Below, one piece after another: positions 1 through 27,870 of a stretch of 27,870 nt of DNA. Made by a program: the position numbers and the translations under genes. The notes beneath the pieces were generated by a model, which was not told where the DNA came from, searched no databases, and saw only the letters and a list, made by a program, of their open reading frames with translations. Within the stretch, counting starts at the first letter, position 1. Each line of letters begins with the position of its first letter. The DNA comes from Candidatus Iainarchaeum sp. (GTDB taxonomy: Archaea; Iainarchaeota; Iainarchaeia; Iainarchaeales; GCA-2688035): assembly GCA_017610205.1 (NCBI GenBank), contig JAFCCL010000012.1, positions 1 through 27,870 on the forward strand, in the 5' to 3' direction.

Positions 1-186
1 CAACGACATCCACCACCTAAGCCTAACAAACAGCCATCTAAGGACACCAGCACAAGCATTTGTTGAAAAAATGAGGCGAAACCCATGAGCCGGGAAGAAA
101 AACTAATAAAGGAGTATAGGAAACAACATTATAGAGAGGAACTTAAATCAGGACACCACATTAAGGGGTTTTTAGGCAATTTAGAA

Positions 187-744
187 TTAATTCATTTTTG
201 CCAGCAGGTCTTTTAACAGGTCAATTTCTTGGGTTATTTGCTTGAGGTTTTCAAGTTCCCCTTTAAGCTCTAACTTGCTGTGGTCAAACAATTCTTTGTG
301 GTCTTCTAGTGGTTTGCAGCCTATTTTGTTTACCTCCTTGTAAAAGGATTCGTTGTCGCGAACAATCTTTCTACCCAGTTCAATAGACTGGGTGTAATTT
401 TCCTCCCAAACCTCTAAAACTTTGAGGAGTTTTCTTGCATCTGCAACCTCTTCAAGTTTTAGGGACGCCAAGCGACTGGGTTTTCGCCCTGCCCTCCCGC
501 TCCTGTAAATTATTTTGTCCTCAAGTTGCAGAGTGGCCTTGGCCAACTCACTCCTTAATCCAAGGATTTTGGCAACCTTGTTGTTGGCCTTAAAAGCCAA
601 TGCGGTTCTCTTGCTATTGATTAGAATGTTCTTCTCAAACAATTTTAGGCTGCCTTTGGCAATAATGCCGTCACGCATGCCTTTAAGAAATGCCCTGCGC
701 GCTTTTAATTCCTCAGCTAGTTTTCTAATTTTTCTTTTAGCCAT
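187..744 (-). CDS. hypothetical basic, helical/coiled-coil protein (185 aa)
   Basis: Long ATG ORF starting 4 nt after the mre11 stop on the same strand; K/R/E/L-rich; no recognised motif. Confidence 0.7.
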   Translation of the reverse strand: MAKRKIRKLAEELKARRAFLKGMRDGIIAKGSLKLFEKNILINSKRTALAFKANNKVAKILGLRSELAKATLQLEDKIIYRSGRAGRKPSRLASLKLEEVADARKLLKVLEVWEENYTQSIELGRKIVRDNESFYKEVNKIGCKPLEDHKELFDHSKLELKGELENLKQITQEIDLLKDLLAKMN

Positions 745-748
745 TCAA

Positions 749-1981
749 TCATTTGCCCCTTTTCTCTGAAAGAAGCCCAACAACCTTGTTAATGTCTCCT
801 TCTGCCAAAAGGTCAAAAACGCGTTTTACTTCAAAGGCGTTGTTGAAACCAGTTTCAGCCAGGTTTTTTTCCAAAAGGTCAAAACCCATTGCTGCAACGC
901 TTTTGTTTCCAAGCTGGGTCTTGCGCAATTGCTCAAGTTTTTGCTTAAAGCCCTCTTCCTCAAAATTGCAGTCAATAAACAAAAGCGCCTTGTCCCTAAA
1001 CTTTTCTTGAATTGCACGCAGGTCAATGTCCTTATTTTCCAATCCCTTTACAAGGCTACCTTTGAGTTTGATTTTAATGAGTGGCTTATTTTGGGAATTG
1101 GAAAGAATTTGGTCAAGTTTTTTTTCCACAGCTTCCTTGATTTGTTCTGTTGTACCTTCCTTGAATTCAAGTTTTTCAAAAATAAACTTTCTTTGCTTTG
1201 GCAAGGTAATGAATTGAAGGCTTTTGTCCTTACTCTCAAAAATAAAAATTCCCTTTGGCTTTTTTGCCTCAAGCTTTTTCATTTGGGTTATTATAGTGCT
1301 TCCTGTTACAAGAAAATTCTTCTCAGTTAAATGTTCCTCACTTGCCCAATGCAAATGCCCATCAATTACAAGGTCAAAACCCTGCGGCAAATCAGCAAGG
1401 GAAATTGACGCAACCATGTCGTCGTCAAAAGGCAAAAATTCCTTAATGCTTTGATGAAGCAAAACCAGATTGCACGCCCCCTGTTCCGGTTTTGGGTTCC
1501 ACATTTTCAAGGCATCCAATGCCTTTTTTTCAGGGATACCACTAAGGCCTTGTACAACAATTTTTTCGCTGTCTTTTTCAAACACTGCTTTTGCTGCATG
1601 AATAAAAACAAGGCAGCCTGCTTCCTGCAAAACCTCCAAGGCGTTCTTGAAGTCTTTTCCCCTAAATTCGTGCGTACCTGCAATTGAAATCACAGGAGTA
1701 CAGTCAGTTAAAAATTCTCTTGTTTCTTCACCCTTTTTGTATTCAATTTTCTGCAGTTCTCCTTTTTTCGCCCTTAGCAAACTAAAAAGTTTAAACATTT
1801 GCACCCATGCTTCCTGTGAAGGAATTGCTTCGTTGAATAGGTCGCCTGCAAGCAAAATCAAATCAGCCTTTTTCTCCAAAGCAAGTTCAAAGGCCTCCTT
1901 TGCCTGGTCAAAAGCCTCGTTGCTTCTGGCAGTGTTTTTTCCAAAGCCAATGTGAGTATCAGAAAAAATTGCAATTTTCAT
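749..1981 (-). CDS. mre11: Mre11/SbcD-family DNA repair metallophosphoesterase nuclease
   Basis: Motifs SDTHIG, AGDLF, GTHE (variant of GNHD), LHQS, DGHLH, TGS; 410 aa with a C-terminal capping-type domain. Confidence 0.9.
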   Translation of the reverse strand: MKIAIFSDTHIGFGKNTARSNEAFDQAKEAFELALEKKADLILLAGDLFNEAIPSQEAWVQMFKLFSLLRAKKGELQKIEYKKGEETREFLTDCTPVISIAGTHEFRGKDFKNALEVLQEAGCLVFIHAAKAVFEKDSEKIVVQGLSGIPEKKALDALKMWNPKPEQGACNLVLLHQSIKEFLPFDDDMVASISLADLPQGFDLVIDGHLHWASEEHLTEKNFLVTGSTIITQMKKLEAKKPKGIFIFESKDKSLQFITLPKQRKFIFEKLEFKEGTTEQIKEAVEKKLDQILSNSQNKPLIKIKLKGSLVKGLENKDIDLRAIQEKFRDKALLFIDCNFEEEGFKQKLEQLRKTQLGNKSVAAMGFDLLEKNLAETGFNNAFEVKRVFDLLAEGDINKVVGLLSEKRGK

Positions 1982-2026
1982 AGTTCAACCCAATATTATT
2001 AAGCAAGGAATGACATAAAATAGGTT

Positions 2027-2863
2027 ATGGCAAAGCCATTGGAAATAAAAAGAATTGACCTGTTAGTGCATCCGTTTTATAGCATGGGCATTGCAAGCAA
2101 CAAAAAAGATGCAGATAAACTTACAGCTGTTTGGAAAAAACATATTGACGAAATTGCAAAAGATCCAAGCAGAATGCTTCTAATTAAGGTAATGGGAAAC
2201 ATGGATTGGCTTCCCAGCAGAAATAGGGAAAAATCAATGGATGCGCGTTTGCAACACGCTAAAACAAAAGAACTTTTGAAATATTCACGTTTGCAACACG
2301 CTAAAACAAAAGAACTTTTGAAATATTCACGTTTGCAACACGCTAAAACAAAAGAACTTTTGAAATATGCTAAAAAGAAATTGAAGAAAAGATTTGGATT
2401 TTATGAAGCTAGCGAATCAAGATTTATGTTTTATGATCACTTGAGAACTGGCTTTAAAGATTTTAGAAATTATGTCAAAAAAAAAGGTTTGGCAGTTAAT
2501 CCAGAAACAGTTAAAACAAGAGGCCTTGGAGAATACACAACTGCTTGTGTAGCGGGTTATTTAGTAGACTTAAACGCACAAATTGGTTTGAAGGATGCAA
2601 TTCCTTACAGAAATCCTCAAAGTGATCTTCTGCCAAGAAAATCAGTTGAATTAGCCGGAAGATATCCAAGACCAGGGGAACTAAAAGGACTTCTTAAAAG
2701 CAAAAAAGGGAGAGAACTACTCAGAAAAAAAATGAAAGCCTATATTGAAGTACGTATGGAGCGCATGAATACATTAAAAATCCGCCACTCAAAACAGAAA
2801 GCAAGCAAGGTGGCATTATACAAACCAAGACCTCATTTAATGAAAAAAAAGCGAAGGACCTAA
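2027..2863 (+). CDS. hypothetical highly basic protein with an internal 14-aa triplication
   Basis: 278-aa ORF divergent from mre11; motifs LLVHPFY and GEYTTACV (weak resemblance to the cysteine-hydrolase G-x2-T-x2-CV motif). Confidence 0.7.
   Translation: MAKPLEIKRIDLLVHPFYSMGIASNKKDADKLTAVWKKHIDEIAKDPSRMLLIKVMGNMDWLPSRNREKSMDARLQHAKTKELLKYSRLQHAKTKELLKYSRLQHAKTKELLKYAKKKLKKRFGFYEASESRFMFYDHLRTGFKDFRNYVKKKGLAVNPETVKTRGLGEYTTACVAGYLVDLNAQIGLKDAIPYRNPQSDLLPRKSVELAGRYPRPGELKGLLKSKKGRELLRKKMKAYIEVRMERMNTLKIRHSKQKASKVALYKPRPHLMKKKRRT
2246..2368 (+). repeat. perfect 42-bp tandem repeat, ~2.9 copies (RLQHAKTKELLKYS)
   Basis: CGTTTGCAACACGCTAAAACAAAAGAACTTTTGAAATATTCA begins at 2246, 2288 and 2330; third copy lacks the last codon. 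Confidence 0.97.
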
Positions 2864-3180
2864 CCAACCAATTCAATCGTATTCTGCAATTCCTTTTTTG
2901 CAACCTTCAAAAGCTCTTTTCCGGAAGCAGTAATGCTATAAACGCTTTTGTTGCCCTCACGCTTGGCTTTTACAAAATTGTGCTTTTCAAGCTTGTAAAG
3001 TACAACATAAACAGAAACATTTCCAGGTAAGAAACCGAATTTTTCCTTAACCTCTTTTCTCAAAACATAGGCATGACTTGGCTTCTTTTTAAGCATACTA
3101 AGCAGATAAATCCACAAAAGCTCAATTCCAAGCTTTCGCTTCAGCCTGTTAATTTCCTTACTCTTTTCAGCCTTTGCCAT
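2860..3180 (-). CDS. PadR-family winged-helix transcriptional regulator
   Basis: LLSMLKKKPSHAYVL...GNVSVYVVLYKLEKHNFV...KSVYSITASGKELL matches the PadR pattern; 106 aa. Confidence 0.9.
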   Translation of the reverse strand: MAKAEKSKEINRLKRKLGIELLWIYLLSMLKKKPSHAYVLRKEVKEKFGFLPGNVSVYVVLYKLEKHNFVKAKREGNKSVYSITASGKELLKVAKKELQNTIELVG

Positions 3181-3203
3181 TTCAACAAAAGAGATGCGAA
3201 AGC

Positions 3204-3251
3204 TTTATATATATAAAATAGCTACAATATATCGATTGTTTTACGATTGTA
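3204..3251. promoter_or_regulatory. bidirectional TATA element and candidate operator between divergent padR and ino1
   Basis: Perfect palindrome TTTATATATATAAA (3204-3217); ACAAT-N6-ATTGT (3224-3239); a further ATTGTA at 3246-3251. Confidence 0.45.
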
Positions 3252-3293
3252 AAATAGTTTATACTTATAAAAGAATTTGGAGGTTTTAAGAAA

Positions 3294-4403
3294 ATGGCTG
3301 GAAAAATAAAAGTTGCAATTGCAGGAATTGGTAATTGCGCAAGCTCTTTGATTCAAGGAGTAGAATTCTATAAGGATGTAAAGGAAGGAGACGAACTTGT
3401 CCCAGGCTTAATGCATAATGTATTGGGTGGATACAAAATTTCAGACATTGAGTTCGTAGCAGCATTTGATGTTGACAAAAGAAAGATTGGCAAGCCATTG
3501 AACGAGGCAATTTATGAAAAGCCAAATAATACTTATACAATAATGGAAAAGGTTTCAAAATGGGGAGACGTAATAGTACAAAAAGGCCCTGTTTTGGATG
3601 GAGTAGCAGACCACATGATTGAATATCCAGAAGATGTTTCTTTCAGGGTTGACGAAAGTCAAAAGCCAATAGATGCTACACAGGTTTTGAAAGACAGCGG
3701 TGCAGAAATTTTAATGAACTATATGCCTGTTGGTTCTGAAAAGGCAACACAGTATTATGCACAGGCTGCTTTGGATGCAGGATGCGCTATGTTGAATTGT
3801 ATTCCGTCATTCATTGTTTCAGACCCTGAATGGGAAAAAAAGTTTGTGGAAAAAGGACTGCCTTGTGCCGGAGATGATATAAAAGCAGAAGTAGGCGCTA
3901 CAATAGTACACAGGACTCTTGCAAAACTGTTTGATGACAGAGGCGTAAAAATTGACGGCACCTACCAACTAAATGTCGGTGGAAATACAGACTTTTTGAA
4001 CATGGCAAGACACAACAGGCTTAAATACAAAAGAATTTCAAAAACAGAGTCTGTTCAAAGCAATCTAAAAGTTCCGCTTCCGGCCGACAAGGTTCACATT
4101 GGACCAAGTGACTTTGTGCCATGGATTAAAGACAAAAAGATTTGCTTCTGCAGAATTGAAGGAAGGAAATTTGGCGAAGCTCCTGTAAACATTGAAGTAA
4201 GGTTAAAAGTTGAGGATTCACCAAACAGCGCAGGATGCACCATTGATGGAATAAGGTGCTTAAAGCTTGCTTTGGATCGCGGTGTTAAAGGAAAACTTGA
4301 CAGCATAAGCGCATATACAATGAAGCACCCTGCCATACAATATCCAGACCCTATTGCAAGAGACATGGTCGAGGAATTTATTAAAGGAACTAGGGAACGC
4401 TAG
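3294..4403 (+). CDS. ino1: myo-inositol-1-phosphate synthase
   Basis: N-terminal KVAIAGIGNCASSLIQG Rossmann motif; GDDIK, QLNVGGNTDFLNM, KRISKT, EDSPNSAG, YTMKHP signature motifs. Confidence 0.96.
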   Translation: MAGKIKVAIAGIGNCASSLIQGVEFYKDVKEGDELVPGLMHNVLGGYKISDIEFVAAFDVDKRKIGKPLNEAIYEKPNNTYTIMEKVSKWGDVIVQKGPVLDGVADHMIEYPEDVSFRVDESQKPIDATQVLKDSGAEILMNYMPVGSEKATQYYAQAALDAGCAMLNCIPSFIVSDPEWEKKFVEKGLPCAGDDIKAEVGATIVHRTLAKLFDDRGVKIDGTYQLNVGGNTDFLNMARHNRLKYKRISKTESVQSNLKVPLPADKVHIGPSDFVPWIKDKKICFCRIEGRKFGEAPVNIEVRLKVEDSPNSAGCTIDGIRCLKLALDRGVKGKLDSISAYTMKHPAIQYPDPIARDMVEEFIKGTRER

Positions 4404-5451
4404 AATCCAAAGTATATAAGAACATTATATGATTTGGCAATTCATTGAGAATTGCCTCATCATCCTTTATTTTTATTAAAGAAAACAAAACTTCTAATGG
4501 AACTTTTGATTCATTTCTCCTAAAATGTTCCAATTGTCTATGGGAATAGTTTTTCCCAGTAAGTTTGCTTAGTTCTATTGCAAGTAATCTATCACTTTCA
4601 AAAAAGATTTTCATTTCACTAACTAAAGCACAAACTTCCTTAGACCTAATCCGACTAAACTTGGAAATTTCTATTACTGCTTTTTTCAACACTCTTTGTT
4701 TTTTAGGATTAAAATAACTAATATACCTATAGAAATTTACTATCGAAAACTGGTTGGTTATTGAAAAACCAAAAGCATGTTTTGATGTCTCAAAGCTATT
4801 TGACTTAGGATAAGTAATAGTCCTTGTAGAATTTATCCTAAACCCACTCAACAATTCCTTAATTTGGGAAAACAATTTGAAGGCGTTTCCAAGCAATTCT
4901 TTAGTTTTTACCATTGTTAAACCTATTTCAAAAGAAAATTTTCTATTGGTTTTTACTCGAGGCTTGCTAGCTTCAAAAGTAAAGAAAGTTTTTAAAAATT
5001 CCTTTTTAATCTCAGTGTTGCTATTCATTATCCAATTAGGAACAAGAAATTCTTTTTCAGTTTTGTTTCCAATAGGAGAACCTGCAAGAATTAGTATTTG
5101 TGTAATTGTTGCATTAGAAACAAATGCTTTGTACGGCTGTTTTTTGAAGTAACCATACTTTGGAGTATATGCCTCTATCCTTCCATCAACACCAAAAAGC
5201 TCTTTTACAATTTTTAAGAACCATTCACATTCCGCTTTCTCGCTTGAGTAAAGCATTATTTTCTTTGCCCTTGGTCTTCCATCTGCCTTGGTCCACTCCA
5301 CATACCCATCAGTCATTAACGCAGCAACCAAAGCAGCCAATTCAGGCGAAGCATGCAAGGGCAGAATCTTTTTTGCCCTTTCTTTGCTTTTATTTGTAAT
5401 CCGAGGAAAGTCCTTCACAAGCTGTTCAAAAGTAACAATCGATTCTCCCAT
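4390..5451 (-). CDS. free-standing LAGLIDADG (intein-DOD-like) endonuclease-domain protein with a probable C-terminal HTH
   Basis: Motif 1 LAALVAALMTDGYV, linker KTEKEFLVPNWIMN, motif 2 FLKTFFTFEAS; C-terminal RLLAIELSK...HRQLEHFRRNESKVPL is HTH-like; no Cys1 or terminal HN, so no splicing domain. Confidence 0.8.
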   Translation of the reverse strand: MGESIVTFEQLVKDFPRITNKSKERAKKILPLHASPELAALVAALMTDGYVEWTKADGRPRAKKIMLYSSEKAECEWFLKIVKELFGVDGRIEAYTPKYGYFKKQPYKAFVSNATITQILILAGSPIGNKTEKEFLVPNWIMNSNTEIKKEFLKTFFTFEASKPRVKTNRKFSFEIGLTMVKTKELLGNAFKLFSQIKELLSGFRINSTRTITYPKSNSFETSKHAFGFSITNQFSIVNFYRYISYFNPKKQRVLKKAVIEISKFSRIRSKEVCALVSEMKIFFESDRLLAIELSKLTGKNYSHRQLEHFRRNESKVPLEVLFSLIKIKDDEAILNELPNHIMFLYTLDSSVP

Positions 5452-5660
5452 CTACACCGGTAAATTTTTGTTTTTTTCTTTTTAAAGCACTTTGCAAACA
5501 GTCCAGGTTTCCGGTGAAAATTCAAGAAGAAGGATTTCCGGTAAATGAAAGAAAAAAATTATTTTCTCCTAAAATGCCTTGCAAGCATTTTGGCAGCTCT
5601 TATTGGAGTCCGTGCCATATAAGAATGGATTAATAAACTTAATTTAAATAAATAAGTAAA

Positions 5661-6275
5661 ATGACGCTTTATAAAAACAGGGAACGTTTTGGCAGTCTTT
5701 CAACAAAAATTGGAAAGATATTTAGCAAAATTCCTTTAACGCCAAATCAGTGGACAATTTTTTCGCTTGTTCCGGCAATTATTGCTGTTTATTTTCTTTC
5801 ACAACAAAATTTTTTAATTGCAGGCAGTCTTTTTATTTTTGCAAGCTTTCTTGACATGGTTGACGGAGCAGTTGCACGAGTTACAAAAACAGCAAGCAAG
5901 TTTGGAGCATATCTTGATACAGTTGTTGACAGATATGTTGAAGCAATCATAGTATTTGGCTTGCTTTTTGTTGGCTTGCCAGAATTTTATATTCCAGCAT
6001 ATGCATGGATTTTCTTGTATCTTTTTGGCGGAATGATGACAACATATGCAAAAGCAGCAGCAAAAGAAAAAGAAATTATTCCAGAAGGAAAGGAACTAAA
6101 AGGCGGAATTCTTGAAAGATCTGAACGACTGATAATCCTTTTTGTTGGCATTATTGCAGCTGCATTCAATCCAGTATACCTAACCTATGTAATCGTTTTG
6201 CTTGCAGTTCTTACAAACATCAGTGCATTACAAAGAATTTGGATTGCAAAAAAAATTTGCACGCAAGATAGATAA
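5661..6275 (+). CDS. CDP-alcohol phosphatidyltransferase, likely archaetidylinositol-phosphate synthase type
   Basis: Signature DMVDGAVARVTKTASKFGAYLDTVVDR; TPNQWT; GILERSER; multi-TM; near ino1. Confidence 0.9.
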   Translation: MTLYKNRERFGSLSTKIGKIFSKIPLTPNQWTIFSLVPAIIAVYFLSQQNFLIAGSLFIFASFLDMVDGAVARVTKTASKFGAYLDTVVDRYVEAIIVFGLLFVGLPEFYIPAYAWIFLYLFGGMMTTYAKAAAKEKEIIPEGKELKGGILERSERLIILFVGIIAAAFNPVYLTYVIVLLAVLTNISALQRIWIAKKICTQDR

Positions 6276-7010
6276 TTAATTACATTCTATTTCAAAAGGA
6301 TTTCCAGTAAGTGGATTATTCATACCTTTCATTGCTCCAGAAAATAGAAGAAGGGGAAGCTCTGGCTGTCCTGCCTGCTCTGATGAATTAATAGTGCTTT
6401 CAACAAAAGTTTTTGGAAACCTGCAGGTTTTTTGCGATAAATCGGTATTGTCATAATAGGAAATAAGGCAGTTTGTTCCCTCTTCCCCCAAAACAGAAAA
6501 AAGCCCTCCGAATTGACCTGTTAGTTCAAAGGTTGAATTAATACAGGAAACCATGTTTTGATTAAAACAAGCAAGATTTGCCTTTTCTTCTTCAGAACCT
6601 GTTGCCATTGCAAGGTTTGTAATATCAATAGAACCACAGCTTAGAACTCCTGGGTTTACAGGAGGTTGTCCTGGCAAGCTAATACAAAGATTTGCAGAAA
6701 CTGCCATTGAACCATCAGGACATTGAACAAGCTGCTGTTGGCCAATTGGCTGTTGATTATCTTGTTGTTGATTGTTTGGTTGTTGATTGTCCGATTGCTG
6801 ATTGTCCGATTGCTGATTGTCCGATTGCTGATTGTCCGATTGCTGATTGTCCGATTGCTGATTGTCCGATTGCTGATTGTCCGATTGCTGATTGTCTGGC
6901 AGTATAATTCCATGGGACTGTTCAGTTTCTGTAGAATCAGGAGTTGGCATAATACAACCACTTAAGACAAGTGCCGCAACCAATGCAGCAATCAAAAATG
7001 CTTTTTTCAT
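6276..7010 (-). CDS. secreted lipoprotein with a QQSDN repeat linker and Cys-containing C-terminal domain
   Basis: MKKAFLIAALVAALVLSGC lipobox (ATG 7010 preferred to 7028); low-complexity linker; paired cysteines. Confidence 0.8.
   Translation of the reverse strand: MKKAFLIAALVAALVLSGCIMPTPDSTETEQSHGIILPDNQQSDNQQSDNQQSDNQQSDNQQSDNQQSDNQQSDNQQPNNQQQDNQQPIGQQQLVQCPDGSMAVSANLCISLPGQPPVNPGVLSCGSIDITNLAMATGSEEEKANLACFNQNMVSCINSTFELTGQFGGLFSVLGEEGTNCLISYYDNTDLSQKTCRFPKTFVESTINSSEQAGQPELPLLLFSGAMKGMNNPLTGNPFEIECN
6751..6896. repeat. 15-bp tandem repeat (TGCTGATTGTCCGAT), 7 full units plus partial/degenerate copies
   Basis: Units at 6781-6885, partial to 6896, two degenerate units at 6751-6780; encodes (QSDNQ)n on the minus strand. 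Confidence 0.97.
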
Positions 7011-7037
7011 TGTGCTAAAGTAAGGCAAAGAAATTAT

Positions 7038-7958
7038 TTAAGTCTTTTCATTTACAAAAAGCTTCAAAATGTTTGCTTTTTTCTTTTTAGGATAAAGCAA
7101 AAGCGGTCTTAACACAATAAGGTTTTGTTTTTCATTAAATTTTTCATATTCTGCCAAACTCTTGGTATCTGTTTTAGAATCAGCTGTTGCAATTGCTTTG
7201 ATGTTTCTTTCCTCAAACAAAACAGGCAAATCTTTTTCATTGGTTAAAGCAAATTGTCTGTAATCATTAAAATGAACAAGTTTTGAAATATGTTCTTCAA
7301 GCTCTTTTGAATTTTTTTTAACAATTGGAAAAATGTTACAGCCCCTGTGCATTAACAAAAATGCTGCAGCAAGCTCATCTTTCTTTCCTTCAAAAAGCAT
7401 TGCGACCGCACCCTCTGCACCAGAAGGCAGTCCACCAAGTCCCTTTACTTGTTTGGTGTAAATAAAAAAATCCTTTTTGCTTACTTCAATAAAAATTTCC
7501 TTTTCAGGATTTTTTAACTTTACTTTAAGATTGGGAATCGCATCCATAACAACAGCTCCAATGTTTCTTTCAAGGTCTCGTGCTGAAAGCTTGTTTCCAG
7601 TAGACCTTGCATCTAAAGCAAATTCGTTTCCTTCTTTGAGAAATTTTTTTGCAAAAGAAACAGTCTGCGATTCAACTTCATTATATTCTGCTGGCTTGAA
7701 ATGCTGTGCAATTGCTGTTGCATGAATTCCTGAAATTGTTAAAAGCGTCTTTTGTGCATTTTTTGCACTGAAACAAAAGATGTAAAGTCGCCCGCCTCCT
7801 CTTGCAATTTTGGCCAATTTAACATTGTTTCTTTTCAGAGAAAATTTTATGCTTTGCACCAGTTTCTTTGTAAAAAAGCGCCTTACAAAAGGGCTTTTTA
7901 AGGAAATCTCCGAAGCGGTCTTTACAAGCAAACATTCCTGCCCTTGGTCTTTTCCCAT
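7038..7958 (-). CDS. thiI: ThiI-like THUMP-domain protein with degenerate PP-loop domain
   Basis: EISLKSPFVRRFF N-terminus, THUMP (KVKLKNPEKEIFIEV), GLGGLPSG, LMHRGC, VLRPLL; SGGxDS is replaced by EGKKDE. Confidence 0.8.
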   Translation of the reverse strand: MGKDQGQECLLVKTASEISLKSPFVRRFFTKKLVQSIKFSLKRNNVKLAKIARGGGRLYIFCFSAKNAQKTLLTISGIHATAIAQHFKPAEYNEVESQTVSFAKKFLKEGNEFALDARSTGNKLSARDLERNIGAVVMDAIPNLKVKLKNPEKEIFIEVSKKDFFIYTKQVKGLGGLPSGAEGAVAMLFEGKKDELAAAFLLMHRGCNIFPIVKKNSKELEEHISKLVHFNDYRQFALTNEKDLPVLFEERNIKAIATADSKTDTKSLAEYEKFNEKQNLIVLRPLLLYPKKKKANILKLFVNEKT

Positions 7959-8097
7959 AAGTTATTTAAACAACAAAAGCCATATAATTAATAATGAACA
8001 AAGTTAAGGCAGAAAAAAAGTGCAATTGTTGCTGTTGCCACTAAGCGCCCAGCTTACAGCTTGACTTTGTTTGAAAACTGTTTGTAGGGTGATTTTT

Positions 8098-9006
8098 TTG
8101 AAACTAGAGACAACTATATCAGATGAAAAAGGTTCTGTTCTGAACGCGATAGGCAATACTCCGTTAATTAGGATTGGAAACGTGTTTGCAAAGCTTGAAA
8201 GTGTTAATCCAAGCGGAAGCATAAAAGACAGAGTCGCCTTTGAAATAATAAAAGAAGCTGAAGGAAAAGGCGAGCTGCAGAAAGGGTATACAATTGTTGA
8301 AGCAAGCAGTGGAAACACAGGCATTTCCCTTGCAATGGTTGGGGCAGCCAAGGGCTACAAAGTAAAAATTGTGATGCCTGAAAATATGAGTGAGGAAAGA
8401 AAGCAGTTAATGAAAGCTTTTGGCGCAGAACTCATTTTGACATCAAAAAGCGGCAGCCTGAAAGAAGCTATAAGCAAGGTAGAAGAACTTGCCAGAGAAA
8501 AAAAGACATTTTATGCAAGGCAGTTCAGCAATCATGCAAACTTGAGAGCGCAGGAAAAAACAGGGAAAGAAATATTTAACGAAATTGGGGCAGTTAACGC
8601 GGTTGTTGCAGGTGTTGGAACAGGCGGAACATTAATGGGAATTTCAAAGGCAATGAAGGAACAGAACCCAAAAGTTAAGGCAATTGCTGTTGAGCCAGAG
8701 GAAGCGGCAGTAATGTTTGGCGGCAGTAACGCAAGAATCGGAGAACATAAAATTCAGGGAATTGGCGACGGCTTTATTCCAAAACTTGTTGATATGAAAA
8801 AAGTTGACGAAGTTTTTACAGTAAAAAGCAAGGAAGCTGTTGAGATGGCAAGAAAGCTTGCAAGAGAACATGGATTGCTTGTGGGAATAAGCAGCGGGGC
8901 AAACATGCTTATAGCATTAAAAATGGCAAAGAAATATGGCAAGATTGCAACTGTTTTACCTGACAGAGGAGAAAGGTATTTGAGCATGCATTTGTTCAAA
9001 GAATAA
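8098..9006 (+). CDS. cysK: cysteine synthase (O-acetylserine sulfhydrylase family, PLP-dependent)
   Basis: IGNTPL, KLESVNPSGSIKDR, EASSGNTG, GVGTGGT, HKIQGIG, GISSGAN, PDRGERYLS; TTG 8098 chosen because GGTGA lies just upstream (ORF open from 8071). Confidence 0.93.
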   Translation: MKLETTISDEKGSVLNAIGNTPLIRIGNVFAKLESVNPSGSIKDRVAFEIIKEAEGKGELQKGYTIVEASSGNTGISLAMVGAAKGYKVKIVMPENMSEERKQLMKAFGAELILTSKSGSLKEAISKVEELAREKKTFYARQFSNHANLRAQEKTGKEIFNEIGAVNAVVAGVGTGGTLMGISKAMKEQNPKVKAIAVEPEEAAVMFGGSNARIGEHKIQGIGDGFIPKLVDMKKVDEVFTVKSKEAVEMARKLAREHGLLVGISSGANMLIALKMAKKYGKIATVLPDRGERYLSMHLFKE

Positions 9007-9042
9007 CAATAAAAAGGAATTTATGGAAGAATATTACTTAAC

Positions 9043-9113
9043 GCGGGGGTAGCAGAACGGTTATGCACCGGCCTGCAGAGCCGAGGAAGAGGGTTCGACT
9101 CCCTTCCCTCGCT
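9043..9113 (+). tRNA. tRNA-Cys (GCA)
   Basis: Acceptor GCGGGGG/CCCTCGC, anticodon arm CCGGC-CTGCAGA-GCCGA, T arm GAGGG-TTCGACT-CCCTT, discriminator U typical of tRNA-Cys; CCA not encoded. Confidence 0.95.
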
Positions 9114-9160
9114 TGGGGAAAGCAAAATCTTAAATAAAAAGGAAACAATTAAAGATTAGG

Positions 9161-9724
9161 ATGAACTTCAAAATACTTGTTTTGATTACTATTTTGCTAG
9201 TTGTTATTCCAATAGCAAGTAGTGTTGCACTTGTAAGAAATTGCAGAATAATAGAAAATCCGCAAAATTTGGAAGCAAGTTGTAAGAATGGAAACATTAT
9301 ACTTGGCATTGAAATTGAAAATGTAGAAACTTTGGAACACCCTCCAAATTTCAATAACAACGAACGCATTGCTTTTCCTCCCAACACTACTATTTTAGAA
9401 ATTCGCCCTCCAGATTTAAGCAACAGTGAATGCTTTGATTTGTTTTCCAACACCATTATTTTAGAAACATGCCGTACTCTTCCAGATGGAGACTACAAAT
9501 TCAAAATAAACGATAAGTATTTGCTAACTGTAAATGTTTTTACGGAAGGCGTGGCTGCCTCTTGCCCTGGTTTCGCATGGATGATTTTGCCTTCGATTGT
9601 TGTATTTTTGGCAGGCATAGCGGCAGCAGTTAAATTAGCAAGAAGAAAAAGATTAGCATTAGCAATCCTTGTCTTAGTAATTGCAACATTTATTGCAGCG
9701 CTTTTGTTTCCTATCTGCATTTAG
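9161..9724 (+). CDS. hypothetical membrane-anchored protein (cassette 1 cargo)
   Basis: N-terminal signal/TM, Cys-containing soluble domain, two C-terminal TM helices separated by ARRKR. Confidence 0.75.
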   Translation: MNFKILVLITILLVVIPIASSVALVRNCRIIENPQNLEASCKNGNIILGIEIENVETLEHPPNFNNNERIAFPPNTTILEIRPPDLSNSECFDLFSNTIILETCRTLPDGDYKFKINDKYLLTVNVFTEGVAASCPGFAWMILPSIVVFLAGIAAAVKLARRKRLALAILVLVIATFIAALLFPICI

Positions 9725-9763
9725 AATCCGCTTTAATTTAGCTTCTCCAAAAAAAAACATTCT

Positions 9764-9852
9764 ATTAAATCAACTTAGCTTCACAATGATATTAAATTCG
9801 GGGCACAAAACAGGTGTGCGCTCTATACTCAGAGTTTGACTCCCCCTCGCTT
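9764..9852 (+). repeat. cassette-boundary repeat R1 (arm + tRNA 3' fragment)
   Basis: ATTAAATCAACTT...TTAAATTCGGGGCACAAAACAGGTGTGCGCTCTATACTCAGAGTTTGACTCCCCCTCGCTT. Confidence 0.9.
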
Positions 9853-9907
9853 AGCTTGTTGATCAAATAAAACATATATTTATAAGCTAATTATACCAAT
9901 ATAACTA

Positions 9908-10138
9908 GTGGTGATTGAATTGGTTGAAATTACTTCACAAGTAAGGCAATGGGGCAGGTCTGTTGGCGTCGTGATTCCAAAAGAAGCAGCAGAAAAGGCA
10001 CATATCAAGACAGGCGATAAAATAAGACTCTTAATAATGGGAAAAAATCCACTAAGAGAAACCTTTGGAATACTGAAAATGAAAAGGACTACCAAAGAAA
10101 TTCTGCAAGAAGTTGACAGGGAAGGATGGGATGAGTGA
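9908..10138 (+). CDS. AbrB/MazE/SpoVT-type antitoxin
   Basis: VRQWGRSVGVVIPKEAAEKAHIKTGDKI swapped-hairpin motif; true start may be TTG 9920 after GGTGA; overlaps the PIN gene. Confidence 0.88.
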   Translation: MVIELVEITSQVRQWGRSVGVVIPKEAAEKAHIKTGDKIRLLIMGKNPLRETFGILKMKRTTKEILQEVDREGWDE

Positions 10139-10499
10139 ACAAGCATACTTCTTTGACACATACGCCTTCTTTGAAATAATAAGAGGCAACCAAACATACG
10201 AAAAATACAAAGATGCAGGAGCAATGACAACAGTATTCAACCTTGCAGAACTAAACTATGGACTCAAAAAAGAGACAAGCAAAGAAAAGGCAGATAAGAT
10301 AACTGACAAGTATTTTTCACTGTTGGTAGAAGTCACTGCCAAAGATTTAAAGGATGCAATGGACCTAAAAACTAGGAACAGAAAACTCTCAATTCCAGAC
10401 GTAATTGGATACACCGTTGCGAAAAGCTATGACGTGAAATTCCTAACAGGAGACCAAGAATTTAAGAAAATGCCAAACGTAGAATTTGTAAAAAAATGA
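10131..10499 (+). CDS. vapC: PIN-domain VapC toxin
   Basis: FFDTYAFFE, NLAEL, LSIPDVIG, LTGDQEF acidic PIN motifs; ATG 10131 overlaps the antitoxin stop. Confidence 0.92.
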   Translation: MSEQAYFFDTYAFFEIIRGNQTYEKYKDAGAMTTVFNLAELNYGLKKETSKEKADKITDKYFSLLVEVTAKDLKDAMDLKTRNRKLSIPDVIGYTVAKSYDVKFLTGDQEFKKMPNVEFVKK

Positions 10500-10524
10500 G
10501 AACTAAAGCATTTCAATCAGAAAT

Positions 10525-10548
10525 GGGTTCGGCCCCGCCCCCTCGCTT
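10525..10548 (+). repeat. cassette-boundary repeat R2 (tRNA T-arm/acceptor fragment only)
   Basis: GGGTTCGGCCCCGCCCCCTCGCTT vs tRNA GGGTTCGACTCCCTTCCCTCGCTT, 19/24 identical by manual alignment. Confidence 0.85.
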
Positions 10549-10633
10549 GACTTAAAGCCATTTGGCAGTTACCGAAAGGTTTTAAATATGTTTTAGGTAT
10601 GAATTAGTATGTAATTAGTACGCAGGTGATTTA

Positions 10634-10900
10634 ATGTATGAAACTGTAACAGTTGTCGGAGAAAGAGGCCAAATTACTATCCCCAAGATTATTAGGGAAA
10701 AACAGGGATTGGGAAAAAAGGATAAAGCAATCGTTAAGATAGAAAACGGCAAGATAGTGGTTGAAAAAGCCTTGAGCCAGAAGGAAAAAGAAAAATTAAT
10801 GAAAGAGTTTTATATAAAATACTCCAAACTTAATGAAAAGGTTGCTGAAGAATGGAAATATTCAAGCAAGGAAGCGGATGAGATGTTGGATGAATATTAA
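10634..10900 (+). CDS. AbrB/MazE-type antitoxin
   Basis: VGERGQITIPKIIREKQGL AbrB motif; acidic C-tail; overlaps mazF. Confidence 0.9.
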   Translation: MYETVTVVGERGQITIPKIIREKQGLGKKDKAIVKIENGKIVVEKALSQKEKEKLMKEFYIKYSKLNEKVAEEWKYSSKEADEMLDEY

Positions 10901-11237
10901 AAGAGGCAGCATATTTTTGGCAAATCTTGAACCAGGTCTAGGTTCTGAACAAGGAAAAATTAGACCTTGCCTCGTCATACAAAACGATATTGCAAACGAG
11001 TTCAGTCCAACAACAATAGTTGCACCAATTACTTCAACAATACCTAACAAGCATTACCCTACAATAGTTATAATTGAACCACAAGAATCAGGTCTTAAAA
11101 AAACAAGCACTGTACTATGCAACCAAATCAGAACTGTTTCAACCAAACACAGAATGATAAAAAAACTTGGCACGCTAAAGCCAAGCACAATGAAAAAAGT
11201 TGACGAAGCACTAAAAACAGGCCTTGCTTTGGAATGA
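10890..11237 (+). CDS. mazF: MazF/PemK-family endoribonuclease toxin
   Basis: MNIKRGSIFLANLEPGLGSEQGKIRPCLVIQND, IVAPITS, LCNQIRTV; ATG 10890. Confidence 0.95.
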   Translation: MNIKRGSIFLANLEPGLGSEQGKIRPCLVIQNDIANEFSPTTIVAPITSTIPNKHYPTIVIIEPQESGLKKTSTVLCNQIRTVSTKHRMIKKLGTLKPSTMKKVDEALKTGLALE

Positions 11238-11253
11238 AAGGAGAGGAAACTTT

Positions 11254-11499
11254 TTGGTTAAAATAATTGCCAATGTTACGAACAAGGAACTTGATGCGTT
11301 GGAAAATCAAACACTATGCTGGAACCTATGCAAAAAGCACAGGGCAGTGTTGGACGCAAGTGAGAAAGAAATGTTTGAAATCACACAAACATGCAAAAAG
11401 TGCTTGAAGATAAACAGGGAACTGACAAACACGAACTTGCATTTGTGGAGTAAACTAGTAACAGCATACCTTAAGGCAACAAAAAAAGGAAACAAGTAA
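11254..11499 (+). CDS. small Cys-rich hypothetical protein, possible metal binder
   Basis: CWNLCKKH and CKKC motifs; TTG 11254 follows GGAGAGG (ORF open from 11224). Confidence 0.6.
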   Translation: MVKIIANVTNKELDALENQTLCWNLCKKHRAVLDASEKEMFEITQTCKKCLKINRELTNTNLHLWSKLVTAYLKATKKGNK

Positions 11500-11513
11500 C
11501 AAGGCAATCATCC

Positions 11514-11602
11514 TTAAATCAACTTCCCAGCACTATGTCTTTAATTTGGGCACAAAACTGTTGCGCGCTTTATACTCAGAGTTTAAAGCCCACCCTCCGC
11601 TT
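11514..11602 (+). repeat. cassette-boundary repeat R3
   Basis: TTAAATCAACTTCCCAG...GGGCACAAAACTGTTGCGCGCTTTATACTCAGAGTTTAAAGCCCACCCTCCGCTT, followed by GGGAA like the tRNA trailer. Confidence 0.9.
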
Positions 11603-11681
11603 GGGAAAATTGAGCAAAGCGAGTATGTGTTTAAACAGTATGTTTAAATACACTTTGCATGGTGATTCTTTTGGTGATTTA

Positions 11682-11933
11682 ATGGTTAAAACACTCACAA
11701 TAAAGGACAAAGTTTATGATGAACTGACAACAATTAAGGGCAGGAAAGAAAGCTTTTCAGACTTGTTTGAAAGGCTTGCAAAAAAAGAGAAAAAAGGAAT
11801 AAGGGAGTTTGCTGGATTCCTTTCAAAGGAAACTGCCGAGAAGATGAAAAAAGACATTGCCAGGTGTAAAAAAGAAGACATAAAACTAGAGGATAAAAAA
11901 AGGAAAAGGCTCGAGAAATTATGGTTGTCTTAG
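11682..11933 (+). CDS. vapB: archaeal VapB-family antitoxin
   Basis: MVKTLTIKDKVYDELTTIKGRKESFSDLFERL and FAGFLS; ATG 11682 after GGTGA. Confidence 0.9.
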   Translation: MVKTLTIKDKVYDELTTIKGRKESFSDLFERLAKKEKKGIREFAGFLSKETAEKMKKDIARCKKEDIKLEDKKRKRLEKLWLS

Positions 11934-12304
11934 ACACTGACGTGCTAATAGAATTTAGCAAAGGAAATTCAAAAGTAGAGAAAAGAATAAAACAACTGCA
12001 ACAAGTCGAAGAGATTTCAACAACAATATTCAACTTAGAAGAATACCTGTTTGGAATCTTCAAAAATGGGCAAAGAGAAGAAATTGAAGAAGGAAAAAAG
12101 TTTCTAAACAGGATAAAACACTATGACTACACAAAAAAAGAACTTGAAACAATAACCAAAATAAGAGTAAAACTGGAAAAAGAAGGAAAAAAAATAGGAC
12201 CATACGACGAATGCATTGCAGGAATATGCGTTTCAAAAAACGAGCCACTTTTCACATTAAACAAAAAGCACTTTGAAAGAGTGAAAGAATTAAAGCTCAT
12301 ATGA
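11921..12304 (+). CDS. vapC: PIN-domain VapC toxin
   Basis: VLDTDVLIE, NLEEY, IGPYDECIAG, FTLNKKHFERV. Confidence 0.93.
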   Translation: MVVLDTDVLIEFSKGNSKVEKRIKQLQQVEEISTTIFNLEEYLFGIFKNGQREEIEEGKKFLNRIKHYDYTKKELETITKIRVKLEKEGKKIGPYDECIAGICVSKNEPLFTLNKKHFERVKELKLI

Positions 12305-12360
12305 ACTACACATTCCAAGCAAATAGTTCGGCCAGTGGTCTTCTTTTTTAAAACAAGTCC

Positions 12361-12450
12361 ATTAAATCAACTTCCCAGTATAATTATTCTAATTCGGAGC
12401 ACAAAACCTGTGCGCACTCTATACTCAGAATTTAAAGCCCACCCCCGCTT
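12361..12450 (+). repeat. cassette-boundary repeat R4
   Basis: ATTAAATCAACTTCCCAG...AATTCGGAGCACAAAACCTGTGCGCACTCTATACTCAGAATTTAAAGCCCACCCCCGCTT. Confidence 0.92.
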
Positions 12451-12512
12451 CAAATTTTTTTAATTAAAAATAAGCAATATATTTAAATACACATACATAC
12501 ACAGACTATCTT

Positions 12513-12737
12513 ATGAGCACTAAAACAATTTCAATTACTGAAGAGGCCTATGACAGGCTGGACAGCAGGAAAAAGGAACGGGAAAGTTTCAGTGAAGTGA
12601 TAAAAAGGCTTACAGGAAAGCGAAGCCTAACTGAATTTGCAGGAATTTTCTCAAAAGAAGAAGCGGCAGAACTGGAAAAGAATATCAGGAAAGGAAGAAT
12701 TTCTGCAACGAAAAGGCTTGAAAGGATTGGGATCTGA
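12513..12737 (+). CDS. vapB: archaeal VapB-family antitoxin
   Basis: MSTKTISITEEAYDRLDSRKKERESFSEVIKRL, LTEFAGIFS. Confidence 0.93.
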   Translation: MSTKTISITEEAYDRLDSRKKERESFSEVIKRLTGKRSLTEFAGIFSKEEAAELEKNIRKGRISATKRLERIGI

Positions 12738-12742
12738 ATCAA

Positions 12743-13132
12743 ATGATTCTTGACACAAGCTTTCTTGTGGATTTGCTGAGAAATAACCATGCAGCAGTAT
12801 CCAAAATAACGGAAATTGAAAAACAAAACGAACCAGTTGCAACAACAACAGTAAGTGTTTTTGAGATATGGCAAGGTCTGCCAAAAAAGAGCAAGGAACA
12901 GCAAATCGAAAAAACCATTGAACTATTCAAATCAATAAATGTTTTAAACCTCGATTTTGACTCCGCGATAGAAGCAGGAAATATTCAACGAAAATTAACA
13001 AGAGCAGGGCAAAAAATTGAGCCACAGGACGCAATGATTGCAGGGATAGCAAAAACGAGAAGACAGAAAGTCCTTACAAGGAACATTAAACACTTTGAAA
13101 GAATAAATGATTTGGAAGTTGAAAGCTATTGA
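12743..13132 (+). CDS. vapC: PIN-domain VapC toxin
   Basis: MILDTSFLVD, SVFEI, DAMIAGIA, LTRNIKHFERI. Confidence 0.95.
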   Translation: MILDTSFLVDLLRNNHAAVSKITEIEKQNEPVATTTVSVFEIWQGLPKKSKEQQIEKTIELFKSINVLNLDFDSAIEAGNIQRKLTRAGQKIEPQDAMIAGIAKTRRQKVLTRNIKHFERINDLEVESY

Positions 13133-13161
13133 AAGAGATGCTAAAACCAGACCATGCAGCA

Positions 13162-13227
13162 ATATTAAATTCGGGCACAAAACCTGTGCGCACTCTATAC
13201 TCAGAATTTAAAACCCTCCCCTCGCTT
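13162..13227 (+). repeat. cassette-boundary repeat R5 (5'-shortened arm)
   Basis: ATATTAAATTCGGGCACAAAACCTGTGCGCACTCTATACTCAGAATTTAAAACCCTCCCCTCGCTT. Confidence 0.92.
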
Positions 13228-13253
13228 AAGAAATATCAAATGAAGGTTTATAT

Positions 13254-13273
13254 ATAACTATAGCTATAGTTAT
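13254..13273. promoter_or_regulatory. perfect 20-bp palindrome, candidate antitoxin operator next to a TATA box
   Basis: ATAACTATAG|CTATAGTTAT adjoining TTTATATA, 13 nt before ATG 13287. Confidence 0.65.
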
Positions 13274-13286
13274 GTAGGTGAATTAT

Positions 13287-13484
13287 ATGCAAACTACTAT
13301 TCCTTTGGAAAAAGAAACAGTACAGGTTTTGGAGAAATTAAAGAGCAAGTACGCAGTAAGCTCTTACGACAAGCTAATAAAGGAAATGATAAAAAAGGAA
13401 ATAAAAATGCCTAAAAGCCTGTTTGGAACACACCCTAAAATGAGCGAATTTAAGCGCGAAGCGGAAGATTTCCATGAATTATAA
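13287..13484 (+). CDS. ribbon-helix-helix-like antitoxin
   Basis: MQTTIPLEKETVQVLEKLKSKYAVSSYDKLIKEM and SLFG; overlaps the downstream PIN gene. Confidence 0.8.
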   Translation: MQTTIPLEKETVQVLEKLKSKYAVSSYDKLIKEMIKKEIKMPKSLFGTHPKMSEFKREAEDFHEL

Positions 13485-13863
13485 AAACCTGCTGGACACT
13501 TTTGCATGGGTTGAATACTTCAGGGGCACAAAAAAAGGCGAAATAGTCAGAGACTGTATCAAACAAGGGAAAGTATTTACTCCAACAATAGTATTAGCCG
13601 AACTCTCAGACGTCTATGAAAGAAAGAAAGTGCCAAACTGGGAAAGAGACCTGGCATTTATAATTTCAAAAACAACAATTATTGATTTGAATCAACAACT
13701 GGCAATAGAAGCAGGAAAAACAAAACGCGAGATTAGAAAAAAATATAAAACAAAATTCGGTTTGGCTGATGCAATAATTCTTGCAACAGCTAGAAAAATG
13801 AACGCAAAAGTAGTAACAGGCGACACGCACTTTGAAAAAATAAGCAATGTTACATTCCTTTAA
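13474..13863 (+). CDS. vapC: PIN-domain VapC toxin
   Basis: LLDTFAWVEY, IVLAEL, GLADAIILATA, VTGDTHF. Confidence 0.95.
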   Translation: MNYKNLLDTFAWVEYFRGTKKGEIVRDCIKQGKVFTPTIVLAELSDVYERKKVPNWERDLAFIISKTTIIDLNQQLAIEAGKTKREIRKKYKTKFGLADAIILATARKMNAKVVTGDTHFEKISNVTFL

Positions 13864-13864
13864 A

Positions 13865-13890
13865 GGATTCGACTCCAGCCCCCAAGCGTT
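13865..13890 (+). repeat. terminal divergent tRNA T-arm/3' fragment R6
   Basis: GGATTCGACTCCAGCCCCCAAGCGTT keeps TTCGACTCC of the tRNA T loop, 1 nt after the last vapC stop. Confidence 0.6.
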
Positions 13891-13976
13891 TAATTTAAAT
13901 ATTAGAAAATGCCTTTTTTATAATGAGAATTTATGACTAAAAGAAGAGTTGATCACGGCGTCTTAGGGATAATGGA

Positions 13977-14312
13977 GTGATTGCTGTTGGAAAAAGTATT
14001 GGCAGAAAAGGCACTAATGGCAAAATAGTAGCGGAAACTAATGGAACAGCCGCTACTGGGCCAAAAAAGCAAAGAAGATTGCACACTATAGATAATGTTC
14101 CTGCAAAGAGTAGAGCTAAAATAACTAAAATTAGAAACAACTACAAGAAGTGGGGAGCGCAAAAAAAAAACAGTGTTGCAGGAAGCAGTATTATTGCAGC
14201 ATGCAACAAAAATAAAGCCCTTATTAACATTGTTATGGCAACAATGCTACGCAACAAAACACACACAGAACTAAGAAATAGTATTAGAAAACAGATACAA
14301 GCCAGCCTGTAA
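13977..14312 (+). CDS. hypothetical basic protein
   Basis: 111-aa K/R/N-rich ORF filling the gap; GTG start uncertain. Confidence 0.5.
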   Translation: MIAVGKSIGRKGTNGKIVAETNGTAATGPKKQRRLHTIDNVPAKSRAKITKIRNNYKKWGAQKKNSVAGSSIIAACNKNKALINIVMATMLRNKTHTELRNSIRKQIQASL

Positions 14313-14378
14313 AGTTTTGAATTACAGGGTAAATTTAAAGGCAAAGGAATAAATAATGGTTAAGACTATAGTTTTGGC

Positions 14379-14870
14379 ATGGAAAAAAGAATTCTTTTGA
14401 TTTCCATACTTGCTTTTGCAATTGCATTAAGTGGCTGCATTGAACCTCCAGAACCTCTTGAACCTGTTTGTGGCAATGGAATATGTGAAGAAAGTGAAAC
14501 AGACCTCGGCTGCCCTGAAGACTGCCCTTCATTTACGACTGCATGCATTGATGGAAGCTGCACTGTTGTAGAGGGTTCCAGCCCTGAAGAATGCCAAGTA
14601 GATTCTGATTGCCAGGCTGCTTCAGGCAATGGCACAAGCTTTGCTACAGCTATTGTAATTCAGTCAGATAACTCAGAAGACGGAATTGCAATGGAATACG
14701 AATGGCTTTATGCCAATGGCTGTGAAGGAAAGGGCGGAGCTGTTGGTGTTGAAATGCAGGAACTTCAAGAGCAGGATGAACAGTTGTTTGACCTTGTATA
14801 TGCAGTTTGCGCAAACGGCGAAACAGTAATTTATTACTTCAATATTGACAGCTTTTTTGGAAAAGAGTAG
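14379..14870 (+). CDS. acidic Cys-rich lipoprotein
   Basis: LSGC lipobox; CGNGICE..E...CPEDC and ECQVDSDC disulfide-repeat motifs; very acidic. Confidence 0.85.
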   Translation: MEKRILLISILAFAIALSGCIEPPEPLEPVCGNGICEESETDLGCPEDCPSFTTACIDGSCTVVEGSSPEECQVDSDCQAASGNGTSFATAIVIQSDNSEDGIAMEYEWLYANGCEGKGGAVGVEMQELQEQDEQLFDLVYAVCANGETVIYYFNIDSFFGKE

Positions 14871-14914
14871 GCAGACAACCTGTTTTTTGAGGCGTTTACT
14901 ATTCTGCAAAGAGC

Positions 14915-16408
14915 CTAATAGATGATTTGGGATATTGGCAGGAATGAAAGCAATATTGAGAAAATTATGAGAAGTAAAATAAACAGGCTGATGAAGTAAA
15001 TTGCTCCAAGCTTCAGGCTCTTTTTCTTAAAGCAAATATATCCTGCTGCCAAAAATCCTGCGAAGAATATTGTAAACAGGAACGGCACCCAAAAATAAAT
15101 CCTAAAGAATGCAACATAAAGGAAAAAGCCCATTGTAAAAACCGGCAAGGCTGCAATTGCCTTGAAAATTATATTGTTCTTGAATTTCTCCTCAGCCCAA
15201 AAGACAGCTGCTCCGACGCCAAAGAAAAAGATTGAAAGTGGAAGAATAATTAAGGCAAAAATAATGCAGAAAATAGCAATTGCAAACAAAATCCCAAGTA
15301 GCTCAATCAACTGGTCATCAGAAGAAACATAGTTTGGGGAATATTCAGGATTGAAAGGCTTTTCAGAGAAAAAAGAATCAGTCAAGAGCTTGCTTGTATT
15401 CCCGCTAAAAGTTGATGAAGTAATACAATTACCTTTTTCAAAGCCCTGGCTTTTGGCAAAGCTTGGATTTTGCACAGCCGATTGGAACAAAAAATAGCCA
15501 TCTTTGTCATCAAAGCAGTTTTCACCAATCAGGAAAAGTTTTGCATCTATATGGCCTTCATTGACACTTGTCATATGCATTGGATATGTTGGCTCTAATG
15601 GAGTAAAGCTGTATTTTAAAGGAGTGCTAATTCCAAGGCTTAGGGTTGCCAGAACTGTGACAGCTTGCAGGTTGGCTGCATCACATTCTTCATAGTAGGG
15701 CATTTCACTTTCAACAAATTCTTCAAGCTCTCTGGCAATATATGGTTCAAACATAAGCCTTTCATCAAGGTAAAATGCTTCGGTACACTCCCTGTCGTAA
15801 TCAGTGATTGCAATACCAGGATACTTGTTCTGCAGGTTTACCTTGTTTGCAATAAAATAAAATGGCTTATTGTAATTGGATTCCAATTCAATATAATAAT
15901 CCAAAACATTTTGCTTTCCTTCCGGAAAAGAATATTCGTTTTGGTTAAGCCAGTTTAGGAGAGCGCTGCCGTCAGTTGCCTTCAAAATTGTAATGTCATA
16001 AATGTCAAGCTTTTTTGATTCTATTACTTCAACCTTTGGCGCTTCAGAGCTTATTCCACCAAGGACAGGAACAGCCATATTCCAGCCATCTGATTTTCCG
16101 ACATTAAACAACTCTGCAATTTTAAAAAAAATTTCTTCACTTGCCTCATCCACTTCAGGCTTTGAACTGCTTTGAATCGGAACAACCCAGGCAAAGTCCA
16201 TTACTTGATCCATGCTAACTTTTGTTGAAATAATAAGCTGTTCTTGGTTTCCATCCCAATACAAAACAGCCTTTTGTTCCGGCATCAGAATATCGTCATA
16301 CAATCCATAATCAGGCGGCATTATGCATCCGTCAGCAAAAACAGAGGAAAGAGAAACCAATGATAGTAGCATGACAAATGTTACACAGGTTAAATGACTT
16401 TGGGCCAT
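14915..16408 (-). CDS. DUF2330-like secreted domain with C-terminal multi-TM anchor
   Basis: Signal peptide then ADGC, EQKAVLYWDG, DFAWVVP, YDITIL, LLNWLNQNEY; about four C-terminal TM helices. Confidence 0.8.
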   Translation of the reverse strand: MAQSHLTCVTFVMLLSLVSLSSVFADGCIMPPDYGLYDDILMPEQKAVLYWDGNQEQLIISTKVSMDQVMDFAWVVPIQSSSKPEVDEASEEIFFKIAELFNVGKSDGWNMAVPVLGGISSEAPKVEVIESKKLDIYDITILKATDGSALLNWLNQNEYSFPEGKQNVLDYYIELESNYNKPFYFIANKVNLQNKYPGIAITDYDRECTEAFYLDERLMFEPYIARELEEFVESEMPYYEECDAANLQAVTVLATLSLGISTPLKYSFTPLEPTYPMHMTSVNEGHIDAKLFLIGENCFDDKDGYFLFQSAVQNPSFAKSQGFEKGNCITSSTFSGNTSKLLTDSFFSEKPFNPEYSPNYVSSDDQLIELLGILFAIAIFCIIFALIILPLSIFFFGVGAAVFWAEEKFKNNIIFKAIAALPVFTMGFFLYVAFFRIYFWVPFLFTIFFAGFLAAGYICFKKKSLKLGAIYFISLFILLLIIFSILLSFLPISQIIY

Positions 16409-16514
16409 AATTTACAAGGTACTTAACGCTTTTCAACTTTATTAATTTTTCTTAAGGCAACATTCGCAAAGAAAACCATTTCTGTGCGCCGGTTTTCTGC
16501 AAAAAAAATTTAGA

Positions 16515-16901
16515 TTATTTGCCCTGCTTTGTTTTTTTGGAAGATTCCTCTTCAGGCAAAAACTCGTCAAGCAAATCGTCTTCAACAAGCTCTTCTTCAG
16601 AAACCCCACTTTCTTCAGGCAAAGGATCTTTAGCCGAGGAGTCTTCAGGCAAAAGCTCTTCACCCACTAGCTTTTGGGTTAGGGGTTCTTCAGCTTTGCC
16701 TTGCAATGCAAGCTGTTTTTTGTACTGTGTATAAAAGTAAAAGGCAAGAATTGCAATCGCTGCAACAATTACAATAGTGTCAGCCCCTGGCCTCCAGTCA
16801 ATTACCAGAAAAACATAGGCAAGTAAAAATATTGGAATTAGAACGAACAGGATAATCATTCCAATGAATTTTTTTTGAGGTGTTGTTTTGAACTTTCTCA
16901 T
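16515..16901 (-). CDS. hypothetical 2-TM membrane protein with acidic tail
   Basis: Two hydrophobic segments, then degenerate LPEE repeats. Confidence 0.7.
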   Translation of the reverse strand: MRKFKTTPQKKFIGMIILFVLIPIFLLAYVFLVIDWRPGADTIVIVAAIAILAFYFYTQYKKQLALQGKAEEPLTQKLVGEELLPEDSSAKDPLPEESGVSEEELVEDDLLDEFLPEEESSKKTKQGK

Positions 16902-17048
16902 TGCAAGAATATTGTCTGAATTCTTATTTATTCTTTCCTATTTTGTTTCGGTTTTGAATTAGAAAGTTTATTGCCAAAAGCTGGTTTCCCAAGGGTTTTT
17001 ACGCAAGTAAAAAGGCTTTTAAATAAAAACGCAGTTTTCTAATAGGAC

Positions 17049-19622
17049 ATGAACGATTACGGAATGGAAGCGCCTGAAATTCTCTGGTTTAGGGAAATCA
17101 GAATAAAGGACATTTCAAGCGTTGGAGGAAAGGGAGCTTCTTTGGGAGAAATGGCAAACCACAATTTTCCGGTTCCGCCAGGGTTTGTAGTAACAGCCCA
17201 AGCATACTTCAGATACATTAAAGAAACAGGCATAAAAGACAGGATTGTAAACAAAATAGATGCAATTGATGTTGAAAATACTGAAGAACTTGCAGGAGTA
17301 AGTGAAGAGGTAAGAAACATTATTCTTGCAACACCAATATCTGAAACTCTTTCAAACGAAATCAAAAAGGCTTACGGGAAACTTGGAGAAAAAAAGCTTG
17401 CCTGGCTTACAAGCAGTGAAGCCGAATTTGTTGCAGTAAGAAGCAGTGCAACAGCAGAGGATTTGCCTGAAGCAAGTTTTGCAGGCCAGCAGGAAACCTA
17501 TCTCAATGTTAAAGGAAGAGAAGCTTTGGTAAAAACCGTTCAAAAATGCTGGGCTTCGCTTTTTACAGCAAGAGCAGTTTATTACAGAAAAAAACACGGG
17601 TTTTCCACAGAACAAGTAGGTATTGCAGTTGTTGTTCAAAAAATGATTAATGGACAAACCTCAGGAATAATGTTTACCGCAGAGCCAACAGGAGACGAAA
17701 CAAAAATTATTATAGAAGCAGGATTTGGTTTGGGTGAAGCAATTGTTTCTGGAAGCATCACACCAGACACATATACTGTTGACAAAGGCAGTTTTAAAAT
17801 CATTGACAAAAAGATTCACAGCCAAACGTTTAAGATTGTAAGAAAGGGCAGGGACAACATCAGGGAAAAACTTGGTTCCACTGTTGCAAAAAAACAAAAA
17901 ATTGACGACAAAGCAATTATGCAGCTTGCAAAACTTGGAAAGCAAATTGAAAACCATTACAAAAAGCCACAGGACATAGAGTGGACTATTGAAAACAAGG
18001 AACTTTTTATTGTACAAAGCAGACCAATAACAACACTTGGATTGAAAACAAGTGTTAGCAGTGAAGAAAGGAAAAAAAAGCTTGAAGCATTGAAGGACAA
18101 GATTGTATTGGAAGGTCTTGCCGCGTCACCAGGTGTTGCTTCAGGCAAAGTAAAGGTTGTAAGGAATGTTGCACAAATTGCCAAGGTTAAAAAAGGAGAC
18201 ATTCTTGTTTCACAAATGACAAGCCCTGACTGGGTGCCAACAATGAAAAAAAGCAAAGGCATAATAACCGACGAAGGCGGGGTAACATGCCATGCAGCAA
18301 TTGTAAGCAGAGAATTGGGAATACCATGCGTTGTAGGAACAGGAAGGGCAATGGAAATTCTGGAAGATGGAGATGCGGTAACTGTGAATGGCTATGATGG
18401 CTTGGTATACAAGGGAACTGTTGAACTTGAAAAACCAGAAGAGGTAAAAATTGAGGTTATAAAGATTTCAGATATTGAGCCTGTTGAAAAAGTTATAGAA
18501 GAAGTAAGCAAAGTGGCAAAAGAGGAAAAGCCTGTTGTTGAAGAAAGCCCTGAAAAAAAACGCGAAAAGGAATTTGCAGAAAGGGTGAAAGAAGAACGCA
18601 GTGAAATAATGGAAAAGGCTCCTGAAGAAGCAAAAGAAATAGTTGAAGAATTTGGAGATAAAAATGCAGAGGACATGCCAAAAGAAGAACAGGAAGATGA
18701 AGAGGGAAAAATTATTGACCTGCTTAGGAAAATTGCACCAAAGGTTAAAGTAAATGTGGCATTGCCAGAGGCTGCAGAAGCAGCGGCAAAAACAAATTCC
18801 GACGGGGTTGGACTGCTTAGAGCAGAACATATGATTACGTCATCCGGAAAGCATCCTGCAGAATTTATAAGAAACGGAGAATCTGAAGAGCTTACAAAAG
18901 TTATCAAGGAAGGAGTCAAAAAAGTTGCAGCCCTATTCAAAGGAAAGCCTGTGTGGTACAGAACATTTGACGCAAGAACCGATGAATTCAGGGAACTAAA
19001 AGGAGGAGAAAACGAGCCAGAGGAAGACAACCCAACACTTGGATGGCATGGAATAAGGCGTGATTTGGACATGCCTGAACTGTTAAGGGCACAGTTCAGG
19101 GCAATTAAGGAATTGCATGGAGAAGGGCTTTACAATGTTGGAGTAATGCTTGCATTTGTGCAAAGTGCTGAAGAAGTAAAAGCTGCAAAAAAGATAGCAA
19201 TTGAAGAAGGGCTTGAACCAGGAAAAAGCACGCAATTTGGAGTAATGGTTGAAACACCTGCATCAGTTTGGGGAATTGACGAAATTTTGAAAGAAGAAAT
19301 TGACTTTATTTCATTTGGAACAAACGACTTAACACAGCTTACTTTAGGAATTGACAGAAACAATGAACACATTCAAAAAAATTTCACAGAACTGCATCCG
19401 GCAATCCTCAGAAGCATCAGGCACGTTATAAAAAAGTGCAGAAAGGCAGGAGTTATAACAAGCATTTGCGGACAGGCAGGAAGCAAACCAGAAATGGTAA
19501 AACACTTGGTTGAATTCGGAATTGACAGCATTTCCGCAAACATTGACGCAGTTGAAAAAATAAAGAAAATTGTGCTTGCAGAGGAAAAAAAGCTTATTTT
19601 GGGAATGGAGCACAAAGGATAA
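17049..19622 (+). CDS. ppsA: phosphoenolpyruvate synthase (pyruvate,water dikinase)
   Basis: VGGKGASLGE, VAVRSSATAEDLPEASFAGQQET, PQDIEW, TCHAAIVSRELGIP (phospho-His), GVGLLRAE, SFGTNDLTQ, SICGQA. Confidence 0.96.
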   Translation: MNDYGMEAPEILWFREIRIKDISSVGGKGASLGEMANHNFPVPPGFVVTAQAYFRYIKETGIKDRIVNKIDAIDVENTEELAGVSEEVRNIILATPISETLSNEIKKAYGKLGEKKLAWLTSSEAEFVAVRSSATAEDLPEASFAGQQETYLNVKGREALVKTVQKCWASLFTARAVYYRKKHGFSTEQVGIAVVVQKMINGQTSGIMFTAEPTGDETKIIIEAGFGLGEAIVSGSITPDTYTVDKGSFKIIDKKIHSQTFKIVRKGRDNIREKLGSTVAKKQKIDDKAIMQLAKLGKQIENHYKKPQDIEWTIENKELFIVQSRPITTLGLKTSVSSEERKKKLEALKDKIVLEGLAASPGVASGKVKVVRNVAQIAKVKKGDILVSQMTSPDWVPTMKKSKGIITDEGGVTCHAAIVSRELGIPCVVGTGRAMEILEDGDAVTVNGYDGLVYKGTVELEKPEEVKIEVIKISDIEPVEKVIEEVSKVAKEEKPVVEESPEKKREKEFAERVKEERSEIMEKAPEEAKEIVEEFGDKNAEDMPKEEQEDEEGKIIDLLRKIAPKVKVNVALPEAAEAAAKTNSDGVGLLRAEHMITSSGKHPAEFIRNGESEELTKVIKEGVKKVAALFKGKPVWYRTFDARTDEFRELKGGENEPEEDNPTLGWHGIRRDLDMPELLRAQFRAIKELHGEGLYNVGVMLAFVQSAEEVKAAKKIAIEEGLEPGKSTQFGVMVETPASVWGIDEILKEEIDFISFGTNDLTQLTLGIDRNNEHIQKNFTELHPAILRSIRHVIKKCRKAGVITSICGQAGSKPEMVKHLVEFGIDSISANIDAVEKIKKIVLAEEKKLILGMEHKG

Positions 19623-19631
19623 TTTTATAAT

Positions 19632-20657
19632 ATGCCTTTGGCAAAAATTCTTTTTATGATAGAGTTTGACTTAAAAAAAGCAGTGCAGGAAATAAAGGAA
19701 AAAAAGGCAAAAAATGTTGCCCTGCAGGTCCCTGAAGGAATGAAACCACAGTTAATTGACTTAATTGAAAAAATAGAAAAAAAGGCAGGGGTTAATGTTT
19801 TTGCATTTGTTGACCCATGCTTTGGAGCATGTGGAATCAAGGATGTGGCAACAAAGGAATTGGGAGCCAGCCTGCTTGTGCACTTTGGACACAGCAAATT
19901 TGTGGAAAAAGAAGCCATTGAAACCATTTATGTCCCGGTTGAATACAAACCAAACAAGAAAAGCAGTCTTATACTTGCAGAAAAACTTGCAGGGCAAATG
20001 AAAAAAAATAAATTTAAAAAAATTGCTTTATGCAGCACAATTCAGTTTGCAAAACATCTTAAGATGCTTAAAACAGAAATGAAAAAAAAAGGATTTAAAA
20101 TTTTTGTTGGAAGAGGCAAAAATGTTGAAACAGGACAAGTGCTTGGATGCAACTACAGTAGTGTTAAGGCAATGGAAGGCAAAGTCAACGCAATTGTGTT
20201 TGTTGGCGACGGATTGTTTCATCCGCTTGGACTTAGCTTTGCAGTAAACTTGCCTGTTTTTATTGCAGAACCAATTGAAGGCACAGTGAAAGAACTTGGA
20301 TTGCAAAGAGACCTGTTTTTGAGAAAAAGAATTGCGATGATTGAAAAAGCAAAACAGGCAAAAAGCATTGGCATCTGGGTTTGTACAAAAAAGGGACAGC
20401 AAAGAATGGCACTTGCAAAACTTTTGGAAAAAAAGTTTAGGCGAAAGGGAAAAAAGGCATATATTTTTACCAGCAACCTCCTTGTCCCGGATTACATTGC
20501 CGGAATTAATATTGAAGCAATTGTAAGTACAGCCTGCCCAAGAATTGCATTGGATGACAGTTCGCTTTTCAAAGTCCCAATAGTAAACCCTGAAGAAGCG
20601 CTTGTAGCATTTGGAGAAAAAAAGATTGAAGTATATTCCTTTGATGAACTCTGTTGA
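19632..20657 (+). CDS. dph2: diphthamide biosynthesis radical-SAM enzyme Dph2
   Basis: LQVPEGMK, CFGAC, HFGHS, GQVLGC, GDGLFHP, ACPRIALDD; start may be ATG 19657. Confidence 0.95.
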   Translation: MPLAKILFMIEFDLKKAVQEIKEKKAKNVALQVPEGMKPQLIDLIEKIEKKAGVNVFAFVDPCFGACGIKDVATKELGASLLVHFGHSKFVEKEAIETIYVPVEYKPNKKSSLILAEKLAGQMKKNKFKKIALCSTIQFAKHLKMLKTEMKKKGFKIFVGRGKNVETGQVLGCNYSSVKAMEGKVNAIVFVGDGLFHPLGLSFAVNLPVFIAEPIEGTVKELGLQRDLFLRKRIAMIEKAKQAKSIGIWVCTKKGQQRMALAKLLEKKFRRKGKKAYIFTSNLLVPDYIAGINIEAIVSTACPRIALDDSSLFKVPIVNPEEALVAFGEKKIEVYSFDELC

Positions 20658-20677
20658 AAGAGGAGAATGCTAGCCTG

Positions 20678-21622
20678 TTAAAACTTTATGTTACCGGCAT
20701 GGGGTTCTTCATCATCCTCATAAAAGCCCAGTGTTTTTTTTGCCCTGGCCTTTTTTGCAGATTTTTTTCTTTTTAATTTCCGAACCCTTTTCTTTATCTC
20801 TTCCTCACCCTCAATTGCTTCTGTTGAATCAGACAATACAATTGTCCCCTTGAATTCAGTTCCTTGCACAGCTGCCTTGACGTTTTCCAAATCGTGTCCG
20901 TTCAAAAACAAGACAGTAATTGCACTTCTCTTTAAAATTATTGCTGCAGGCAAATCAAGGATAAGATTTTGACCTGGTTTCATTGCATTTCCTGAAAGAA
21001 TTTCAATAAGCTTTGAATGGCTTAGTTCAGTATACATTCTTGCAGAAGGGTGTGCAGAAGGGTCTGCTGTAAAAATGCCGTCAACATTGCTTAGGTTAAT
21101 TAATCTTGCCCCAAGGCATTCGGCAAGCAAAGCCGCAACTGCATCAGTTGTAAATCCAGGAATTAATCCGCCGTATATAGGAGTTTTGCCGGCGGCAAGA
21201 ATTTCGCCAGCACGGGAAATGTCCTTAAGCACATTAGGAAAAGAATTTTCAATAGAAATAAGCAAAAGAACTGCATTGGCTCTTGTAATTCTAATTCCCA
21301 ATTCATCAAGCTCAAAATTATTGGCCCCAAGATTTTTTGCAGTATTTACATAATCTCTTGCAACTCTTCCTCCGCCAACAACAAGAACAAGCTTGTGCCC
21401 CTGTCTTATGAGATCATTCAAACAATTTGAAATTGCCAAAACTCTTTCTGCGTTTGGCTTTCCATCCATCAAAATGCTTCCGCCAACACTTATTACAGTA
21501 ACATTCGAAATAGATGATGAAACATGTTGAGACGAATAATTTTCATGCGATGGTCTGATTATTTCAGTTTCTTCATCATTTTCTTTTTCCTTATTAAACA
21601 TTCCAAACATGTCTTCAAACAT
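20678..21622 (-). CDS. pyrH: archaeal UMP kinase with N- and C-terminal extensions
   Basis: VISVGGS, VVGGGRVAR, DELGIRITRANA, PGFTTDAVAA, SNVDGIFTADP, FKGTIV. Confidence 0.93.
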   Translation of the reverse strand: MFEDMFGMFNKEKENDEETEIIRPSHENYSSQHVSSSISNVTVISVGGSILMDGKPNAERVLAISNCLNDLIRQGHKLVLVVGGGRVARDYVNTAKNLGANNFELDELGIRITRANAVLLLISIENSFPNVLKDISRAGEILAAGKTPIYGGLIPGFTTDAVAALLAECLGARLINLSNVDGIFTADPSAHPSARMYTELSHSKLIEILSGNAMKPGQNLILDLPAAIILKRSAITVLFLNGHDLENVKAAVQGTEFKGTIVLSDSTEAIEGEEEIKKRVRKLKRKKSAKKARAKKTLGFYEDDEEPHAGNIKF

Positions 21623-21706
21623 TAAAAAATTCCCCGTCCTTTTGTATTAAATGCTTTGTTTTATTAAATATTCTTAAGGCTTATTAAATATTATCCTTGC
21701 AAGGTT

Positions 21707-24478
21707 TTGGTGAAAACAATGGCAAACAATGGAATTGAAGAGATTGCAGAAGCCGATATGGTGGTTTTCAAAAAGAAACTGCGAAAGATGTCTGCTTTCA
21801 AAGGAAAGGGAACAGAACTTATTTCGCTTTATCTTCCGCCTGACGTAGACAGGAGTCTGGTCACAGGACAATTGACGGAGGAAATGTCACAAAGCAGCAA
21901 TATCAAAAGCCCAACCACAAGAAAGAACGTGCAGGGGGCTTTAAGAAAAGTACAGAATTTTCTTAAATCAATAAATTTTAAGCTTCCAGAACAGGGAATT
22001 GTTGTTTTCTGCGGAAATGTAAGCCAGCAGGAGGGAAAGCAGGACATACAGCTTTTTACATTAAAACCAGTGAAAAGACTTAACACAAAGCTTTACTGGT
22101 GCGATTCAGAATTCCATTTAGGTCCATTGCAGGAAATGGCACAGCCCTCAGAAGTTTTTGGAATTTTAACAATTGACAAAAATGAGGCAACAATTGCAAT
22201 CCTTATAGGAAAAAAATACGAAATTTTGGGACATTTTACAAGCACAGTTGCAGGAAAGACAAGGGCTGGGGGGCAATGTCTTTTAGGAGATTCTCTGATT
22301 CAGCTTAGTGACGGAAACATTGTGAAGATAAGTGAGGTTGGCAATCCAGCAGCTGTCAAAAGTGTTGACTTTGGAAACTATTCAATTCAAGATTCGTTTA
22401 TTTCAAATAAGTGGAAGGAAAACAAGTTTAAGGCATTAAAAATAATTACAAGATACCCACAGATGAGTATTACTTGTTCCAAAGACCATAAATTCTTTTG
22501 CTGGAACCAAGGTAAAATAGAAGAAAAAACAGCCGCAGAACTAAAAGAGAATGAATTTCTTATAATGCCTGAAAGAATCCAAGTCACAAGCAACATCCAA
22601 CATATTAATACAAATTTCTTTAACAGTTATATTATTTCAAAAAAAGGACTTAAAGAATTGATTAGGACAAGAAAGGAACTTGAATTTAGCCAAAAAGAAT
22701 TTGGAAAAAAGATTGGATTGCATCAAGCTTCTGTTTCACGTTTTGAGTTAGGAAGATTTAATCCACGAATTAGCTATTTGAAAAAAGTTTGCCAGGGATT
22801 GAACTTGGATGCAGACCGATTTATTTCAGAATTTTGCAAGCCAAAAAGCGATTTGCGCTTGCCGGCAGAAGTTGATACAAATCTTGCTCAAATTATAGGT
22901 TATCTTCTTGGTGACGGAAGCATTGAGGATGAAAGGTTAAATTTCTATGAAGAAGACAGGGAAACCGCAATCTTTTATGAAAGGCTTTTGAGAAAAGTGT
23001 TTAATGCCAAGATAAGAACAGGATTTAGAGAAAGTAAAAACTATCATGAAATAAGATGCTACGGAAAACCAATTGTTAGATTGATAAGGCAGGAGTTTCC
23101 AGAGGTAAACAAAGCCAGAACATCTGTCATTCCCAAAAAGATACTGAAAAGCGAAAATGGGATTGTAGCAGCCTTCCTAAGAGGATTATTTGACGCAGAA
23201 GGCTATGTGACAAAAAGAGGGCTTTCGGCAGGAATGAATAATAAAATGCTTGTTAAGCAGATACAGATTGCTCTGCTAAGGTTTGGCATATTATCATCTG
23301 TACACGAATATGATAACAGGAGAAACCCTTATTCAAATAATACAAAATTTACTATAGATGTAACTGAAAGAAAATCTTTAAAAATATTCAAAAAAGAAAT
23401 TGGATTTTCTTATTCAAAAAAGAAGGAAAAATTAAAAGCAACAGTTAAAAGCAAGGGCTTTAGAAGCTGCGTTAGGCAAATATTTATATCAGGAAAAGAA
23501 GTCAGGCGAATGTTTGAAACAGAGGGATTTAATACAGAAGCATTTCCAAAAGTTTCAGACTTTTTTAGAAACCAACGGATGATTGGAAAAGAAACCTTTA
23601 GAAAATTCATAATATCACAAGTTAAGAATAATAAGAAGTTGAAAGAAAAGTTTGAAACAATATTCTCAGTTCCGTTACTTCCAGTTAAAATTCATAAAAT
23701 CAAAAAAATTAGTTTGCCAACAAAAATGCATGACATAACCGTAAAAAATTCGAATTTTCTTGCAAACGGAATAGTAGTTCACAACAGCGCACACCGCTTT
23801 GAAAGATTAAGAGAAGAAGCAGCCCAAAGCTTTTACAAAAAAATAAGCGAAAAAATGAATGGCATATTTTTGCCATATGGGGAAAATCTTAAGGGACTGA
23901 TTATTGCAGGGCCAGGCATTACAAAAAATTATTTTCTAAACCAGGAACTAATGGACAACAGACTTAGGAATATTATTATCGGAAGCATTGACACAGGTTA
24001 TACTGATGAATCAGGAATAAGGGAAACTGTTCAAAAAAGCGGAGAGCTTCTGAAAGGAGCTGAAATAACAAAGGAACGCAAAAACCTTGAAAAATTTTTT
24101 GAGGCAGTTGTAAAAACAGGTTTGGGAACCTATGGACAAAAAGAGGTTGAAAAAGCATTGCTAATAGGACAGGTTGACACAGTTTTGGTAAGCGAAGAAA
24201 TAGAATGGCAGATTTACAAATTCAAATGCGACAACTGCGAAACAGAACACGAAATTGTTGTAAAAGACCAATCTGATAAAGAAGCCAAAAAATTTAAATG
24301 CGAAAAATGCGAAAGTACCAATGCAGAACTTGTTGAGCAAATTGATTATATTGACTGGATAATGGAAAAGGCGAAAAGCACTGGCGCAAAAACAAAAATT
24401 ATAAGCACTGAAACCCCTGAAGGAGAGCAATTTTACAGGGGTTTTGGCGGCGTTGGTGCAATACTTCGATATAAGTAG
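21707..24478 (+). CDS. prf1: peptide chain release factor aRF1 precursor containing an intein
   Basis: GTELISLY, NIKS, YWCDSEF, GGQ|intein|SAHRFERL, C-terminal GFGGVGAILRY; exteins total 420 aa. Confidence 0.96.
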   Translation: MVKTMANNGIEEIAEADMVVFKKKLRKMSAFKGKGTELISLYLPPDVDRSLVTGQLTEEMSQSSNIKSPTTRKNVQGALRKVQNFLKSINFKLPEQGIVVFCGNVSQQEGKQDIQLFTLKPVKRLNTKLYWCDSEFHLGPLQEMAQPSEVFGILTIDKNEATIAILIGKKYEILGHFTSTVAGKTRAGGQCLLGDSLIQLSDGNIVKISEVGNPAAVKSVDFGNYSIQDSFISNKWKENKFKALKIITRYPQMSITCSKDHKFFCWNQGKIEEKTAAELKENEFLIMPERIQVTSNIQHINTNFFNSYIISKKGLKELIRTRKELEFSQKEFGKKIGLHQASVSRFELGRFNPRISYLKKVCQGLNLDADRFISEFCKPKSDLRLPAEVDTNLAQIIGYLLGDGSIEDERLNFYEEDRETAIFYERLLRKVFNAKIRTGFRESKNYHEIRCYGKPIVRLIRQEFPEVNKARTSVIPKKILKSENGIVAAFLRGLFDAEGYVTKRGLSAGMNNKMLVKQIQIALLRFGILSSVHEYDNRRNPYSNNTKFTIDVTERKSLKIFKKEIGFSYSKKKEKLKATVKSKGFRSCVRQIFISGKEVRRMFETEGFNTEAFPKVSDFFRNQRMIGKETFRKFIISQVKNNKKLKEKFETIFSVPLLPVKIHKIKKISLPTKMHDITVKNSNFLANGIVVHNSAHRFERLREEAAQSFYKKISEKMNGIFLPYGENLKGLIIAGPGITKNYFLNQELMDNRLRNIIIGSIDTGYTDESGIRETVQKSGELLKGAEITKERKNLEKFFEAVVKTGLGTYGQKEVEKALLIGQVDTVLVSEEIEWQIYKFKCDNCETEHEIVVKDQSDKEAKKFKCEKCESTNAELVEQIDYIDWIMEKAKSTGAKTKIISTETPEGEQFYRGFGGVGAILRYK
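22277..23785 (+). mobile_element. intein (503 aa) with XRE-like HTH and LAGLIDADG homing endonuclease
   Basis: Block A CLLGDSLI, block B CSKDHKF, IGYLLGDGS and FLRGLFDAEG, block F/G MHDITV..NFLANGIVVHN followed by Ser+1. Confidence 0.95.
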
Positions 24479-24488
24479 CTGGTTTTCA

Positions 24489-25754
24489 ATGAAAAGAATT
24501 TATTCTACAACAGGCAATGGAATAGGAGGCCAAATAAAAAGGCGCTATACTGATTTTGTTGTAGAAGAAGTAAGAGAAGACGGACGAGTTTGCACAGTAA
24601 AACGATTTAATGAAGAAGGAACACATTTAGAGGAAAGAATAAAAGTTCCAAAGCAAACCGAAGGCGTGGAACAACTGCATCTTGATTTGGAAAAAATAAA
24701 CAAGGACATGAATTTTACAATAAGACAACTTGCAAGATATTTACAGTGCAGCAATAGAAGAATTAGCTATGCAGGAATGAAAGATAAACGGGCAGTTACC
24801 TGTCAGAGAATCAGCATATTTCAGCCAAATGTTGAAAGGCTGGAGGCATTTGGAAGCAGGGGAATTCAGCTAAGAAATCCAGGTTGGGAAAAGGAAAGAC
24901 TTGAACTTGGGCTACTTAAGGGAAACAAATTTACAATTACAGTGAGAGATATTGATTTGCCACAGGAAGAAATTGAAAAAAAGATTAAGACATGTTTTAA
25001 GGAAATGAAAAACGGAATTGCAAACTATTTTGGAGAACAGCGCTTTGGAGGAATAAGGCAAATAACCCACAGGGTTGGAAAAGAATTTTTAAAAGGACGC
25101 TTTAAGGAAGGAGTAATGCTTTACCTTACACACACAGTGGATGGAGAACAGGAAGAAATCAAAAAGGCAAGGGAAAGGCTTTACGAAACAGGAGACTTTG
25201 CAGAAGCAACACGATTGTTTCCGCCAAAATTCAGATATGAAAGAAGCATGATTCACCATTTGTGCAAATACCCAAATGACTTTGTTGGAGCTTTTGGAAA
25301 ACTGCCAAAAAAGCTTCGTTACCTTTTCACACACGCTTACCAAAGCTATTTGTTTAATCTTATTATAGAAGAAAGGATAGCGCATGGAATTGGTTTAAAA
25401 AAGATTGAAGGAGATATATTAATTGACAATGTTCCAACAGCCCAGCTTTTTGGATTTGAATCAGAATTTACCAAAGGAAAACTGGGCGAAATTGAAAAAA
25501 AGATTTTGAAAGAAGAAGAGATTTCATTGGAAGAATTTAGAGTGAAGAAAATGGCTGAAATTTCAAGCAAGGGAACAAGAAAAGCCATTGTTTTATTTCC
25601 TGAAAAACTTAAGCTTGTTGAAATTAAAAATGATGAATTTTATCCTGAAAAACTTTGCGCAACAATTTCGTTTGAACTTTCAAAAGGAAATTATGCCACA
25701 ACTGTTTTGGAAGAAATAATGAAGAAACAAAACCATGGAAGTGAAAGCCGGTGA
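24489..25754 (+). CDS. truD: tRNA pseudouridine(13) synthase TruD
   Basis: DFVVEE, YAGMKDKRAVTCQ, GNKFTI, NYFGEQRFG, HAYQSYLFN, FELSKGNYAT; ATG 24489. Confidence 0.96.
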   Translation: MKRIYSTTGNGIGGQIKRRYTDFVVEEVREDGRVCTVKRFNEEGTHLEERIKVPKQTEGVEQLHLDLEKINKDMNFTIRQLARYLQCSNRRISYAGMKDKRAVTCQRISIFQPNVERLEAFGSRGIQLRNPGWEKERLELGLLKGNKFTITVRDIDLPQEEIEKKIKTCFKEMKNGIANYFGEQRFGGIRQITHRVGKEFLKGRFKEGVMLYLTHTVDGEQEEIKKARERLYETGDFAEATRLFPPKFRYERSMIHHLCKYPNDFVGAFGKLPKKLRYLFTHAYQSYLFNLIIEERIAHGIGLKKIEGDILIDNVPTAQLFGFESEFTKGKLGEIEKKILKEEEISLEEFRVKKMAEISSKGTRKAIVLFPEKLKLVEIKNDEFYPEKLCATISFELSKGNYATTVLEEIMKKQNHGSESR

Positions 25755-26701
25755 TTGTAGAGCTTTCCTTTTTTACAATTCCCTTTGTTGTATCAGTTAT
25801 TGCAGTGTTGATTGTTGCAAAACAAAACAAAAAAATGAAAATTACAGGAAAAGACATCAATAAAATAAACAAAAAAGAATTACCAGAAGGAGTTGGACTT
25901 GCATTGCTTGCTCCGCTTTGGACAGCAATAATAATGTTTAATCTTTTAATTGCAGAAAATACAGGATTTGTTGCATTTGGACTTACAATAACAGTACTTT
26001 GCATTGTTGGATTTTTGGATGACAGGAAACAAAAATTTAAGGTAAGAACAATCAGCTGGACAAGCAGGGCAGCCATAGTATCTCTTGTCTGCATGATGTT
26101 TGCGATGTTTTACGCACCAAACATTTTTTGGATTCCGCCATTTGCAATATTTGTAGCAGTACTTGCCTCTTTTGAAAACACGTTTGCAGGTCTTAACGGG
26201 TGGGAAATTGGAAGTGGTTTTATTATAGCCTGTTTTGTTACAATATTGCTTGCAAGTTCCGGGCCAATGCCAATTGGTCTTGGTTTAATTGGGGCAATTG
26301 CCGGTTTTTTAATATTCAATGTTTACCCTGCAAAAGTTTTCCCTGGAGACAGCGGAACACTTTTAATTGGAGGAAGCATTGCATGCATAATTATACTAAC
26401 TCAAAGAATGGAACTTATTTTTCTTACAGTACTATTCTTTTTGCCACATGCAATAGATTTCTTGTTGAAATTGTTAACAAACAAAGATGATATGAGCCAA
26501 AGCAAAAACATGCCTTACTCAATTGGAAAAGACTACAAGCTAAGGATTCCACATGGAAAGCCAAGGTATGATTTTGCAAAAATGCTTTTAAGAATTTTTG
26601 GACCAATGAAAGAATGGCTTGTTGTAGCAATAATCTGGTGCATTGTTACAGCCAACTGCATTTTTTGGATTCTTGTTTTCAACGGGTTTGGGCTGATTTA
26701 A
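25751..26701 (+). CDS. polyprenyl/dolichyl-phosphate GlcNAc-1-phosphate transferase (MraY/GPT family, AglH-like)
   Basis: GKDINK, PEGVG, GFLDD, NTFAGLNG, VFPGDSG; multi-TM; overlaps truD stop. Confidence 0.88.
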   Translation: MIVELSFFTIPFVVSVIAVLIVAKQNKKMKITGKDINKINKKELPEGVGLALLAPLWTAIIMFNLLIAENTGFVAFGLTITVLCIVGFLDDRKQKFKVRTISWTSRAAIVSLVCMMFAMFYAPNIFWIPPFAIFVAVLASFENTFAGLNGWEIGSGFIIACFVTILLASSGPMPIGLGLIGAIAGFLIFNVYPAKVFPGDSGTLLIGGSIACIIILTQRMELIFLTVLFFLPHAIDFLLKLLTNKDDMSQSKNMPYSIGKDYKLRIPHGKPRYDFAKMLLRIFGPMKEWLVVAIIWCIVTANCIFWILVFNGFGLI

Positions 26702-26730
26702 ATTCCGGCGGTTAAGTGTTTTTGTTACTT

Positions 26731-27708
26731 TTAGCGAATTTGACCTGCATTGGCTTTGAAAGCAAAAAAATAAGTTGCCATGCTTAAAAATGTTGGAATA
26801 ACCAACCTAACTAAATCAAAGAGAATTATGATTGCTACAATTTGCTGAATTGAAAGTGGCTCTACCATAAGTGATTCTACTGAAAGAAAAAGAATTCCAA
26901 AAACCTCAACAATGCCAATTCCTTTTGGAAGAAACGGCACCCGTTCAAGAATTTGAAGAATTGTAAACAGCATTAACATAGGATAAAAAGGAATTGCGGA
27001 ATTTGCAGCAAAGAAACAAAACACAAAAGCAAAGAATTCAAAAACAAAAGAAACAATTGCAATAAATGCAATCAAAGCAAGTGTTTTTGTAGAAATTGTT
27101 TTAAGGTAAAGGCTGTAATGTTTAAAATATTCAGAAACTTTGCCAAGAAAATGAATATGCTTGGAAAACCTGTCAAAAACACTTGCAATTTTGAAACCTG
27201 TTCCTTTTTTTAAAGGAAGAAGGAAAAGCAACGACGCCAGTATAACTACTGCAAAACCCGAGAAAAGAATTGCCTTAACCCAAAGCTGAAGGTCGGGATG
27301 CACCATTACAAAAAAGAAAGAAGCACTTGCCGCCAAAGCTATAACAAGAAATTTTAGACCCTTAGCAACCATTGAAGCAGAAATTGTTTCCTTATAAGAT
27401 GTTGAAAAAACTTCCTTCATTTTCAGAGAGCGCATTGCATCAGCGCCAAACTGTACAGGGGTCATTGAAGCAAATACACAGGAGAATCCTATCTTGATTT
27501 TTTCAGGAATTTTTCCACCTTTTATCAGAATTGCCCAGGCAAGCAGCCATACAATAATGCTAGCAAGAAAAAAAAGCGCTGCAACAACAAAAGCAATCGG
27601 CTCTGCTTCTGAAAGCACTGAAAAAGCTCCTGAAAGAATTGCAAGCACTGCAAGCAATGCAAAAACGCCTGCAATTATAATAAATGCTGTTTTGATATTT
27701 TTGTGCAT
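26731..27708 (-). CDS. lysylphosphatidylglycerol-synthase-TM / flippase-like membrane protein
   Basis: Polytopic membrane protein; TPVQFGAD (TPxxxGGE-like) and PFLPKGIGIVE (PGGxGxxE-like) motifs. Confidence 0.75.
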   Translation of the reverse strand: MHKNIKTAFIIIAGVFALLAVLAILSGAFSVLSEAEPIAFVVAALFFLASIIVWLLAWAILIKGGKIPEKIKIGFSCVFASMTPVQFGADAMRSLKMKEVFSTSYKETISASMVAKGLKFLVIALAASASFFFVMVHPDLQLWVKAILFSGFAVVILASLLFLLPLKKGTGFKIASVFDRFSKHIHFLGKVSEYFKHYSLYLKTISTKTLALIAFIAIVSFVFEFFAFVFCFFAANSAIPFYPMLMLFTILQILERVPFLPKGIGIVEVFGILFLSVESLMVEPLSIQQIVAIIILFDLVRLVIPTFLSMATYFFAFKANAGQIR

Positions 27709-27778
27709 TCTACCAACCTTTAGTTGAATGAGCTATTTAACTTTTTCGTCGAGGAGGGCTTTGGGACATAAATAGGTT

Positions 27779-27868
27779 TTAATCTCTGCAGATGATTAGG
27801 TAGACTCGTTTTTTGATGAATTCTTTTGGGCAGTTGACTTTGGCTCCGTTGCCAAAGGGAGTGACTCT
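27779..27868 (-). CDS. 3' end of a DUF2080-like small protein (5' end outside window)
   Basis: Manual translation RVTPFGNGAKVNCPKEFIKKRVYLIICRD* fits the V-x-PFGN-x-AK-V-x-x-PK...RVY pattern; not in the ORF track. Confidence 0.7.
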   Translation of the reverse strand, partial: RVTPFGNGAKVNCPKEFIKKRVYLIICRD

Positions 27869-27870
27869 TT

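Follow-up and report, generated by a model that had tools for sequence, protein, structure and literature searches.

We analyzed a window of 27,870 nt, one stretch of a contig from the small genome of an uncultivated archaeon (Candidatus Iainarchaeum sp.), in which the genome's single tRNA-Cys gene is followed by six units in the same orientation (Table 1). An initial annotation, made from the letters of the window, had described six co-oriented units after tRNA-Cys, each holding one gene or small operon without a recombinase and each ending in a degenerate copy of the last ~24 nt of the tRNA. All of this was borne out: the unit sizes agree to within 1 nt, the tRNA-end copy closing every unit was recovered by a repeat finder, by MAFFT alignment, and by reading of the sequence, and the gene content was confirmed by a Pfam scan of the ORFs. 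The motif ...CGCTT directly precedes the start of each unit and closes its end. As read from the sequence, each cassette has a TATA-like promoter of its own, and all six units are compact, with ~45 to 135 nt between the previous core and the start codon, a TATA-like box inside this gap, and no pseudogene debris in any of the six gaps.

Table 1. Features of the tRNA-Cys locus in window coordinates; the ends of ...CGCTT were read from the sequence.
Feature	Position	Strand	Length (nt)	...CGCTT ends at	Contents and basis
tRNA-Cys(GCA), intact	9043..9113	+		9114	Proximal anchor (attL side); ARAGORN, Rfam (56 bits), and sequence
U1	9115..9852	+	738	9852 (R1)	TATA-like box ~9129-9136; ORF 9161-9724; long repeat R1 9762-9852
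U2	9853..10548	+	696	10548 (R2)	MazE/AbrB-type antitoxin 9908-10138; PIN toxin 10113-10499; short repeat R2 10520-10548
U3	10549..11602	+	1054	11602 (R3)	MazE 10634-10900; PemK/MazF ORF 10833-11237 (likely start ATG 10890); 91-aa ORF 11224-11499; long repeat R3 11511-11602
U4	11603..12450	+	848	12450 (R4)	VapB 11682-11933; PIN 11921-12304; long repeat R4 12359-12450
U5	12451..13227	+	777	13227 (R5)	VapB 12513-12737; PIN 12743-13132; long repeat R5 13134-13227
U6	13228..13890	+	663	13890 (R6)	Antitoxin-like small ORF 13278-13484; PIN 13474-13863; short degenerate R6 13864-13890, distal end of the inserted block
Distal flank (B' side)	13893..14312	+			111-aa ORF 13977-14312; homologue directly after tRNA-Cys in G001

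Pfam analysis of the window ORFs identified five of the units (U2 to U6) as type II toxin-antitoxin operons, with the antitoxin-like ORF of U6 giving a weak match to DUF7557. The remaining unit, U1, encodes a 187-aa protein with a hydrophobic C-terminus, a predicted membrane protein that matched no Pfam family. Among the 30 distinct ORFs of this 27.9-kb contig window, the Pfam scan found no recombinase.

When at most 3 mismatches were allowed, the 14-mer CCCTCCCCTCGCTT had 7 matches in the window against 0.96 expected, a number reached by none of 100 shuffles. Six of these lie in the array on the plus strand, at five sites (the tRNA, R1 with two overlapping matches, R2, R3, and R5), and the seventh is on the minus strand at 17840; R4 and R6 carry indels relative to the 14-mer and were confirmed by alignment. 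R1, R3, R4, and R5 are ~92 nt each and combine a conserved ~65-nt arm with the tRNA-like ~24 nt, while R2 and R6 consist of the tRNA-like part alone, directly 3' of the toxin stop codon. The ~65-nt arm had been overlooked in the initial annotation. Both weak copies, R2 and R6, are judged genuine because clean tRNA 3' fragments occupy the equivalent positions in orthologous cassettes elsewhere (GGGTTCGACTCCCCCCCTCGCT in G005 and GGGTTCAACTCCCTCCCCTCGCT in L029).

In the block GTGCGC.CTATAC.C.G.GTTTAA there is almost no variation among the 18 copies compared, which were drawn from 9 sources. The noncoding repeats of the array are 60 to 78% identical at the DNA level, compared with 24 to 32% protein identity among its PIN toxins; by this measure, the repeats outlast their cargo. 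Within its own genome the family is present at the tRNA-Cys array alone, and it is not a scattered MITE, a possibility raised at the outset. The family was also found in 3 of 6 other genomes of the genus and in none of 54 genomes outside it.

A comparison of the locus across strains, as the initial annotation had proposed, yielded two pairs of empty and occupied sites, with boundaries at the tRNA end and at repeat ends. In G001, a member of the same genus, tRNA-Cys ends at oriented position 1701, and positions 1714 to 2121 align to window positions 13893 to 14294 (64%, E 7e-10). The 111-aa ORF is shared between the two at 52% identity over 108 aa (E 4e-28), and the junction matches to within ~10 nt of both the tRNA end and the R6 end, so that 9115 to 13890 was inserted as one block, whose exact limits are the tRNA end and R6. 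The second pair comes from G004 and G005, same-genus genomes distinct from G001 and from the source genome: 147 nt of G004, starting with the last bases of the tRNA, are 91.8% identical to the stretch of G005 that starts with the closing bases of its final long repeat. All sequences compared are metagenome assemblies, and the contigs of G004 and G005 break inside arrays. At the level of sequence, comparison with these empty sites demonstrates that the tRNA-Cys block is a site-specific insertion with exact boundaries.

We think it likely that six miniature, nonautonomous integrated elements stand in tandem at this locus, stacked at the 3' end of tRNA-Cys by a tyrosine integrase acting in trans. 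A cassette would consist of a TATA-type promoter of its own, a single gene or toxin-antitoxin operon, and a distal attR-type site, this site being the ~24-nt duplicate of the tRNA 3' end, with the conserved ~65-nt arm before it in four of the six units. The array would most likely have grown as one element after another integrated site-specifically into the 3' end of tRNA-Cys, each event restoring the tRNA and shifting older units distally, which in this model would make U6 the oldest. Integration would be carried out by a tyrosine integrase supplied in trans, and the toxin-antitoxin cargo may protect the units from loss. What we infer here is the class of the enzyme, that it acts in trans, the insertion order, and any activity of the system at present.

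We count in favor of this model the integrated islands of the same build that occupy other tRNAs in the source genome. Related integrases follow tRNA-Arg, with an attR 4.2 kb downstream, and tRNA-Ser(tga), with an attR 23 kb downstream; a third integrase lies on contig C24. A 2-kb island without an integrase is found at tRNA-Asp, and one attR arm is common to the Arg, Ser, and Asp islands. Full islands with integrases would also suit a reading that we hold to be unlikely, in which the units are remnants of larger integrase-bearing elements, whose deletions spared the attR end and a loss-resistant toxin-antitoxin module, and were never mobile minimal cassettes. A three-step origin of this kind is stated for CIMEs in the available portions of PMC5704250, and few-gene remnants at archaeal tRNAs, tRNA-Cys included, appear in those of PMC3119797. 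However, six compact units with short core-to-start gaps, a TATA-like box, and no debris are not what decay would be expected to leave. In different genomes, orthologous cassettes start immediately behind a core, which gives them a clean proximal boundary, and the genes beside the attR arm in the integrase islands are TrmB-type regulators and others rather than toxin-antitoxin pairs.

Identical content and order in relatives, which the initial annotation had held would speak against its reading, was not what we found; arrays vary between species. In G002, G006, and L031 the flanks are syntenic, with a ThiI-like gene upstream and a PPDK gene downstream, and the interval between them holds PRiA4_ORF3, SHOCT/GRAM, HAD, TrmB, and other toxin-antitoxin pairs. 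Orthologs of U2 occur in G005, L029, and contig C14 of G006; of U3 in the same C14 contig, without the 91-aa ORF; of U4 in contig C25 of G005; of U5 in G005 and L031, where it is the second cassette; and of U6 in L029, contig C73 of G005, and G007. The arrays of L029 and of G006 contig C14 adjoin an exosortase-like gene and are not at a tRNA, which counts against the model. These recurring cassettes (U2 to U6) are bounded at repeats in other arrays, positions, and loci, and the earlier description of discrete cassettes holds, the tRNA-like repeats forming the exact limits of the units. In G007, which belongs to another genus, U6 lies directly after tRNA-Cys (PIN 68% and antitoxin 79% protein identity), which fits the expectation that the oldest unit stands farthest from the tRNA.

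The divergence of the shared cassettes bears on both readings. Over 494 nt, the U2 copies of G006 contig C14 and L029 are 94.1% identical, compared with 69.7% and 71.6% for the flanking genes; this near-identity is a sign of recent exchange, and it is at odds with decay in place. Most shared cassettes, by comparison, are 73 to 84% identical versus 67 to 83% for flanking genes and, because the two are about equally diverged, look like old residents, as decay would have it.

Other features of the arrays would fit homologous recombination and gene conversion that involve the tRNA tail and the ~92-nt repeats, combined with segmental duplication, although we see little chance that these account for the locus with no dedicated recombinase acting today. 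U2 has a short end in the source genome and G005 and a long one in G006 and L029, and the end of U4 is long in the source genome and short in G005. Arm type is thus not tied faithfully to cargo, an outcome not expected from simple excision and reinsertion. Where they are shared, U2, U3, and U6 keep their relative order, and in the G005 array the region upstream of tRNA-Cys is present a second time, which points to segmental duplication. What is accessible of PMC8371274 proposes that tandem archaeal elements exchange modules by homologous recombination. Such recombination nevertheless leaves unexplained the tRNA-tail copy on each unrelated cargo, as well as the exact tRNA 3' boundaries in the two empty and occupied pairs, and the repeats would be poor substrates given an identity of only 60 to 78%.

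A tyrosine recombinase co-occurring with the arrays, for which a search had been suggested, did not emerge: the whole-genome search for Phage_integrase gave no match on the array contig, no array examined held an integrase or had a recombinase gene nearby, and none of 22 integrase-family loci adjoins tRNA-Cys. These 22 were drawn from 23 loci, L053 being omitted for its overlap with L044, and a tRNA lies within the locus in just 5 of them. In G002, an array is present and a Xer-type recombinase is the only recombinase, at a genome completeness of 79%. As judged from the arms, the link between the tRNA-Cys array and the integrase-bearing islands is weak: all that the Cys-type arm has in common with the arms of the Arg, Ser, and Asp islands is a ~22-nt motif, and profiles of either set failed to retrieve the other at E values up to 50.

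Gene-sized, co-oriented cassettes rich in toxin-antitoxin pairs recall a true integron, with IntI and attC cassettes, or a host-XerA module system like dif modules; XerA is encoded in the source genome (275.7 bits, cut-off 220), and the available text of PMC9668308 reports integrons in archaeal MAGs. We find this explanation very improbable. No integron integrase lies beside the array or on its contig, and the best score in the genome, 227 against a cut-off of 265, belongs to the XerA protein itself. Folded as single-stranded DNA, the repeats did no better than shuffles in attC-like structure, except for one copy weakly (z -2.40 to +0.64), and the sole recurrent stem, of 5 bp, had no compensatory pairs across the 18 copies and was equaled by shuffles. 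With such sites, and with a promoter carried by each cassette, the earlier label "integron-like" stands as an analogy only. The dif layout is an 11-6-11 inverted repeat, and none was seen by eye in the conserved block.

We accord just as slight a probability to single-strand transposition 3' of a short ...CGCTT target by an HUH Y1 transposase of the IS200/IS605 or REP-associated type. Y1_Tnp gave 7 matches in the source genome, where no serine recombinase was found, and the placement of ...CGCTT immediately before and at the end of every unit is what such a target would give. However, there was no Y1 gene in or beside any array examined, inspection of the post-core sequences revealed no conserved left-end hairpin, and no covariation is seen in the small stem close to the right end. 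Moreover, what the units share is the 24-nt tRNA-tail copy, not a target of 4 to 5 nt.

Tandem accretion at tRNAs is already known from CIMEs, tycheposon islands, and archaeal tandem elements, and the initial annotation's statement that it knew of no description of this organization was therefore too strong, even on the available portions of these reports. The cis-mobilizable elements (CIMEs) of bacteria, such as the relatives of ICESt1/ICESt3 in Streptococcus, are flanked by att sites (attL and attR) and lack integration genes; like the units described here, they integrate site-specifically, one behind another, at an att site at a tRNA gene end and would need the integrase of another element, as given in the accessible text of PMC5704250. 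That text presents them as decayed ICEs or IMEs of several kilobases, usually one or two per locus, whereas the tRNA-Cys array places six integrase-less units of 0.66 to 1.05 kb in a row in an archaeal host, with a dedicated ~65-nt arm in four of them and no helper at the locus. Prochlorococcus tycheposons, to the extent covered by the available part of bioRxiv 10.1101/2020.12.28.424599, integrate serially at one tRNA 3' end, displacing older elements distally, and their islands resemble the array in the partial tRNA copies between units and the degenerate remnants that persist. They are defined, however, by a tyrosine recombinase and replication modules of their own, with fragmented integrases among the remnants, while the tRNA-Cys units are single operons of mainly toxin-antitoxin cargo with no integrase or fragment of one.

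Integrons, including the sedentary, toxin-antitoxin-rich chromosomal ones and those of archaeal MAGs, likewise have ordered, co-oriented, gene-sized cassettes ending in recombination sites, a fixed insertion point at one end, toxin-antitoxin cassettes, and content that varies among relatives (PMC9668308 and PMC13108822, in their accessible parts). The array differs from them in having no adjoining IntI, no attC-like fold, a tRNA anchor instead of attI, and promoters of its own. Closer to home, the accessible parts of PMC8371274, PMC6563490, and PMC3119797 describe archaeal elements that reuse one tRNA site, some of them integrated without an integrase, and few-gene remnants at tRNAs, among them the tRNA-Cys of Acidianus. 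The cases in those parts are proviruses, plasmids, or remnants, with no single-operon array bearing a dedicated arm among them. What is new at tRNA-Cys is that the units are gene-sized and all free of an integrase.

The source assembly (1.37 Mb, 24 contigs, 92% complete) supplies the window as one entire contig, C9, of 27,870 nt, in which we recognized the archaeal genes for aRF1 (interrupted by an intein), diphthamide synthase, TruD and inositol-1-phosphate synthase. Behind the tRNA-Cys gene lie the six units, U1 to U6, reported in the initial annotation, whose observation was confirmed overall: the lengths that it gave hold, with the sequence yielding 738, 696, 1054, 848, 777 and 663 nt, and the pentanucleotide that closes the tRNA closes the units as well (see the table). 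A 14-nt core is matched seven times in the window, against 0.96 matches expected, and none of 100 shuffles reached seven. Four of the repeats (R1, R3, R4 and R5) are of a long type of about 92 nt, consisting of a ~65-nt conserved arm followed by the tRNA-like 24 nt, while R2 and R6 consist of the tRNA-like part only and stand immediately 3' of a PIN stop codon. The PIN proteins of the array are only 24-32% identical, and tandem duplication of a single toxin-antitoxin (TA) module was therefore rejected.

Features of the tRNA-Cys array and of related loci. Positions without a contig name refer to the window; contigs without a genome name belong to the source genome, G000. G001 to G006 are other genomes of the genus, G007 belongs to another genus, and L-numbers are DNA stretches of relatives or metagenomes. 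Percentages are identities.
Feature	Location	Content	Counterparts or remarks
tRNA-Cys(GCA)	9043-9113	only tRNA in window (ARAGORN and Rfam)	closed by ...CGCTT at 9114
U1	...CGCTT at 9852	187-aa protein, no Pfam family	
U2	...CGCTT at 10548	MazE/AbrB antitoxin, PIN	G005, 81-87%; G006 contig C14, 77%; L029, 79%
U3	...CGCTT at 11602	MazE, PemK/MazF, 91-aa ORF	G006 contig C14, 74%
U4	...CGCTT at 12450	VapB, PIN	G005, side by side with U5, 73%
U5	...CGCTT at 13227	VapB, PIN	G005, side by side with U4, 84%; L031, second cassette after tRNA-Cys, 77%
U6	degenerate end at 13890	small antitoxin-like ORF, PIN	L029, 75%; G005 contig C73, 81%; G007, directly after tRNA-Cys, 74% (DNA), PIN 68% and antitoxin 79% (protein)
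PALP gene	8071-9006 (+)	cysteine-synthase-like	between ThiI-like gene and tRNA-Cys
aRF1 (eRF1) gene	21707-24478 (+)	923-aa ORF	intein with LAGLIDADG homing-endonuclease and HTH_3 domains
tRNA-Arg island	C18:40153-44465	4.2 kb, integrase	displaced tRNA tail 4.2 kb downstream
tRNA-Ser(tga) island	C3:179013-202154	23 kb, integrase	displaced tRNA tail 23 kb downstream
tRNA-Asp island	C13:40230-42360	2 kb, without integrase	Na+/H+ antiporter
tRNA 3'-end duplicates	C10:103626, C14:10537, C16:89169-89658, C3:205765		66-541 nt downstream of tRNA-Leu(tag), tRNA-Lys, tRNA-Ala(ggc) and tRNA-Ser(gga)
Clear loop-motif hairpin	C1:~13698		
Array away from any tRNA	G006 contig C14 (L021 9893-11613, minus strand)		exosortase-like gene adjoins
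Second copy of tRNA-Cys upstream stretch	G005 contig C25 (L078 7480-7583)	~100 nt	inside array
Intron-bearing tRNA-Cys	G006 (L020 5465-5694)		
Insertion in PPDK gene of G005	L022 5458-7019; window 17467/17471	~1.56 kb, in frame, versus G000	1381-aa ORF

No recombinase appeared among the 30 distinct ORFs of the window that were scanned with Pfam, and contig C9 has no Phage_integrase match. Each unit is bounded on one side by the intact tRNA and on the other by a displaced 3' copy, keeps both att sites and lacks integration and transfer genes, in agreement with the definition of cis-mobilizable elements (CIMEs) in the available sections of PMC5704250. The best explanation of this arrangement, and probably the correct one, is in our view that miniature non-autonomous integrative elements accreted in tandem at tRNA-Cys. 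The main rival, which we regard as improbable, takes the units for what is left of larger elements after these were stripped down. The available parts of PMC8371274, PMC6563490 and PMC3119797 describe archaeal cases of remnants with few genes at tRNAs and of tandem and integrase-less integrated elements. Within U1 to U6, no integrase or integrase fragment was found.

In the same-genus genome G001, the homologue of window positions 13893-14294 starts within about 12 nt of the tRNA-Cys end (with a 111-aa ORF 52% identical to that of the source genome), and the whole block 9115-13890 must therefore have been inserted, with the tRNA end and R6 as its limits. In a second pair, the sequence after tRNA-Cys of G004 is 91.8% identical to that found in G005 past the final long repeat of its array, such that G001/G000 and G004/G005 both present an unoccupied site with its junction at the tRNA end and the last repeat. 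The flanks of the array, a ThiI-like gene upstream and PPDK downstream, are syntenic in G002, on contig C25 of G006 and on the metagenome contig L031, and the interval between tRNA-Cys and PPDK has other genes there, among them PRiA4_ORF3, SHOCT/GRAM, a nucleotidyltransferase-like protein, HAD, TrmB and other TA pairs, separated by the same repeat family as in the source genome. The comparison across relatives that the initial annotation had proposed supports it in this respect: cargo differs between shared flanks, and the separators are the same.

The surroundings of tRNA-Cys also vary. The PALP gene, which stands upstream of the tRNA and downstream of the ThiI-like gene in G000 and G003 (proteins 90% identical), is lacking at this place in G002 and G006 and, by alignments, in G001, G004 and L031, so the region upstream of tRNA-Cys is variable too. 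An intron of about 80-155 nt follows position 37 of tRNA-Cys in G006, G001 and G007 (L067, L068) and is missing in G000, G002, G003, G004, G005 and L031; since arrays occur behind both forms, the intron is no bar to 3'-end insertion here. The T-stem has a T in G000 and a C in most relatives. The in-frame insertion in the PPDK gene of G005 is probably an intein. One record of G005 (L026) is titled with a candidate bacterial phylum, whereas a record of the same-genus G006 is titled "MAG: archaeon"; the genes observed here are archaeal, and the bacterial label therefore looks wrong.

Units U2 to U6 recur in relatives, with homology that begins just past a core and extends up to the arm or the stop codon. 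Contig C14 of G006 and the metagenome contig L029 share U2 at 94.1% identity, although their flanking genes are at about 70%, and this is the only sign of an exchange more recent than speciation; the remaining shared cassettes have diverged about as much as their flanks. The ends of cassettes change as well: in G000 and G005, U2 closes with a short, genuine tRNA fragment, in G006 and L029 with a 55-nt long-type end; U4 closes with a long repeat in G000 and, in G005, with 23 nt that copy the tRNA tail exactly. Arm type is therefore not tied to cargo, and this, like the order of units in G005, the arrays away from tRNAs and the reliance on metagenome assemblies (see below), tells against a simple scheme. 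In G005, U4 and U5 precede U2, the reverse of their order in G000, although this order is ambiguous: a second copy of the stretch upstream of tRNA-Cys stands between U4-U5 and U2, and segmental duplication may be the cause. That copy stops exactly at the tRNA start position, where the U2 cassette is found instead.

Arrays away from any tRNA were found on contig C14 of G006 and in L029, in both cases beside an exosortase-like gene, and the G000 counterpart of this region is split between one end of contig C4 and one of C12. L029 also has two repeats about 200 nt apart with a gene-free spacer, which joins the sequences flanking both ends of the G006 array; a TATA-rich string of about 16 nt is common to both junctions. 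After several cores of relatives (L021, L068, L022, L069) we observed small hairpins with the conserved loop GAGC(G/A)AAGCGAG and stems that differ but are complementary (GGAGTC/GACTCC, GGGTATC/GATACCC, CCCATTCC/GGAATGGG); the loop motif is rare in G000, with eight matches genome-wide and one clear hairpin. All sequences compared are metagenome assemblies, and contig ends in G004 and G005 fall at arrays, a warning for annotation that assemblies may break at arrays of tRNA-tail fragments.

Within the source genome, blastn-short and nhmmer place the long repeat solely at the tRNA-Cys locus of its 1.37 Mb, and a MITE family scattered away from tRNAs, the alternative that the initial annotation had named, was rejected on this ground. 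A sequence-only repeat model found matches in 4 of 61 genomes, namely the source genome and three of the six others of its genus; no match came from the 54 genomes of other genera. A degenerate pattern, covering 8 of the 11 copies known when it was made, matched only records of two already-known genomes among 185,579 species genomes, six stretches among metagenome contigs (four of them new: L027, L029, L031 and L032) and nothing in two scans of viral contigs. Eighteen long-type copies from nine sources could be aligned, and the block GTGCGC.CTATAC.C.G.GTTTAA is nearly invariant among them.

Integrons have an integrase gene (intI) adjoining the cassette array, and their attC sites are imperfect palindromes that fold as single-stranded hairpins. 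We found no intI beside the array, and the best TIGR02249 score in the genome (227 bits against a cut-off of 265) belongs to the XerA protein. Single-strand DNA folding of four repeats, done for each strand, gave folds close to those of their shuffles (z-scores of -2.40 to +0.64), with a single copy weakly below them for both strands (-2.4 and -2.0). RNAalifold returned just a 5-bp stem without compensatory change; across the 18 copies this stem shows no compensatory pair, and shuffles pair equally well in 246 of 500 cases. An attC-like structure was rejected on the basis of these folds and of the missing covariation, and since the repeats have neither structure beyond shuffles nor covariation, the conserved arm looks like a double-strand protein-binding sequence. 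Integron cassettes are mostly promoterless and share a common promoter at the integrase end. In our array, a TATA-like box (TTTAAATA, TTTATATA or TTTATAA), which may act as a promoter for the single unit, lies about 25-50 nt 5' of the first start codon of every unit, often accompanied by a GGTGA ribosome-binding motif, both as read from the sequence. Elements of the IS200/IS605 and REP types have conserved subterminal hairpins at both ends, recognized by a Y1 HUH transposase. The genome has seven matches to Y1_Tnp, a transposase family of the IS200/IS605 or REP-associated type; no such hairpin is common to the post-core sequences, and the right-end stem lacks covariation.

Among other candidate enzymes, the genome encodes a XerA equivalog outside the window (contig C14; 275.7 bits against a cut-off of 220) and three intact integrases (contigs C18, C3 and C24; 390-435 aa, with 38-44% mutual identity), plus one broken copy; there was no match to a serine recombinase. 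For two of the integrases, the gene begins some 60-70 nt past tRNA-Arg(gcg) or tRNA-Ser(tga), with a start codon of its own, in an island that ends in a displaced tRNA tail. We rejected an SSV-type split integrase within the arm because inspection found no start codon with an open frame through the core, and also because the integrases of the genome have these starts of their own. The tRNA-Asp island is present in G004 at 91% identity, and in G003 its genes lie on another contig than tRNA-Asp. The attR ends of the Arg, Ser and Asp islands share one common arm (E 1e-28 to 1e-34 against a joint profile built from the very three arms that it scored). The Cys arm is like this arm in a motif of about 22 nt alone (TTAATTAACTTCCTTGCACTA versus TTAAATCAACTTCCCAGCACTA), which lies about equally far from the core in both. 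A mixed profile of the 24-nt motif did recover the Ser arm, on which it had not been trained (E 0.045), but profiles built separately from the Cys arms and from the Arg/Ser/Asp arms do not retrieve each other's set, and we therefore take the shared motif as a hint of kinship only. Short duplicates of tRNA 3' ends downstream of four other tRNA genes in G000 may represent scars, or empty units, left by insertions of this kind.

Such integrases occur in 12 of the 23 genomes of the family. ARAGORN, run on 22 of the 23 integrase-family loci (L053 overlaps L044 and was left out), placed a tRNA beside the integrase gene in five (Arg, Asn twice, Thr and Ser). An integrase linked to tRNA-Cys was found in none of the 22 loci, on none of the contigs examined and in neither of two pattern scans of viral contigs. 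The interpretation first put forward is partly supported: the tandem integrase-free units at tRNA-Cys stand, and a trans-acting integrase for tRNA-Cys did not turn up. By analogy with the tRNA-Arg and tRNA-Ser integrase islands of the same genome, a tyrosine integrase acting in trans would be the best-fitting class of enzyme. The long-type copies are a poor mimic of the T-loop (GAGTTTAAAGCC versus GGGTTCGACTCC), from which we infer that strand exchange would have to fall within the last ~13 nt if the only tRNA-Cys is to stay functional.

A bolder proposal, which we hold to be possible though rather doubtful, is that the locus is a working cassette platform, analogous to an integron but made of different parts: the tRNA gene would be the fixed insertion point, an arm plus tRNA-tail mimic of about 90 nt the double-strand site, and a recombinase encoded elsewhere would capture, excise and reshuffle single cassettes. 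On this reading, the arrays away from tRNAs in G006 and L029 would be secondary landing sites of the same system. If units do move singly, integron-style capture of genes would have a second route here, one of independent construction; the hosts are archaea of very small genome size, for which the gain and loss of accessory genes is little known, and the ~90-nt site and the tRNA-Cys tail would form a defined, testable pair of substrates. On the conservative reading too, the locus offers a clean natural series of TA modules piling up at a tRNA gene and shows a tRNA 3' end rewritten at each insertion.

Several known systems resemble the array in principle. In tycheposons, as described in the available text of bioRxiv 10.1101/2020.12.28.424599, serial integration at one tRNA pushes older units outward and leaves partial tRNAs between them; a tycheposon is, however, defined there by its own tyrosine recombinase, and our six units have none. 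CIMEs, in the sections of PMC5704250 available, are likewise integrase-less, att-flanked, accreting units. No like array was found in literature searches or in the accessible portions of these papers, and closer parallels may exist among the supplementary tycheposon examples of adjacent elements. Features without a match in those portions are the six gene-sized units, all free of integrase, four of them with a dedicated arm, the cargo of mostly single TA operons, and the orthologous cassettes at other positions in relatives. Given a known principle and no described array of the same form in the literature found, we therefore regard the locus as a variant form of known tRNA accretion.

Follow-up and report, generated by a model that had tools for sequence, protein, structure and literature searches.

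The only detected gene for the release factor aRF1 in this small DPANN archaeon is interrupted, directly behind the codons of its catalytic GGQ motif, by what is very probably a class-1 intein that both splices and homes, equipped with a LAGLIDADG homing endonuclease and a helix-turn-helix (HTH) module. The element has the anatomy, the conserved catalytic residues and the modelled fold of an endonuclease-bearing intein, it lies in a single-copy aRF1, and its distribution among related archaea is wide and patchy. That it splices, cuts DNA and homes, and what its HTH module does, is what we infer from this.

In the window, by which we mean the whole 27,870-nt stretch of DNA that was analysed, aRF1 and intein form a single open reading frame on the plus strand (21707..24478), which encodes 923 amino acids (aa) when counted from TTG 21707; the database copy of the precursor begins at ATG 21719 and comprises 919 aa. 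The intein occupies 1509 nt (22277-23785; 503 aa) between the Gln of GGQ (22268-22276) and the next Ser (23786-23788), and the translated junctions read RAGGQ/CLLGDS ... GIVVHN/SAHRFERL. A first-pass annotation had placed an intein at exactly this point, immediately after the catalytic GGQ, and the reading frame, the junctions, the Pfam domains and the split of the aRF1 profile all bear this out. Its interval (22268..23788) runs precisely from GGQ through Ser+1, and the translation confirms Gln as residue -1, Ser as residue +1 and an apparently intact intein of 503 aa, while the flanks it gave, GGGGGGCAA and AGCGCACAC, agree with the DNA. The 420-aa aRF1 that it expected after removal of the intein holds for the TTG start and becomes 416 aa if translation begins at ATG.

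On the precursor, the NCBIfam aRF1 model TIGR03676 scores 441.5 bits (cut-off 234.7), and the profile is interrupted at position 174, with positions 2-174 matched at 21758-22279 and positions 174-402 at 23786-24475. Pfam returns eRF1_1, eRF1_2 (in two pieces), eRF1_3, Intein_splicing, LAGLIDADG_3 and HTH_3, and the release-factor motifs NIKS, YWCDSEF (YxCxxxF) and GGQ are all present in the translation. The N-extein (21707..22276, plus strand) covers domain 1, which holds NIKS and YWCDSEF (eRF1_1 at residues 23-144), and then domain 2 as far as GGQ. The C-extein (23786..24478, plus strand, stop codon included) opens with Ser+1 and continues through the remainder of domain 2 (eRF1_2 at 693-783) and domain 3 (eRF1_3 at 788-923), in which a CxxC...CxxC zinc-ribbon insert is weakly matched by Zn_ribbon_8 (836-874). 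Alleles of the same genus that lack the intein read AGGQ/SAHRFERLR, that is, contiguous host sequence at the insertion site, and the insertion at the GGQ site is not due to chance. With a GC content of 0.328, against 0.398 and 0.370 for the host gene, the intein is the more AT-rich part.

The whole intein (22277..23785, plus strand) extends from Cys1 (22277-22279) to His502-Asn503 (23780-23785), and its two ends make up a Hint splicing domain. The N-terminal lobe (22277..22627, plus strand; intein residues 1-117) shows beta strands at residues 7-98 in the AlphaFold (AF2) model, and the C-terminal lobe (23675..23785, plus strand; residues 467-503), which is recognized by TIGR01443 (intein_Cterm), shows strands at 467-502. 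Intein_splicing matches with an E-value of 4.7e-18 (65.9 bits; cut-off 35.8), and TIGR01445 (intein_Nterm) covers residues 1-75. The model itself (pLDDT 94, pTM 0.92) adopts the Hint fold, superposing on mini-inteins and hedgehog Hint domains with Z-scores of 20-21 and an rmsd of 1.3-1.8. Block A is represented by Cys1, block B by Ser68-Lys-Asp-His71 (22478-22489), block F by Asp486 and block G by VVHN. Across 60 aligned aRF1 inteins, C1, S68, H71, D486, H502 and N503 are invariant, and the invariant Ser of block B thus replaces the usual Thr throughout the family. A nucleophile at residue 1, block B, the Asp of block F, the His-Asn end and Ser at +1 together assign the element to class 1. In an alignment of eight inteins, no Cys other than Cys1 is invariant; C67 and C75 both vary, so that a conserved disulfide partner for Cys1 near the splice site is not seen, and both candidates were discarded. 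C172, inside the HTH module, is the only additional Cys conserved at 90% or more in the 60-sequence alignment.

Between the two lobes lies a two-motif LAGLIDADG endonuclease domain (22862..23464, plus strand; intein residues 196-396), which Pfam LAGLIDADG_3 matches in two stretches (E 5.9e-21, 75 bits). Motif 1 is LAQIIGYLLGDG (22883-22918), containing Asp213, and motif 2 is AAFLRGLFDAEGY (23165-23206), containing Glu308. Among the 60 aligned inteins, G212, D306 and G309 are invariant, and D213 and E308 are conserved at 90% or more. The endonuclease looks intact, as both acidic residues are kept, and residues 196-396 of the model match I-Tsp061I (Z 18.7) and I-DmoI (Z 18.0), in line with the alpha-beta-beta-alpha-beta-beta-alpha fold of a monomeric, two-motif enzyme. 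Ahead of it, an accessory module of about 70 residues (22628..22846, plus strand; intein residues 118-190) belongs to the Cro/XRE-type HTH proteins (Pfam HTH_3, E 8.9e-10, 38.9 bits, cut-off 23); it forms five helices at residues 122-186 in the AF2 model, and its nearest solved sequences are DBP48, HipB, C.BclI and HigA (E 4e-5 to 2e-3). Not all relatives have the module: one 434-aa relative (G024) is missing exactly alignment columns 108-174 and hence the HTH, and 14 of the best 120 database matches are likewise shorter inteins without it. A further segment, helical in the model, connects the endonuclease to the C-terminal Hint lobe (23492..23665, plus strand; intein residues 406-463). It is conserved in both the 8- and the 60-sequence alignment and probably serves as a second accessory element or makes DNA contacts.

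Based on this anatomy, translation would yield a 919-923-aa precursor whose peptidyl-tRNA-hydrolysis loop is interrupted. Splicing would begin with an N-S acyl shift by Cys1, proceed through transesterification by attack of Ser+1 and cyclisation of Asn503, and end with an O-N shift that joins ...GGQ-SAHRF... into an aRF1 of 416-420 aa, which would be the sole form open to Gln methylation and to action on the ribosome. Once released, the intein, or else the precursor, would be expected to cleave aRF1 alleles without an intein where GGQ is encoded, and repair of the cut allele would copy the intein in, the step known as homing. Additional DNA contacts are the most likely contribution of the HTH module. 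The persistence of the intein would be explained by its position, in the part of an essential gene that is most conserved and tolerates deletion least, rather than by any need of the host.

A TIGR03676 profile search revealed no second aRF1 in the window's genome, which is 92% complete. One other match to the profile, weak and confined to the C-terminal part, falls in a 352-aa frame that looks pelota-like and was set aside. The same search picture holds for the 10 intein-bearing genomes among 41 relatives, none of which shows a second aRF1. Given a single aRF1 with a broken catalytic loop, active aRF1 should depend on splicing, which is presumably obligatory for this archaeon; that the protein does splice is suggested by the intact residues and the single gene copy. 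The genome also contains a gene for an Mtq2-like glutamine methylase (TIGR00537, 146.5 bits, cut-off 87) and 12 further intein-bearing genes (ORFs). About 5% of sampled words were found in two DNA sequencing runs, and no RNA run was among those listed.

The allele is widespread. Each of the best 120 database matches (120/120) is an aRF1 interrupted by an intein, and in 119 the insertion reads GGQ/C, so the allele is not rare; some of these matches carry the JGI label 'peptide subunit release factor 1 (eRF1)/intein/homing endonuclease'. When the best 80 of 291 relatives in species-representative genomes were inspected, 72 read GGQ/C in one open frame, and aRF1 inteins at the same site also occur in Aenigmatarchaeota, Woesearchaeota and Nanoarchaeota. 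Within the window's own phylum, a two-piece aRF1 profile is seen in about 48 of 204 genomes, a count of the two-match pattern in which the split position was seen only for 10 genomes. A split at profile position 173/174 was seen in 10 of the 37 relatives that could be resolved, and four of the seven genomes of the genus have it. One same-genus allele (P0002 in genome G004) carries an in-frame 93-nt deletion that takes out GGQ and Cys1, leaving it without the N-terminal junction; alleles of this type can be dead aRF1 intein alleles, or the G004 assembly can be wrong. In-frame stops in aRF1 of related genera were considered as candidates for recoding and dismissed, as five of the six genomes fetched have the terminal stop aligned at profile position 402. 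The sixth, G090, shows a true internal TGA in aRF1, the only case among these six genomes.

On an extein tree of 22 rows, of which 20 are sound (G009 and G019 form an absurdly long branch and are probably neighbouring genes that were picked up), accounting for the intein label takes 8 changes, and well-supported branches force at least 5 of these. The label is not more clustered on this tree than shuffled labels, and an intein-free allele forms the sister of the window's extein (support 97/97). Intein identity holds near 45% as extein identity drops to 30-40%, and in 253 of the 258 pairs in this range the intein is the more similar part, a comparison biased by the fact that its 80 loci are those most similar to the query. 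This pattern fits a spread between lineages, and the plateau in intein identity could alternatively be a constraint floor. Patchy presence combined with an intact-looking endonuclease is characteristic of a selfish homing element, and the distribution fits such an element rather than a fixed regulator.

A different reading would make the intein a switch, with aRF1 splicing answering a signal such as redox state, temperature or metal and thereby tuning termination capacity and Gln methylation post-translationally. It is close to the first-pass proposal that termination and Gln methylation depend on splicing and that this dependence is a possible conditional control point; the former part is supported, the latter is not. 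With the loop broken the precursor must be inactive, no second aRF1 is present and the Mtq2-like methylase gene is there; conditional splicing is reported for other archaeal inteins, with Topilina et al. 2015 cited on RadA. Three of the seven genus genomes, however, get by without an intein at this site, as does the closest extein relative, and the endonuclease looks intact, which is what one would expect of a mobile rather than a domesticated element; the window's intein carries no sequence sign of regulated splicing. Cys1 alone is invariant among the Cys residues of the eight sequences, with C172 in the HTH reaching 90% among the 60. We consider such a switch very unlikely. An even slimmer chance is given to the idea that conditional splicing at GGQ lets these DPANN archaea gate their whole termination capacity, together with aRF1 Gln methylation, according to some environmental or metabolic cue that the intein would sense, perhaps by way of the HTH or the helical accessory parts. 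Bolder still would be to take G004-like alleles without GGQ and Cys1 as real and have some lineages terminate translation by other means.

The G004 deletion, along with the existence of shorter variants without the HTH, could also be taken to mean that the intein is past splicing or homing and that this genome is losing the gene or keeps it only as a pseudogene. Against this, the window's copy retains its splicing residues and both acidic residues of the endonuclease in a frame open over 923 codons, and the interrupted gene is the only aRF1 seen in the 92%-complete genome, making decay at this locus barely credible. A splicing and homing intein remains our preferred reading.

Literature searches outside subscription journals and InBase returned no paper on a natural aRF1 or eRF1 intein, in keeping with the first-pass statement that aRF1 is not known as a characterised intein host. 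The intein census of Novikova et al. 2015 contains 0 mentions of release factor, aRF1 or eRF1 in its main text and two of its three supplementary files; the census also describes the class of core translation proteins as holding few inteins. In the available part of the BsV paper, eRF1 and inteins are mentioned separately. The aRF1 GGQ intein is an ordinary intein, common at the same site in related archaea and described in none of the papers searched, and on present evidence it does not reveal a new regulatory principle. Its significance lies in showing that aRF1 of DPANN archaea regularly hosts an intein, at the most conserved catalytic motif of the protein, and in widening the catalogue of intein insertion sites by the GGQ site. 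For protein engineering, it supplies a naturally occurring intein flanked by Gln (-1) and Ser (+1), as well as a candidate meganuclease against the GGQ-coding sequence. For annotation, it means that aRF1 genes in DPANN bins that encode 840-920 aa are neither fusions nor errors.

Compared with known systems, the other DPANN aRF1 GGQ inteins share the host, the site (GGQ/C...HN/S) and the architecture of the window's intein, to which they are 39-69% identical; nothing essential is different, and some are without the HTH module (434 aa). The best structural matches of the AF2 model are solved endonuclease-bearing inteins (7qss, E 5.7e-25). Among these, PI-TkoII (2cw7; Z 34.0, 431 aligned residues) and PI-PfuI (1dq3; Z 29.5, 379 aligned) are also inteins of full size that combine a two-motif LAGLIDADG core with added DNA-binding parts, whereas their hosts are DNA polymerase and ribonucleotide reductase, respectively, and their identity to the aRF1 intein is 18-26%. 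Cleavage and splicing of PI-TkoII and PI-PfuI have been characterised by experiment, and the aRF1 intein is known here from sequence and model. The highest Z-scores belong to 7qsu, the TliVMA intein (Z 36.1, rmsd 2.7, 327 aligned), and 7qss (Z 35.9, 391 aligned). The TliVMA and PhoVMA inteins of Thermococcales (PDB 7qss, 7qsu and 7qst), as described in the available text of Beyer & Iwai 2022 (PMC8966425), are likewise archaeal, combine Hint, LAGLIDADG endonuclease and accessory domain(s), and interrupt an essential protein within a conserved catalytic region. They differ in their host, which is V-ATPase subunit A instead of aRF1, and share just 18-21% sequence identity with the aRF1 intein, whose own accessory domain, an HTH_3 (Cro/XRE) module, follows the Hint N-lobe and precedes the endonuclease.

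The archaeal class-I release factor aRF1 is encoded by a single long open reading frame at 21707..24478 (+), comprising 923 codons from the TTG at 21707; the protein-database copy starts at the ATG at 21719 and has 919 residues. In translation its junctions read ...GKTRAGGQ/CLLGDSLIQLSDG...NFLANGIVVHN/SAHRFERLREE... (slashes mark the predicted splice sites), with the catalytic GGQ at 22268-22276 (+), the intein, from Cys to Asn, at 22277-23785 (+; 1509 nt, 503 aa) and Ser+1 at 23786-23788 (+). Translation of the frame bore out what the first-pass annotation gave for the coordinates, the intein length (503 aa), the aRF1 left after its removal (420 aa) and the flanking DNA sequence; counted from the ATG, aRF1 minus the intein has 416 residues. 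Pfam matches cover the three eRF1 domains, the second of them interrupted, as well as Intein_splicing, HTH_3 and LAGLIDADG_3 (two stretches), each exceeding its curated cut-off. The NCBIfam aRF1 equivalog TIGR03676 scores 441.5 bits (cut-off 234.7), and the NCBIfam N- and C-terminal intein models also match. On the genome, the aRF1 profile aligns with positions 2-174 upstream of the insert and 174-402 downstream, and overlapping antisense frames in this region are short only (50-69 aa). The neighbouring genes, one of the amino-acid-kinase family (20678-21622, -) and truD (24444-25754, +), bear no relation to the intein. The longest truD frame, from the TTG at 24444, overlaps the aRF1 3' end by 35 nt (24444-24478); an ATG at ~24490, just past the aRF1 stop, may be the true truD start.

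Domain 3 of aRF1 contains a zinc-ribbon-like CxxC...CxxC insert (KCDNC...KCEKC; 24215-24330, residues ~836-874), which Zn_ribbon_8 matches weakly (E 1.8e-4, under its cut-off); the CxxC pair is likewise present in this region in several relatives. In a single case (L125, on contig C22 of genome G090), domain 3 has an in-frame TGA at codon ~339 (…KAE(stop)HSCGNE…), the position of a Cys of the second CxxC in other aRF1s of the phylum. Sequencing error, selenocysteine and recoding are all possible explanations for this TGA.

The GGQ loop performs peptidyl-tRNA hydrolysis. Since the insert interrupts this loop, the aRF1 precursor should, from what is established about GGQ, be inactive and splicing obligatory. 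The first-pass annotation had named absent splicing together with a second intact aRF1 as the case against such dependence; an aRF1 profile search of the window's own assembly (1.37 Mb, 24 contigs, 92% complete) found none. The sole other match looks pelota-like, as it is weak (49.9 and 26.7 bits) and covers only the C-terminal part, in a 352-aa frame. The same search found no second aRF1 in any of the 10 intein-bearing genomes among 41 relatives. The genome also encodes a HemK/Mtq2-type methylase (TIGR00537, 146.5 bits, cut-off 87; MTS domain), which makes reasonable the earlier remark that Gln methylation of aRF1 would have to come after splicing.

The aRF1 GGQ intein is very common. A protein-database search limited to 507-1616 aa gave 507 matches at E <= 1e-5. 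All of the best 120 combine eRF1 domains with Intein_splicing and LAGLIDADG_3; Cys directly follows GGQ in 119 of these 120, and HN/S..RF was found by regular expression in 118. Source names among the matches listed include Diapherotrites/Iainarchaeum, Aenigmarchaeota, Woesearchaeota and Nanoarchaeota, and some already carry the JGI label 'peptide subunit release factor 1 (eRF1)/intein/homing endonuclease'. Species-representative genomes hold 291 stretches encoding a relative of the window intein; at 72 of the best 80, GGQ/C...N/S..RF lies in one open frame, the remaining 8 including contig-end truncations, the deletion allele of G004 and four further loci. Of 41 genomes from the same order, 10 have the aRF1 profile match broken at position 173/174 and 27 have it in one piece, with 4 unresolved. 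Across a phylum sample of 215, a two-piece pattern appears in 48 of the 204 genomes with an aRF1 match (hand count; the split position itself is displayed for the ten among the 41). Six DPANN-type aRF1-intein contigs (L028, L031, L048, L049, L074 and L076) bear submitter labels such as Chloroflexi, Falkowbacteria, Aminicenantes, Methanosarcinales and Thaumarchaeota, and these bin labels look unreliable.

Intein presence is patchy at every level; within the genus, four of seven genomes carry it (the window's own, G004, G005 and G006) and G001-G003 do not. We built a maximum-likelihood extein tree from 22 loci out of the 41 genomes, leaving out G004 because of its deletion, G005 because its gene is divided between two contigs, and 17 further genomes. 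Twenty rows are sound; G009 and G019 share an implausibly long branch and probably represent adjacent genes taken in error during extraction. The intein label requires 8 changes on this tree, a total no lower than for shuffled labels (mean 6.8), and well-supported branches force at least 5 of the 8; the window extein is sister to that of intein-free G002 (support 97/97). In 2485 pairwise comparisons covering 71 of 81 loci, extein identity exceeds intein identity in close relatives (for example 80-82% against 66-69% for the window versus L029 and L030). Where extein identity drops to 30-40%, intein identity plateaus near 45%, and in this band 253 of 258 pairs show higher identity in the intein than in the extein. 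This pattern would fit transfer between DPANN lineages; a constraint floor is another possible reason for the plateau, and the 80 loci had been picked by similarity to the query. The intein has a lower GC content (0.328) than its host gene (0.398 and 0.370), and intein-free alleles of the genus show a few synonymous differences from the window's flanks around the insertion site; both observations are in keeping with an element that is mobile and of foreign origin. The first-pass annotation had suggested a possible conditional control point, in which splicing at GGQ would act as a switch. We consider this very improbable, as the sequence gives it no support and sister lineages easily do without the intein.

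The G004 allele (L020, contig C81, locus positions ~750-800; protein P0002, 84% identical), the exception among the 120 proteins, has a clean in-frame 93-nt deletion. GGQ is lost with the last 13 N-extein residues, TSTVAGKTRAGGQ, and Cys1 with the first 18 residues of the intein. This 87%-complete assembly shows no other aRF1. The deletion may have arisen in assembly, may mark a population variant that is not viable or a dead allele, or may be the sign of a missing second copy.

In an alignment of the window intein with 59 relatives from other genomes, the splicing residues Cys1, Ser68, His71, Asp486 (block F) and His502-Asn503 are invariant, block B taking the form SxxH (Ser68, His71; usually TxxH). 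The acidic residues Asp213 and Glu308, one per LAGLIDADG motif, are conserved in at least 90% of sequences, and the adjoining Gly212, Asp306 and Gly309 are invariant. An AlphaFold2 model built on this alignment (mean pLDDT 94.0, pTM 0.92) comprises a beta-rich Hint lobe (intein residues ~1-117 and 467-503), a five-helix bundle (122-186), a LAGLIDADG core (~196-396) and an additional helical segment with no family given (406-463). The bundle is a Cro/XRE-type helix-turn-helix (HTH_3, 38.9 bits, cut-off 23), its closest solved sequences being DBP48, HipB, C.BclI and HigA. It behaves as a separable module, as seen in the 434-aa aRF1 intein of G024, where precisely alignment columns 108-174 are missing and everything else is kept; by hand count, 14 of the best 120 of 507 database matches have no HTH-type Pfam family. 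Archaeal inteins carry diverse 'accessory domains' on the endonuclease domain, linked to homing-site recognition by Beyer & Iwai 2022 (PMC8966425), and by analogy the HTH may serve as an accessory DNA grip.

The genome is intein-rich, the aRF1 intein being one of ~13 such elements in 1.37 Mb. Intein_splicing and/or LAGLIDADG_3 also match within the host proteins of twelve further ORFs (loci L108-L119, on contigs C1, C3, C4, C10, C14, C16 and C19): a TPP enzyme, three T2SSE/PilB-type ATPases, two HerA/DUF87 helicases, MCM, RFC, Top6A, a PEP-utilising enzyme, NrdD and an 863-aa ORF without a Pfam family in its host part (L110:3163-5751). One ATPase intein (L109) has an HTH_3/HTH_31 match located after the endonuclease, and the MCM intein region a weak HTH match.

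The first-pass annotation knew of no characterised aRF1 intein, in agreement with our full-text literature search (InBase and subscription journals outside its scope), which found no natural aRF1 or eRF1 intein. The 2015 intein census (Novikova et al. 2015) reports few inteins in core translation components, and release factors are unmentioned in its main text and absent from two of its three supplementary files. The window intein is a further member of a large and apparently undescribed aRF1 allele family. Every intein and LAGLIDADG family feature checkable on sequence or fold is present in the insert, and the structural neighbours of the model are solved endonuclease-bearing inteins. The top Foldseek matches are 7qss (TliVMA, E 5.7e-25), 1dq3 (PI-PfuI) and 2cw7 (PI-TkoII), and VIA-align gives Z 36.1 for 7qsu (rmsd 2.7, 327 aligned), 35.9 for 7qss, 34.0 for 2cw7, 32.1 for 7qst and 29.5 for 1dq3. 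Mini-inteins and hedgehog Hint domains reach Z 20-21, and I-Tsp061I and I-DmoI reach Z 18-19 against model residues 196-396. Judged by these features, the aRF1 intein is in kind a conventional full-size archaeal intein, predicted to splice and cleave; the intein type itself is known, and the aRF1 host and GGQ site are what the published literature, as far as searched, lacks.
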